From Candidatus Deferrimicrobiaceae bacterium (GTDB lineage Bacteria; Desulfobacterota; Deferrimicrobia; Deferrimicrobiales; Deferrimicrobiaceae): 59,090 bases of DNA. Within the stretch, counting starts at the first letter, position 1, and each line of letters begins with the position of its first letter. Positions 1-59,090 of this stretch are shown piece after piece. The translations under genes were made by a program, and so were the position numbers. Under the pieces are notes generated by a model. It did not search any database. It was not told where the DNA came from and saw nothing but the letters and a program-made list of their open reading frames with translations. The DNA lies in NCBI GenBank assembly GCA_041633075.1, contig JBFKGZ010000002.1:1-59090 (forward strand), written 5' to 3'.

Positions 1-53
1 ATCGGTCCAGGTTGTGGTAATGCTTTTCAGACCGATTCGAGGAGGAGGCAGGC

Positions 54-332
54 ATGTCGAAGAAGCGGTACCGTCCGGAAGAGATCATCGGCAAACTGCG
101 TGAGGCCGACGTCCTGCTAAGCCAGGGCAAGAAGGTGGTTGAGGTGATCAAGGCCTTGGGCATCACCGACGTCACCTATTACCGCTGGCGGCAGGAGTAC
201 GGGGGAATGTCGGTTTCCCAGGCTAAGCGGCTCAAGGAGTTGGAGAAGGAGAACGAGCGGCTCCGGAAGGCGGTCTCCGATTTGACCCTGGACAAAATGA
301 TCCTGAAGGAGGCGGCCAAGGGAAACTTCTAA
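54..332 (+). CDS. IS3-family transposase OrfA (helix-turn-helix, leucine-zipper-like C-terminus)
   Basis: 92-aa ORF. RPEEIIGKLRE...YYRWRQEYGG...AKRLKELEKENERLRK is typical of IS3/IS911-type OrfA. It ends KGNF* just after the slippery site. Confidence 0.88.
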   Translation: MSKKRYRPEEIIGKLREADVLLSQGKKVVEVIKALGITDVTYYRWRQEYGGMSVSQAKRLKELEKENERLRKAVSDLTLDKMILKEAAKGNF

Positions 333-377
333 GCCCCTCCCGCCGCCGTGCCTGCGTGAAGGCCGTGTGTGAGGGGC
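320..377 (+). promoter_or_regulatory. Programmed -1 ribosomal frameshift signal: G GGA AAC heptamer plus downstream stem
   Basis: GGGAAAC at 320-326 is phased X XXY YYZ in the orfA frame (codons GGA AAC). A 6-nt spacer containing the orfA stop follows. Then GCCCCTC (333-339) pairs perfectly with GAGGGGC (371-377). Confidence 0.7.
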
Positions 378-1216
378 TCAAAGTTTCCGAACGACGTGCC
401 TGCCAGGTGCTGGGGCAGTACCGCTCGACCCAGCGGCACGTGGCAGTGGTCAAATCGGACGAGGAAGCGTTGACGACGGCGATCGTGGGATTGGCCACGC
501 AGTACGGCCGGTACGGATACAAACGGGTGACCGGCCTATTGCGGGAGGCCGGCTGGGGAGTCAACAAGAAGCGGGTGGAGCGGATCTGGCGACGGGAAGG
601 GTTGAAAGTGCCGGCCCGGCAGCCGAAACGGGGTCGGCTGTGGCTGAACGACGGCTCTTGCATTCGATTGAGACCGGAGCGTCCGAACCACGTGTGGGCG
701 TACGATTTCGTGGCGGATCGGACTCACGAGGGCAAGGCGTTCCGGATGCTGACGGTGATCGACGAGTACACGCGGGAGTGCCTGGCCATCGTTGTGGGGA
801 GGAGGATCAACTCCCACGATGTTTTGTACACCTTGGCGGATCTGTTCATTCAACGGGGTATTCCAGCACACATTCGGTCGGACAACGGTCCGGAGTTCTG
901 CGCCAGGGCGGTCAGGGAGTGGCTGAGGAGACTGGGAGTGGGGACGTTGTTTATCGAGCCGGGCAGTCCGTGGGAGAACGGATACGTGGAGTCGTTTATC
1001 GGGAAACTGCGGTACGAACTCTTGAATCGGGAGATCTTCTACACGCTGAAGGAGGTCACCATCCTCATCGAGCAATGGCGACGGCACTACAATGGAGTGA
1101 GACCGCATAGTGCGTTGGGATACCGGCCTCCGGCTCCCGAAACAATCGCATTCCTGGGGAGGGGGCTTCCTAATTCCTGGAGTTCATTGGAGACTTCTGG
1201 AGGGCTTTTACACTAA
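356..1216 (+). CDS. IS3-family transposase OrfB (DDE integrase core), probably made as an OrfAB fusion by -1 frameshift
   Basis: rve-type core: HVWAYDF..D, SDNGPEF, PWENGYVESF..E. The frame is -1 relative to orfA and stays open upstream back past position 320. The 356 GTG is only the ORF-track start. Confidence 0.9.
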   Translation: MKAVCEGLKVSERRACQVLGQYRSTQRHVAVVKSDEEALTTAIVGLATQYGRYGYKRVTGLLREAGWGVNKKRVERIWRREGLKVPARQPKRGRLWLNDGSCIRLRPERPNHVWAYDFVADRTHEGKAFRMLTVIDEYTRECLAIVVGRRINSHDVLYTLADLFIQRGIPAHIRSDNGPEFCARAVREWLRRLGVGTLFIEPGSPWENGYVESFIGKLRYELLNREIFYTLKEVTILIEQWRRHYNGVRPHSALGYRPPAPETIAFLGRGLPNSWSSLETSGGLLH

Positions 1217-1283
1217 GATACGGGTGGACCAATCATGGGGGGCTGGTCACACGCGACCACGCGGAGAGGAACGGCAAGTTATG

Positions 1284-1307
1284 GTATGAGTGATAGTATG
1301 AGTGATA
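1284..1307. repeat. Perfect 12-bp tandem duplication GTATGAGTGATA x2
   Basis: Read directly at 1284-1295 and 1296-1307. It lies in an AT-richer spacer between the IS right end and the tRNA-Val terminator. Confidence 0.9.
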
Positions 1308-1320
1308 TTCAGAAAACGAA

Positions 1321-1356
1321 CAAGGGGTCCGGCTTTTGCCGTAACCCCTTGTTTTT
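1321..1356. terminator. Bidirectional rho-independent terminator-like hairpin
   Basis: CAAGGGGT (1321-1328) pairs with ACCCCTTG (1344-1351), with an inner CGGC-TTTT-GCCG. TTTTT follows on the + strand and a T-rich TTCGTTTTCT follows on the - strand, immediately 3' of tRNA-Val. Confidence 0.6.
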
Positions 1357-1360
1357 CCAT

Positions 1361-1436
1361 TGGTAGGCGGAACAGGACTTGAACCTGTGACCCTCGCCTT
1401 GTAAGGGCGATGCTCTACCAACTGAGCTATCCGCCC
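1361..1436 (-). tRNA. tRNA-Val (anticodon TAC), CCA encoded
   Basis: The reverse complement GGGCGGATAGCTCAGTTGGTAGAGCATCGCCCTTACAAGGCGAGGGTCACAGGTTCAAGTCCTGTTCCGCCTACCA folds as a cloverleaf. The anticodon loop is CTTACAA. Confidence 0.93.
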
Positions 1437-1523
1437 GTCCGGGCTTTCAGGAACAGGGCTTTTCAACCTACCAAATCTCTTTTCCCCGTGTCAACGCGAA
1501 TCGGCCTGCCGTCCTCTGCTACC

Positions 1524-2513
1524 ATGGACGCCATGAAGATCGCCCTGCTCGGCGCAATGGGGTTCGTGGGACAGGTCGCGGCCCGGGAACTTGCCGGCCG
1601 CCCGGAGGTCCGGGACCTGCTGCTCGTGGACTACAACGTCCGCGAGGCGAAGAAGTTCGCCAGGTCCCTGTCCCCGAAATGCCGGTGGGCAATGGCCGAC
1701 GTCGGCCGGGTTCCCGATCTGGAGCGGCTCCTGGGAGATGTCGATGCGGTGGCGAACGCCGCGGGACCCTGCTCGGAATACGAAAAAACGGTCCTCCTCA
1801 CATGCGCCGGCTCCGGCCGGCCGGCAGCCAGCATCGGGGACAATGTTCTTTCCGCCGCCGACCGCCGGGAGATCCGTGACGCCTTTCGCCGGGCGGGGGC
1901 GGGGGCCGTCTCCGGGTGCGGAATGGTCCCGGGGTGGACGGACCTGCTGGCGGCCCACTTCCTCCCGAAAGGAAGCACAGGCAGGGATGGTGCGGCCGCA
2001 CACGGGGGAGGGAGGTTTTTCTTCTGCTCACCGGACCGGTTCGGCGGCTACGCCTTCTTCCGCAGGCTCGTCCGGGAGATCGGACATCCCACAAACGTCC
2101 CGTCCCGTGCCCCTGCCGGCCGCTACTTCGAAGCGGGTGAAGGGACCGCGTTCGGGCTTCCGGAAGGAAAACCCGCAAGGCGCTGCAGGAGAATCACCGG
2201 CGGACTCGGAATATTCGGTCCGGTGGGGAGGGAGATGTCCGCAGCGTTTTTATTCTGGCTCCGCGGATCCTTGCGGCCGGCGACGCGCGTGCCTGCCGCC
2301 GCTGCGGGCGTGTTCCCGGCAGACGAGCCGCAAGGGCGTTTCGCGGCCATCTCCGATCCTGATGGAAGCCTCGCCGGAACGCTCCTTGCGGAGACCGCCT
2401 TGCTGCTGGGGCGGGAACGCGGCAAAAGAAAAGGCCTCCTGGCGCTTCCCGAAATCCTCGGGAAGGAGGAGGCCGAACGAATCGCATCGTCCTGCACCGC
2501 CACTCTGGAGTAA
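1524..2513 (+). CDS. Saccharopine dehydrogenase-like NAD(P)-binding protein
   Basis: ATG at 1524 gives MDAMKIALLGAMGFVGQ, a Rossmann GxGxxG motif. The ORF-track start at 1410 overlaps the tRNA and is rejected. Confidence 0.65.
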   Translation: MDAMKIALLGAMGFVGQVAARELAGRPEVRDLLLVDYNVREAKKFARSLSPKCRWAMADVGRVPDLERLLGDVDAVANAAGPCSEYEKTVLLTCAGSGRPAASIGDNVLSAADRREIRDAFRRAGAGAVSGCGMVPGWTDLLAAHFLPKGSTGRDGAAAHGGGRFFFCSPDRFGGYAFFRRLVREIGHPTNVPSRAPAGRYFEAGEGTAFGLPEGKPARRCRRITGGLGIFGPVGREMSAAFLFWLRGSLRPATRVPAAAAGVFPADEPQGRFAAISDPDGSLAGTLLAETALLLGRERGKRKGLLALPEILGKEEAERIASSCTATLE

Positions 2514-2530
2514 GCGCTTCCGGACCGTTC

Positions 2531-4936
2531 CTAATGGCGTACCACGTCTCCGTCCGACCCTTCCGGGGTGCCCGGGGGAGGATCCGGGAGCGGGACCGTA
2601 TCCGGCGCCTTCGCTTTCTCGGGCATCTCGATTGCGGCGGAGATCACCTCGTCCATGTGCCGGACGAAGATGATCTTGAGATTCTTCTTGATCTTTCCCG
2701 GGATCTCGGCGAGATCCTTCTCGTTCTCGGCGGGCAGGATCACGGTCTTGATCCCCCCGCGGTGCGCCGCCAGCAGCTTCTCCTTGACCCCGCCGATGGG
2801 CAGAATCCGTCCCCGCAGGGTGATCTCCCCCGTCATCGCCAGGTCGTTGCGCGCGGGAACGCGCAACAGGGCCGATGCCAGCGCCGTCGCCATCGTGATC
2901 CCTGCCGAGGGGCCATCCTTGGGGATCGCCCCCTCCGGCACGTGGATGTGGATGTCGATCTTCTGGTAGAAGTCCGTCTCGAGGTTCATGACCTCCGCCC
3001 GGGTACGGATGTAGGAGAGCGCCGCGTGCGCGGATTCCTGCATCACCTCCCCGAGTTTGCCGGTGACTTTCAGATTTCCCTTGCCGGGCATGATCGCGGA
3101 CTCGATGAGAAGAAGCTCGCCGCCGAACTCGGTCCAGGCGAGCCCCGTCGCCAGTCCGATCTGCCGTTTCTCCTCCGCCTCGCCGTACCGGTACCGGGCA
3201 ACCCCGAGGTACCGCCGCACCGACTGCGGGGTGAAGCGTATTTTTCCCGGGCCCTTCTCCTTGACGACTTCCCGTGTGATCTTCCGCAGGATGGACGCCA
3301 GCTCCCGCTCGAGGTTCCGAACCCCCGCTTCCCGGGTGTAGTAGCGGATCACTTGCAGGATCGCCGCCCCGGAAAAGGATATCTTGTCCGCCGGAAGCCC
3401 GTGCTCCTCCATCTTTTTCGGGAGGAGATGGTCGATCGCGATGTGGAGTTTCTCCAACTCCGTGTATCCGGGAATCCGGATGATTTCCATCCGATCCTGG
3501 AGGGCCGGCGGGATGCCATGGAGCGTGTTCGCCGTGGTGAGAAACATCACGCTGGACAGGTCGTAGTCGACGTCCAGGTAATGGTCGTTGAACGAGTTGT
3601 TCTGCTCGGGGTCGAGCACCTCGAGAAGCGCCGCCGAGGGGTCTCCCCGGAAATCCATCGACATCTTGTCGACCTCGTCGAACAGAAACACGGGGTTGAC
3701 CGTCCCCGCCTTCTTCATCTGCTGCATGATCTTCCCCGGGAGCGCCCCGATGTAGGTTCTGCGGTGTCCGCGAATCTCCGCCTCGTCGCGCACGCCGCCC
3801 AGGGACATGCGGACGAACTTCCGCTCCGTCGCCCGCGCGATCGACTTGGCGAGGGAGGTTTTCCCCACCCCGGGAGGGCCCACGAAGCACAGGATCGGCC
3901 CTTTCAGCTTCGCCACCAGCTTGCGGACCGCGAGGTACTCGAGGATCCGTTCCTTGACCTTCTCCAGGCCGTAGTGGTCCTCGTTCAGCACCATTTCGGT
4001 GGCCTCGATGTCGAGCTTGTCCTCGGTGCGCTCCTGCCAGGGGATCGAGATGAGCCAGTCGATGTAGTTCCGGCTTACGGTCGCCTCCGCCGACATCGGC
4101 GACATGAGGCGCAGCTTCTTGATCTCCTTCTCTGCCTTCTGCTGGGCCTCCTTGCCCATCTTCTTCTTCTTGATCTTCTCCTCGAGCTCGTCGAGCTCCG
4201 AGCGCCCCTCGTCACCCTGCCCGAGCTCCTTCTGGATGGCGCGCATCTGCTCGTTCAGGTAGAACTCCTTCTGCGTCTTTTCCATCTGCTTCTTGACGCG
4301 CCCCCGGATCTTCTTCTCGATCTCGAGAATCTCGATCTCTGCATCGAGAAAGGCAAGGAGCTTCTCCATCTGCTCCCGCGCCGTCGGAAGTTCGAGGACC
4401 GCCTGCTTGTCCGACAGCTTGACCGGCAGGTGAGCGGCCACGGTATCCGCGAGCTTGGCCGGATCATCCGGGGACCCCAGCTGCACCATCACTTCGGAGG
4501 GGATCTTCTTGCTGAGCTTTGCGTAATGCTCGAACGAGGCGATGACGTTGCGGACCAGCGCCTCGGTGATGGCCCCCTCGTACCGCTCGATCGGGAGCTC
4601 CTCGATACTGACCTGGAAAAACCGGTCATTCGGAAGAAAATGGAGAAGCCTCGCACGAAACCGACCGTCGACCAGCACCTTGACGGTGCCGTCGGGCAGC
4701 TTGAGGATCTGGACGATGTGCGCAACGGTCCCGATGCGGAAGATGTCGTCCTCCACGGGCTCGTTCGTCGCCGCGTCCTTCTGGGCGGCGAGAAAGATGA
4801 GTCTGTCGTGGGCAAGCGCGGCTTCGAGTGCGGCGATCGACTTGTCCCGACCGATGAACAGGGGAACCACCATGTGCGGGAACACGACGATGTCGCGCAA
4901 CGGGAGAAGCGGCAGGATCCTTTTCCTGTCTTCCAT
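2531..4936 (-). CDS. lon: ATP-dependent Lon protease
   Basis: Full-length Lon: N-terminal domain, Walker [10 protein letters not shown], and protease motif PKDGPSAGI. The start is chosen at 4936 ([15 protein letters not shown]) because GGAGG lies 7 nt upstream. The longest ORF runs to 4987. Confidence 0.96.
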
Positions 4937-5003
4937 TCGTACCTCCACTACGTTCGACAGCCCCCCTCCCCGTGCGGGGAAGGACATCCGCAGGGGTCTC
5001 TCG

Positions 5004-6257
5004 CTAGGCCAGTTCGGCCTTCTTTCCCTGCACGATTTCGGGAGGCACCTTGCCGCTGACCACGTCTTCGGAAATAATGCACTTCTTGATGTTGCTCTGG
5101 GAAGGTATCTCGTACATGACGTCCAGCATGATGTGCTCGAGGATGGAGCGCAGCCCCCGCGCCCCCGCCTTTCGCTGGATGGCCTGCCTGGCGATGCACC
5201 GCAAGGCGTCCTCGGTGAACTCGAGTTTCACGTTCTCGAACTCGAAGAGCCGCTGGTACTGCCTCACGAGAGCGTTCTTGGGCTTCATCAGTATCTGGAC
5301 CAGCGCATCCTCGTCGAGTTCGTGCAGCGTGGCTACCACCGGGAGGCGTCCCACGAACTCGGGGATGAGGCCGAACCGGATGAGGTCCTCCGGTTGTGCC
5401 GCCTCGAGAAGCTTGCCGATGTTCTTCTCCGAGCGCGAAACGATGTCGGCCGCGAACCCCATCATCTTCTTCGAGGTACGCCGCTCCACGATTCCCTCGA
5501 GGCCGATGAACGCCCCGCCGCAGATGAAGAGAATATTGCCCGTGTCGACCTTGATGAAGTCCTGCTGAGGGTGCTTGCGTCCGCCCTTGGGGGGAACGTT
5601 CGCGATCGTCCCCTCCAGGATCTTGAGCAGCGCCTGCTGGACCCCTTCGCCGGAGACGTCGCGTGTGATCGACGGATTTTCCGACTTGCGCGCGATCTTG
5701 TCGATCTCGTCGATATAGACGATCCCCTTCTGGGCCTTTTCCACGTCGTAGTCGGATGCCTGCAGGAGGCTTAAGATGATGTTCTCGACGTCCTCCCCCA
5801 CGTACCCCGCCTCGGTGAGCGTGGTTGCGTCCGCGATCGTGAACGGGACGTTCAGGATGCGGGCCAGGGTCTGTGCCAGAAGGGTTTTCCCGCTTCCCGT
5901 GGGCCCGAGCAGGATGATGTTGGACTTCTGGAGTTCGACGCCGTCGACGGTGCGCGTCTCGACCCGCTTGTAATGGTTGTACACCGCAACGGATAGGATC
6001 TTCTTGGCCCTCTCCTGCCCGATCACGTATTCGTCGAGAATCTTTTTTATTTCCGTTGGCTTCGGAAGCCTTCGACGCTTCTCCTCCAGCGAATCCTCGA
6101 CTTCGTACTCCTCGGTGATGATGTCGTTGCAGAGCTCGACGCATTCGTCGCAGATGTACACGGTGGGGCCCGCGATGAGTTTTCGCACCTCGTTCTGGGC
6201 TTTTCCACAGAACGAGCAGACCAGCAAGTTCGCTTTGTCGTTGATTTTCCGGGTCAC
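5004..6257 (-). CDS. clpX: ATP-dependent Clp protease ATP-binding subunit ClpX
   Basis: N-terminal zinc ribbon CSFCGK...CDEC, Walker A GPTGSGKT, and IGF-like loop region. 417 aa. Confidence 0.98.
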
Positions 6258-6268
6258 AGGATCCTCCG

Positions 6269-6877
6269 TCAGTCTACCAGCGGCCTGGCGGAAAGCGGCC
6301 TTTTCTCCACCACGGTGTCGATTATACCATAGCTCTTCGCCTGCTCCGCGGTCATGAAAAAGTCCCGTTCGGAGTCCGCCGCGATGCGGGAAAGCGGCTG
6401 CCCCGTGTGCTTCGCGAGGATCTTGTTGAGCTCTTCCCGCATCCGGAGGATCTCCCGGGCGTGGATCTCGATCTCGGTGGCCTGCCCTTTCGCTCCTCCC
6501 ATCGGCTGGTGGATCAGGATGCGCGCGTTGGGCAGCGCGGTCCGTTTCCCCACGGCACCCCCGGCCAGAAGCACCGCGGCCATCGAGGAAGCCTGACCGA
6601 TGCAGACGGTGGCCAGCTGGGGCTTGATGAACTGCATCGTGTCGTAGATCGCCATCCCCGCGGTCACATACCCCCCGGGGGAGTTGATGTACAGGTTGAC
6701 ATCCTTGTCCGGATCCTCCGCCTCGAGAAACAGGAGCTGGGCGATGACCAGGTTGGCGATATCGTCGTCGATCGGGTTTCCGATGAACACGATGCGGTCC
6801 TTGAGCAGCCGGGAGTAGATGTCGTAGGATCGCTCGCCGCGGCTTGTCTGTTCCACAACGATCGGCACAAGGGTCAT
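6269..6877 (-). CDS. clpP: ATP-dependent Clp protease proteolytic subunit ClpP
   Basis: Contains [14 protein letters not shown] and the GQASSMAA active-site Ser region. 202 aa. Confidence 0.98.
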
Positions 6878-8160
6878 CCCGCCACCTCCTCCCTGGCCTC
6901 GGCGTTCTCCTGGAGGAACGCCATCACCTTCCTGTCGAGCAACCGGTTGCGCAGGCCGTCCATTCGCTCCTCGTCCCCGTACGTTTCCCTTATCTTTTCA
7001 TACTCTATCCCGGCGCCGGCCGCCATCCGTTTCATCTCCGTCTCGATTTCGGAGTAGGGAACGTCGATGCCCTCCTTCTCCGCGATCGCCGACAGGAGCA
7101 AGGACAGGCGGACCGCCCGACCGGCGTTCGGAGCAAACCTCTCTTTCATCTTTTCGAAATCCATGCTCACTTTCTTTAGGTCGACCCCCTGGGACACGAG
7201 CTGGTTTGCGGTGTCCTCGATCATGGAGACAATCTGGCGGTCGACCAGCGTTGTGGGGACCTCGAAGGAATTCCTCTCCAGCAGCCCCTGCCGGAGCTGT
7301 TCCTCCACGCTGCGCCTCGCCGCCTCCTCCGCCTCCAGAACCAGGCGCGCCCGCATCTTTTCCTTCAGATCGGAAAGGCCGGTTATGTCTCCGAAACCCT
7401 TGGCGAAATCATCGTCCAGATCGGGAAGTTTCTTCTCACGGACGGCGCTCACCTTCACCTCGAAGAGGACCTTCTTCCCGCGGTACTTCGCGTTGGGAAA
7501 ATCGGGCTCGAACTGCACCTCGATCGTCTTCCGGTCCCCAGCCCTGACCCCGGTCAGGTTGGTCTCGAACTCCTTTCCGAAGGGGACCCCTCCCTCGAGA
7601 ACCACGCTTGCAGAGTCGCTTTTCTCGACCGTCTCCCCCTCCGATGTCGCGGTGAACCCGAACTCCACGAGATCGGAGCCGCCGGCTCCTCGCCCCTCGA
7701 CCGCGTGGTACTGGGCGAAGGATCCCCGCAGACGATCGACCGCGGCGTCCACATCCTCGTCTTTTATCTCCCGTTTCTCCTTCACGACGGAGATTCCCTT
7801 GTATCCCTCCGGGTTCAGCTCGGGGACGACTTCCACGGTGGCGGTGAAAACGAACTCCTGCCCCTCCGTGAGCTTTCCTCCGTCGATCTTCGGAAGGGAA
7901 AGGATCTTCAGGTCGTTCCCCTTTACCGCTTCGCTTAAGGAATCCCTGACCAGTTGCTCGACAACATCCGCCTCGACGGATTCCTTGAAGACCCGCCGCA
8001 CCATCGACATCGGGGCCTTCCCCTTGCGAAACCCGCGCAGGGGTGCCATTTTCCGGACCTCGGCGTATCCCTCCTCGACGCGCCGTGACACCTCGTCGGC
8101 AGGGATTTCCACACGGATCCTCTTTTCCACACTGCTGACCGTTTCGATGCTCGTCTTCAT
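6874..8160 (-). CDS. tig: Trigger factor
   Basis: 428 aa with the GFRKGKAP ribosome-binding signature. Its end overlaps the clpP start by 4 nt. Confidence 0.95.
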
Positions 8161-8207
8161 GACCGATCGTCCGCTCCTTACCCTTTAGAGTAAAACACCC
8201 GGGTAGA

Positions 8208-8289
8208 TGGTGCGAGAGGAGGGATTTGAACCCTCACGGTTGCCCACCGGATCCTAAATCCGGCGCGTCTGCCATTCCGCCACTCTCGC
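8208..8289 (-). tRNA. tRNA-Leu (anticodon TAG), CCA encoded
   Basis: The reverse complement is GCGAGAGTGGCGGAATGGCAGACGCGCCGGATTTAGGATCCGG...GAGGGTTCAAATCCCTCCTCTCGCACCA. It has a long variable arm and anticodon loop TTTAGGA. Confidence 0.92.
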
Positions 8290-8574
8290 ACTTCCCGGCA
8301 GGCTTTGTTACGAAAAACAATAGTATATACAAATATTTCCGTGTGGCAAGACCAAATTCCCCGGACCGCGAAGCCGATCACCGAAACCTTCAACGGAGCA
8401 CCCGATATCGGGCGCAGCAAGCCGAAGACGAGGGGGCGCAGTGAGGTAAAGCGCAGACGTGCAGGTTCACCGCACGGCGAGCCACGAACGGAGCCCCCCT
8501 CCGAGGCGGCGGAGCCTCCTCCCGGGCGCCCCGGTCGCTGCACGGAGCCGGGGAGCGGATGCAGGAGGGAAATC

Positions 8575-9420
8575 TCAGGGAAGGCCGAGGATCCGGCGCG
8601 CGTTGGCGAGGAAGACCTTGTCGAGGACAGCGGCCGGGTACCCCTCGGCATCCCAGTCCCGGAAGAGCCGCTCGTAGGAAAGCACGGGGTAGTCCGACCC
8701 GAACATGACCTTGTCCTGGAGGCGCCCGGCGATTTCCTTCTTCAGCTCGGGCGTGAAATATTTCGGAGACCAGCCGGACGTCTCCATGTAGACGTTTGCC
8801 TTGTGGAGGAGAATGGCGATCATCTCGCTCTGCCACGGCCAGGAGGGGTGGCACCCAATGATGGTGAGTCCGGGGAAATCGGCCGCGACATCGTCGAGAT
8901 GGATCGGCTGGGTGTACTTCAGCTTGAGCCCCATCCCTCCCGGCGTCCCCGCCCCCAGGCCGGTGGTGCCGGTGTGGAACTGCACGGGGACGGACAGCTC
9001 GACGCACTTCTCGTAGAGAGGGTAGAACCGGCGGTCGTTCGGGAAGAACGCCTGGGCGACCCCCTGGAACTTCACCCCCGCAAGCTGCAAGTCCCGGACG
9101 GCGCGCTCGAGCTCCCGGACGGCCTCCTCACCCTTCCACGGGTCGACCGAGGCCCAGGCGCCGATCACCGAACCCGGAAACCGGTCCCGGACGGAGGCCA
9201 CGTAATCGTTGGTCGTCGCCGGCAGCCGCGTGGTCGTTTCCGCATCCCAGGCCAGGATCATCGCGCCCACGCCGGCCTGGAGGAACTCCCCGGCCATCTC
9301 CTCGTCCGTGCGGACACGAAAGGGCGTCCGGTAATAGGACTCGAGCGCCTCGAAATACGGGCGCATCGATTCGTACCAGGGGCCGGTGCTGGGATGGGCG
9401 TGAACGTCGATCGCTCGCAA
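8575..9420 (-). CDS. Amidohydrolase-2 (TIM-barrel metal hydrolase) family protein
   Basis: Contains AIDVHAHP ... HTG ... GSDYP motifs. The start is assigned to TTG at 9420, 4 nt after the PilZ stop. The longer ORF to 9585 overlaps the upstream gene. Confidence 0.75.
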   Translation of the reverse strand: MRAIDVHAHPSTGPWYESMRPYFEALESYYRTPFRVRTDEEMAGEFLQAGVGAMILAWDAETTTRLPATTNDYVASVRDRFPGSVIGAWASVDPWKGEEAVRELERAVRDLQLAGVKFQGVAQAFFPNDRRFYPLYEKCVELSVPVQFHTGTTGLGAGTPGGMGLKLKYTQPIHLDDVAADFPGLTIIGCHPSWPWQSEMIAILLHKANVYMETSGWSPKYFTPELKKEIAGRLQDKVMFGSDYPVLSYERLFRDWDAEGYPAAVLDKVFLANARRILGLP

Positions 9421-9424
9421 GGGC

Positions 9425-9757
9425 CTACTCGAGGAAGAGCCACTCCGAAATTTCTTCCGACGCCTCGTCGAACTGCATGCCGAAAATGTAGGACCCCTCC
9501 GGATTCTCGGCCGCGCGGAACCAGACGACCTTTCCCGATACCCGGATCGGCGATTTCCCTTCCGGGAAGATCGTCGCGTCCACACGGTTCCGCGTAGTCA
9601 TCAGCGTGTCGTACATCACATGGATCCCGTCCGGGCTGATCTTCGGCGTCACGACCGACATCCCCGCAGAGGAAAAATCCTTCGCGGTGGCCGTTACGGG
9701 GGAGGACACCCGCATCGGCTGCTTGCCGCTCTTTACCGTGAACACAACCGTAGCCAT
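9425..9757 (-). CDS. PilZ-domain protein (DxSxxG present, RxxxR degenerate)
   Basis: 110 aa from MATVVF with AAGGAGAGG upstream. It has DFSSAG (DxSxxG) but KQPMR in place of RxxxR. Confidence 0.7.
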   Translation of the reverse strand: MATVVFTVKSGKQPMRVSSPVTATAKDFSSAGMSVVTPKISPDGIHVMYDTLMTTRNRVDATIFPEGKSPIRVSGKVVWFRAAENPEGSYIFGMQFDEASEEISEWLFLE

Positions 9758-9801
9758 ACGCCGTTTCCTCTCCTTTTGCCTTCGTTCTCTGGAAAAAAGG
9801 G

Positions 9802-11511
9802 TCATCCCGGTGCGTTTCCCTTCTTCTCCTCGTCGAGACGGCGGAATCCCTCCAGTATCAACTGCATCTCGTCCATATCGATCGTCCGCTTCTTGGTCGT
9901 CTGCCCGTGCGTAATCACGAACGCTCCCTCCTGCAAGCGCAACAGCCGGTAGAAGGCTTCCTCTCCTTCGAGCGTTTCGGTTTCGCAATGGGAAATGCGC
10001 CCGTTCGCGAAGTAGATCCGCCCCTCGTCGCGTTCCCCCGCCTTCAGGATCACGCATGCGGTCTTGAGGCCGAGGTGAAGCGTCTGGACGATATCGGGGA
10101 TTCCGAGGTTCTTGAGATCCCCGATGACGCCCTGGCTGGGTCCGGCCCCGACCCCCGTCTTCCTCCGCTTGTCCCGCCGGATGATGTTCCGGATCCGCGC
10201 GGCAAGCTCCTTCAGGTCCACCGGCTTGATCAGATAATCCTCCGCGCCCAGGTGAAGCGCCTCGACCTTCATGCTCGTCTCATCCTTCCCCGAGAGGAAC
10301 AACAGGGGCGTGTCCCCGGCCCCGGGGAGTTCGCGCATCTTACGGTACATCGCGATGCCGTCCATCTCCGGCATCACGACGTCGGCGATCACGAGGTCCA
10401 GTTGTCCCCTTTCCATGAGTGCCAGCGCCTCGGTGGACCTGTCCGTGACGACGACCTCGAACCCCTCGTTGACGAGCTTGAGCTTGAGGAGCGTCAGGTA
10501 ATCGACCTCGTCGTCGACCAGGAGGATTCTGGGCTTGGCCCCGACGCCGTGGAAGGAGAATTTCTGCTCCACCACGCGCGTGAAGATTTCGACAACCTCC
10601 GGGTCGAACTGGGTCCCCACGTTCCGGTGCAGCTCCTCGATGGCCTCCTCCTTCTGCAGGCTCTTGCGGTACGGCCGGTTGGCGATCATCGCCGCGTAGG
10701 CGTCGACCACGGACAGGATCCGCGCTCCCAGCGGAATCTCCCGCCCTTTCAGCCCCCCCGGGTATCCCTTCCCGTCGTACCTTTCGTGGTGATGCACGAT
10801 GATCGGCTTGATCTTCCACGGGAAGTTGATTGTGTCGAGGATCTTGGCTCCGTTCTCGCAATGGGATTTCACCGTGTTGTACTCGTCCTTGGAGATCTCC
10901 TTTTTCCCGGTGAGTATCTCGCTCCGGATGCCGACCCTGCCGATGTCGTGCAACAGGGACGCCACGACGATCTCGTCCACCATCTCCTTCGTCAGCTTCA
11001 TCTCCTCGGCGACGGCGCGGGCGTACTCCATCGTGATATGCGAGTTCCCTCCGAAAAACGGGTCGTTGATCTCCAGCAGCCCGACAAGGACATCGATCGT
11101 CTCGATGAGGCACTTCTTCAGATGCTCGTCGGTCACCGGCGGCGCCACCGGGGCCCTGTCCTCCCCCGCCGCCTCGAGGAGATCCAGGAGCTCGCGCTGG
11201 TCCAGGATGAAATCGGAGGACCCGAACCGCAGGACGTCGTCCGAACTCCGGATGATGTTGAAGGAGGAGAGGATGATCACCCGGGATTTCGGGGACAGAC
11301 GGAGGATGCGCCGCTTCAGCTCCACCCCGGAGATATCGGGGAGGAACTGCTCGCACAGGATGAAATCGGGGGAGGAGTTGGACACGATCTTGACGGCCTC
11401 CACGCCGGAGCCCGCGAGCGACACCCGGTAGCCCGCGTCGGTGAAGAGGTTTGCCAGCATGTCCCGGATGCTTGCCTCGTTGCTGATGGTCAGGATCGAT
11501 TTCTGCGTCAT
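9802..11511 (-). CDS. Multidomain response regulator: degenerate REC - HD-GYP phosphodiesterase - canonical REC - DUF4388/PATAN-like domain
   Basis: Contains HDIGRVGI and HHERYDGKGYPGG (HD-GYP). REC1 reads ILTISNE...DFILCEQ, with the acceptor Asp position occupied by Glu. REC2 reads LLVDDE...LVIADVVMPEMDG...LIKP. The C-terminus contains GDLKNLGIPDIVQTL. Confidence 0.85.
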   Translation of the reverse strand: MTQKSILTISNEASIRDMLANLFTDAGYRVSLAGSGVEAVKIVSNSSPDFILCEQFLPDISGVELKRRILRLSPKSRVIILSSFNIIRSSDDVLRFGSSDFILDQRELLDLLEAAGEDRAPVAPPVTDEHLKKCLIETIDVLVGLLEINDPFFGGNSHITMEYARAVAEEMKLTKEMVDEIVVASLLHDIGRVGIRSEILTGKKEISKDEYNTVKSHCENGAKILDTINFPWKIKPIIVHHHERYDGKGYPGGLKGREIPLGARILSVVDAYAAMIANRPYRKSLQKEEAIEELHRNVGTQFDPEVVEIFTRVVEQKFSFHGVGAKPRILLVDDEVDYLTLLKLKLVNEGFEVVVTDRSTEALALMERGQLDLVIADVVMPEMDGIAMYRKMRELPGAGDTPLLFLSGKDETSMKVEALHLGAEDYLIKPVDLKELAARIRNIIRRDKRRKTGVGAGPSQGVIGDLKNLGIPDIVQTLHLGLKTACVILKAGERDEGRIYFANGRISHCETETLEGEEAFYRLLRLQEGAFVITHGQTTKKRTIDMDEMQLILEGFRRLDEEKKGNAPG

Positions 11512-11515
11512 CCCT

Positions 11516-13066
11516 CTATACCGCCTTCGCCGCCTGCCGGATGTCCTCGCCGGTCATCTCGGCCGGCGCGGGTATCCCCAGCATCATGAGAATCGTGGGG
11601 GCGATATCCTCCAGCGCGCGGTCGCTTCGAAGCGTCATCCCCCTTCCTTGCGGATCGGCGAGGATCAGCGGGACGGGGTTGGTCGTATGGGCTGTGTGCG
11701 CGCCCCCCGTATCGGGATCGACCATCTGTTCGGCGTTGCCGTGGTCGGAGGTTACGATCGCCACGCCTCCCCCCTCCCATATTTTCTCCACGACGCGGCG
11801 AAGATTCTCGTCCACCGCTTCGATCGCCCGGATCGCCGCGGACAGGATCCCGGTGTGCCCCACCATGTCCCCGTTCGCAAAGTTCAGGATGAGCACGTCG
11901 TGCCTGCCCGAACCTATCTCGGCGGCCGCCCGTTCCGCGACTTCGTATGCACTCATCTCCGGCTGCAGGTCGTAGGTCGGAACCGAGGGGGACGGAACCA
12001 GGATCCGCGACTCCCCCGGAAACACCTTCTCCGCGCCCCCGTTGAAGAAGTAGGTCACGTGCGCGTATTTCTCGGTCTCCGCGATCCGGAGGTTCCGGAT
12101 ACCCCGGGAGGCGAAGACATCCGAGAGGAGATTGTTCCGGCACTGCGGCGGGAACGCGACCGGCAGGGAGAAGGTCTCATCGTACGAAGTCAGGCAGGCG
12201 AACGTGAGGCCAAGACGCTCGTGGCGGGGGAAGCGGTCGAAATCGTCCTGCGTGAGCGCACGGGTGAGCTGCCTGACGCGATCCGCCCGGAAATTGAAGA
12301 ACAGGACCGAATCCCCCTCGGAAATAGGCCCCACGGGCCGGCCGTCCTGCCGTATGACGACGGGCTCGATGAATTCGTCGGTCTTTCCCGCCTCGTACGA
12401 CCGGGATACAGCGGCGACGGGATCGGAGCTCTCTTTCCCCTCGCTGCGCACCATTGCCCGGAAAGCCCGTTCGATCCGGTCCCACCGGTTGTCCCGGTCC
12501 ATCGCGAAATATCGCCCCCCCAGCGTAGCCACCTTTCCCACGCCGATCTCTTCCATCTTCGCCAGAAGGTCGCGAAGATGCTGGATGCCGCTGGTCGGCG
12601 GGGTATCGCGCCCGTCGAAAAAGGGGTGGACGAACACGCGCGATAGCCCTCGATCCTTCGCCACTTCGAGAAGGGCATACAGGTGCGTGGGGAGCGAATG
12701 AACGCCGCCGTCGGAGAGAAGGCCGGCGAGGTGGAGCGCCTTTCCGTTTTCCCGGGCCGTGTCCATCGCATGGCAGATGACAGGGTTCCGCGCGAACTCA
12801 CCGTCCCGGATCGACTTCGTGATCCGGACGATGTCCTGGTAGACTACCCGGCCCGCCCCCAGGTTCAGGTGACCGACTTCCGAGTTTCCCATCTGACCGG
12901 CGGGAAGCCCGACGCGCTCCTCCGATGCGTGGATGAGCGTGTGGGGAAATTCCGCCCATAGACGGTCGAAAAACGGCGTGTTGGCCAGGGCTACGGCGTT
13001 GGCCTCGGCCTCTTTTCGGTATCCCCACCCGTCCAGCACGACGAGAGCGACGAACGGCTTCTTCAT
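11516..13066 (-). CDS. gpmI: 2,3-bisphosphoglycerate-independent phosphoglycerate mutase
   Basis: 516 aa. LVVLDGWG, MGNSEVGHLNLGAGR and SDHGNAE are characteristic motifs. Confidence 0.95.
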   Translation of the reverse strand: MKKPFVALVVLDGWGYRKEAEANAVALANTPFFDRLWAEFPHTLIHASEERVGLPAGQMGNSEVGHLNLGAGRVVYQDIVRITKSIRDGEFARNPVICHAMDTARENGKALHLAGLLSDGGVHSLPTHLYALLEVAKDRGLSRVFVHPFFDGRDTPPTSGIQHLRDLLAKMEEIGVGKVATLGGRYFAMDRDNRWDRIERAFRAMVRSEGKESSDPVAAVSRSYEAGKTDEFIEPVVIRQDGRPVGPISEGDSVLFFNFRADRVRQLTRALTQDDFDRFPRHERLGLTFACLTSYDETFSLPVAFPPQCRNNLLSDVFASRGIRNLRIAETEKYAHVTYFFNGGAEKVFPGESRILVPSPSVPTYDLQPEMSAYEVAERAAAEIGSGRHDVLILNFANGDMVGHTGILSAAIRAIEAVDENLRRVVEKIWEGGGVAIVTSDHGNAEQMVDPDTGGAHTAHTTNPVPLILADPQGRGMTLRSDRALEDIAPTILMMLGIPAPAEMTGEDIRQAAKAV

Positions 13067-13067
13067 A

Positions 13068-14378
<1,311 letters not shown>

Positions 14379-14837
14379 TCACGGATGAACAAACTGCTTC
14401 CCTCCCCGTCGGACGCTCAATACGGGGCAGGGGGCCATGCGGACAACCTTTTCCGCCGTGCTGCCGAAGATCACGTGTTCCACCCCCGTACGGCCATGCG
14501 TCCCGATCACGATGAGATCCACCGCGACTTCCCGAGCCTTTCCGATAATTTCCCTGTATGGTATCCCCGTGGCGAGCAACGTGTCAAAATTCCCGAACCC
14601 GGAGAAGTGGCGCGCGAGGTACGCACCCATGTTCTCCCGGGCGAATTCCTCCATCCGGCTCCGAAGCGTTTCGAGCGGAACTTCCCCGCGGAACATCGGG
14701 TCGAGAGTCGCCGGTTCGTCGAGCACATGGAGCACCACGACGAGCGATCCGAACCGTTCCGCAAGGAACCTCGCCGCTTCGGCTGCCTCTGCCGAACACT
14801 GGGAGAAGTCCGTGGGCAGAAGGATTTTCGTGAACAT
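14379..14837 (-). CDS. Universal stress protein (UspA family)
   Basis: MFTKILLPTDFS ... GTHGRTG..H.IFGSTAEKV. The start at 14837 has GGAGGGAGC upstream. Confidence 0.85.
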   Translation of the reverse strand: MFTKILLPTDFSQCSAEAAEAARFLAERFGSLVVVLHVLDEPATLDPMFRGEVPLETLRSRMEEFARENMGAYLARHFSGFGNFDTLLATGIPYREIIGKAREVAVDLIVIGTHGRTGVEHVIFGSTAEKVVRMAPCPVLSVRRGGKQFVHP

Positions 14838-14851
14838 GCTCCCTCCGGCAG

Positions 14852-14888
14852 AAAAAAACCCCCGGCCGAGCACGGGGCCGGCCGGGGG
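14852..14888 (-). terminator. Rho-independent terminator after the HU gene
   Basis: On the minus strand a GC-rich stem (CCCCCGGCCGGCCCCGTGCTCGGCCGGGGG) is followed by TTTTTTT. Confidence 0.7.
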
Positions 14889-14915
14889 TCGCTGATCACC
14901 GCTGCCTGCAGGTCT

Positions 14916-15200
14916 CTATCGTTTCTTTCCTCCGACCGCTTCCTTGAGAGACTTGCCGGCCGTAAACTTGGGGACCTTCGTCGCCTTGATCCTGATCTGC
15001 GCACCGGTCTGCGGGTTCCGTCCCATCCTGGCTTTCCGGTTGCTCACGCTGAACGTCCCGAATCCCGTCAGGGCAAGCTTGTTCCCCTTCTTCAGGGCGC
15101 CCGTGACAGCGCCGGTGAACGCGTTGAGCGCCCCCTCCGCCTTGCCTTTCGGAATGCCCGCCTTTTTCGCCATGAACCCAACAAGTTCCGCCTTCGTCAT
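14916..15200 (-). CDS. hup: HU family DNA-binding protein
   Basis: 94 aa. MTKAELV...GFGTFSV..R.AR.GRNPQTG is the HU/IHF signature. Confidence 0.95.
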   Translation of the reverse strand: MTKAELVGFMAKKAGIPKGKAEGALNAFTGAVTGALKKGNKLALTGFGTFSVSNRKARMGRNPQTGAQIRIKATKVPKFTAGKSLKEAVGGKKR

Positions 15201-15378
15201 CGCAATCCCTCCTGTCAGTTTGGGGTAAGGTTATGGATCCCCGAATGCAAGGAAACTGGGTTATCGGCCAATGTCGTAAATTGTATCTCATTGAATGATG
15301 AAGGGCCAGGAAGTGTCAAGGCATTTTTCCCGACTGCACCCTCCCGCCGGGCCTTTGTTTCCGGGCGTTCCGGAAGGA

Positions 15379-16011
15379 TCAAACGATCATGGACCTCCGC
15401 GCGGCGTTGCGCGGCAGGAGCAGTTTCAGCAGAAGCATGCCCGCGAGAAATCCGCCGATGTGGGCCCACCACGCCACCCCGCCCGTGAGAGCAGACACCT
15501 GGCCGATCGTCGCCGCGCCGCTTAAGAACTGAATGAGAAACCAGACCCCCAGGAAGAAGAATGCCGGGATCTCCACCAGGGGGAAAAAGAAGAACAGCGG
15601 CACCAGTGTCAGGATCCGTGCCCGGGGGAAAAGCAGAAAATATGCCCCGAGCACGCCCGCGATTGCCCCGGAGGCCCCGACGTTGGGAACCATGGAATTC
15701 GACTGGAACACGATCTGGGCAAGGAAGGAGAGGACGCCGCACGTCAGATAGAACAGCAGAAACCGGCCCCGTCCCAGCTTGTCCTCCACGTTGTTCCCGA
15801 AAATGTAGAGATAGAGCATGTTTCCGAGCAGGTGTCCCCACCCGCCGTGAAGGAACATGGCCGACAGGGGCGTCATCAGCTCCCGGGGATCCCGGGGGAA
15901 TATATGCACGAATCGGAACGGAATGACCCCGTAGGTATACGCGAAATCCGCCATCCGCTCGCTCAGGCTCAGCTGGTAGAAAAAGACGGCGAAGTTCAGG
16001 GCGATCAGCAC
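15379..16011 (-). CDS. Rhomboid family intramembrane serine protease
   Basis: Contains HGGWGHLLGNM and the GASGAI catalytic Ser motif, with multiple TM helices. The true N-terminus is probably up to 27 codons further upstream (to 16092), but no ATG/GTG/TTG exists there. Confidence 0.85.
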   Translation of the reverse strand: MLIALNFAVFFYQLSLSERMADFAYTYGVIPFRFVHIFPRDPRELMTPLSAMFLHGGWGHLLGNMLYLYIFGNNVEDKLGRGRFLLFYLTCGVLSFLAQIVFQSNSMVPNVGASGAIAGVLGAYFLLFPRARILTLVPLFFFFPLVEIPAFFFLGVWFLIQFLSGAATIGQVSALTGGVAWWAHIGGFLAGMLLLKLLLPRNAARRSMIV

Positions 16012-16156
16012 GTAATTGACATACGGCGTTCGGAAGGAAGGGGTCGTATCCTTCAGGGGTATGATGGGAACGCTCCTCGTCGGGGAAATGTCTTATTATG
16101 GTAGCGGGAGCAACGGAAATTGAAAAGCGGACAGGATGGTCGGATAATATTTAGTT

Positions 16157-17062
16157 ATGCCCAGCGACCGGTTGCTGAGAAACTGCATCGCACTCTCTCT
16201 CCTGCTTCACCTGACCTTCATGGTGCTGGCATCGATGATCCGCTGGACGCCGCATCGGGCCGAGAACGTGATGGTCGTGGATCTGGCCGACCTGCCGCGC
16301 TCGACCGAGTTTCTCCGCCCCCAGCCGGGAATCGTGGAGGGTGCCCGCCCAAAGCCTCCGCCGCCTCCCCCCAAACCGGCCCGGGAAGAGAAGCCGCGCG
16401 TTCCCACCCCTCGGGAACTCGTGGGCCGCGTCCCCGACCTGCCCGTTGACCCCGATCTTCCGCCCGAGAAGGAGTTTCCCGTCCCGCAGCCTCCCGACAA
16501 GGTGGCCCGTGCGGAAGAGGCGAAGCCCCCCCGGGAAGCTCCTCCTCCGCCCCCATCGGCGACGCCCAAATCCCTCCGGGAGATAACCCCCTCCTTGGGG
16601 CAGATGGTCATGGCAAAGGCAACGACGCAGGCGGGACGGGGAGAGGAGACGTCCTCCGGGAGCGCAGTGGGAACGAGCGGGAAAGCCGTGGAGGAAGGAG
16701 CGATCTCCGAGGAGGGAGGGGGCGGCGCGCACCTCACCGCACTGAACGCCCCGGAAATCCAGTACATCTCCTATTTCGCCAGCATCAAACGGAAGATCGA
16801 GCTCGTCTGGCAGTATCCGCAGGATGCCGCGAATGCGGGGATACAGGGGGAATTGACCGTCGATTTCATCGTCGGGCGGGACGGGAGCCTGGAATCCCTG
16901 CAGCTCCTGCAGGGGTCCGGACACAAGATCCTGGACGACGAGGCGCTCGGATCGATCCGCATAGCGGCGCCCTACAACCCGATCCCCGAGAATTACTCGA
17001 TCCCGAACCTGCGCATTCGCGCCCACTTCATCTACGAAATGCACACGCTCAAGATCCGGTAG
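16157..17062 (+). CDS. TonB family energy-transducer protein
   Basis: N-terminal TM helix, a Pro-rich spacer (PKPPPPPPKP...), and a C-terminal TonB_C-like YPQDAANAGIQGELTVDFIV..DG region. Confidence 0.85.
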   Translation: MPSDRLLRNCIALSLLLHLTFMVLASMIRWTPHRAENVMVVDLADLPRSTEFLRPQPGIVEGARPKPPPPPPKPAREEKPRVPTPRELVGRVPDLPVDPDLPPEKEFPVPQPPDKVARAEEAKPPREAPPPPPSATPKSLREITPSLGQMVMAKATTQAGRGEETSSGSAVGTSGKAVEEGAISEEGGGGAHLTALNAPEIQYISYFASIKRKIELVWQYPQDAANAGIQGELTVDFIVGRDGSLESLQLLQGSGHKILDDEALGSIRIAAPYNPIPENYSIPNLRIRAHFIYEMHTLKIR

Positions 17063-17070
17063 GAGGCCGC

Positions 17071-17469
17071 CTACTCCTCCCGCGGGAAAGACCGGTCGTA
17101 CTCCTGGCCGGTCAGGAGGGAGGCCAGTTCCGCGGGATCCGATGGTCGGATCTCGAGCAGCCACCCCCCTTCGAACGGGTCGGCGGTGATCTTCTCGGGC
17201 GCCCCTTCCACCAGGGGGTTGACGTTGACAACGATCCCCGAAACCGGTGCCACGACCTCGCAGACCGCAAGCGAGGACTCGACCAATCCGACCGGCTCGC
17301 CTGCCCGAACGTCGGTTCCCGGCGGCGGGAGCTCGGCGAAGACGACGTCCCCCAGGAAAGAGCACGGCACGTGGGTGAACCCCACACGGATGTCCTTATT
17401 GTTCTCGGAACGCGCCCACATGTGGGTGTGAGCGTATCTGCGGTCGTCAGGGACGGGCAGGGGACACAC
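17071..17469 (-). CDS. Glycine-cleavage H-protein homologue lacking the lipoyl-lysine (K to L)
   Basis: It aligns end to end with GcvH (HMW..., [21 protein letters not shown]). The lipoylation motif ESVKA reads ESSLA, with the Leu codon at 17269-17271. The start overlaps the folD 3' end by 23 nt. Confidence 0.85.
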
Positions 17470-18325
17470 CGCCGCGGGCCTGCCGGGCCGCCGCCTCCAG
17501 GGTGTTGTGAAGAAGCATCGTGATCGTCATCGGGCCGACCCCGCCGGGCACCGGGGTGATCTTTCCGGCGACTTCCTTCGCTTCCTCGAACGCGACATCC
17601 CCGACCAGTCTTCCGTCGGGAAGCCGGTTGATCCCGACGTCGATCACCACGGCACCGGGCGAAAGCCAGTCCCCCCGAACCATCTCCGCCTTCCCGACCG
17701 CCGCCACCACGACGTCCGCCGATCGAACCACGGCGGGGAGATCCATCGTGCGGGAATGGCAGACGGTCACCGTGGCGTGCCTCGCGAGCAGGAGGAGCGC
17801 AACGGGCTTGCCGACGATGTTGCTCCTCCCGACCACGACCGCATGTTTTCCCTTAAGGGACACGGATTCGTGGTCAAGCATCTTCATGATCCCGAGGGGG
17901 GTGCACGGGACGAAGCACGATCCCCCCGAAAGGAGCCGCCCGGCATTTACGGGGTGGAACCCGTCCACATCCTTGTCCGGCGAGATCGCCTCGATTACGC
18001 GGGATTCGTTGATATGGTCGGGAAGAGGAAGCTGGACGAGAATTCCGTGGACTGCGGGGTCCGCGTTCAGTTTGGCGACAAGGGCGAGAAGATCGTTTTC
18101 GGGGAGCGTGGCGGGCAGATCGATCTGTTGGGAGAGCATGCCGGCCTCGTGGCAGGCCTTTCCCTTGTTCCGGACGTATATGCGGGAGGCCGGGTCATCC
18201 CCCACCAGCACCGTCACAAGATTCGGCTTGATTCCCGTCCGGGCGGAAAATTCCCCCACCCTGTCCTTGATCTCTGCCCGGACGGCCGCTCCAATCGCTT
18301 TCCCATCGATAAGCTGCGCCGGCAT
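17447..18325 (-). CDS. folD: Bifunctional methylenetetrahydrofolate dehydrogenase/cyclohydrolase
   Basis: 292 aa. Contains [20 protein letters not shown] and [11 protein letters not shown]. Confidence 0.96.
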
Positions 18326-18355
18326 TTCCGAAGTCCTCTCCTGGAAACTACGAAT

Positions 18356-18652
18356 CTAATCGGCCTTCGGGCACCCTGCACAGGCCGGCGCGGCGGACTC
18401 GCCGGCCACGGGGCACTCCGGTCTCTTCTCCTCGCCCTTCCCGCGGGCGGCACCCTTCCCGTTTCCGATTCCCTTGTTGGTGTAGTCGGTCGCATACCAG
18501 CCGGTACCCTTGAGGACAAAGGCTCCGGGAGACATCAGCTTCTCGAGTTTTCCCCCGCAGGAGGAGCACTTCCGCAGGGGCGGGTCCTGAAACTTCTGGA
18601 TCGCTTCCTTCACCTCGTGGCATTTCCTGCACTGATACTCGTAAATCGGCAC
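18356..18652 (-). CDS. FmdB-family zinc-ribbon protein
   Basis: MPIYEYQCRKCH...CSSCGG is the CxxC-CxxC_SSSS type. Confidence 0.85.
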   Translation of the reverse strand: MPIYEYQCRKCHEVKEAIQKFQDPPLRKCSSCGGKLEKLMSPGAFVLKGTGWYATDYTNKGIGNGKGAARGKGEEKRPECPVAGESAAPACAGCPKAD

Positions 18653-18667
18653 GTTCGTGTCTCCTTC

Positions 18668-18697
18668 AAAAAAGGGGGCCGGTCGCCCGGCCCCCCT
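18668..18697 (-). terminator. Rho-independent terminator after groEL
   Basis: On the minus strand GGGGGCCGG-GCGA-CCGGCCCCC is followed by TTTTTT. Confidence 0.7.
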
Positions 18698-18742
18698 GCT
18701 CGATTGACAAATCTGATTATACCTTTTTTTTCACATCACGTC

Positions 18743-20398
<1,656 letters not shown>

Positions 20399-20411
20399 CT
20401 AATTTCGCAGG

Positions 20412-20705
20412 TTATTTCTTCTGGATGACCGCAAGGACGTCTTCTTCGCGAAGGATCAGGTGCTCTTCCCCCTCGATCTTGATGTCCGTCCCGGAATACT
20501 TGCCGAAAAGAATGCGGTCTCCCGCCTTGACCTCGGGAGCCACGCGGTTGCCGCTGTCGGTCACCTTGCCGGGACCCACCGCCACCACGAGGCCCTCTTG
20601 AGGCTTCTCCTTTGCGGAGTCGGGGATGATGATCCCTCCCTTGGTCTTCGCCTCCTCCTCGACGCGCTTGAGCAGAATTCTGTCCTGCAACGGCCTGACC
20701 TTCAT
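20412..20705 (-). CDS. groS: Co-chaperonin GroES
   Basis: [14 protein letters not shown]... with GGAGGAGG upstream of the ATG at 20705. The ORF-track extension to 20762 is rejected. Confidence 0.96.
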
Positions 20706-20754
20706 GGTACCTCCTCCTTCTTGATGAATCTTATGGGGTAGTTGCCTTGCGGCG

Positions 20755-20781
20755 GTTAGCACTCATCGTCGATGAGTGCTA
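20755..20781. promoter_or_regulatory. CIRCE operator (HrcA binding site)
   Basis: TTAGCACTC-N9-GAGTGCTAG. Apart from the last base it matches the consensus TTAGCACTC-N9-GAGTGCTAA. It sits between the promoter and groES. Confidence 0.9.
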
Positions 20782-20786
20782 GCAGA

Positions 20787-20816
20787 AACTATACTGCCCG
20801 GGGGGATTGGATGTCA
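20787..20816 (-). promoter_or_regulatory. Sigma-70-type promoter of groESL
   Basis: On the minus strand TTGACA-N18-TATAGT lies directly upstream of CIRCE. Confidence 0.6.
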
Positions 20817-20861
20817 AGAGGGAAAACGAAGAAAACCAGAAATCCTTTATTTAGCCGGCAG

Positions 20862-21134
20862 TTACAGCTTTTTCTTTCCCATTTCCTCCTCGAAGTATTT
20901 GCGGTACAGAATATCCCACTCCCTCCCTCCTTCGGGGACACGGCGGGAGAGTTTCGCAATCTTCTGCCGGACGAAGGTGTCGACCTCGTCCTCGGTCCGC
21001 ACATAGTGGCCGAAGATCCGCTTCGCCTCGCGAAGCGCCTGCGCCTCGTCGGGGAAATCGGCGATGTCGTCCTTGTACAGCCGGTCGAGCACGAGGTGCG
21101 ACAGATGGGAAATACGGTCCTCGCTCAAGCGCAT
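20862..21134 (-). CDS. DUF507 family protein
   Basis: 90 aa. MRLSEDRISHLSHLVLDRL... is recognised from memory as DUF507-like. Confidence 0.65.
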   Translation of the reverse strand: MRLSEDRISHLSHLVLDRLYKDDIADFPDEAQALREAKRIFGHYVRTEDEVDTFVRQKIAKLSRRVPEGGREWDILYRKYFEEEMGKKKL

Positions 21135-21144
21135 ACGACCCTCC

Positions 21145-21426
21145 TTACAGTACGATCTTACGCTCCCGGGCGAGGCGCTCCTTGATCTTCTGGAACATGA
21201 GGTGGGAACTGGCCTGCGAGCGCGCCAACTCCCCGGAGTGCTTATCGAGAATTCTGTTGACCTCCCGGTCGAGCTCCTCTTCGCGCCCGAAATCCGCCAT
21301 CACCTCGCCGACCATCTTTTCCAGGAGCACGTCGTCGTCGGCTTTCGGCCGGATCAACCCCTTCTCCTTCCAGCGGGTGAGGACGGTCCGGCAGATCCGG
21401 CGGATGTACTCCTCCTTGACCTTCAT
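21145..21426 (-). CDS. DUF507 family protein (paralogue)
   Basis: 93 aa from MKVKEEYIRRICRTVL...KGLI. An ATGA start/stop overlap links it to the upstream phosphorylase gene. Confidence 0.65.
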   Translation of the reverse strand: MKVKEEYIRRICRTVLTRWKEKGLIRPKADDDVLLEKMVGEVMADFGREEELDREVNRILDKHSGELARSQASSHLMFQKIKERLARERKIVL

Positions 21427-22370
21427 CCCCGTCTTCTTTCCGGGGGGGAGATCCACGTCCGGAAGTCGGGACCGATCAATCCCCCGCGACGGTATCTTTC
21501 CATCGAGACGGCGCAGGGGCAATCCCTTTCTTTTCCTGCCAGGGCACGGGCCGCGGCGAGCGCCAGGGGAAGGATGGCGTTCTTCGCCCTCTCGACGCGT
21601 TCCTCTCCCGTCTTCTCCAGCATCCCCTCGAAGAGGACCCCTCGCCGGTAGGGCATCGGACGCAAGCCTTCCGCGTAATTGGTGAGGTACGCCACCGGCG
21701 CGTAGCATATCTCCAGTTCCCGCGCGAGGAACGCCTCGGGGCAAAGCGTCATCCCGACCATGTCGGCACCCGCCCGTGCAAGGAACCGCACCTCGGCAGC
21801 CGTCTCCAGGCGGGGCCCCTCGGTGCAGGCGTACGTGCCGCCGTCGAGGAGCCGCAGGCCTTTCGCCCCGCGTTTCCCGGCGTCGAGGAGGAACTTCCTG
21901 ACCGTCCCGCAGAACACCGGGAACTGCCGGATAAAGCCGATTCCCCGTCCCTCGAAGAACGTCGAGGGACGGTTCCGCGTGAAATCGAGCAGGTCGTCGG
22001 GGAGGGCCAGGTCGCCCGGGCGCATCCTTTTCGAAATGATTCCCGGGCCGGACCAGGCGATGATCCGCTCGACACCGAGGGTTTTGGCCGCAAAGAGGTT
22101 CGCGCGGTAATTCACATACGGCGCGGTCCTGTCGTATCCGCGCTCCCCGTGGCGGGAGAGAAAGAAATAGCGGTACCCTTCCCGTTCGTGCAGGTGGACG
22201 GGGTTGGAAAAGCCGTACGGGGTTCGCATGCGCCGCGTCCCCAGCCGGGAGCCCAGCGCCCCCTCCGGCAGGGAGTACGCCCCCGACCCCCCGAGAAGGA
22301 GGACCCGGGGGATCGGGGATCTTGTGCGTCGTTTCAGAACGATACCCGCACCCCGAGGCCGATCGTCCAC
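21423..22370 (-). CDS. S-methyl-5'-thioadenosine / purine nucleoside phosphorylase family protein
   Basis: PNP/MTAP family pattern: FLSRHG....YRANLFA.K.LGV..I......G and CTEGPRLETAAE...GADMVGMT. The N-terminus overlaps the preceding OMP gene by 37 nt and no better start was found. Confidence 0.85.
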   Translation of the reverse strand: MDDRPRGAGIVLKRRTRSPIPRVLLLGGSGAYSLPEGALGSRLGTRRMRTPYGFSNPVHLHEREGYRYFFLSRHGERGYDRTAPYVNYRANLFAAKTLGVERIIAWSGPGIISKRMRPGDLALPDDLLDFTRNRPSTFFEGRGIGFIRQFPVFCGTVRKFLLDAGKRGAKGLRLLDGGTYACTEGPRLETAAEVRFLARAGADMVGMTLCPEAFLARELEICYAPVAYLTNYAEGLRPMPYRRGVLFEGMLEKTGEERVERAKNAILPLALAAARALAGKERDCPCAVSMERYRRGGLIGPDFRTWISPPERRRG

Positions 22371-22963
22371 CCGCTCACATCCACGTCCACCCCGTCGAAT
22401 TCGGGCTCGGCAAAATGGTATTTCCCCTCGAAGTTCAGCGCCATCCGCGGGTTGAGCCAGGCATCAACCCCCAGGGAGACATAGCCTCCGATCGTCGTGT
22501 CATCATCGTTGATCCCCGTGGAGGGTTCATCGAGGCTGGCGAAGTAGAGCCCCAGCCCACCGCCGACATACGGCTCGATGAGCTGGGTGGGGAGAATAAG
22601 CCGTAACCCGAAGGTCAGGGGGGCCACCGTAACATCGTCCGAGCCCCGATCCGCGGAATGCAAGCCGAACGTGCCGTCGACCGCCAGGTTGGCCGAGACG
22701 CGGGACCCGATGCCGATGTCGAAGGCCCCTCCCGAATCGTAGTTTTCAAGACCGTCGGAGTCGTCGTTCGGCTCGAAGAGCGCAAGATGCCCGAAGAGGT
22801 ACGTCTGCCCGTATACCGCGTGCGTCGGCGGCGGTGCGACAGCCCCCCTTCGTGGCGGCTGCCCGCCGTATTTTTCGTAACGATCGTACCGCTGTGCCCA
22901 GACGGTCGATGTCAGCGCCGCGCACAACAGCCCCACAAGAAACAGCAATGCCGATTTCCTCAT
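22334..22963 (-). CDS. Outer-membrane beta-barrel protein (OmpA-like/OmpW-like porin family)
   Basis: Signal peptide MRKSALLFLVGLLCAALTSTVWA, alternating beta-strand pattern, and a C-terminal ...GLGVRVSF aromatic terminus. Confidence 0.75.
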   Translation of the reverse strand: MRKSALLFLVGLLCAALTSTVWAQRYDRYEKYGGQPPRRGAVAPPPTHAVYGQTYLFGHLALFEPNDDSDGLENYDSGGAFDIGIGSRVSANLAVDGTFGLHSADRGSDDVTVAPLTFGLRLILPTQLIEPYVGGGLGLYFASLDEPSTGINDDDTTIGGYVSLGVDAWLNPRMALNFEGKYHFAEPEFDGVDVDVSGWTIGLGVRVSF

Positions 22964-23100
22964 CGCTCGCCCTCCTTCTTCCCCGCCGGATCGCGGGATA
23001 CGGTTTCAGATTACCCTTCGCCATTATGGAAATAAAGAGGGGAATCCGATTATAATTACATTCCCGAAGCCTCTATACGAGCACCGGGAGGGAGATATTC

Positions 23101-24120
23101 ATGATCATCGTCATGAAGCCGGGGGCACTCAAGAAGGACACCCTGGCCGTCATACGGAAAATCAGGACGCTGGGGTATAAACCCCACACGATCTACGGCA
23201 AGACCCGCAACGTCATCGGAGCGATCGGGGACGAGAGGGGAAAGTTCGTCCTCCAGTCGCTCGAGTCCCTCCCCGGTGTAGACCGGGTGGTCCCGATCCT
23301 CAAGCCGTACAAGCTTGCCAGCCGGGAGGCGAGACCCGAGCCCACGGAGGTGAACCTCGCACCGGGCGTGAGCGTGGGGGGGAAGAAACTCCTCGTCATC
23401 GCAGGACCATGCTCCGTGGAGAACGCGCAGCAGATGATCGGGACGGCGAAGGCGGTGAAGGCGGCGGGAGCCCAGGTGCTGCGCGGAGGAGCGTTCAAGC
23501 CCCGCACCTCCCCTTACGCATTCCAGGGACTCGAGGAGAGAGGCCTCAAGATCCTTCGCAAGGCCGGGGACATCGCCGGAATGCCCGTCGTAACCGAGGT
23601 GATGAACCCGATGGACGTCGAGCTTGTCGCCCGGTACGCCGACATCCTGCAGGTGGGGGCCCGCAACGTCCAGAACTTCTCCCTGCTGAAACGGATCGGG
23701 AAATCGAAGCTGCCGATCCTTCTCAAGCGAGGAATGATGACGACGATCACCGAGTTCCTCATGAGTGCCGAATATTGTCTCTCCGAGGGAAGCCGGCGGC
23801 TGATCCTCTGCGAGCGGGGGATCCGCACCTTCGAGGACTCGACCCGGAACACACTCGACCTCTCGGCGGTGCCCGTGCTGAAGGAGCGGACCCACCTCCC
23901 CATCATCGTCGACCCGTCCCACGGAACGGGCCATTCCAAATACGTCCCTTCGATGTCGTGCGCATCGGTGGCGGCGGGAGCGGACGGGCTGATGATCGAG
24001 GTCCATCCTTCGCCGGAGAAAGCCCTGTCCGACGGCTCCCAGTCACTGACCTTTGAGAAATTCGGAGCACTGATGGAAACGTTGCGCCCCTTCATCACGG
24101 CGGCCGGCAGGACGATCTGA
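23101..24120 (+). CDS. 3-deoxy-7-phosphoheptulonate (DAHP) synthase, type I-beta with N-terminal regulatory domain
   Basis: 339 aa with an N-terminal ferredoxin-like extension. Contains GPCSVE, RGGAFKPRTSPY.FQG and KRG..T core motifs. Confidence 0.92.
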   Translation: MIIVMKPGALKKDTLAVIRKIRTLGYKPHTIYGKTRNVIGAIGDERGKFVLQSLESLPGVDRVVPILKPYKLASREARPEPTEVNLAPGVSVGGKKLLVIAGPCSVENAQQMIGTAKAVKAAGAQVLRGGAFKPRTSPYAFQGLEERGLKILRKAGDIAGMPVVTEVMNPMDVELVARYADILQVGARNVQNFSLLKRIGKSKLPILLKRGMMTTITEFLMSAEYCLSEGSRRLILCERGIRTFEDSTRNTLDLSAVPVLKERTHLPIIVDPSHGTGHSKYVPSMSCASVAAGADGLMIEVHPSPEKALSDGSQSLTFEKFGALMETLRPFITAAGRTI

Positions 24121-24142
24121 GCGCACCCCGCGCCATGCGGAC

Positions 24143-26458
24143 ATGAAGTCCCTCTTCCGCCGCCGCTCCCTCCTTGCTGCGCTCGCGGGGCTCTTTCTCC
24201 TGCACGTGTTATACCTCTACGTCAAGGTGGGAACCGGGCTCGCACGCGATGCCTGGGACGTCCCCTCGATCCTGTACGGGCGGGCGGCGGCCATCCGGCC
24301 GGGCGACCTCGTCGACAACCTGGGACTCGGAAACAGACTGGACCGTCTTTCCTACCGTAAGGTTCCGGGATCCGCGGACAAGCCGGGTACCTGGTCCGAG
24401 AAGAAAAACCGGGTCACCATCCACACCCGGGGATTCCGGACGGGAGATGTTGCCCGCCCCGCCGTCCAGGTCACAATCGGCCTGTCGGAGCAGCGCGTCG
24501 CCACCCTGAAAACGTCATCCGGCGCCCCTCTCGACGAACTGGTCCTCGAACCGGAGGAGATCGCCCGGATCCTCGGCCCGAAGATGGAGTCGCGCCGCAT
24601 GGTCCCTCTGACGGCCATACCGATGCACCTCAGGAATGCGGTGCTCGCAGCGGAAGACTCCCGCTTCTACACCCACTTCGGAATCGACATCATCGGGGTC
24701 GCGCGGGCCCTGAGAGAGAATCTGCGCCGGATGCGGATCGTCCAGGGGGGGTCCACCATCACCCAGCAGCTCGCGAAAAACTTCTTCCTCACGCCGAAAC
24801 GGAGCTTCTGGAGGAAGATCCGGGAAGCCGAACTCGCGATACTCATCGAGCTCCGCTTCTCCAAGGAGGAGATCCTCGCGGCATACCTGAACAAGATCTA
24901 CTTCGGCCAGGAAGGGCCTCGCGGGATATACGGGGTGGAGGATGCAGCGGATTTCTACTTCTCCAAGAGCGTCAGCGACCTGACCCTGGAGGAGGCCGCC
25001 CTTGTTGCGGGGATCATCCGGTCCCCCCACCGGTACTCCCCTCTCCGCATGGCGGACGCCGCACGCAGCCGCCGGGACTGGGTCCTCTCCCGGATGGCCG
25101 CTCTCGGGATGATTACGGAGAAGGAGGAGCAAAGGGCGCGCCAAACGCCTCTGCGGACGAACCCGCGCCGGGTCCCCGTGAAAATCGCGGAGTATTTCGT
25201 CGACTACATCGAGCGGGCGGCCGAGGAGACCCTGGGGCCCGAACGGCTCTCCCGGACCGGCTACCGGTTCTATACCTCTCTCGATATCTCGCACCAGGCA
25301 GCGGCGGAAAGGGCAGTGACCGCGGGGCTGGCGGAAATGGGTGGGGGCAAGGCCCTTCCCGGGAAGGAAGAGGACCCGCTCCAGGCCGCACTGGTCGCCG
25401 TGGACCCGGCCACCGGCGAACTTACCGCCATGGTGGGGGGCCGCGGCTACGGGGAGACCCAGTTCAACCGCGCCGCCGATGCCAGGCGCCAGCCGGGCAG
25501 TGCCTTCAAGCCGTTCGTGCTCCTTGCGGCCATGGAGCAAGCCGTGAACGGCAAGGGGAACATCACGCTCGCCAGCCGGATCCTGGGGGAACCGATTTCC
25601 GTCAAGGCCCCGGACGGCATGTGGACGCCCGCCAATTTCGAGAGGAAGGAATACGGGGAGATCTCGATCCGCAGGATGGTGGAAGAGTCGGTGAACACCG
25701 CAGCGGTGCGGCTCGCCTTCGACGTGGGGCTTCCGGACGTGATCTCCGCGGCCCGGGAGGCTGGCGTGGCCAGCCCGATCCGTCCCGTTCCCTCCCTGGC
25801 CCTCGGGAGCTTCGAGGTAACCCCGGTCGAACTGGCCTACGCCTATGCAACGATCGCCTCCGGCGGGACCCGGTTCCGGCCCTTCACGCTCCGGGCGGTG
25901 ACCGACAGCGAGGGAGATCTATTGCAGACGGAGGTCCCGGCGCGTGAGGACGCCGTGGACCCCCGGGCGGCCTATCTCGTCACCTACGCCCTGGAGGGGG
26001 TCCTCGACCGCGGGACGGGCCATGCGGCCCGGTTGGCCGGGATCGATTTCCCCGCGGCGGGCAAGACGGGGACCACGGACGCCTACCGCGACTCGTGGTT
26101 CGCGGGGTACACCCCCGATCTGGTGTGCGTGGTCTGGGTGGGTCGCGACTCCGGGGATCCGACGGGGCTAACCGGCTCCTCGGGAGCGCTCAAGATCTGG
26201 ACGAGGTTCATGAAATCGGTCTACCCGGCCGGAGGGAGATACACCTTCGCGATCCCCCCGGGGATCACGATCGCCGAAATCGACCCGGAATCCGGATACC
26301 TGTCGACATCCGCCTGCCCGGAATCGTTTCCGGAGGCGTTCCCCGACGATCTGGTGCCCGTGCAGACGTGCCCGCTTCATCCCTCCCACCCGATCGTGGA
26401 TACGGTGCGCAAGGGGTGGCACGGCCTCATCGACTTCTTCAACAACCTCTTCCGGTAA
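24143..26458 (+). CDS. Class A penicillin-binding protein (glycosyltransferase + transpeptidase)
   Basis: GT51 motifs [12 protein letters not shown] and GGSTITQQ, transpeptidase SAFKP (SxxK) and KTGTT, with an N-terminal TM anchor. Confidence 0.93.
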
Positions 26459-26559
26459 GTACGCACCGAGCCACCGGAACGGGACGGCCGGCAGGGGGAC
26501 ACGGCTGGCTTCGTTGTGATATAAGGTATTTTTTCAAGGCGACGCCGGGCGGAGATTCG

Positions 26560-29343
26560 ATGGACTACAAAACCACGCTGAACCTCCCGCAGACCGGATT
26601 CCCGATGCGCGCGAACCTGACGCAGCGTGAGCCGGCAATCCTCTCCCGCTGGGAAACGGAGCAGCTGTACCACCGGATGGTGGAGAGACGCAGGGGAAAC
26701 CCGAAGTTCGTCCTCCATGACGGCCCCCCCTACGCGAACGGGCACATCCACATCGGGCACGCTCTCAACAAGCTCCTGAAGGACATCATTGTGAAATATC
26801 GCGGGATGTCCGGCGCCTGGGCCGAGTACGTCCCCGGCTGGGACTGCCACGGCCTGCCGATCGAGCACCAGGTGGACAAGAGCCTGGGAGGCCGGAAGGA
26901 GTCGATTCCCACCGCGGAAAAACGACGCCTCTGCCGCGACTACGCCACGAGGTTCATCGACATCCAGAGGGAGGAGTTCCGGCGGCTCGGGGTCCTGGGC
27001 GACTGGGAGAACCCGTACCAGACCATGACGTTCGATTACGAGGCGGGGATCCTGCGGGAGTTCGGGCGGTTCGTGGAGACGGGTGCGGTGTACAAGGGGA
27101 CCAAACCCGTGTACTGGTGCCTGACCTGCCGGACGGCCCTCGCGGAGGCCGAGGTCGAATACGCAGACCACACCTCCCCCTCCATCTTCGTGAAGTTCCC
27201 CTTCGCGGATTCACCGGAATCGATCCACCCGGCGCTTGCCGGCAGGAAGGTGTCGTTCGTCATCTGGACGACCACCCCCTGGACGATCCCCGCGAATCTC
27301 GCGATCGCGCTCCACCCGGAATACCCTTACGTCGCGATCGAAGCGGACGGGGAGGCGTACGTCGTCGCGGAAGGTCTCGCGGAGCGTTTCGCGAGCGAGG
27401 CGGGTTTGCCGAAGGTAACGCGCCTGGCGACTTTCGGGGCAGGGCACCTGGAGAGGCTCCGCTGCCGGCATCCCTTTCTCGGGCGCCACTCCCTCCTTGT
27501 GCTGGGGGACTACGTCACGCTCGACGCCGGTACCGGATGCGTCCACACCGCTCCCGGGCACGGGCGGGACGACTACGAGACGGGCCTCCGGTACGGGCTT
27601 CCGGTCTACGCACCGCTCGACGACGAGGGGCGCTTTGTCGCCGACGTCCCGTTCTTCGGGGGCATGCAGGTGTTCGAGGCGAACCCGCGGGTGAACGAAA
27701 AGATCGCCGAGGCCGGAGCGCTGCTCCGGGAGGACCGGATGACCCACTCGTACCCGCACTGCTGGCGGTGCAAGCATCCCGTCATCTTCCGGGCGACCAA
27801 GCAGTGGTTCATCTCGATGGACGCGACCGGACTGCGCGAGAAGGCCCTCGCCCAGATCCGGATGGTGAAATGGATCCCCGCCTGGGGGCAGGAACGGATC
27901 GAGGGAATGATCGCGAACCGGCCGGACTGGTGCATCTCCCGCCAACGGGCCTGGGGCGTTCCGATCGCCATCTTCCGGTGCGAGTCGTGCGGTCACCACC
28001 TCCTCGACCGGAAGCTGATCGACCACGTCGCCTCGATCTTCGAGAAGGAGGGAGCCGATGCGTGGTACCAGCGCGAGGTGCCGGACCTGCTGCCTGTCGG
28101 GACGGCCTGCCCCTCCTGCGGGAAATCCGCCTTCGGAAAGGAGACCGATATCCTCGACGTCTGGTTCGATTCCGGCGTTTCGTATGCCTGCGTGTGCGAG
28201 GGGAAGGACAATCTCGGCGTGCCGGTCGACCTCTACCTCGAAGGCTCCGACCAGCATCGCGGGTGGTTCCACTCCACCCTGCTGGCGTCCGTCGGAACGC
28301 GGGGCGTCGCGCCGTACCGTGCCGTCCTCACCCACGGGTTCGTCGTGGACGGCAGGGGGGAGGCGATGCACAAGTCGAAGGGGAACGTCGTCGCCCCGGA
28401 GGAGATCATCCGGAAGCACGGTGCCGAGATCCTTCGGCTCTGGGTGGCCGCCGAAGACTACCGGGACGACATCCGGATCTCGAACGATATCCTTGACCGC
28501 CTGACGGAGGCATACCGGAAGATCCGGAACACGATTCGCTACCTGCTGGGAAACCTGCACGACTTTCTCCCCGAACGGGATGCGGTCCCGTACGACCGCA
28601 TGGAGGAGATGGACCGGTATGCTCTCCTCCTCTTCCACCGGCTCGTCGGGAAGGTCCGGAAAGCCTACGAAAGCTACGAGTTCCACACGATCTTCCACTC
28701 GGTGAACAACTTCTGCTCGGTGGACATGTCCAGCTTTTACCTGAATGCCCTCAAGGACCGCCTCTACTGCTCCCGCGCGGACGATCCGGCCCGCCGGTCC
28801 GGGCAGTCCTCGCTGTTTACGATCGGCCGCGACCTCCTGTCTCTCATCGCCCCCGTCCTCTCGTTCACGGCGGAGGAGGCCTGGGGGTTTCTTCCCGCCT
28901 ATTCCGGCAAACCGGAAAGCGTCTTCCTCACGAACATGCCGGAGCCCAGGGATCTGCCCGATGGGGACGTGATCGCGGCACGGTGGGAGCGGATCCTGGC
29001 CGTTCGAACCGAGATCGCCCAGCCGCTCGAGACGGCGCGGAAGGAGAAGCGGATCGGAAGCGACCAGGACGCGCTCGTCACCGTCTCGCCCGGGCCGTTC
29101 TCCGACCTCTTCGAAAACCATCTCCCGAAGATCCGGGAGGTTCTGATCGTGTCCGGCCTCACGGTCGGCGAAGTTTCCGGGCCCGACGCCTACCGGAGCC
29201 CGGCCTTCCCGGGACTTGCCGCCCGGGTGGAAAAATCCCCCTGGGGAAAATGCGCGCGGTGCTGGAACCACGCCCCCGAGGTCGGAACCGTGCCGGCCGC
29301 ACCCGAGCTCTGCGGCCGATGCGCCGCTACGACCGGTACCTGA
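26560..29343 (+). CDS. ileS: Isoleucine--tRNA ligase
   Basis: [27 protein letters not shown] (HIGH), KMSKS-like HKSKGN, and a C-terminal Zn cluster CARCW...CGRC. The start at 26560 has GGAG upstream. The ORF-track start at 26095 overlaps the PBP gene. Confidence 0.97.
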
Positions 29344-29350
29344 GAGCGCC

Positions 29351-29857
29351 TTGCACGGCCTTCGCAAATTCGCCGTTCCCGCCCTGGCAGCCGGAGGGCT
29401 TACGCTGGCCGACCAGTGGTCCAAGGCCTGGATCGTGTCCCGCTTCGACCTGTATGAGGCGAAGGCGGTCCTCGTCAACTTCCTCCACGTCGTTCACGTC
29501 CGAAACACCGGCGCCGCGTTCGGGCTCCTGTCCAGCCTCAACCCCAAGTGGGTGCACCCCCTGCTTGTCGCGGCCACGGCCTTGGCCATGGTGGCAGTAC
29601 TCGCCTACATCCACTTCCTCCCGTGCCGGGGTCCCGCGCCCTTCGGCCTGGGCCTTATCCTGGGGGGAGCGTTGGGGAATCTGATCGACCGCGCCCGGCT
29701 CGGATACGTGGTGGACTTCCTCGACGTCCACTGGTACCACCATCACTGGCCGGCGTTCAACGTGGCCGACATCGGGATCACCGCCGGCGTTTTCCTCCTG
29801 ATCCTGGACATGTTGTACTGGTCGAAGGAAGAAGGAAACACGGCTCGTCCCGCCTGA
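29351..29857 (+). CDS. lspA: Signal peptidase II (lipoprotein signal peptidase)
   Basis: Contains NTGAAFG and FNVADIGIT motifs with 4 TM segments. A TTG start at 29351 is inferred because there is no in-frame ATG after the ileS stop. Confidence 0.85.
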   Translation: MHGLRKFAVPALAAGGLTLADQWSKAWIVSRFDLYEAKAVLVNFLHVVHVRNTGAAFGLLSSLNPKWVHPLLVAATALAMVAVLAYIHFLPCRGPAPFGLGLILGGALGNLIDRARLGYVVDFLDVHWYHHHWPAFNVADIGITAGVFLLILDMLYWSKEEGNTARPA

Positions 29858-29954
29858 GTCCGCCGGCCGCGCGCCGCTTGTGTTCTCTCCCCCCGGGTGT
29901 ATACTGCATACAGATCAAGGGCGTTGCGCGGACCTTTCGGAGTGATGCCGCAGA

Positions 29955-31646
29955 ATGCACGTAGATCGGACACCCCTCCCCGGAGGAAACGGATCCCCGT
30001 CCCTCCGGGGCGAATCTGGCCCGCCGGTTCCGGCGCCGCCGCCGCGCGCCAAGCGGGACGCTCCCGATGCCGTGTGTTGGTACAAGAGCATCGAATTCAA
30101 GATCATTCTGTCCGTGGCCATCACCACCCTGGCGGTCAATGGATTCTTCACCTTCCTGTATCTGGACGTCCAGGCAAGGCACCTCGATGAAACGATCCTA
30201 AAAAACGCCACCCAGCTGAGCGAGACGATCCGGAAGTCGATCCAGTACGACATGCTCGTGAACCGCAAGGAGAACGCGTACCGGATCATGGAGACCATCG
30301 CGGAACAGGAAGGGATCGAGAAAGTCCGGATCTACGGGAGCGAAGGCACGATCCTCTTCTCGACCGACAAGGACGAGCGGGGAACCATGGTGGACAAGAA
30401 GGCGGAGGCCTGCTACGCGTGCCACGCGAAGGACACTCCCCTCGAGAGGTTCTCCACGACATCGAGAAACCGGATCTTCCCGTCCGGGAAAGGATACCGG
30501 ATCCTCGGCATGATCAACCCGATGTACAACGACCAGGAATGCTCCTCCGCGGAATGCCATGCCCACCCGGCGTCCCAGAAGGTTCTCGGCGTGATCGACA
30601 TCACGATGTCGCTGGCCGGGGCGGACGAGGAGATGCACTCCGCCCGCCGCCAGACCATCGTGTTCAACCTGATGTCGATCCTGGCGATATCGGTCATCGC
30701 CGTAATCTCCCTGCTGGTGTTCGTGGGGAAACCGGTCCGGCAACTCGTCCTCGGGACCAACCGGGTGGCCCGGGGGGACCTGCACCACGTCATCCCCATC
30801 GACTCCGATGACGAGATGGGACACCTCGCGCGGTCGTTCAACCAGATGACGGAGAGTCTGCAGCGGGCGAACGAGGAGATCCACGAATGGATCCGCACCC
30901 TGGAGCATAAGGTCGAGGAACGGACCAAGGAGCTGAAAGACGCCCAGTTCCAGCTCCTGCATACGGAGAAGCTGGCCGCGGTGGGAAAGATCGCGGCGAC
31001 GGTGGCCCACGAGATCAACAACCCGCTGACCGGAGTGTTCACCTACATCAAGCTGATGGAGAGGAGGATCGAGGAGGGGAAAAACGGACCCCGCGACATG
31101 GAGAAGTTCCGGGAGTACCTCTCCACCATGAGGCGGGAAGTCCAGAGGACGAGCGCGATCGTCCACAATCTGCTCGACTTCACCCGCCCGAAGGAACCGA
31201 GCAGGAAGATGGTCAACCTCAACGCTCTCGTCGAGGAATCGCTCAATATCGTCAGGAACAAGCTGACCATCGCCAACATCACGGTGGAAAAGAAGATGGA
31301 TCCCATCCCGGACATTCCGGCGGACGCCGCGCAGATTAAACAGGTGTTCATCAACCTCATCATCAACGCCTGCGAAGCCATGGAGGAAGGAGGAACGCTC
31401 ACCATCGCGTCCCGGCACGACGTGACCCGGAACACGGAGACGGTCGCATTCGCCGACGCAGGCACCGGGATCTCCCCCGAGGACCTGCCGCAGGTGTTCG
31501 ACCCGTTCTACACCACCAAGGAGAAGGGGACGGGACTGGGTCTTTCCGTCGTCTACGGCATCGTGACAAGGCACAACGGAAGGATCGAAGTCAGGAGCCG
31601 TCCCGAGGGAGGGACGGAGATGATCGTCACCCTTCCGACGACCTGA
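29955..31646 (+). CDS. Sensor histidine kinase: TM - periplasmic domain with CxxCH and Cx4CH - TM - HAMP - HisKA - HATPase
   Basis: The two TM helices flank about 170 aa containing CYACH (30411-30425) and CSSAECH (30540-30560). After them come a HAMP domain, the H-box AHEINNPLT, and the N/G boxes. The start is uncertain, with an alternative GTG at 30072. Confidence 0.88.
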   Translation: MHVDRTPLPGGNGSPSLRGESGPPVPAPPPRAKRDAPDAVCWYKSIEFKIILSVAITTLAVNGFFTFLYLDVQARHLDETILKNATQLSETIRKSIQYDMLVNRKENAYRIMETIAEQEGIEKVRIYGSEGTILFSTDKDERGTMVDKKAEACYACHAKDTPLERFSTTSRNRIFPSGKGYRILGMINPMYNDQECSSAECHAHPASQKVLGVIDITMSLAGADEEMHSARRQTIVFNLMSILAISVIAVISLLVFVGKPVRQLVLGTNRVARGDLHHVIPIDSDDEMGHLARSFNQMTESLQRANEEIHEWIRTLEHKVEERTKELKDAQFQLLHTEKLAAVGKIAATVAHEINNPLTGVFTYIKLMERRIEEGKNGPRDMEKFREYLSTMRREVQRTSAIVHNLLDFTRPKEPSRKMVNLNALVEESLNIVRNKLTIANITVEKKMDPIPDIPADAAQIKQVFINLIINACEAMEEGGTLTIASRHDVTRNTETVAFADAGTGISPEDLPQVFDPFYTTKEKGTGLGLSVVYGIVTRHNGRIEVRSRPEGGTEMIVTLPTT

Positions 31647-31688
31647 TAAGGGACCGGGGAAATCGACGGCGCCATCTACATACGGCCG

Positions 31689-32210
31689 GTGGGGATGATC
31701 CCGGATGCCATGCTCCGGAAGTTGCGGGATTACCTGCGGGACTATCTCTCCCTCCCGGTGCGGGTAACGAGGAACATGCCCGTGCCGGAGGGAAGCTACG
31801 AAAGGAGCCGGAACCAGTACCACTCCACCCGGATCCTCAGGGAGATCCTCACGGAGACGCCGGCCGACGCGATCAAGATCGTCGGGATCATCGACAAGGA
31901 CCTGTGCATCCCGATCCTGACCTTCGTCTTCGGAGAAGCCCAGCTGGGGGGGGTGGCATCGATCGTTTCGACCGCGAGACTTCGGCAGGAATTCCACGGG
32001 CTCTCCCCCGACGACGGGATTCTGTTCGAGCGTCTGGTGAAGGAGGTCCTTCACGAACTGGGTCACAGCTTCGGGCTCATTCACTGCAGCGACCGGGAGT
32101 GCATCATGTACCTGTCCAACACCGTGCGGGACGTCGACCGGAAGAAGACCACCTATTGCGGAAGCTGCGACACCGCCCTGTATCGGAAAAGCGAAACATG
32201 GAGGGAATGA
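31689..32210 (+). CDS. Archaemetzincin-type zinc metallopeptidase (peptidase M54-like)
   Basis: HELGHSFGLIHC then CIMY...YCGSC gives HExxHxxGxxH plus a Cys4 second site (32052-32168). FVFGEAQLGG is also family-typical. The conserved first strand (AIYIRPVG) starts upstream of the only canonical start codon. Confidence 0.8.
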   Translation: MGMIPDAMLRKLRDYLRDYLSLPVRVTRNMPVPEGSYERSRNQYHSTRILREILTETPADAIKIVGIIDKDLCIPILTFVFGEAQLGGVASIVSTARLRQEFHGLSPDDGILFERLVKEVLHELGHSFGLIHCSDRECIMYLSNTVRDVDRKKTTYCGSCDTALYRKSETWRE

Positions 32211-32212
32211 CC

Positions 32213-33580
32213 ATGGAGCCGAAGGTAAACATCCTGATTGTAGACGACGAGGAGGTCGTCCGGGAATCCCTGGCGAGCTGGCTGGCGGAAGACGGATACG
32301 AGGTGGGGGTCGCCGAAAACGGGGCCCGGGCGCTGGCGCGTCTTCCCGAGAAGGACTGGAACCTGGCCATGGTCGACCTGAAGATGCCCGGCATGGACGG
32401 GATCGAACTGATGGACGAGATCCGGAAGGTAAAACCCGAAATGATCGTCATCATCATGACCGCCTACGCAACGGTGGACACCGCCGTCCAGGCGATGAAG
32501 AAGGGGGCGTACGACTACATCGTGAAACCGTTCAACCCGGAGGATCTCTCGATGACGATCCGGAAGATCATCGAGCACCAGAAGCTGGTGAAGGAGAACC
32601 TCTATCTCCGGAAGGAACTGAAGAAACAGTACCGGCTCCACGACATGGTGAGCAAGAACCACAAGATGATCGAGATCTTCGAACTCGTCAAAACCGTGGC
32701 GAAGAGCAACTCGATCGTTCTCGTCCAGGGCGAAAGCGGGACGGGGAAGGAGCTTCTGTCCCGCGCCATCCACATGGAGAGCCCCCGGCGGGACGAACCC
32801 TTCGTGACGGTATCGTGCGCCGCCCTCACGGAGACCCTGCTGGAGAGCGAACTGTTCGGGCACGAGAAAGGGGCCTTCACCGGGGCGGACCAGGCAAGAA
32901 GCGGAAAGATCGAGCTCGCCAAGGACGGAACCCTCTTCCTCGATGAAATCGGCGACATCAGCCTCAAACTGCAGATGGACCTGCTGCGGGTCATCGAGCA
33001 GAGAGAGTTCCGGCGCGTCGGGGGAACCCAGCTGATCCCCATCACCTCCCGGATCATCGCCGCCACGAACCGGGACCTGACGAAGGCCATCGAGGAGGAA
33101 AAATTCCGGGAGGACCTCTATTACCGGCTCAACGTCATTTCCGTTCGCATTCCGCCTCTCCGGGATAGGAAGGAGGATATACCGCTGCTCGTAGAACACT
33201 TCCTCGGCCGGTTCAACATCGAGATGGGGAAGAATGTCGACGGGTTGGCCGAGTCCGCCATGCGCCTTCTCATGGACTACGGCTGGCCGGGAAACGCCCG
33301 GGAATTGCGAAACGTGATCGAGCGGGCGATGGTCGTCGCAAAGGGGAGGATGATCCTCGACGCCGACCTGAACCTTCCGCAAGCCTCCGGATCCCCCGGA
33401 GTTAAGGACAGACGCGGCAAATCTCTTTCCGAAGTGGAGAAGGAGCATATCCGCCAGGTACTCGCCGCGAACCGCTGGAACATCGTCCGGTCCGCCCAGG
33501 TTCTCGGGATCGACCGCGTCACCCTCTACAACAAGATCCGGAAATACGAACTGAAGAAGGAACCCGTGTTGAATACGTAA
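32213..33580 (+). CDS. Sigma-54-dependent response regulator (REC - AAA+ - Fis-type HTH)
   Basis: ILIVDDE...DLKMPGMDG, Walker A GESGTGKE, GAFTGA, and a C-terminal HTH. GGAGGG lies 6 nt upstream of the ATG at 32213, which sits inside the archaemetzincin stop region. Confidence 0.95.
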   Translation: MEPKVNILIVDDEEVVRESLASWLAEDGYEVGVAENGARALARLPEKDWNLAMVDLKMPGMDGIELMDEIRKVKPEMIVIIMTAYATVDTAVQAMKKGAYDYIVKPFNPEDLSMTIRKIIEHQKLVKENLYLRKELKKQYRLHDMVSKNHKMIEIFELVKTVAKSNSIVLVQGESGTGKELLSRAIHMESPRRDEPFVTVSCAALTETLLESELFGHEKGAFTGADQARSGKIELAKDGTLFLDEIGDISLKLQMDLLRVIEQREFRRVGGTQLIPITSRIIAATNRDLTKAIEEEKFREDLYYRLNVISVRIPPLRDRKEDIPLLVEHFLGRFNIEMGKNVDGLAESAMRLLMDYGWPGNARELRNVIERAMVVAKGRMILDADLNLPQASGSPGVKDRRGKSLSEVEKEHIRQVLAANRWNIVRSAQVLGIDRVTLYNKIRKYELKKEPVLNT

Positions 33581-33585
33581 ACTGA

Positions 33586-33653
33586 CTGTAGCGTTTTTCA
33601 ACACCGCAACCCATCGAAAAAAAGGAGGTATTTTTTCAACAGGGAAGCTGTAG
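33586..33653 (+). promoter_or_regulatory. Candidate upstream activator sites (mirror-arranged repeats)
   Basis: CTGTAG-cg-TTTTTCAACA (33586-33603) and TTTTTCAACA-gggaag-CTGTAG (33632-33653). The first also reads TGT-N11-ACA. They lie 115-180 bp upstream of the sigma-54 promoter, separated by an A/T tract. Confidence 0.35.
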
Positions 33654-33766
33654 AAACTCTCTCCATATTCCTCCTTTGCCGCCAGACCATCCGCCTCTCC
33701 CCTCTTGCCGAGAAACACCAGATTTTCCAAGGATATATCGCTCTTCCACCCCCCACTCGCGCACGA

Positions 33767-33782
33767 TGGCACGTTCGTTGCC
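33767..33782 (+). promoter_or_regulatory. Sigma-54 (-24/-12) promoter
   Basis: TGGCAC-gttcg-TTGCC, with GG at 33768-33769 and GC at 33780-33781. It lies directly downstream of a sigma-54 activator gene. Confidence 0.8.
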
Positions 33783-33813
33783 TTTTTCGAGGGCAAGAGA
33801 GGAGGTGGAAACC

Positions 33814-33882
33814 ATGGCATACGTTATCTTCGCTTTCATCTACCTCGTCGTATGGGCGTGTGTCGGTCTCCGGACGGCATGA
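33814..33882 (+). CDS. 22-codon hydrophobic mini-ORF (single predicted TM helix)
   Basis: MAYVIFAFIYLVVWACVGLRTA. GGAGGTGG lies 5 nt upstream, about 21 nt after the predicted sigma-54 start site. The stop TGA overlaps an in-frame ATG of the next gene (ATGA at 33879-33882). Confidence 0.45.
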   Translation: MAYVIFAFIYLVVWACVGLRTA

Positions 33883-33914
33883 TGAAGTTTGCCGAGAAAC
33901 AAAGGGGTGCGCCG

Positions 33915-34628
33915 ATGGGAGAGGAAAAATGCCCGTTTCTGGAAATGACGACGGTGACGTTTTGCAAGGCGTTTCCCGTCAAGAAGATGATCCCGGTCGA
34001 CCGATCAACCTCGGTGAAAGGGCTTTGCCACACCGGGAACTACCGTCTCTGCTCCGCCTTCCGGGAGATCGACGGCCACAAAAGCGCCGCGGATACCGTA
34101 CGGGGGTTTTCGCTCCGCCCCGACTACTACTACCATCCCCAGCACCTGTGGGTTTCCCCGGGGAAAGAGGCAGAGGCCGAGACAAGGGTGGGAATCGACG
34201 ATTTTACGCAGCGGCTCGTCGGGAAGATCGACCGCGTTTCCCTCCCCCCGGAAGGATCCCACGTGAGGGAAAACAACGTCTGCTTCCTTCTCCACTCCGG
34301 CGACAGGAGGGCCCGCATGGTGGCGCCGGGGGACGGTATCGTCGGGACGATCAACAGGAAAGTGGTCGACGAGCCGGCAACGATCAACCGCGACCCGTAC
34401 GAAGAGGGGTGGATATTCTCCCTGCACCTTGCCGGGGATTGGATCCCCCGCATGTACCACGGAAGCGTCGCGAAGCAGTGGCTCGAATGGGAGGCGGAGA
34501 GGCTCCACCGGCTGTTCAGCAGCGACCTGGGGATCACTGCGACAGACGGGGGAGAGACTCTCCCGGACATCAGCCGCCGATTGAACGAGGCGCAATGGAG
34601 CAGGATCGTCGCCCTGTTCCTCGGATAG
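33915..34628 (+). CDS. GcvH-fold protein A: N-terminal 4-Cys region + H-protein-like domain + C-terminal extension (no lipoyl Lys)
   Basis: The N-terminal region carries four Cys: CPFLEMTTVTFC...GLCHTGNYRLC. The H-protein-like domain follows (HPQHLW...VGIDDFTQ...APGDG...DPYEEGW), and the lipoyl position is Asp. Alternative start at 33879, coupled to the mini-ORF. Confidence 0.75.
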   Translation: MGEEKCPFLEMTTVTFCKAFPVKKMIPVDRSTSVKGLCHTGNYRLCSAFREIDGHKSAADTVRGFSLRPDYYYHPQHLWVSPGKEAEAETRVGIDDFTQRLVGKIDRVSLPPEGSHVRENNVCFLLHSGDRRARMVAPGDGIVGTINRKVVDEPATINRDPYEEGWIFSLHLAGDWIPRMYHGSVAKQWLEWEAERLHRLFSSDLGITATDGGETLPDISRRLNEAQWSRIVALFLG

Positions 34629-34632
34629 GGAG

Positions 34633-35328
34633 GTGATGAAAATGGTGCTCATTCTCGTACTTTCAACGATCGCCGCCTTCCTCCTCATCGAACTCGCGTA
34701 CCGGATGTGGAGCCGAAGGGCGGAAGAGAAGGCCGGCGAGGCCGTTCCGGCGATGCGGACCGCCCTCCTGCCGGTTGCGTTGCCCGAGTTCCGTCTTCCG
34801 GGAGGATTCTTCTACCACAGCGGGCATACGTGGGCCCACCTCACGCCGTCGGGCGAGGCGCAGATCGGCCTCGACGACTTCGCGCAGGGCGTCCTCGGGA
34901 GAATCGACCGGATCGAGCTCCCGCGGCCCGGCACGGTGCTGCGGCAGGGCGAGAAGGCGTTCTCCGTGGTCCAGGGAAAGAAGAAGATCGACTTCGTCTC
35001 CCCCGTCGACGGGATCGTCAACGCCGCGAACGACGACGTGAACGCGGACACCGGAAAGGTCAAGGTGGACCCGTACCAGGCGTCCTGGCTTCTCACCTTG
35101 ATGCCGACCAATATCACGCAGAACATCAAGAAGCTCAGGATCGCGAGGGATGCGGCGAACTGGCTCGAACGGGAACTCATGGTCTTCCTCGAGTTCATCA
35201 CGCTCCACCAGGCAACGCCGGCGGAAGTGGGGATCACGATGCAGGACGGAGGACACGTGATCGAGGGCGTCATGGAAAAGATCGACGGGGAGCTCCTGCA
35301 GCTCCTGGTGCGCAAGTTCTTCCGGTAG
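34633..35328 (+). CDS. GcvH-fold protein B: N-terminal TM anchor, H-protein-like domain retaining Lys at the lipoyl position
   Basis: TM helix VLILVLSTIAAFLLIELAY followed by RMWSRR (positive-inside, so the domain is cytoplasmic). Contains HSGHTW...IGLDDFAQ...VVQGKKKIDFVSPVDG, with the aligned Lys codon at 34978-34980. Confidence 0.8.
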   Translation: MMKMVLILVLSTIAAFLLIELAYRMWSRRAEEKAGEAVPAMRTALLPVALPEFRLPGGFFYHSGHTWAHLTPSGEAQIGLDDFAQGVLGRIDRIELPRPGTVLRQGEKAFSVVQGKKKIDFVSPVDGIVNAANDDVNADTGKVKVDPYQASWLLTLMPTNITQNIKKLRIARDAANWLERELMVFLEFITLHQATPAEVGITMQDGGHVIEGVMEKIDGELLQLLVRKFFR

Positions 35329-35372
35329 GGGCCCCGGCCGAACGGGGCCCCATAACGACAGGAGGCAAACCG

Positions 35373-36260
35373 ATGAGTGTGAACCGACGGGATTTCCTGA
35401 AACTTGCCGGCCTGACGGGCTGCAGCCTGGTTGCAGGCGCTCCCCGGCGGTCGGAGGCGGCTGTAAAAAGCATCGAGTTCTACGGGTTGCTGATCGATAC
35501 GACGAAATGCATCGGCTGCCGCAGCTGCGAGGAGGCGTGCAACGAGCAGAACGGGTTGCCCGAGCCGGAGGTCTCCTTCTCGAGCGACAGCGTCTTCGAG
35601 AAGAAACGGGACACCTCCCCCGGGGCCTACACCGTCCTCAACCGGTTCCCGAACGAAAAGGACCCCGACAATCCCGTCTTCGTGCGGAAACAGTGCCTGC
35701 ACTGCTGCCAGCCTGCCTGTGCCACGGCATGCCTGACCAAAGCGATGGAGAAAACCGTGGAAGGGCCGGTCATCTACAACAAGGATCGATGCATGGGGTG
35801 CCGGTACTGCATGATCGCCTGCCCCCACGACATCCCGAAGTTCGAGTACGAAAGCGCCTTCCCGTTTATCCGGAAGTGCATCTTCTGCTACGACCGGCTG
35901 AAAACCGGGGAGCGGCCCGCCTGCGTGGAGGCATGCCCCGAGAACGCCACCATCTTCGGGACGAGAAGGGAACTGCTGGAGATCGCGAGAACCCGGATCT
36001 ACGAGAACCCCGACAAGTACGACCACCACGTCTACGGGGAGCACGAGGTAGGGGGCAGCGGAACCATGTACCTCTCCGCCGTTCCGTTCGAGAAGCTGGG
36101 TTTTCGGACCGACCTGGGGACGACGCCCTACCCGGAGCACACGTCGGGCTTCCTGTACGGCGTCCCCCTGATATTCGTTTTGTGGCCGTCCCTTCTCATC
36201 GGCCTCAACTACCTTGCCGAGGACAGAAACAAGGAGAAAACCCATGAAGAGGAAGAGTAA
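35373..36260 (+). CDS. Tat-exported 4x[4Fe-4S] ferredoxin subunit (NrfC/HybA/PsrB-like) with C-terminal TM helix
   Basis: Twin-arginine signal SVNRRDFLKLAG. Four cluster motifs: CIGCRSCEEAC, CLHCCQPACATAC, CMGCRYCMIACP and CIFC...CVEACP. Hydrophobic C-terminus LYGVPLIFVLWPSLLIGL. Confidence 0.9.
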   Translation: MSVNRRDFLKLAGLTGCSLVAGAPRRSEAAVKSIEFYGLLIDTTKCIGCRSCEEACNEQNGLPEPEVSFSSDSVFEKKRDTSPGAYTVLNRFPNEKDPDNPVFVRKQCLHCCQPACATACLTKAMEKTVEGPVIYNKDRCMGCRYCMIACPHDIPKFEYESAFPFIRKCIFCYDRLKTGERPACVEACPENATIFGTRRELLEIARTRIYENPDKYDHHVYGEHEVGGSGTMYLSAVPFEKLGFRTDLGTTPYPEHTSGFLYGVPLIFVLWPSLLIGLNYLAEDRNKEKTHEEEE

Positions 36261-37533
36261 CGACATGGGAAGGGCGCGGAAAGCCCTTCATGGCGTCCGC
36301 GAATTCGCGCGGTTCCTCGCTTCCGAGATGAAGCCGAAGGGGAAGATCTGGACCCCCTTCAACGTCATCACGGGTACGATCATCGTGGTCGGGATCGCCC
36401 TGATCGCGATCCGGTTCTCCAAGGGGCTCGGGGCCGTCACGAACCTCTCCCAGGACTACCCGTGGGGGATCTGGATCGGGTTCGACGTGATCACCGGCGT
36501 GGCGTTCGCCGGGGGGGCCTACGTGCTGACGTTCGTCGTTCACATCATGAAATTCGAGAAGTACGAGCCGATCGTCCGGGTGACGGTCCTGAACGGCTTT
36601 CTCGCGTACGTGTTCTACGCAGGAGCGCTGCTCCTCGACCTGGGGCGTCCCTGGAACGTCGTCAACCCGATCATCGGCAACGCGTTCGGCCTAAGCTCGG
36701 TTCTGTTCCTGGTGGCCTGGCACTTCCTCCTGTACATGATCTGCGAGTTCATCGAGTTCTCCCCGGCCATCGCCGAGTGGCTGAACTGGGAAAAGGCCCG
36801 CCGGGTCGTGGAGAAGATGACGATCGGCGCGGTCATCTTCGGCATCACCCTCTCCACGCTCCACCAGTCCGGGCTGGGGGCCCTCTTCCTTCTGGCGCCC
36901 GCCAAGATCCATCCGCTTTGGTATTCGCACTACATCCCGGTCCTGTTCTTCGTGTCGAGCATCTTCGCGGGCCTGTCGATGGTGATCATCGAGAGCACCT
37001 TCACCCACAAGATCTTCCATCACCGGATCGGAAGCAGACTGCGCGCCTCCCACGACGATATCCTCCTCGGTCTCGCCAAGGGGTGCATCGGCGCGCTGTT
37101 CGCCTACCTGTTCCTGAAGGTCATCGAGCTGGTCCACAGCGGACACTGGGACCTGCTCGCCACGCCGATGGGAACATGGTACCTGGTGGAGGTCCTGGGA
37201 TTCGTGGTGCTCCCGATCTTCCTGTTCGGCGCCGCGATTCAAAGGCGCAGCGTGAAGCTCGTCCAGTTCACGTCGTTCGTCACGGCGGTCGGGGTGGTCC
37301 TCAACCGGCTGAACGTCTCCGTCATCGCGTTCAAGTGGTATGCCCCGGTCCGGTACTACCCCTCCTGGATCGAGATCTGGGTGACGCTGGCCGTCATCAG
37401 CATGGAGCTTTGGGCGTTCCGGTGGGTGGTCAACAGGATGCCGGTCTTCAAGGAACACCCGGCGGCAACGGAATCCAAGGAGGAAATCAGCCCCGTAGGG
37501 GAGGTATTGAGATGGAAGGCTTCCGCTTCGTAG
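36244..37533 (+). CDS. NrfD/HybB/PsrC-like polytopic membrane (quinone-interacting) subunit
   Basis: 429 aa with about 10 hydrophobic helices. The N-terminal pattern ..WTPFN.ITG....G......RF..GLGAVTNLS..YPWG.WIG.DV is typical of the family. AAGGAG lies upstream, and the gene overlaps the FeS gene by 17 nt. Confidence 0.85.
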   Translation: MKRKSNDMGRARKALHGVREFARFLASEMKPKGKIWTPFNVITGTIIVVGIALIAIRFSKGLGAVTNLSQDYPWGIWIGFDVITGVAFAGGAYVLTFVVHIMKFEKYEPIVRVTVLNGFLAYVFYAGALLLDLGRPWNVVNPIIGNAFGLSSVLFLVAWHFLLYMICEFIEFSPAIAEWLNWEKARRVVEKMTIGAVIFGITLSTLHQSGLGALFLLAPAKIHPLWYSHYIPVLFFVSSIFAGLSMVIIESTFTHKIFHHRIGSRLRASHDDILLGLAKGCIGALFAYLFLKVIELVHSGHWDLLATPMGTWYLVEVLGFVVLPIFLFGAAIQRRSVKLVQFTSFVTAVGVVLNRLNVSVIAFKWYAPVRYYPSWIEIWVTLAVISMELWAFRWVVNRMPVFKEHPAATESKEEISPVGEVLRWKASAS

Positions 37534-38237
37534 ACATCTATGCCACGAAAGGCATCGAGTACCTCATCATCATCGGGTTCCTGGCCACGTTCGTGTTCTT
37601 CTGCCGGTACCTGTCGCTCCGGACCAAGGAGCCCGGTCCGGCCAGGGGCTCTGTGGAACACGTCGAGTGGTTCCGGGTCCCCGGAGAATTCCACTTCCAC
37701 CAGGGGCACGGCTGGGTGAAGACCGGGGAGGAGAACGTCGCCCGGGTGGGGATCGACGACTTCGCCCAGAAACTCGTCGGGAGGGTCTACGCCATCGACC
37801 TGCCTCCCGTCGGGTCGCGGCTTTCCCAGGGGGAAAAGGGATGGGTCCTTACCGCGGATTCCCGGACCATCCCCATGCTCTCCCCGATCGACGGCGAGAT
37901 CGTCGCCGTCAACAAGGAGGCCCTGCGGTCCCCGGAAATCGTCAACGAGGACCCGTTCGGAAAGGGCTGGCTGCTCATGGTCCGCCCCGAGAGGCTCGCG
38001 GCGAACCGGACGGGCCTGCTTTCGGGACGGCTCGCAAGACGGTGGATGGAGGAGACCCTCCACGGCCTTCGCCTCACGATGGGGGGGAATCTGGGACCTC
38101 TCTACCAGGACGGCGGATCCACGCTTCCCGTGCATCAGGACGGGGGGTCCCCCGTCCGGGGGATCGCCCGGGCGCTGTACGGAGAAGACTGGGTAAGGAA
38201 GGTTTCGGAGCACTTTCACACGGACGGCATGGCCTGA
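37512..38237 (+). CDS. GcvH-fold protein C: N-terminal TM anchor, H-protein-like domain without lipoyl Lys
   Basis: TM helix GIEYLIIIGFLATFVFFC followed by RYLSLRTK. Contains HQGHGW...VGIDDFAQ...SPIDGEIVAVN...DPFGKGW, and the lipoyl position is Ser. GGAGG lies upstream, and the gene overlaps the NrfD-like gene by 22 nt. Confidence 0.8.
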   Translation: MEGFRFVDIYATKGIEYLIIIGFLATFVFFCRYLSLRTKEPGPARGSVEHVEWFRVPGEFHFHQGHGWVKTGEENVARVGIDDFAQKLVGRVYAIDLPPVGSRLSQGEKGWVLTADSRTIPMLSPIDGEIVAVNKEALRSPEIVNEDPFGKGWLLMVRPERLAANRTGLLSGRLARRWMEETLHGLRLTMGGNLGPLYQDGGSTLPVHQDGGSPVRGIARALYGEDWVRKVSEHFHTDGMA

Positions 38238-38318
38238 TGCCTTAGCACGGAACGTTATTCCGGGGTCGCCACGGATCACCCCCTTGATCGATCATCCTTG
38301 CCGGGGCGGCCCCTTCCT

Positions 38319-38630
38319 CTACTTCTCCCACGTCCTGGCGGATGGCCACTGCGATACGTGTTCCCGGTCCTGTTCCGTCTTATCGAAGATCAGGCGAAGT
38401 CCCTCATGGGCCGGGTGGCGGATGTCGAGAGTGTAATACCGGTACTTCCCATGGGCCTGACCGCGGATGATCCCCATTTCCTCCAGTTTTTTCAACTCCC
38501 GGTGAACGCATTTCATATCGGTTCCCGTATGTCGGGAAATCAACCTTGGGTTCAATGGTTCTTCCGGGTAACGGAAAAAAAGAGCGAGTGTTCTGCACGA
38601 GGTTCGGGATGAGAATAGTCTCTCGACCAT
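38319..38630 (-). CDS. Small winged-helix (ArsR/MarR-like) DNA-binding protein
   Basis: 103 aa from MVERLFSS. Contains ...ISRHTGTDMKCVHRELKKLEEMGIIRG....KYRYYTL. It lies in a lower-GC patch. Confidence 0.6.
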   Translation of the reverse strand: MVERLFSSRTSCRTLALFFRYPEEPLNPRLISRHTGTDMKCVHRELKKLEEMGIIRGQAHGKYRYYTLDIRHPAHEGLRLIFDKTEQDREHVSQWPSARTWEK

Positions 38631-38713
38631 GACAATCGATCTTCCCCACACGCATTTGCATGTTGGACGAGATAGAAACCATGCAAAAGAGGGGCCTGCC
38701 GTGAATGACAAGA

Positions 38714-38786
38714 GAATACAGGGGGTGTCTACTGAAAAATTGATGGCATTTTGCCATCAATTTTCGGGAAATACCCCCCTGTATTC
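38714..38786. repeat. Nested palindrome / bidirectional terminator-like hairpin
   Basis: Outer arms GAATACAGGGGG (38714-38725) and CCCCCTGTATTC (38775-38786). The inner perfect 12-bp stem AAAATTGATGGC / GCCATCAATTTT spans 38736-38764. A-run and T-run flank it, and the outer arm covers the NHL gene stop. Confidence 0.7.
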
Positions 38787-40245
38787 ATGGCAGCGCGCCG
38801 CCGACGACCATCCGGATGGCGTGGTTCCCCGTGTCGGCGATGTAGACGTTCCCCCGGGAGTCGACGGCGACGGACAGCGGGTCGTTGAGTTGTGCCGAGG
38901 TGGCGGGACCTTTGTCGCCAGAGAACCCTGCCGTGCCAGTACCAGCGAAATTATGAACACGATTACTTGGTCGTAAAATCTTTACCCCTTGGTAGTCTTT
39001 TTCTCTCAATAAGAAATTCCCGTATACCTTGTCAAATTCATTGAAAATAGGGAGGATTGGTGTCATCGAAAGTGGATCCATGCCATCCGAAAACGGAATA
39101 ACTATAGTGCTTCCTACTTTTGTATAGATATTTTTTGTGGCCACAGCAACGAATTTGATTTTGTTGTTATCCCTGTCACAGAAAAACACGGACAACCCCG
39201 AGGGATCGGTCGTAACGCTTGCCGGGTACCGGAGCGGATAGAAGTCCTTGTCCGCGCCTTCCTGGGTCTGGGCGGGCGTGTTGTCCGCCACGTAATCCGA
39301 CCGGACGCCGTCCTGCACAAGGTAGACCCGGTTCTCCATCCCGTTCGTGTAGTAGAACGTATTGTCGTCGACCACGGCGAGGTCGGGCTTGGCGGCGGAG
39401 TTGAAGATCCCTTTCTGGCCGTCGTACTTGATCGAGATCGCCCCGGTCGATCGGTCTATCCGGATGATCTGCTGGTCCCATGTAATAAGAAAGAGGTCGC
39501 CTGATGGCCCCGTGTCGAGGTCGTAGGCGGGGCCGATCGGGGCCGCGGCGCCGGGCTCCCCTTCCGTGAGGGATCCCGAAGGACCGCTCCCTGCGTAAGG
39601 GGCGATATACCCGTACCGGTCGATCCTGCGGATCCGGTCGAACTGGGCGGAAGAAACGTAGACTGAGTCGTCCGGCCCGACCTCGACGGCGAGCGGCTGC
39701 CCCAATAACGCATCGATCGCCAGTCCGCCGTCCCCCGAGTCCCCCGCCGTCCCCGCCCCGCCCGAAGGAGGTGCGCCGCAGGCGCGGACGATCGTTCCCT
39801 TGTCGTACATCGGAACCGTGACGGTTCGGGTCTCGCCGGGGGAGAGGGCGATGCCGTGCGCCGCGCCGCGGCCAAGAAGCGGGGCATTCGTCCCCAGGGT
39901 CAGGGCCGTGTTGTCATATTCGTCCACCTCCACCGCAATCCGGTCCCCGGGGGGGATTCCGGAGATCCTCCCGCGCCCCGCGGAACGGCTGAACCAGGCT
40001 TCGATGGGCGTCGCGATGTGGGGAGCAAGGACCCGAATCAGAATGCGGTTCTCCGGCACCTTCTCATAGGCCGGCCGAACCGGGCCGTGCGCCCGGGCGG
40101 GTGACGGTCCCGCGGCGGAACCGTCCTGCGGGTAGGTGAGCCGCACCGAGAGCGATGCGTCATCCGTTCCGGAGCATCCCGCAAGGAAAAGGACGGCAAG
40201 GATCGCCTGCCCCCACCACGGGAGACGACCGATCTTCGCTGTCAC
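38785..40245 (-). CDS. NHL-repeat beta-propeller lipoprotein
   Basis: Lipobox VLFLAGCSG. C-terminal NHL-type repeats (GTGTAGFSGDKGPATSAQLNDPLSVAVDSRGNVYIADTGNHAIR). The GTG start overlaps the TolC-family stop (GTGA). Confidence 0.8.
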   Translation of the reverse strand: MTAKIGRLPWWGQAILAVLFLAGCSGTDDASLSVRLTYPQDGSAAGPSPARAHGPVRPAYEKVPENRILIRVLAPHIATPIEAWFSRSAGRGRISGIPPGDRIAVEVDEYDNTALTLGTNAPLLGRGAAHGIALSPGETRTVTVPMYDKGTIVRACGAPPSGGAGTAGDSGDGGLAIDALLGQPLAVEVGPDDSVYVSSAQFDRIRRIDRYGYIAPYAGSGPSGSLTEGEPGAAAPIGPAYDLDTGPSGDLFLITWDQQIIRIDRSTGAISIKYDGQKGIFNSAAKPDLAVVDDNTFYYTNGMENRVYLVQDGVRSDYVADNTPAQTQEGADKDFYPLRYPASVTTDPSGLSVFFCDRDNNKIKFVAVATKNIYTKVGSTIVIPFSDGMDPLSMTPILPIFNEFDKVYGNFLLREKDYQGVKILRPSNRVHNFAGTGTAGFSGDKGPATSAQLNDPLSVAVDSRGNVYIADTGNHAIRMVVGGALP

Positions 40246-41639
40246 CTCCCCTTCCCCGTTTCCTTCCGTGCGGACATGGCCTGTCCCTTGCCGGACCCCA
40301 AGAGAGGATCGAGGAATTCGAGGAGTTCCCCCCGCTCGACCAGCAGGCGGTAGCGGGCCTCGAACAGGTCGAACGAGGAATTGGAGAGGTCGACCTTGGC
40401 CCGGGTCAACAGGGTCTGGGCATCCAGGATCTCGGTCGAGATCGAGAGTCCCTCCCGGTACCGGTTGTTCTGGATTCGCAGGTTCTCCTCCGCACGGGCG
40501 ACCGCCGTTTCCCCGACCGCCTTCCTCTTTTCGGCCTCCTTGACGGAAAGATAAGCCCGTTTCACCGAGAGTGCGATCTCGTCGCGGAACAAGGCCAGTT
40601 CCTCTTTCCGGCGCTCCACGGTAATCAACGCCTCGCGTCTTGCCGCTTCGTCGGAAAACCCCGAGAACAGGTTGATCTTCCCCCCGATCAGCAGGGAGAA
40701 GACGCTCTTGTTCGGGTTGAACTCGTTGCTCTCGTAAGCGTATTCGCCCTGTCCGAAGAGAGTGGGGGCGAACTCCGCGCGCGCCGCGGTCACGGTCGCC
40801 TCCCCCTCGCGGATGGCGGCCCCCTGCGCCTTGAGCTCGGGGCGCTTTTCCATGGCGACGCGCAGGCTTTCGGCAAGCGGCGGCGGCTCTCCCTCCGGGA
40901 CGGGGAAATCGCCCGGTTCCGGTCCGACGGCCATCTCCCCGGAAAACCCCATCCGGAGGGCAAGGCGCGACTGCGACAGTTCCACCCGGTTTTCCGCCGT
41001 GATCAGCTGTGCCTCCTCGTTGGCGACCTGCACGTCGGCAGCCAGCACGTCGTTGCGAGCCACCACTCCCAGGTCGTAAAGATCCCCCGCCACCTTCCGG
41101 AGTTCCCTCGCCGTCGCGAGCGACTCCTCCGCGACGCTTCGGAGCTCTTCGGCGCGCCGGGCGGCCAGGAAGGCGGAGATCACCTCGAAGGCGATACGCT
41201 CCCGGGTTCGTTCGGCACCCCTAACCGCTGCGTCGACCCTCGCCTCCGCCCCGGACACCCGGGCGCCGGTTTTCCCGAAATCGAAGATCGTCTGTTCGGC
41301 GGTGACCCGGGCGTGCAGGACGCCCTGGTCGGCGATCTGGGTCTCCCTTCCCTGCAGGAAGATGGCGGGCGGTTCGGAGAGAGACGTGTAGTCCCCCGAG
41401 GCGTCGAGGCGCGGGAGACGCGCGGCGGCGGCCCTCGTCCTTCCCTGCTCCGCGATCTCCACGGATTTCTCGGCAATCCGCCCTTCCCGCGAGTGGGACA
41501 GGGCGTGCCGCACCGCTTCGAACAGGGAAACGGAAGAGGGAACCGGGAGATCCTCCCCCGGTGCTGCCTTGCCCCCGGCAGCGACAGCCGGAACCAGGAG
41601 CGCGACGGCGAGGATTGCCGGGATCATCCGCATGCGCAA
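40242..41639 (-). CDS. TolC-family outer membrane efflux protein
   Basis: 465 aa with a signal peptide and two repeats of the coiled-coil/OEP pattern (..Q.DLA.A....A.A.F.PTL...). Confidence 0.85.
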   Translation of the reverse strand: MRMRMIPAILAVALLVPAVAAGGKAAPGEDLPVPSSVSLFEAVRHALSHSREGRIAEKSVEIAEQGRTRAAAARLPRLDASGDYTSLSEPPAIFLQGRETQIADQGVLHARVTAEQTIFDFGKTGARVSGAEARVDAAVRGAERTRERIAFEVISAFLAARRAEELRSVAEESLATARELRKVAGDLYDLGVVARNDVLAADVQVANEEAQLITAENRVELSQSRLALRMGFSGEMAVGPEPGDFPVPEGEPPPLAESLRVAMEKRPELKAQGAAIREGEATVTAARAEFAPTLFGQGEYAYESNEFNPNKSVFSLLIGGKINLFSGFSDEAARREALITVERRKEELALFRDEIALSVKRAYLSVKEAEKRKAVGETAVARAEENLRIQNNRYREGLSISTEILDAQTLLTRAKVDLSNSSFDLFEARYRLLVERGELLEFLDPLLGSGKGQAMSARKETGKGR

Positions 41640-41691
41640 TAGGATATTCCCACCGCTCCGGGAAAAAAAGGGGCAATCTCCCGGCCGAAGC

Positions 41692-41728
41692 GGGGAAAAC
41701 GGGCGGAACCCCCAAAGGGGGCCCGCCC
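41692..41728 (-). terminator. Probable terminator after glnA
   Basis: Minus-strand hairpin GGGCGG-g-CCCCC ttt GGGGG-tt-CCGCCC followed by GTTTT. Confidence 0.5.
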
Positions 41729-41748
41729 GCTCACCGGGATCGTCGGTC

Positions 41749-43161
41749 TTAACAGTCGAAATAGAGGAAGAACTCGTGCGGATGCGGTCGCATTTTCGTC
41801 GGATTGACCTCGGCGTCCATCTTGTACTCGATCCACTTCTCGATCACGTCTGCTGTGAAGACGTCGCCCTTGAGGAGAAAGTCGTGATCCGACTCCAGGG
41901 CCTTGAGGGATTCATCGAGCGAGCCGGGCGTGGTCGGAACCCCGGCGAGCTCCTCCGGGGAGAGCGCGTAGATGTCCTTGTCCAGCGGTTCCCCCGGGTT
42001 GATCTTGTTCTGGATTCCGTCCAGCCCGGCCATGAGCATCGCCCCGAAGGCGAGATATCCGTTGCAGGACGGGTCAGGAGTCCGGAACTCGATCCTCTTT
42101 GCCTTCGGCGAGGGCGAGTACATCGGAATCCGCACGGCAGCGGACCGGTTCCGGCTCGAGTACGCCAGATTCACCGGCGCCTCGAATCCGGGGACGAGCC
42201 GTTTGTAGGAGTTGGTCGTCGGGTTGGAGAAGGCGCAGATGGCGGACGCGTGCTTCAGGATTCCGCCGATGTAGTGCAGGGCCATCTTGGACAGGCCTCC
42301 GTACTCCTCCCCGGCAAAGAGCGGTTTGCCTCCCTTCCACAGCGACTGGTGCGTATGCATCCCGCTCCCGTTGTCTTCGAACAGGGGCTTGGCCATGAAG
42401 GTGACGGTTTTTCCGAATTTCCTCGCAACGTTCTTGACGATGTACTTGTACCACTGCAGCGCGTCGGCGCACTTGACCAGCGTGTCGAACCGAAGGTCGA
42501 TCTCCCCCTGTCCGGCCGTGGCGACCTCGTGGTGCTGCGCCTCGATTTTCATACCGACAAGTTCCATCACCCGCACCATCTCGTCGCGGACATCGTGGAG
42601 GGAGTCGGTGGGGAGGACGGGGAAGTACCCTTCCTTGTGACGCGGCTTGTAGCCGAGGTTGGGCCTCTCTTCCCGACCGGTGTTCCAGGTCCCCTCCTCG
42701 GAATCGATGAAGAAGTACCCGTAGTTGGATGCCGTGGCGTACCGGATGTCGTCGAAGATGAAGAACTCCGCTTCCGGACCGAAGTACGCGGCATCGGCGA
42801 TCCCGATGGATTTCATGTACGCCTCGGCCTTCCGGGCGATGTTCCGCGGGTCGCGCGAGTAGGCCTCCTTTGTGATCGGGTCCACGATGTTGCAGATGAG
42901 GGACAGCGTCGGTCGCGCAATGAAGGGATCGACGATGGCGGTATCGGAATCGGGAATGACGAGCATGTCGGAGGCGTGGATCGGCTGCCACCCGCGGATG
43001 CTGGACCCGTCGAACCCGAACCCTTCCTCGAAATTGTCCTCATTCAGCTCGTATATGGGAACGGCAAAGTGCTGCCAGGTCCCGATGAAATCCATGAACT
43101 TCAGGTCCACCATCTCGATCTTCTTGGTCTTGGCGAATTCCAGCGCTTCTTTCGGGGTCAT
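41749..43161 (-). CDS. glnA: Glutamine synthetase type I
   Basis: 470 aa. Contains FDGSSI.G, GSGMH.H.S and NPYL-type motifs. The adenylylation-loop region is present. Confidence 0.97.
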
Positions 43162-43200
43162 GTCTCCCTCCTTGGTTTGATTGCGTCTCTTCCCGGCGGA

Positions 43201-43542
<342 letters not shown>

Positions 43543-43565
43543 TCACCTCCCATCGTGGGTTGCGG

Positions 43566-43582
43566 AGCAATAGGCGTACCAA
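43566..43582 (-). promoter_or_regulatory. Sigma-54 promoter of glnB-glnA
   Basis: On the minus strand TGGTAC-gccta-TTGCT lies 27 nt upstream of the glnB ATG, with GGGAGG in between. Confidence 0.65.
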
Positions 43583-43764
43583 CGGGACAAGCGACAGGCT
43601 TTATGAGGTCATTTTCAGGGAAATTCCATTGCATTCCAGCATATTGACCCCACCCTGCCCAGGGGAGAGGTGGCGCGATTGCGCGTACGGTGATAGAATT
43701 TCTGCCCATTCCGCTGTCAGCCTGTGCCTGTTATTTGGGCACGAATACCCCGGAGGGAGGGTCC

Positions 43765-44280
43765 GTGGGGCAACACCTCATCGTAGACGGGTACAACCTC
43801 GCCCGGTCGGGGGCGCTTGTTCTCTCGGAAGATCCCGCCGGGCCGGAAGGACGAGGGGAACTGTGCGCCCTTCTGGCCGGGTACGCCATGGCGAAGGGAT
43901 TCCGGCTGACGGTCGTCTTCGACGGCCGGGGGGCGGAAGGCCCGCATCGGAGCCGCCAATCCTTCAAGGGGGGAACCGCAGTGTTTTCCTCGCGCACGGA
44001 AAGTGCGGACGACGTGATCCGGGACCTATCCCGGGGCGCGCCCGCCGGCACGATCGTGGTCACTTCCGACAGGGGATTGGGAGGGACCCTGCGGGGGCGA
44101 GAGGCGACCGTTGTCTCCTGCGAGGAGTTCGCCGACCGCCTGGCCGCCTTCCAGAGGGAGGAAACGAAGGGGGATGCCGGCGAGGAAACGGACGACGGGC
44201 GGAGAAAGGGGAAGAAAGGGGAAGGGCGGAAAAAGAAGAAACGGGAACGCGCGCGGAACAGACTTCTGCGAAACCTCTAA
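43765..44280 (+). CDS. YacP-like NYN-domain (predicted RNase) protein
   Basis: HLIVDGYN......VVFDG......VVFS...ESAD..I and a Lys/Arg-rich tail. The GTG start has GGAGGGAGGG upstream. Confidence 0.7.
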   Translation: MGQHLIVDGYNLARSGALVLSEDPAGPEGRGELCALLAGYAMAKGFRLTVVFDGRGAEGPHRSRQSFKGGTAVFSSRTESADDVIRDLSRGAPAGTIVVTSDRGLGGTLRGREATVVSCEEFADRLAAFQREETKGDAGEETDDGRRKGKKGEGRKKKKRERARNRLLRNL

Positions 44281-44924
44281 GAGGGAGGGTCGTCCCCCGC
44301 GGCCCTCGGCTTCAGGGCACCGAATTTCCTCTCCTCGCCCGCCACCAGCAGCGCGATGTTGCTTCGATGGGTGTAAAACACCAGGAACGTCATCCCGAGG
44401 GAGAGGGTCACGTAGTGCCGGGACGTGGCGAGGAGCGCCATCAGCGGGGGAAGCGCCACGGCCGCACACAGGGAGGCAAGCGAAACGTACCGGGAAAAGT
44501 AGACGACGAGGGAGAAGAGGACGACGAGGATGAACGCGGTGACGGGAGAGAGGAACAGGATGATCCCCAACGCGGTGGCCGCCCCCTTCCCTCCGCGGAA
44601 ATTCAGGTAGACGGGGAACACGTGACCGAGGATCACGGCCGCCCCCACGATGGCCAGCCACAGGTCCACGCGCCCCTCGAGGAAGACATTCGCGAGGCTC
44701 ATGGCGAAGATCCCCTTGCCGAGGTCCAGCACCAGTGTCAGGATTCCCCCCGTCTTTCCGACGGCGCGGGCCACGTTCGTCGCACCGATGTTTCCCGAAC
44801 CCACCGCCCGGAGGTCAGCTTCCGGATCGAACAGGCGGGCGACCAGGATCCCGAAAGGGACCGACCCCAGGAAGTAGGCGAACGCGACGAAAGAAGCATC
44901 CCGGATCCAGGAAGGGTTCATCAC
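44277..44924 (-). CDS. plsY: Glycerol-3-phosphate acyltransferase PlsY
   Basis: Contains GSGNIGATNV and FRGGKG.AT motifs. Polytopic membrane protein. Confidence 0.92.
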   Translation of the reverse strand: MMNPSWIRDASFVAFAYFLGSVPFGILVARLFDPEADLRAVGSGNIGATNVARAVGKTGGILTLVLDLGKGIFAMSLANVFLEGRVDLWLAIVGAAVILGHVFPVYLNFRGGKGAATALGIILFLSPVTAFILVVLFSLVVYFSRYVSLASLCAAVALPPLMALLATSRHYVTLSLGMTFLVFYTHRSNIALLVAGEERKFGALKPRAAGDDPPS

Positions 44925-45223
44925 CGCTCTTTGGCCAGAAGCCCCTCGACCACTTGGACTTTACGGTCCATCCGCCACTTGCTTCCCTTTCGGATGTCCA
45001 CCTTGATGCTGAGGGAGATTCGGCGGCAATCCTTCTCCAGCGCCCTCGTGCAAGCGCGGATGAGGCCGAACACATTGTCCCAATTCCCCTCCACGATGGT
45101 CCCCATCGGTGTCAGCTGGTTCCGCAGCCCGCTCCTCCGGACGATGCGGCATATCCGGGCCACATAAGGCGACAGAGACTCCCCCTTGCCGACGGGGACC
45201 AGGGTAAATTCGGCGATGACCAT
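44921..45223 (-). CDS. MTH1187/YkoF-like (DUF77) thiamine-binding family protein
   Basis: 100 aa. AEFTLVPVGKGESLSPYVA......SGL......MGT.VEG. Confidence 0.75.
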   Translation of the reverse strand: MVIAEFTLVPVGKGESLSPYVARICRIVRRSGLRNQLTPMGTIVEGNWDNVFGLIRACTRALEKDCRRISLSIKVDIRKGSKWRMDRKVQVVEGLLAKER

Positions 45224-45259
45224 GTCGTTTCCTCCCGGTGGATGATTCGGACCACCCGG

Positions 45260-46618
45260 TCAGGTCTCCTCGACCTCCTCTTCGGTGGTCCAGGCCACGC
45301 CGGATTCGAACGCGGCCCGCTTCACGGCTTCGGCAACCGCCCGGTGCATCTCCATGTCGAGAAGGGAAGGAACCAGTTCCCCCTCATGGGCGAACGAGCC
45401 GATGGCCTTCGCCGCTGCGATCTTCATCCGGTTGTTGATCTTGCGGGCCCTCGCGTCGAGCGCTCCCCGGAACACGCCGGGGAAGGCAAGGGCGTTGTTC
45501 ACCCCCCTCCCGTCGGCCGCAAAGGCGGCGCCGGCGGCGCGCGCGTCCTCAACGGATATCTCCGGGTTGGGGTTGGTCAGGGCCAGGATCGCCTGTCCTT
45601 TCTTGACCATCTCCTTCTTGATGAGGTTCGGCACGCCGGTCGTGCTGATGACAATGTCGGAGGCGCTCATGACCTCCGGCAGCGACATCGGATGTCCTCC
45701 GATCTGGGCGAAGATATCCATCGCCTTCTGGTTGATGTCGGTCCCCAGCAGCTTCCTGACTCCGTACGCCTTGAGGAGCTTCGAGATCCCCATCCCCGCC
45801 GCGCCGAGGCCCACCAGCCCGACGATGTCGTTCTTCACCAGCATGCCGACGTACCTGCTTGCGTTGAGAAGGGACGCCAGAACCACAACGGAGGTGCCGT
45901 GCTGGTCGTCGTGCATCACCGGAATATCCAGCATGGCGGAAAGCCGGTCCTCGATCTCGAAGCACTCGGGCGCCTTGATGTCCTCGAGCTTGATGGCGCC
46001 GAAGGTGGGGGATATGGCCGCGACGGTCCGTATGATCTCCTCGGGATCTTTCGACTGGATGAGGATCGGGACGCCGTTGACTCCGACGAGCGTGTCGAAC
46101 AGGGCCGCCTTGCCTTCCATGACGGGCATTCCCGCGACCGCCCCGATGTCCCCCAGGCCCAGGATGGCCGTCCCGTTGGTGACGATCGCGACCGTGTTGT
46201 AGATCGCGGTGTAGTCGTGCGCCTTATCGGGTTTTTCGCGGATCACCCGGCACACTTTCGCCACGCCGGGAGTGTAGATCTTCCGGACCGTCGTGATCCC
46301 GTCGATCTCCATCGTCGCCTTGACGCGTATCTTCCCGCCGCGGTGGATCTCGAGAACCGGGTCGATGACGTCGGAAATGATGACGCCCTCGATTTTCCCG
46401 ACCTCCTCGAGCAACGCCTGGAGATGGGCCTCGTCGTCCACGTACACGGTGATATCGCGGGTGTTGTACTTGAGCCCGACCCCGATGAGCCGGATGTCTC
46501 CCATCGTGGCATTCGCCTTCCCGATGGCCGTTGCTACCTTGCCCATGTACCCCGGCTTGTCGAGGATAAGCAGGCGGATCTTCTTTACTTCCTTGTCGAT
46601 TCCCTTTTCGATCTGCAT
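45260..46618 (-). CDS. NAD(P)-dependent malic enzyme with N-terminal ACT-like domain
   Basis: VIREKPDKAHDYT....VAIVTNGTAILGLGDIG..AGMPVMEGKA.LF is a malic-enzyme signature. Rossmann motif GLGAAG. Confidence 0.9.
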   Translation of the reverse strand: MQIEKGIDKEVKKIRLLILDKPGYMGKVATAIGKANATMGDIRLIGVGLKYNTRDITVYVDDEAHLQALLEEVGKIEGVIISDVIDPVLEIHRGGKIRVKATMEIDGITTVRKIYTPGVAKVCRVIREKPDKAHDYTAIYNTVAIVTNGTAILGLGDIGAVAGMPVMEGKAALFDTLVGVNGVPILIQSKDPEEIIRTVAAISPTFGAIKLEDIKAPECFEIEDRLSAMLDIPVMHDDQHGTSVVVLASLLNASRYVGMLVKNDIVGLVGLGAAGMGISKLLKAYGVRKLLGTDINQKAMDIFAQIGGHPMSLPEVMSASDIVISTTGVPNLIKKEMVKKGQAILALTNPNPEISVEDARAAGAAFAADGRGVNNALAFPGVFRGALDARARKINNRMKIAAAKAIGSFAHEGELVPSLLDMEMHRAVAEAVKRAAFESGVAWTTEEEVEET

Positions 46619-46647
46619 GGACGCATCTTATATTCTCGTCTCGATTT

Positions 46648-46677
46648 TTGTCAAACAAATCGGAAAAAAGGTAAAAT
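46648..46677 (+). promoter_or_regulatory. Sigma-70-like promoter TTGTCA-N18-TAAAAT
   Basis: Hexamers at 46648-46653 and 46672-46677. The -10 ends 7 nt before the ATG at 46685. Confidence 0.45.
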
Positions 46678-46684
46678 ACCGCGC

Positions 46685-46879
46685 ATGATTCTGGATTGCG
46701 CCGCCTGCTCTTCGCAGAATTTCGTCTCGGAGGAGCGGCGATCGGCGCGGGATATCCCCCCGCGATGCTGGAAATGCGGAGAGATCCTTCCCCTTTCCGG
46801 TGAAACTGTTCCTGCGCAGGGGGAATCGAAGAAACGCACCGGGAAGGAAGACACCCCAGGGAGACGAGGAAATGCCTAA
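46685..46879 (+). CDS. Small zinc-ribbon protein (CxxC-N19-CxxC), possibly leaderless
   Basis: 64 aa: MILDCAACSS...PRCWKCGE. There is no SD. The ATG sits at the expected transcription start of the promoter above, and the gene overlaps the ino1 start by 8 nt. Confidence 0.35.
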   Translation: MILDCAACSSQNFVSEERRSARDIPPRCWKCGEILPLSGETVPAQGESKKRTGKEDTPGRRGNA

Positions 46880-48023
46880 GATTCGCGTCGCGGTGGCCGG
46901 CGTCGGAAACTGCGCAAGCGCGCTGCTTCAGGGAATCGAATATTACCGCAACGCGGGGGAATCCTCCGGAACCGACATCTCCGGACTGATGACCCTCGAC
47001 ATCGGCGGGTACCGCCCCGGCGACGTCGAAATCGTCGCCGCGTTCGACATCGATCGAAGGAAGGTCGGACGCCCCGTGGGGGAGGCGATCTTCTCGCCCC
47101 CCAACAGTACCCCGAAATTCGTCGACACGGTCCCTGAGACGGGGGCGATCGTGCGGATGGCGCCGGTGCTGGACGGCGTCGCCGCCCACATGCGCGAGTA
47201 CCCGGAGGACCGCACGTTCGTTCCTTCCGGCGAGACGCCGTGCGACGTGGAGACGGTGCTGCGGGATTCCGGCGCGGAAATCCTGATCAACTACCTTCCC
47301 GTCGGCTCGGAAGAAGCCACGCGGTTCTATGCGGAGTCCTGTCTTTCCACCGGAGTAAGCCTGGTGAACTGCATCCCGTCGTTCATCGCCTCCGACCCGG
47401 AGTGGGCAGCCCGGTTCCGCAGCAGGGAAATCCCGATCATCGGGGACGACATCAAGTCGCAGCTCGGCGCCACGATCGTCCACCGGGCCCTGGCCCGCCT
47501 CTTCTCCGAACGGGGGATCACGGTGCGGCAAACCTACCAGCTGAACACGGGCGGGAACACCGATTTCCTGAATATGCTGAGCCGGAACCGGCTGCGTTCC
47601 AAGAAGATCTCGAAGACGGAGGCGGTGACCTCGGCGATCCCCCACGGGATCGCGAAGGACAAGATCCACATCGGTCCATCGGACTATGTTCCCTGGCAGA
47701 AAGACAACAAGCTCTGCTTCCTGCGGATCGAGGGGGAGGGATTCGGGGGGCTTCCGATCGAACTGGAACTTCGCCTCTCGGTGACCGACTCCCCCAACAG
47801 CGCAGGGGTGGGGATCGACGCCATCCGGTTCTGCCGCCTCGGGCGGGATATGGAACTCGCGGGCCCGCTCATGGCCCCGTCCGCCTACTTCATGAAGCAC
47901 CCCGCGGTGCAGATGACGGACGACGATGCCCGGCGGGAGCTCGAGGAGTTCATCGCTGATTATCGCGCCTGGCGGCGGACGACAGAAGTCGCGCCCACGA
48001 CTCGGTGCACCTTTCCCACGTAA
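46872..48023 (+). CDS. ino1: myo-Inositol-1-phosphate (inositol-3-phosphate) synthase
   Basis: KIRVAVAGVGNCASALLQGIEYY..., NYLPVGS and SQLGATI..R patterns are typical of prokaryotic MIPS. Confidence 0.88.
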   Translation: MPKIRVAVAGVGNCASALLQGIEYYRNAGESSGTDISGLMTLDIGGYRPGDVEIVAAFDIDRRKVGRPVGEAIFSPPNSTPKFVDTVPETGAIVRMAPVLDGVAAHMREYPEDRTFVPSGETPCDVETVLRDSGAEILINYLPVGSEEATRFYAESCLSTGVSLVNCIPSFIASDPEWAARFRSREIPIIGDDIKSQLGATIVHRALARLFSERGITVRQTYQLNTGGNTDFLNMLSRNRLRSKKISKTEAVTSAIPHGIAKDKIHIGPSDYVPWQKDNKLCFLRIEGEGFGGLPIELELRLSVTDSPNSAGVGIDAIRFCRLGRDMELAGPLMAPSAYFMKHPAVQMTDDDARRELEEFIADYRAWRRTTEVAPTTRCTFPT

Positions 48024-49136
48024 ATCGGGCCGCAATCCGTTTTCCCTCATCCGCCATCCGGTCCCTCGCCGCCGCATCGACCATCATGTCCGCCATCGCG
48101 TCGGCAAGCCCACGGGGGTTGCGCGGGGAATAGGCCATCCCCCCCCCCTCCCGTACTATTGTTTGCCCCCAATGGCCGTCCCGGGGGACGATCACGGGCA
48201 CTCCGGCGGCCATCGCCTCCAGCGGGACCAGTCCGAAGGACTCGTACGCCGAGGGGCTGAGCACCGCGTCCGCCGCGGAAAGAAGGGCGGGCATCCTCGC
48301 GTGGGGAACCGGCCCGGTGAAGATCACTCCTGCGGGAACGCCGTCCGCGGGAGGATTTTGCCCTGCGATGAGCAGAAGCGCCTCCCGGTCCCTTTTCCCC
48401 CGAATCGCCGGAAGCGCCTCCACTGCGGCGAGAATGTTCTTCCCTGCTTCCGGTCGGGCGGCCAGCAGGAAGAGGAACGCCCCGGGGGAGATGCCGAATG
48501 CCCGCCTGCTCTCCTCTCGCGGCGGCGGGCGGCGAAACGAGTCGTCCACTCCCGGGGGGATCACCACTCCCTTTCCGTCCACCCCCGGGAGGATCCCCGC
48601 CGTCGCGGCGAGGTCGTGGTCCGAGAGAAATACCACCCGGTACGCTCCCCGGGCGATCCGTTCTTCGGCGTCCCTCCTCGCGATCGAGAGCGCGTCCGGA
48701 CGGGTTCCCGCAGGCATCGGTTTGCGGGCCTCCACCGTGTGGAACGCGAAGACCATCCTGTCGGAGCGCACCCGCGCTCCCGTCTCCCGGGCCGCCACCC
48801 CCGACATCCAGTAGTGCGCCGAGAGCGCATCGGGGGGGTGCGTCGTGCCCGGAGGAACTCTCCGGCGGCTACCAGGAACCGGGGGAGCGCCCGGAGGGCC
48901 CCCTCCCGGCTCACCGGCTCCTCCCACCCGCAAGGGAGATGGTACACGCGGACCCCGCGGTATGGACGGGTCATCGTAACCCGCTCCCCTTTTCCCCTCG
49001 TCAGGACGTCCGTCTCGATCCCCCTGTGGGAAAGCCCGGAAAGGAGACCGCGCAGGAAGATGTTCATCCCCCCGGCAAGGCCGGTGCCGGGCTCCTCCAA
49101 AGGACAGGTGTGATAGGAAAAAAGCAGGTGCTTCAC
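47950..49136 (-). pseudogene. MshA-like GT4 glycosyltransferase (D-inositol-3-phosphate glycosyltransferase family) interrupted by a frameshift at a C7 run
   Basis: The N-terminal half is in one frame (HTCPLEEPGTGLAGGMNIF...RARRTPP). The C-terminal half is in another (DALSAHYWMSG...ESFGLVPLEAMAAG...FTWE). The junction is exactly at G7/C7, 48832-48838. One extra C restores a single ORF. Confidence 0.8.
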
Positions 49137-50125
49137 GATGCGCGGATGATCGCCCGGTATACGATCCGGTCCCTTCCCCCGAGGTCGTACTTGTACCGCT
49201 CCCTCCCGCGGAGGAAATCGTATTCGCGATACCCCTGCCGGATCGCATCCTCGATGCAGCGCGCCAGCAGTACCAGGCCGGGGCTCACCTCCCGGTAGTT
49301 CGGATCGAACCCGGAGTTGTACAGGAGAATGGCGCCGTTCCACTCGATCTGAAGCGCGGACGCCATGACTGCGCCCTCCCCGGAGAGAAACACCAGACGC
49401 AGCCGTCCGGTGGACAGGAAGCCTTCGGCCATATCGCGGAAGAACCCCGCCATCCTGTCGTCCATGAACTCCGCCTTTCCCGTATGGCTCAGCCGGTGGA
49501 GGGCGATAAACGAAGGGAAGTCCTGTTCGAACTCTTCCCTCGTCCGGGTCACGCGAAAGGACAGCCCCGGCGCCGCGGCCGAAGCCCTCCGGATCTTCCT
49601 GCGCAGCTCGTGCCGCTCCTTCGTCCCCAGCAGGCGGAAGTACTCTTCGAAGGAGGAAGGAAGGGGGACATACGGGGACCGGTCCATCTCCTCGAGCCGG
49701 AAGGAGTAGCCGAACTCGGCGCACACGCGGGGCAGGCAGGCGATCGAAGGAGACCCATCGACGAGATTCGGCAGCAGAAGGGGACGGGAGGAGAGAAGGT
49801 CCCGCGAGCGGGAAAGGAACTCGGACCAGAACCCGGCTTCGCCGCCGGAGACGACAACGGCGTCCAGCGAATCGGACACCTGCTCCCCCCCGAGAAGCTC
49901 CCACCCCGCTTCGTCGTCGCACAGGCAGAGGAACAGGAACCCGGCGATCTCCCCGTTTCGTACCCACCGGTAGATGCGCTTGCTGTGGCCGGAAGCGAAC
50001 GTCCTCGCCCACGGAGCCAGAAAATGCCGGGAGAGAAAGGGGGAGGGGCGGAAGGAGCGGGAGAGGACGAAATCCCACTCCCCCCCGGAAATGTCCTCCA
50101 TCCGGTCTGTCCAGGAAAGTCCCAT
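49133..50125 (-). CDS. CelD/BcsL-like (FemAB-type fold) GNAT family acyltransferase
   Basis: 330 aa. The C-terminal ...LLYNSGFDP.Y...SPG..L....I..A...G...YDFLRG.E.YK pattern is present. The TGA stop overlaps the GTG start of the glycosyltransferase (GTGA). Confidence 0.7.
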   Translation of the reverse strand: MGLSWTDRMEDISGGEWDFVLSRSFRPSPFLSRHFLAPWARTFASGHSKRIYRWVRNGEIAGFLFLCLCDDEAGWELLGGEQVSDSLDAVVVSGGEAGFWSEFLSRSRDLLSSRPLLLPNLVDGSPSIACLPRVCAEFGYSFRLEEMDRSPYVPLPSSFEEYFRLLGTKERHELRRKIRRASAAAPGLSFRVTRTREEFEQDFPSFIALHRLSHTGKAEFMDDRMAGFFRDMAEGFLSTGRLRLVFLSGEGAVMASALQIEWNGAILLYNSGFDPNYREVSPGLVLLARCIEDAIRQGYREYDFLRGRERYKYDLGGRDRIVYRAIIRAS

Positions 50126-50154
50126 CCGTTACCGATGGCGGCGGACGATCACGC

Positions 50155-50820
50155 TCACTTCCCTCCCCCTCCCGATTTCGGGGGGGATTCCCAACCCGGA
50201 AGGACCCCGGCCGCAACCAGCCTGCGCACCGTCTCTTCGGCCAATGCGTTGGCCGCACCGTTGACCGCGTCCCGGACCCCTTCGGGAGTGACGAAAAGCG
50301 GGTCCTGCGTCCAGTAATCCGAAACAACGGTGCTGTTCCAGTTCGGCGAAGCGCTCCCCCCCGTCCCGTACACCGTAAGGGTTACGGAGGCCGCCGATTC
50401 GACCTTGATTTTCAGGGACCCCGATTTCCTGGTCTCCACGCGGAACTTGTCGACGCTGCCCCACACCCGGGCGATCGCGTCCGCGGGAACCTCCGCTCCG
50501 GAGGAGACGCGCACGGCGCGAAACCCCTTCTCGTTCAACACGCCGGCAATCAGGTCCGGCATCGCCTTCCCCGGATCCCCCTTCCAGACGATCGCCCGAG
50601 CATGATCGAAATCGCGGCCGATCTCGTGCGGGGGGACGCCCGCGAAGGTAAAGTCGAGGACGGCAACCGCGGGGCCGGTCGCGGTCGTCCGCGCTGCCCC
50701 CCTTGTTTCGGGGCGCGCGAGATCCCCCGGCAGGGTCAGCACCCTACTGGTCACGCAACCGGAACCCCCGACCAACACGGCAAGTGCAAGAAATATCCGG
50801 ACGACGCGGAATCTGTTCAC
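50155..50820 (-). CDS. Lipoprotein of unknown function
   Basis: Signal plus lipobox LVGGSGC. 221 aa. I do not recognise a family. Confidence 0.6.
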   Translation of the reverse strand: MNRFRVVRIFLALAVLVGGSGCVTSRVLTLPGDLARPETRGAARTTATGPAVAVLDFTFAGVPPHEIGRDFDHARAIVWKGDPGKAMPDLIAGVLNEKGFRAVRVSSGAEVPADAIARVWGSVDKFRVETRKSGSLKIKVESAASVTLTVYGTGGSASPNWNSTVVSDYWTQDPLFVTPEGVRDAVNGAANALAEETVRRLVAAGVLPGWESPPKSGGGGK

Positions 50821-50991
50821 CTTGAAGTCCCCCTTCTCGGATCATTCATCATCGGTATTTTCCCCCTCCTAGGGTACTACGTTACGACTCCGCCGTGGTC
50901 AAACGTCCTTTTCGGGACCCCTTGACTTGAAATGACCTTCCGCGTTGCCGTATCGTGGATTGTCCCGAAGGCGGACGGCGAAGGAGAGATC

Positions 50992-52200
50992 ATGCCCACA
51001 TCCCCGGAGATCCGCGAGGCGATACGGCAGGGATCCTGGATCCGGAAGATGTTCGAGGAAGGCGCCCGGCTGAAAGCCGCGAAGGGGGCGGACAACGTGT
51101 TCGATTTCAGCCTGGGGAACCCTTACGGGGCACCTCCCGACGAACTCCTGGAGGAAATGCGGACGCTCTTGGCAGCTCCCCCCGACGATCTGCACCGGTA
51201 CATGCCGAACGCCGGATTCCCGGACGTACGGAAGACGATTGCGGCATCCCTCACGCGCACGATCGGCCTTCCTTTCACCGGAGACCTCGTGATCATGACC
51301 ACGGGAGCCGCAGGGGCGCTGAACGTGGCCCTGCAGGCGATCCTCTCGCCGGGAGACGAGGTCATCGTCATCGCTCCGTATTTCGCGGAGTATCTTTTCT
51401 ATCTCCGGACCGTCGGCGGTGTCCCGGTCGTGGCGGAGTCCTCGGGGGAGTTCCAGCTGGACATGAAGGCGATCCGGGCAGCGCTTACCGACAAGACCAA
51501 GGCCATAATCCTCAACACGCCCAACAATCCGTCGGGAGCCGTCTATCCCCGGGACGCCCTTCTCGCGCTCGATGCGGTGCTCGGCGAGCGGGAGAAGCGG
51601 TCGGGAAATCCCGTCTATGTCCTCTCCGACGAGCCGTACCGGAAGATCGTGTACCCGGGGTACGCCTTCTTCCCCCCGGCGTCCGCCCTGCGGAACACCC
51701 TCATCGCCTACTCCCACTCCAAGGACCTCAACGTCCCCGGGGAGAGGATCGGGTACCTTGCCGTAAGCCCTCGGGCCGCGGACGCCGGGGAGATATCCGA
51801 CGCATGCGTTTTCTGCAACCGGGTGCTCGGATTCGTCAACGCCCCTTCGCTCATGCAGCGGGCCGTGGCCGTGGTCCAGGACCTTGAGCCGGACTTTCCC
51901 GTGTATCGGGCGAACCGGGACGTCCTCGTCGCGGCCCTCGCGGAATCCGGTTTCTCCGTCGTCCCGCCCGGAGGGGCCTTTTACCTGTTTCCGCGGTCCC
52001 CCTCCGGGGACGAAATGGAGTTCGTCGCGGCGGCCCGGGAGGAGAACATCCTCGTGGTCCCGGGGCGCGGCTTCGGACGGGGAGGACATTTCCGGGTCGC
52101 CTTCTGCGTCTCCCCCGACACCGTTGCCAGGTCTCTTCCCGGCTGGAAACGGCTCGGCGAAAGGTTTTTTCCGGCGCGCAGGCCAGGAGCAGCCCGATGA
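50992..52200 (+). CDS. Class I/II pyridoxal-phosphate-dependent aminotransferase (Asp/Ala aminotransferase-like)
   Basis: FSLGNP, NTPNNPSG and YSHSKD (PLP Lys) motifs. AAGGAG lies upstream of the ATG at 50992. Confidence 0.88.
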   Translation: MPTSPEIREAIRQGSWIRKMFEEGARLKAAKGADNVFDFSLGNPYGAPPDELLEEMRTLLAAPPDDLHRYMPNAGFPDVRKTIAASLTRTIGLPFTGDLVIMTTGAAGALNVALQAILSPGDEVIVIAPYFAEYLFYLRTVGGVPVVAESSGEFQLDMKAIRAALTDKTKAIILNTPNNPSGAVYPRDALLALDAVLGEREKRSGNPVYVLSDEPYRKIVYPGYAFFPPASALRNTLIAYSHSKDLNVPGERIGYLAVSPRAADAGEISDACVFCNRVLGFVNAPSLMQRAVAVVQDLEPDFPVYRANRDVLVAALAESGFSVVPPGGAFYLFPRSPSGDEMEFVAAAREENILVVPGRGFGRGGHFRVAFCVSPDTVARSLPGWKRLGERFFPARRPGAAR

Positions 52201-53243
52201 AAATACCGTTTCGCAGAAACGTCGCAAGGATGCAGGGGTATGTTCCCGGGGAGCAGCCCCAGGAAGGGGAATTCATCAAACTCAACACGAACGAGAATCC
52301 CTATCCCCCTTCCCCGGCGGTGCGGAAGGCCCTCCTCGCGGAGGCGAACGCATCGCTCCGCCTGTATCCGGATCCGGATGCAACAAGACTCCGGCGGCAG
52401 GCCGCGCTGACGTACGGGTTCGATCTCTCCCGGGTGATCGCGGGGAACGGCTCGGACGACCTGCTTGCGACGATCGCCCGGGCCCTTGTCGGAGAAGGGG
52501 ACACGCTGTGCTGTCCGACCCCGACGTACACGCTCTATGACACGCTGGTCAAAATCCAGGGAGGCAAAGTCGCGGCCATCCCCTACCCCGCGGACTACTC
52601 CCTTCCGGCGGGACTTGCCGGAAGGCGCGCGAAGGTCACGATCGTCGCCAGTCCCAACTCCCCCTCGGGAACGTCGATCCCGACGGCCGCGCTGGCCGAC
52701 CTTGCCGACCGGGTGGCGGGTATACTCGTCATCGACGAGGCCTACGCGGACTTCGCCGAGGAGACCGCCCTGTCCCTCGCCCGGGAGAAGGAGAACGTGA
52801 TCGTGCTTCGCACATTGTCCAAATCGTTCTCCCTGGCCGGGATGCGCGTCGGTCTCGGCTTCGCCCCGCCTGCGATCCTCGCCGGCCTGAACAAGGTGCG
52901 GGACTCCTACAACCTCGATCGTCTGGCCATCGCGGCCGGGGAAGCCGCTCTTAAGGACATCGGCTGGATGGAGAAAAACATCGCGAAGATACGCAAGACG
53001 CGGGCGACCCTTCTCTCCGCGCTTCCGTCGCTCGGGTTCTCCCCCTTCCCCTCGCAGGGCAACTTCGTGCTCGCGAAACGCTCCCGGGGAAGGTCGGCAA
53101 AGCCGGTCTACGAGGCACTCAAGCGGAAAATGATCCTCGTCCGGTACTTCGATACGCCCCGCCTCTCCGGATGCCTGCGTATCACGGTAGGCACCGATGA
53201 CGAGATCGCGGCGCTCCTGGCGGCGATGGAAACGATGCTATAG
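52197..53243 (+). CDS. hisC: Histidinol-phosphate aminotransferase
   Basis: KLNTNENPYPPSP, SPNSPSG and RTLSKSFSLAGMRVG motifs. ATGA overlap with the upstream aminotransferase. Confidence 0.9.
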   Translation: MKIPFRRNVARMQGYVPGEQPQEGEFIKLNTNENPYPPSPAVRKALLAEANASLRLYPDPDATRLRRQAALTYGFDLSRVIAGNGSDDLLATIARALVGEGDTLCCPTPTYTLYDTLVKIQGGKVAAIPYPADYSLPAGLAGRRAKVTIVASPNSPSGTSIPTAALADLADRVAGILVIDEAYADFAEETALSLAREKENVIVLRTLSKSFSLAGMRVGLGFAPPAILAGLNKVRDSYNLDRLAIAAGEAALKDIGWMEKNIAKIRKTRATLLSALPSLGFSPFPSQGNFVLAKRSRGRSAKPVYEALKRKMILVRYFDTPRLSGCLRITVGTDDEIAALLAAMETML

Positions 53244-54191
53244 CGTGATCGACCAGTTCCCGTTGGAGGGGGAGTTGATCCAGGAGGCGACGGCCCCGTC
53301 GGCGCGGAGCCGGAGGACCTGGAAGCAGTACTCGACGACGCTCCCCGAAGGACCGAACACGAACCCCTCGAATGTTCGCGGACGGGGATGGCTCGCAATG
53401 GCTGCCGACCTCGCTCGCAGATATGCATCCCGGTCGCCGGAATGGAAGTATTCGGACGCCCGGAATCCCGCGGACGCATAGTTCTTGACTTCCATCGCGA
53501 CGAGGTTGTGGGCGGCCCAGGACCGGTCTCCCCACAGGGCGCGTGCGCAGACGATGTCCCCCTCTTCGTCCCGAACCGTGATCCTCGCGCAATTGATCTT
53601 GTCGGCAACGGGAACGGTCCCTCCGGCAGGGACATGGTACAGGAAGAACGGCATCGGGCGGTTTTTCAGGACCGACAAGGCCTCGGGAACCTCCACCACC
53701 GGGGCGGCGCCCTCCACGATCGGCACCCGCGCGCAGCACAGGGCGGGAGAAGGCTTCTTCCGCATCGCGCCGAACCCGTACCGGACCGTTCCGGAACGCG
53801 GCTCGTCCGGCCGGAGGGGCAACGCGAGGCGGAACCACCCCCGGCCCGGGGCCGGCGGAACGTTCCCCGTTCCTTCCTCCTCGATCACGCTCACGTCGTC
53901 GTCGGTAGAGGGTCCCGGGAGAAGAACCTCGTACGGCGGCGAGAACCACTCTCTCCCTTTCCCCACCGTCGAGAAGAAGTAGCGCACCCGAAGGCGCCCA
54001 TCGCCTTGCGGACGGGGGAGAAACAGGTGCCCGTGGCGGGTTCCGGGGACCCCCGACGATGTCATCACGACGGTGGAACGGGCAAGAACGATATCGGGGG
54101 AGTTCTCCGGAAACGCCGCGTAGTGGATCAGGGCGAGTTCGGGCCGGTCGGGGCCATCATGGAACAAGCGGCGCAATATGTACATTGCCAC
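53238..54191 (-). CDS. Hypothetical protein (no recognisable family)
   Basis: 317-aa ORF with balanced, non-shadow-like composition. It fills the gap between hisC and the metallopeptidase gene. Competing ORFs here are Arg/Pro/Gly-rich shadows. Confidence 0.5.
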   Translation of the reverse strand: MAMYILRRLFHDGPDRPELALIHYAAFPENSPDIVLARSTVVMTSSGVPGTRHGHLFLPRPQGDGRLRVRYFFSTVGKGREWFSPPYEVLLPGPSTDDDVSVIEEEGTGNVPPAPGRGWFRLALPLRPDEPRSGTVRYGFGAMRKKPSPALCCARVPIVEGAAPVVEVPEALSVLKNRPMPFFLYHVPAGGTVPVADKINCARITVRDEEGDIVCARALWGDRSWAAHNLVAMEVKNYASAGFRASEYFHSGDRDAYLRARSAAIASHPRPRTFEGFVFGPSGSVVEYCFQVLRLRADGAVASWINSPSNGNWSITL

Positions 54192-54272
54192 CCTCCCTTC
54201 GCCGGGCTCGCCCGCTCAGGTTCCCCGGCGCCGATCGTTCGGTTTCGCCTTCCCTCTTGTTATATATCACAA

Positions 54273-54665
54273 TCACTCGTACCCGAGCCGGGCAAGGTCC
54301 TCCTCGTCCATCCCGAAATAGTGCCCGATTTCGTGCAGCAGGGTCGTACGAATCTGGCGGGCAAGCTCCACGGGATCCCGGAAATCCTTCATGAGGGGGC
54401 CGCGATAGACGGAGATCCTGTCGGGCAGGTTCCCGGAGTCCAGCACGGACCGTTCGGGCAGCGGGATGCCGTGATAGAACCCGTAAAGAGTCTCCCCCGG
54501 AGGCAGGTCGAGCTCGTCGAGAAGCCAGTCCGGGGGCCGGTCCTCCACCACGATCGCCACGTTCCGGAGCGACTCGCGAAACATCCCGGGAAGGTCGTCG
54601 AGGGCCTGCCGGAGAACGTTATCGAAATCGGCCGCGGATGTCGATCGCCTCATCGCGCGTTCCAT
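54273..54665 (-). CDS. Minimal zinc metallopeptidase family protein (DUF1025-like)
   Basis: 130 aa. It has ...V.VEDRP... and a C-terminal HEIGHYFG(M)DEE motif. Confidence 0.75.
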   Translation of the reverse strand: MERAMRRSTSAADFDNVLRQALDDLPGMFRESLRNVAIVVEDRPPDWLLDELDLPPGETLYGFYHGIPLPERSVLDSGNLPDRISVYRGPLMKDFRDPVELARQIRTTLLHEIGHYFGMDEEDLARLGYE

Positions 54666-54735
54666 GCTGTTTTCTGATTTCCTATAATGGAGATTGTATC
54701 CCAGATATCGACGGGATGCAGGGGAAAGCGAGGGG

Positions 54736-55056
54736 TTACCCGGAACCGTCCCGGGAGCGTATCCTGCGGACGGCGTTTTCTATCATCTTTTCGGCCACCT
54801 TCATCGGTTTCACGCGGTAGGTCCCTTTCTCCACCTTTTCCTTGAGGAGTTTCAGCCGTTTCCGGCGGATCGACGTCTTTTTGTCGATACCCGATCCGTT
54901 CCCCTTTTTCCTGCTTGCACCCGGTCTGTTCACGGAATAGCTCCCCGAGATGGCATCCGCATGAGAATCGTATCGACCCTTTTCCGAAAAAACTTTACCG
55001 GCCCCGCAACATTGACCTTTCGTCCCGCGGCGGCCGGAGGGTAAAATTACCTCCAT
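54736..55056 (-). CDS. flgM: Anti-sigma-28 factor FlgM (start uncertain)
   Basis: The C-terminus KLLKEKVEKGTYRVKPMKVAEKMIE is FlgM-like. The ATG at 55056 has GGAGGG 8 nt upstream. The ORF-track extension to 55332 is antisense to the REC domain and is rejected. Confidence 0.6.
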   Translation of the reverse strand: MEVILPSGRRGTKGQCCGAGKVFSEKGRYDSHADAISGSYSVNRPGASRKKGNGSGIDKKTSIRRKRLKLLKEKVEKGTYRVKPMKVAEKMIENAVRRIRSRDGSG

Positions 55057-56434
55057 GAAAAAAACCCTCCTCATAGTAGAAGATGACGAAAATATCCTCC
55101 AGCTTCTTCTGAACGTCTTTTCCCGCCCGGATCTGGAACTCCACCCAGCCCGCTCCGGGGCGGAGGCGATGGGCCTTATCGACCGGCACGAAATGGATGT
55201 CGTTCTCACGGACCTCGTCATGCCGGAGGGGGACGGCCTCGAGGTCCTCACGCACGCGAAGAAGTCCCTCGTCAACTGCGAGGTCATCCTGATGACGGGG
55301 TACGGAACGGTGGAGAACGCCGTACATGCCATGAAACTTGGCGCGTTTCACTACATCACGAAGCCGTTCAAGGTGGTGGAAGTCGTCCATCTCGTCGACC
55401 GGGCCCTGGAAATGACGGGTGTGAAGAAGGAGAACATCCACCTGAAAAAGGAGGCCATCGGGCGCTACCAGTTCGAAAACATCATCGGGATCAGCGAGAA
55501 GATCCGGCAGATGCTTTCCCTGGTCTCGAAGGTAGCGGCCAGCGAATCGACGGTCCTCATCCTGGGGGAGAGCGGCACGGGCAAGGAGCTCATCGCCCGG
55601 GCGATACACTACAACAGCGACCGGGCGGACCGGATGCTCGCCCCCGTAAACTGCTCCGCCATCCCCGCCGACCTTCTGGAAAGCGAACTGTTCGGGCACG
55701 CACGGGGCGCCTTCACCGGTGCCCACACCGCACGGACCGGCAATTTCGAAGCGGCCCATCGAGGTACGATATTTCTGGACGAGATCGGGGAGATGAGCCC
55801 GCCCCTCCAGGCGAAAATCCTACGGGTGCTCCAGGAACAGTCGTTCACGCCGGTGGGGGGAACGAAACCGGTAAATGTGGATGTCCGCGTCATCGCGGCG
55901 ACCAACAAGGATCTCGAAAAGGAAATTGCCGAGGGCCGTTTTCGCCAGGACCTCTTCTTCCGGCTCAACGTCATCCCCGTCCACGTCCCACCGTTGCGGG
56001 AACGCGTCGAGGACATCCCGGTCCTGGCCGAACATTTCATCAGAAAGTACGCCAAAGGGAGCGGGCGAAAGATCCAGGGATTTCGGGCGGATGCGATGGA
56101 AGCGATGAAGGGGCACTCCTGGCCCGGGAACGTGAGGGAACTGGAGAACCTCGTCGAGCGACTCGTCGTCCTGAAACGGGACGGATGGTTCGAGAAGAGG
56201 GACCTGCCGGCGGCGATGCTCCCCCGGAAGGACAGGGACGGAGGAAAGGGCGCCGAGATACTGCGAAACGGCGGGCTGGATTTTCGGAAAGCAAGGGAGG
56301 ATTTCGAGGACGGCCTCATCCGCGAGGCCCTTACCCTTTGCGAAGGGAACAGGAACAGGGCGGCGGCCCTACTCGGACTGAAACGGACGACGCTCCTGGA
56401 AATGCTCAAGCGAAAGGGGATTCATAGCCCATAA
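55055..56434 (+). CDS. Sigma-54-dependent response regulator (REC - AAA+ - HTH), flagellar-regulator-like context
   Basis: LLIVEDDE...DLVMPEGDG, GESGTGKE, GAFTGA, and a C-terminal HTH (NRAAALLGLKRTTL). Confidence 0.93.
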   Translation: MKKTLLIVEDDENILQLLLNVFSRPDLELHPARSGAEAMGLIDRHEMDVVLTDLVMPEGDGLEVLTHAKKSLVNCEVILMTGYGTVENAVHAMKLGAFHYITKPFKVVEVVHLVDRALEMTGVKKENIHLKKEAIGRYQFENIIGISEKIRQMLSLVSKVAASESTVLILGESGTGKELIARAIHYNSDRADRMLAPVNCSAIPADLLESELFGHARGAFTGAHTARTGNFEAAHRGTIFLDEIGEMSPPLQAKILRVLQEQSFTPVGGTKPVNVDVRVIAATNKDLEKEIAEGRFRQDLFFRLNVIPVHVPPLRERVEDIPVLAEHFIRKYAKGSGRKIQGFRADAMEAMKGHSWPGNVRELENLVERLVVLKRDGWFEKRDLPAAMLPRKDRDGGKGAEILRNGGLDFRKAREDFEDGLIREALTLCEGNRNRAAALLGLKRTTLLEMLKRKGIHSP

Positions 56435-56545
56435 TTGTCATACGGACGTCCGGCTGCCAATTTTTTGACACCAAGAAATCGTCACTCCGCAGAACGCCCA
56501 TAGAAATTCCATAACTATTTCAACAGGTTATGTCGTTTCCCCGCA

Positions 56546-56561
56546 TGGCACGCATGTTGCT
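56546..56561 (+). promoter_or_regulatory. Sigma-54 promoter upstream of fliA
   Basis: TGGCAC-gcatg-TTGCT is a perfect consensus. It lies 50 nt upstream of the fliA ATG, and GGGAGGG lies before the start. Confidence 0.8.
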
Positions 56562-56610
56562 CCCTACGTGACCACCTCTTTCAGGAACGAAATCAGAAGG
56601 GAGGGACACG

Positions 56611-57381
56611 ATGGGACGCAACATCGCTCTCCGAACCGCGGAAAAACTTCCGGTGAAACCTCCGCCTGTCCCCGACCGGGAGAACCTGGTAAACGAGTTT
56701 CTTCCGGGCATCCGATACCACGCCAGCGCATTGAAACTCCGTCTTCCGCCGAGCGTCGAGATGGACGATCTCGTAAGCTCGGGTGTCGTAGGCCTGCTGG
56801 ACGCCGCCGAAAAGTTCGATTCCAAGCGCGGGATCAAGTTCAAAACGTACGCCGAGTTCCGCATCCGCGGCGCCATGCTCGACTACCTCCGCGAGATGGA
56901 CTGGTTCTCCCGCGCCGCACGGCAACACGCGAACCGGCTGGAGAACGCCTACGCGCGGCTGGAAGGCATCCTGGCCCGGCCTCCCCGGGAGGAAGAAGTC
57001 GCGGCGGACCTTTCGATCTCGGTCAAGGAACTTCGGAAACAGCTTGCCCTCTATTCCGGGCTTTCCGTCTTTTCGCTGGATGAACCCCGGGACGACGAGC
57101 GCAGCGGCGCCGCCCATAGCGTCCAGAAGGTCCTAAACGAAGCCGCCAAGGACGACATGGCAAACGACGAAACCCTCCGGGACCTCAAGGAGGTGCTCGC
57201 CAAGGCGATCGACACGCTTCCGGAAAGAGAGAAGCAGCTGCTCGCGCTGTACTATTACGAAGACCTGACGATGAAGGAAATCGGCGCGATATTCAACCTG
57301 GGAGAGCCGAGGATATGCCAGCTGCACGCACAGGCCACCCTTCGGCTGCGGGGAAAACTGCACTCCCAATGGGAGAGATAG
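56611..57381 (+). CDS. fliA: RNA polymerase sigma-28 factor FliA/WhiG family
   Basis: Sigma-70 regions 2, 3 and 4: DDLVSSGVVGLLDA..KFD...G.KF.TYA..RIRGAMLD.LR, and region 4 LSLYYYE.LT.KEIG......ES.R..Q. Confidence 0.92.
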   Translation: MGRNIALRTAEKLPVKPPPVPDRENLVNEFLPGIRYHASALKLRLPPSVEMDDLVSSGVVGLLDAAEKFDSKRGIKFKTYAEFRIRGAMLDYLREMDWFSRAARQHANRLENAYARLEGILARPPREEEVAADLSISVKELRKQLALYSGLSVFSLDEPRDDERSGAAHSVQKVLNEAAKDDMANDETLRDLKEVLAKAIDTLPEREKQLLALYYYEDLTMKEIGAIFNLGEPRICQLHAQATLRLRGKLHSQWER

Positions 57382-57384
57382 GGA

Positions 57385-57420
57385 CCCGGGAGGGAGACAT
57401 CACCCTTCCGGGAGTTTTTC
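57385..57420 (+). terminator. Probable fliA terminator (inside the 3' end of convergent rmuC)
   Basis: CCCGGGAGGG (57385-57394) pairs with CCCTTCCGGG (57403-57412) with one mismatch, then AGTTTTT follows. Confidence 0.5.
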
Positions 57421-58497
57421 CTCCCCGCTGCGCAAGCTTCCTATCCGCGCGCGGAATCTCTCGACATCCCTGACCGATTCCATGTACTTGGCCTGGGCAT
57501 TGTCCAGGTGCCTTCCGAAAATGCGGAAATTATCGGCGAACCGCTCGAAGTCCTTTCCCACCCGTTCCAGCAGGTCCTGGATCTCCCGCGTCTTCTGCTC
57601 GATCTTGAATCCGCGGAACGCGAATGCGAGGGCCTGCAGGTAGGCGAAGAAGCTGTTGGGGGAGGTCGGGATCACCTGGAGGCGCAGGAGCTGCTCGTGA
57701 AGCGCCCGGTTCCGGAGCAGGAGATAGTACACCGACTCCGCGGGAACGAAGAGAAACGCGAAGTCCAGCGTCTTCGGGGGGCGAATGTATTTGGCGGCGA
57801 TCGACTCGGCCTGCGTCAGCACGTCGCGGGCAAAGGCCTTCTCGTACTCCCTGCGAACCGTCTCGTCCCCCTCTCCCTCCAGAAGGGGCAAGGCGTTTGC
57901 CATGGGAAACTTGGCGTCGACGCAGACGAACTGGCTCCTGTCGGGCCGCACGAAGATCGCGGCGTCGGCCCGCTCCCCCCACTCCATCTGGTACTGCAGG
58001 TCGAACATCTCCGTGTGGGAACCGAACAGGTCGGAGAGCATCTGCGAGAGGGTCAGCTCCCCGAAGGCGCCGCGCGCCTTCGGCTGGGTGAGGAGGACGT
58101 TGAGCTGGCCGATGTCGCGCGAGAGAAGGACCATCTGCCCCGTCGCAGCCCCGAGCTCCTTAAGGTGCGACGCAACCTGGTCGAACCCCTTGACGTTCCG
58201 GTCCGCCGTCTCGGACAGCTCACGCGCCATCTCCCCGCGTATCTCGGAGAGCTTCTCCTCGATCCGCCGGGAAATGCCGTCCAGTCCCCGGAGGAAGTTT
58301 TCCGAAACCTCCTGGCGTATCCGGGCCAGCGCATCCGCCTGCCCCCGCGCAAGGTCCGAGGTGCTCGAACGCAGCGCCTCGGAGAAAGTCCTCTCCAGCC
58401 GGTCCAGCCGGTCCTGCAAGGGGGCCGTCCGCCGAAGCAGAACGACGACGAGGGTGGCGACCGCCGCAATCAGGGTGAGTACGGGGAGAAGTTCCAT
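57400..58497 (-). CDS. rmuC: DNA recombination protein RmuC
   Basis: 365 aa with an N-terminal TM/coiled coil. The C-terminal region DA.I......VCVDAKFP...Y and FLFVP.E is RmuC-type nuclease-like. Confidence 0.88.
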   Translation of the reverse strand: MELLPVLTLIAAVATLVVVLLRRTAPLQDRLDRLERTFSEALRSSTSDLARGQADALARIRQEVSENFLRGLDGISRRIEEKLSEIRGEMARELSETADRNVKGFDQVASHLKELGAATGQMVLLSRDIGQLNVLLTQPKARGAFGELTLSQMLSDLFGSHTEMFDLQYQMEWGERADAAIFVRPDRSQFVCVDAKFPMANALPLLEGEGDETVRREYEKAFARDVLTQAESIAAKYIRPPKTLDFAFLFVPAESVYYLLLRNRALHEQLLRLQVIPTSPNSFFAYLQALAFAFRGFKIEQKTREIQDLLERVGKDFERFADNFRIFGRHLDNAQAKYMESVRDVERFRARIGSLRSGEEKLPEG

Positions 58498-58562
58498 GGT
58501 AAGATGTCCGCCTCCGGTTCCTTACCGGAAGGGTAGCACAAGAAAAACATCCAGGGGGAGAA

Positions 58563-58850
58563 GTGCGGGTTTCCAGGAAACTGGCCATCTTCGGTTTCAA
58601 CCTATGTGCATCCATCTTCCTCGGGCTTTGCGTATACGGATTGCTGATCTACTCCAAGGAGGGAATGCCCCCCGCCGGGTCCCTTCTTTCTTCCGCTCTG
58701 TTCGCTCTGGCCACCATCGGTTGCATCGTCGGACTCTGCTACTTCGGCAGACAGTGGGACATGCGCAACGCAGAAGAGGCACATGCCGCGAAAGAGATCG
58801 CGTCCCGCGCGGAAACGACGAAAAAACGGAAACCGCCGAAAAAAAACTGA
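58563..58850 (+). CDS. Small membrane protein (2 predicted TM helices, Lys-rich tail)
   Basis: 95 aa with two hydrophobic stretches and a C-terminal KKRKPPKKN. I do not recognise a family. Confidence 0.45.
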   Translation: MRVSRKLAIFGFNLCASIFLGLCVYGLLIYSKEGMPPAGSLLSSALFALATIGCIVGLCYFGRQWDMRNAEEAHAAKEIASRAETTKKRKPPKKN

Positions 58851-58942
58851 CATCCCGCCGGCTAGTGTACCGCCTCGTAAATGGCTTGAAGCACCGAGAG
58901 CGTCGATGCGCCGCGCCGGCAAGGCGCGCGACTGAGGATGGC

Positions 58943-58989
58943 GGGGTACACTCCTGTTTTTCTCGGCGAACAACCCAGGAGTGTACCCC
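58943..58989. repeat. Perfect 14-bp inverted repeat (hairpin, 19-nt loop)
   Basis: GGGGTACACTCCTG (58943-58956) and CAGGAGTGTACCCC (58976-58989). It lies in an apparently non-coding tail and is flanked by direct GATGCGCCG copies at 58905 and 59062. Confidence 0.85.
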
Positions 58990-59090
58990 TCGGCGCAAGA
59001 AGCGCAGCGAAGCGGGAGCGAGGGGCCTGTCCCCGGAAGGATCGGCAGACGAGGCGAAGCGGATGCGCCGTCAGGCCGCGAAGGACGACC

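Follow-up and report, generated by a model that had tools for sequence, protein, structure and literature searches.

A cassette of six cistrons in a 59,090-nt stretch of contig JBFKGZ010000002.1 from a Candidatus Deferrimicrobiaceae bacterium (hereafter, the window) encodes a real, uncharacterized variant of the NrfD-type complex, in which three GcvH-fold paralogues (proteins A, B, and C) accompany an iron-sulfur (FeS) subunit and an NrfD-family subunit. We infer its function to be that of an NrfD-type respiratory complex that is made on demand and carries a GcvH-fold cytoplasmic cap, an explanation to which we give about an even chance. The cassette is suggestive of a respiratory complex of a new kind, with a cytoplasmic part that has no known counterpart. 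Full-text searches of the literature found neither a description of the cassette nor a characterized complex of such composition, and none of the 15 complex types listed in a review of NrfD proteins has a GcvH-like subunit (PMC8076601), in agreement with the original prediction made from the sequence.

All six cistrons lie on the + strand downstream of a single sigma-54 promoter, as had been predicted. The −24/−12 element (TGGCACGTTCGTTGC, 33767..33781, + strand) is an exact match to the consensus TGGCAC-N5-TTGC, and the motif was found at the equivalent place in 18 of the fetched loci. The spacing of the junctions was recovered with the same figures as before, comprising a 4-nt gap between A and B, a 44-nt gap between B and the FeS gene, a 17-nt overlap between the FeS gene and nrfD, and a 22-nt overlap between nrfD and C. 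The first cistron (33814..33882, + strand), which is preceded by a GGAGG ribosome-binding site and overlaps the long form of A by 4 nt (ATGA), encodes a hydrophobic transmembrane (TM) mini-peptide of 22 aa, MAYVIFAFIYLVVWACVGLRTA. In 14 further non-redundant loci, among them relatives with about 55% identity, a hydrophobic peptide of 22–26 aa begins 47–63 nt past the sigma-54 match. Ribosome-binding sites and the layout of the cistrons speak for an operon.

The six cistrons are preceded by three + strand genes encoding a haem-motif sensor kinase, a metallopeptidase, and a sigma-54 activator. The sensor histidine kinase (29955..31646; HAMP, HisKA, and HATPase_c domains) has a periplasmic domain of about 175 aa between TM segments at residues 46–64 and 239–257, and its gene is a direct neighbour of the cassette at 28 of 54 genome loci. 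The haem-sensor control proposed originally is in line with the two haem motifs of this domain, both conserved in 31 orthologues, with the correction that one is CxxCH and the other Cx4CH. The activator (32213..33580) is an NtrC-type response regulator with Response_reg, Sigma54_activat, and HTH_8 domains. Between the two genes, and conserved in this place, lies the gene of a Peptidase_M54 (archaemetzincin-type) zinc metallopeptidase (31689..32210; PF07998, 90.8 bits) with the motif HELGHxFGLxHC, a fixed companion of the cassette that the original prediction had missed.

Protein A (249 aa; 33879..34628, + strand), protein B (231 aa with a GTG start; 34633..35328, + strand), and protein C (241 aa; 37512..38237, + strand) each consist of a GcvH-fold domain followed by a C-terminal extension. 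Their N-termini comprise a four-cysteine (Cys4) module in A, which is soluble, a TM anchor (residues 4–22) in B, and a conserved segment, DIYATKGIEYLI, with a TM helix in C. The GcvH fold predicted for all three was borne out by profile and fold searches, with Pfam GCV_H scores of 69, 66, and 89 bits for A, B, and C, respectively (cut-off 22.2), and with a Foldseek match of the AF2 model of C to solved H-proteins at TM-scores of 0.91–0.93 and an rmsd of 1.3–1.7 Å. The SP.DG and DP(Y/F)..GW elements of the H-protein are well preserved. A, B, and C all score far under the GcvH equivalog cut-offs. In contrast to the cassette proteins, true GcvH has no TM anchor, Cys4 module, or C-terminal extension; the extension is also absent from E. 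coli GcvH and, as predicted, from the folD-linked homologue in the window (17071–17469), which is however encoded on the minus strand. The predicted cysteine spacing of A, CPF-x8-C-x20-C-x7-C, is exact, and all four residues are invariant in 38 homologues. Since most homologues have 236–237 aa, A probably begins at Met13 (33915), the conserved start. The AF2 model of A has a confident core and a Cys module with pLDDT <50; the module, for which AF2 gives no confident fold, could bind zinc rather than Fe-S. No conserved Cys or cofactor motif was found in B or C. Of the B sequences (n = 38) and the C sequences (n = 52), 95% and 90%, respectively, have GcvH domains for which the positive-inside rule favours the cytoplasm (Nout-Cin), matching the topology proposed before.

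The C-terminal extensions contain a tail motif, LGxTxxDGG, which is common to all three paralogues and looser in C. In A, the tail reads LGITATDGGE and is followed by 24 aa to the C-terminus, the extension of B includes VGITMQDGG, and that of C has a duplicated QDGG. This motif, which had escaped the original prediction, was confined to the cassette paralogues and the TM mini-proteins of variant cassettes. The tail has low AF2 confidence, as would be expected of a motif that becomes ordered only on binding.

The FeS protein (295 aa; 35373..36260, + strand; Fer4_11) has a twin-arginine signal (26.6 bits, cut-off 16.7), four Cys motifs that are conserved across 48 sequences, and a C-terminal TM anchor (residues 260–278), consistent with the Tat-exported periplasmic protein with four [4Fe-4S] clusters that had been proposed. 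The NrfD-family subunit (429 aa; 36244..37533, + strand; PF03916, 52 bits) has 10 hydrophobic segments, the number of helices originally estimated. The closest named families of the two proteins are HmcB and HmcC, followed by HybA and HybB, but every equivalog cut-off was missed: the FeS protein scored 356.7 bits against HmcB (cut-off 420) and 233.2 bits against HybA (cut-off 263), and the NrfD protein scored 422.5 bits against HmcC (cut-off 550) and 250.4 bits against HybB (cut-off 450). Residues R89, Y99, E148, and H184 of E. coli HybB, which are cited as required for H2 oxidation (PMC8076601), are invariant in 47 members.

The gene order proved not to be peculiar to this contig. In a census of 54 genome loci, the FeS, nrfD, and C genes occurred together in 44, gene C stood immediately 3′ of nrfD in 42, and all eight cassette genes were present in 19. 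The carriers are uncultured bacteria from soil and sediment, and the order was kept in MAGs labelled Deferrimicrobia, "Deltaproteobacteria", Anaeromyxobacter, Gemmatimonadota, Acidobacteriota, Calditrichota, and others, although all carriers are MAGs, some taxonomic labels are clearly doubtful, and the phylum breadth is perhaps overstated. No further neighbour gene beyond the cassette was conserved in the 54 loci, and no catalytic partner was found among the conserved neighbours, in agreement with the earlier statement that none is encoded here. No periplasmic partner was found, the window having no ORF with two or more CxxCH motifs.

The Cys4 module was found beside GcvH-like domains in most of 132 representative matches. 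A GCV_H domain was present in 7 of 10 sampled matches, and many others were stand-alone proteins of 60–120 aa. Some cassettes (those of Calditrichota and loci L042-44 and L046) have no Cys4 module, and the core can therefore do without it. A sister cassette, also missed by the original prediction, was found in 11 metagenome loci, where the same regulators and Cys4-GcvH proteins are joined to NuoE/NuoF-like subunits. There, the Cys4/GcvH module is fused to NuoG-like ferredoxin domains, an NADH-to-FeS chain ends in the Cys4-GcvH proteins, and a Tat substrate was not noticed. Among the variants, a cytochrome c3-like gene lies near one and a cytochrome b gene near another.

The H-protein of glycine cleavage and LbpA of the sHdr system are models for swinging-arm carriers, and the original prediction had offered such a role. 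In this reading, B, and perhaps its paralogues, would be lipoylated or otherwise acylated on a hairpin Lys and ferry either reducing equivalents or a thiol-bound intermediate at the membrane. The preserved H-protein elements agree with it, and the hairpin Lys of B orthologues is near-invariant (motif Q[GS]xK[KR]I[DE]FVSP), the B of the window having a Lys at the canonical position too. However, this Lys sits one position past the canonical site, which is Gly in 22 of 38 B sequences; it has basic neighbours on its flanks, and distant B-like proteins have R or H in its stead. The canonical position is occupied by Q, D, or P in A (Lys in 2 of 35) and by Ser in C (38 of 52); the folD-linked homologue has Leu there. 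Therefore, A and C are unlikely to act as lipoyl swinging arms. Neither lipoate ligase, lipoate synthase, nor dihydrolipoamide dehydrogenase was a conserved neighbour in the 54 loci, and the low equivalog scores also speak against this role, which we regard as improbable overall; recruitment of the H-fold as a subunit, the alternative offered at the time, fits better. The public annotation of A/B/C-type proteins as "glycine cleavage system protein H" would allow ordinary glycine-cleavage genes to stand beside an NrfCD pair by chance or mis-annotation. This is hardly credible, with gcvT and gcvP not among the conserved neighbours, features foreign to true GcvH, GcvH cut-offs not reached, and translational overlaps kept across MAGs of several labelled phyla, and the conserved gene order in effect refutes it.

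A reduced Hmc/Tmc-type transmembrane electron conduit to a cytoplasmic acceptor, with the Cys4 centre of A replacing HmcF or a DsrC-like protein substrate, is unlikely, although HmcB and HmcC are the top-scoring families, the cassette has a small TM peptide just as Hmc has HmcD, the Cys4-GcvH proteins end a redox chain in the NuoEF-linked cassette, and cytochrome genes lie near two variants. An HmcE/NarI-type haem-b subunit and a CCG-domain protein are absent from both the window and the conserved set of the 54 loci, and the TM helices of B and C and that of the mini-peptide showed no conserved His. Moreover, NrfD proteins have no redox cofactor (PMC8076601). It is likewise quite unlikely that A, B, C, and the M54 peptidase act only while NrfD and the Tat-exported FeS protein are being made and assembled, and are absent from the mature complex. 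REMP chaperones and hydrogenase maturation proteases are precedents for such factors. The constant proximity of a dedicated metallopeptidase, the cytoplasmic location of A, as needed of a Tat-substrate chaperone, and the common tails, which could be recognition or cleavage signals, are compatible with this role, but the nrfD overlap and invariant N-terminal TM segment of C fit a stoichiometric membrane subunit, a GcvH-like domain is covalently fused to an FeS subunit in the NuoEF-linked cassette, where a Tat substrate was not seen, and three paralogues plus motif-bearing TM mini-proteins exceed the needs of a chaperone.

In the NrfD-type respiratory complex with a GcvH-fold cap, a signal perceived by the periplasmic haem-c-motif kinase would pass via the NtrC-type activator to the promoter at 33767. 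The FeS protein and the HybB/HmcC-like subunit would form a quinone-interacting, proton-conducting module exchanging electrons between the menaquinone pool and periplasmic carriers, probably soluble c-type cytochromes encoded elsewhere. C is translationally coupled to nrfD in all cases. B and C would each place one helix beside NrfD with their GcvH-fold domains on the cytoplasmic face, where A may join them and add a 4-Cys metal or Fe-S site, an association with NrfD suggested by gene coupling. Since the lipoyl lysine is gone from A and C, we propose that the fold is a scaffold rather than a lipoyl carrier. The LGxTxxDGG tails may be docking elements that join the parts of the cap or attach it to NrfD. 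Because the Cys4/GcvH module of the sister cassette is fused to NuoG-like domains beside NuoE/NuoF-like subunits, we view the cap as a putative cytoplasmic redox or control end, which could either gate the N-side proton path of NrfD or take part in electron exchange at the surface of the membrane. The cassette encodes no haem b or other transmembrane electron wire, and there is therefore no evident route from the periplasmic FeS protein to A, which leaves a redox role of the cap unexplained in the membrane version. The M54 peptidase is probably responsible for the maturation or turnover of the tail-bearing proteins; its gene also adjoins Cys4-GcvH genes at loci without the kinase and regulator.

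The GcvH-fold paralogues A, B, and C are encoded in a single operon together with a Tat-exported protein carrying four [4Fe-4S] motifs (the FeS protein) and an NrfD-family membrane protein. The operon begins with a sigma-54 -24/-12 element (TGGCACGTTCGTTGC, 33767-33781, plus strand) that matches the TGGCAC-N5-TTGC consensus exactly, and six cistrons lie downstream on the same strand: a hydrophobic mini-peptide of 22 aa (33814-33882), A (33879-34628), B (34633-35328, with a GTG start), the FeS protein (35373-36260), the NrfD protein (36244-37533), and C (37512-38237). Since homologues of A were mostly 236-237 aa long, its conserved start is probably Met13 at 33915. The tight coupling originally predicted for these genes was reproduced, two of the junctions being gaps (4 and 44 nt) and two being overlaps (17 and 22 nt). 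Immediately 5' of the operon lies a histidine kinase gene (29955-31646; HisKA and HATPase_c domains), followed by a Peptidase_M54 gene (31689-32210) and the gene of an NtrC-type sigma-54 activator (32213-33580; Sigma54_activat, 232 bits). A -24/-12 element and a Sigma54_activat bEBP beside a sensor kinase are the marks of a sigma-54/two-component operon. The periplasmic domain of the kinase has conserved CxxCH and Cx4CH motifs and one TM segment on either side. The flanks consist of housekeeping genes, with PBP1 and IleRS upstream and an NHL protein, an outer-membrane efflux protein (OEP), and GlnA downstream. Terminator and sigma-70 scans of the operon gave no excess over shuffled controls, and no ORF with two or more CxxCH motifs, as expected of multihaem cytochromes, was found in the whole window.

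The cassette, comprising the operon and its kinase, peptidase, and activator genes, was not unique to this contig. C homologues fell into at least 729 clusters at E <1e-5, and a scan of one genome per GTDB species with two peptide patterns yielded 54 loci, all from MAGs, across which the cassette was conserved. By tblastn, the FeS, NrfD, and C genes occurred together in 44 of the 54 loci, with C directly after nrfD in 42; the kinase, M54 peptidase, and activator accompanied one another in 28, and all eight large genes were present in 19, many of the loci short of the full set being short or incomplete contigs. The sigma-54 motif was found at the equivalent position in 18 fetched loci, and a hydrophobic mini-peptide of 22-26 aa lay 3' of the promoter in 14 other non-redundant loci, some from relatives only ~55% identical. 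Gene order varied at the edges: the regulators were downstream of the cassette in Gemmatimonadota and Calditrichota, A-B-C preceded FeS-NrfD in locus L031, and the two gene groups were divergent in L016. The closest relatives of the window were Deferrimicrobiaceae MAGs (88-97% protein identity). One Deferrimicrobiaceae MAG, CAWBVY01, carries two cassette copies on separate contigs (L016, L025), with FeS-NrfD divergent from A-B-C in one of them. The loci were labelled as Deferrimicrobiaceae/Deferrimicrobia, 'Deltaproteobacteria', Anaeromyxobacter, Gemmatimonadota, Acidobacteriota, Calditrichota, Schekmanbacteria, Bdellovibrionales, and others. Near-identical or typical cassettes were also seen on contigs labelled Limnocylindria, Arthrobacter, Actinomycetota, or Patescibacteria (L006, L019, L023, P0118); these labels are probably binning errors, and taxonomic breadth based on labels therefore needs caution. 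All-against-all ORF clustering of 59 loci revealed no further conserved neighbour, the other large clusters being shadow ORFs of known components. The original prediction had noted that no catalytic partner is encoded nearby, and none was conserved in the 59 clustered loci or present in the window flanks.

The GcvH fold proposed for A, B, and C was borne out by the Pfam GCV_H model (PF01597; 69, 66, and 89 bits, respectively, vs. a cut-off of 22.2) and, for C, by structure comparison. In the AF2 model of C, a TM helix at the N-terminus was followed by a confidently predicted H-protein core and then by a long helix, a loop of low confidence, and a final helix; the model superposed on the solved H-proteins 1onl and 3a8i with a Foldseek target TM-score of 0.91-0.93. 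The Foldseek search of C against the PDB returned H-proteins and biotinyl domains only, and its C-terminal extension found no match. The core of A was modelled with a confidence equal to that of C. The scores of A, B, and C were below the cut-offs of TIGR00527 (58, 62, and 80 bits vs. 115.85) and NF002270 (68, 71, and 92 bits vs. 117). Core identity to E. coli GcvH was ~30-35%, and pairwise identity among the three proteins was 30-34% over 170-190 residues, C-terminal extension included. This common extension of 60-70 aa, also part of the original prediction, has no counterpart in E. coli GcvH or in the window's folD-linked GcvH homologue, a 132-aa protein encoded on the minus strand (17071-17469; GCV_H, 107 bits). 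That homologue has Leu at the expected lipoyl-lysine position, and the conserved ES(V)K lysine context was kept by no GcvH-family gene in the window. Some C homologues (P0011, P0016, P0022, P0058) carry a precomputed match to Pfam PF28260.

The lipoyl-lysine position was set by profile alignment to a solved H-protein. At this position A had Q, D, or P, with Lys in 2 of 35 sequences, and C had Ser in 38 of 52; as neither has a conserved lysine at the canonical position, lipoylation of A and C is excluded at the sequence level. In B the canonical position was occupied by Gly in 22 of 38 sequences, and a Lys that is almost invariant among the orthologues stood at the next residue downstream, in the motif Q[GS]xK[KR]I[DE]FVSP. 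In three sequences this displaced Lys was shifted by one position, distant B-like proteins had R or H instead, and lipoylation of B appears doubtful. The genes gcvT, gcvP, and lpd, as well as sHdr and lipoate-ligase or lipoate-maturation genes, were absent among the conserved neighbours in the 59 loci. The lipoyl-lysine and the linkage to sHdr and lipoate-maturation genes that characterize LbpA of sHdr systems were therefore not found in combination here. Unlike GcvH, GcvH-L, and LbpA, the A/B/C set has TM anchors, a Cys4 module, and the ~60-70 aa extension with an LGxTxxDGG motif. As a set, the three proteins have the H-protein fold, but of the four features that define GcvH they lack the cut-off score, the link to glycine-cleavage genes, and, in A and C, the conserved lipoyl lysine. 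The positive-inside rule placed the GcvH domain in the cytoplasm in 95% of B and 90% of C family members, in agreement with the orientation originally predicted, and A has no hydrophobic segment. RnfC and NqrA contain lipoyl-like barrel-sandwich-hybrid domains that lack a prosthetic group and have a structural role on the cytoplasmic side of membrane redox complexes. These domains may be the nearest conceptual precedent for a scaffold role of A, B, and C, but they belong to a fold subfamily other than GCV_H and are fused to a catalytic subunit, whereas the proteins here are separate and, in B and C, TM-anchored.

The N-terminal 4-Cys module of A, CP[FY]L...FC...P...C...C, behaved as a separable unit. 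It occurred alone as a ~74-aa protein in L003 and L036, and in tandem before the GcvH domain in L034, L063, L065, and L070. Among 1.84 billion representative proteins there were 132 matches, mostly stand-alone proteins of 60-120 aa or fusions of ~300 aa, and GCV_H was present in seven of ten sampled fusions. A second 4-Cys motif, CIW..AGV..YR.C..NY.C..C, takes its place in Gemmatimonadota and Schekmanbacteria; its regular expression is loose, and a few false positives (e.g., at window 5918 and in L058) were set aside. Both motifs were found in a single protein in L064, and neither in the cassettes of Calditrichota, L042-44, and L046. The module was modelled with a pLDDT <50. No Pfam or NCBIfam model covers it, a profile search of A against PDB sequences matched the GcvH part alone, and the only matches to the 62-aa module in a word-index search were five fragments of split genes from the same cassette.

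The extension carries the motif [LVIM]G.T..DGG in A and B, exactly 24 residues from the C-terminus, and a looser form, LGPLYQDGG...QDGG, in C. Across the window and all fetched loci, each translated in six frames, the strict motif was otherwise confined to TM mini-proteins of 60-90 aa, in which a TM helix is followed by ...LG(F/L/P)T(M/I)ADGGE (e.g., ...LGFTMADGGE) and a short charged tail. Their genes lie 3' of Cys4-GcvH genes in L034, L065-68, and L070 (L034, ~1000-1250; L065, 9779-9988; L068, 10890-11108 and 15046-15309; L070, 4420-4665). The mini-proteins look like B without its GcvH domain, and the preceding genes encode soluble proteins with one or two Cys4 modules and a GcvH fold; a similar TM ORF in L063 (6217-6396) is on a contig that ends before any motif. 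The tail-motif region had low AF2 confidence in the models of A and C, which fits a segment that is ordered only on a partner. The M54 peptidase gene was found beside Cys4-GcvH genes without the kinase or regulator in L063, L065-67, and L070.

The membrane pair belongs to known families. The FeS protein has a twin-arginine signal (TAT_signal, 26.6 bits vs. a cut-off of 16.7), a C-terminal anchor, and four conserved Cys motifs (Fer4_11, 63 bits), and the NrfD protein has 10 hydrophobic segments and a PF03916 score of 52 bits (cut-off 25.8). A PF03916 protein with 8-10 TM helices, adjacent to a Tat-exported protein with four [4Fe-4S] clusters, is the arrangement of an NrfD-family subunit with an NrfC-type partner. 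The best named families were HmcB for the FeS protein (356.7 bits, cut-off 420), followed by HybA (233.2, cut-off 263), and HmcC for the NrfD protein (422.5, cut-off 550), followed by HybB (250.4, cut-off 450), all four below their cut-offs. When the NrfD protein was aligned to E. coli HybB (locus L060) and conservation was read over 47 family members, R89, Y99, E148, and H184 of HybB, which are required for hydrogen oxidation (PMC8076601), were invariant. D58, D109, S129, K198, H200, E291, and R329 were also conserved in these sequences, and S105, E133, and S190 were not; residues of the HybB proton path and quinone site are thus found in the NrfD protein. Based on the family scores, the Tat signal, and the invariant HybB residues, the FeS-NrfD pair appears to be a functional module of the HybAB/HmcBC kind that interacts with quinones and conducts protons.

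The Hmc/Nhc/Ohc complexes of sulfate reducers likewise combine a Tat-exported four-cluster FeS protein with a C-terminal anchor, a 10-TM NrfD-type subunit, and a small hydrophobic peptide encoded in the operon (HmcD). Unlike Hmc, the operon lacks the multihaem HmcA, the haem-b HmcE, and the CCG-type HmcF, genes of these three types being neither present in it nor conserved across related loci, and the cassette has up to three GcvH-fold proteins, an M54 peptidase, and sigma-54 control. HybA and HybB of E. coli hydrogenase-2 were the second-best family match, but GcvH-fold proteins precede and follow the FeS-NrfD pair where hydrogenase-2 has HybO and HybC, and no genes for hydrogenase small or large subunits or maturation were found in the window operon or flanks. 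Because the equivalog thresholds were failed and the partner subunits are missing, the cassette was not filed under Hmc or Hyb, although it would work most like the HybAB/HmcBC-type quinone modules.

A sister cassette wires the same parts differently. In L057 (1475-6550) and in L071-L081, which are 11 loci from metagenomes, another operon is flanked by the kinase, activator, and M54 genes. Its first protein joins a HydA/NuoG-like N-terminus with [2Fe-2S] and 2x[4Fe-4S] motifs to a downstream Cys4 motif, GcvH fold, and DGG tail; in the second, a GcvH-fold domain is accompanied by two Cys4 motifs; and the remaining genes encode two NuoE-like proteins and one NuoF-like protein. HydABC/NuoEFG-type complexes share the NuoE-like and NuoF-like subunits and the HydA/NuoG-type FeS N-terminus, but their catalytic domain (H-cluster or Mo-bisPGD) is replaced in the sister cassette by the Cys4 motif, GcvH fold, and DGG tail. 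The NADH-linked FeS chain of this operon ends in the Cys4/GcvH unit, where a catalytic domain would otherwise be. The sister cassette is often accompanied by a second regulator trio and a 764-aa protein whose end is a GcvH fold.

We give about an even chance to the reading that the cassette encodes a new complex of the NrfD type whose H-fold subunits are not lipoylated. In such a complex, the kinase would sense a periplasmic redox or ligand signal and fire the sigma-54 promoter via the activator. The FeS-NrfD pair would link the menaquinone pool to electron carriers in the periplasm, with protons moving through NrfD. The helix of C, and of B where present, may pack against NrfD and hold the H-fold domains at the cytoplasmic face, where A would be recruited via the shared tails and bring its Cys4 metal site. 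The M54 peptidase could act in the maturation or turnover of the tail-bearing proteins. The cytoplasmic cap might be a proton-path gate, a control element, or a site of electron exchange. The NuoEF-linked cassette speaks for a redox role of the cap, while the lack of a haem-b or other transmembrane wire speaks against electrons reaching it from the periplasmic side.

That missing wire also bears on the idea that the cassette is an Hmc-like transmembrane electron conduit, which the shared FeS, NrfD, and small-peptide components might suggest but which we consider unlikely. Rather unlikely, too, is that A, B, and C serve solely as assembly factors. The original prediction had suggested, as one of two possible roles, that the H-fold proteins act as swinging-arm carriers. 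This is unlikely for A and C, in which the lipoyl lysine is not conserved, and is doubtful for B, in which it is displaced by one residue; a function of the set as lipoyl carriers is accordingly quite improbable. Finally, C directly follows nrfD in most of the census loci, and we find it scarcely credible that GcvH-like genes stand beside an NrfCD pair by chance. Going beyond the new-complex reading, the Cys4 module, the non-lipoylated GcvH fold, the LGxTxxDGG tail, and the M54 peptidase could form an unrecognized portable cytoplasmic redox or control module, a tentative proposal that we regard as possible. It would be able to combine with an HmcBC-type quinone/proton module in one setting and with a NuoEF-type NADH flavoprotein in another, and the arm-binding cleft of the H-protein would be repurposed to hold the DGG tail of a neighbouring subunit. 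If true, both the terminal module and the principle by which it is assembled into electron-transport complexes would be new.

Few building blocks of anaerobic respiration are as widespread as NrfD-type modules. The cassette would add to them a type that uses, on its cytoplasmic side, a fold previously known for carrying lipoyl groups, in A and C without the conserved lysine. It is common in abundant, uncultured soil and sediment lineages (Deferrimicrobia, Gemmatimonadota, Acidobacteriota), and its function therefore bears on their energy conservation. The 15 complex types of a 2021 NrfD review include none with a cytoplasmic H-protein-like subunit (PMC8076601), and a full-text literature search found no description of a GcvH-type/NrfD-HmcB, archaemetzincin/sigma-54, or GcvH/NuoF arrangement. 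The cassette is real, conserved, and uncharacterized, and is best read as encoding an NrfD-type complex. It offers leads on the role of non-lipoylated GcvH paralogues, a first genomic context for bacterial archaemetzincin-type peptidases, and a short motif in the tails that might serve as a docking code.

Three variants had additions that recurred nowhere else. A cytochrome c3-like gene (14178-14807) lies between the regulator and the FeS gene in L068, and a divergent 665-aa multihaem cytochrome and a Ni_hydr_CYTB cytochrome b are encoded in L063 (1602-4252). L070 (363-2513) encodes a 716-aa cytoplasmic Mo/W-bisPGD enzyme with no evident Tat signal, the sole molybdoenzyme seen adjoining a cassette; on this metagenome contig it is directly upstream of the M54, Cys4 x2/GcvH, mini-protein, FeS, NrfD, and C genes. 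Three independent assemblies (L065, L066, L067) break inside the C-type gene, shortly 3' of the Cys4 x2/GcvH gene, which hints at a repeat or strain-variable region, and UbiD/UbiX-type carboxylase genes occur in their neighbourhood. In the window itself, a second exact sigma-54 promoter (TGGCACGCATGTTGC, 56546-56560, plus strand) is followed by ORFs starting at 56568 and 56611. The ORF just 5' of it (55055-56434, plus strand) resembles another sigma-54 activator gene, as judged only from shadow-ORF clustering, and the region appears to be a separate sigma-54 unit.
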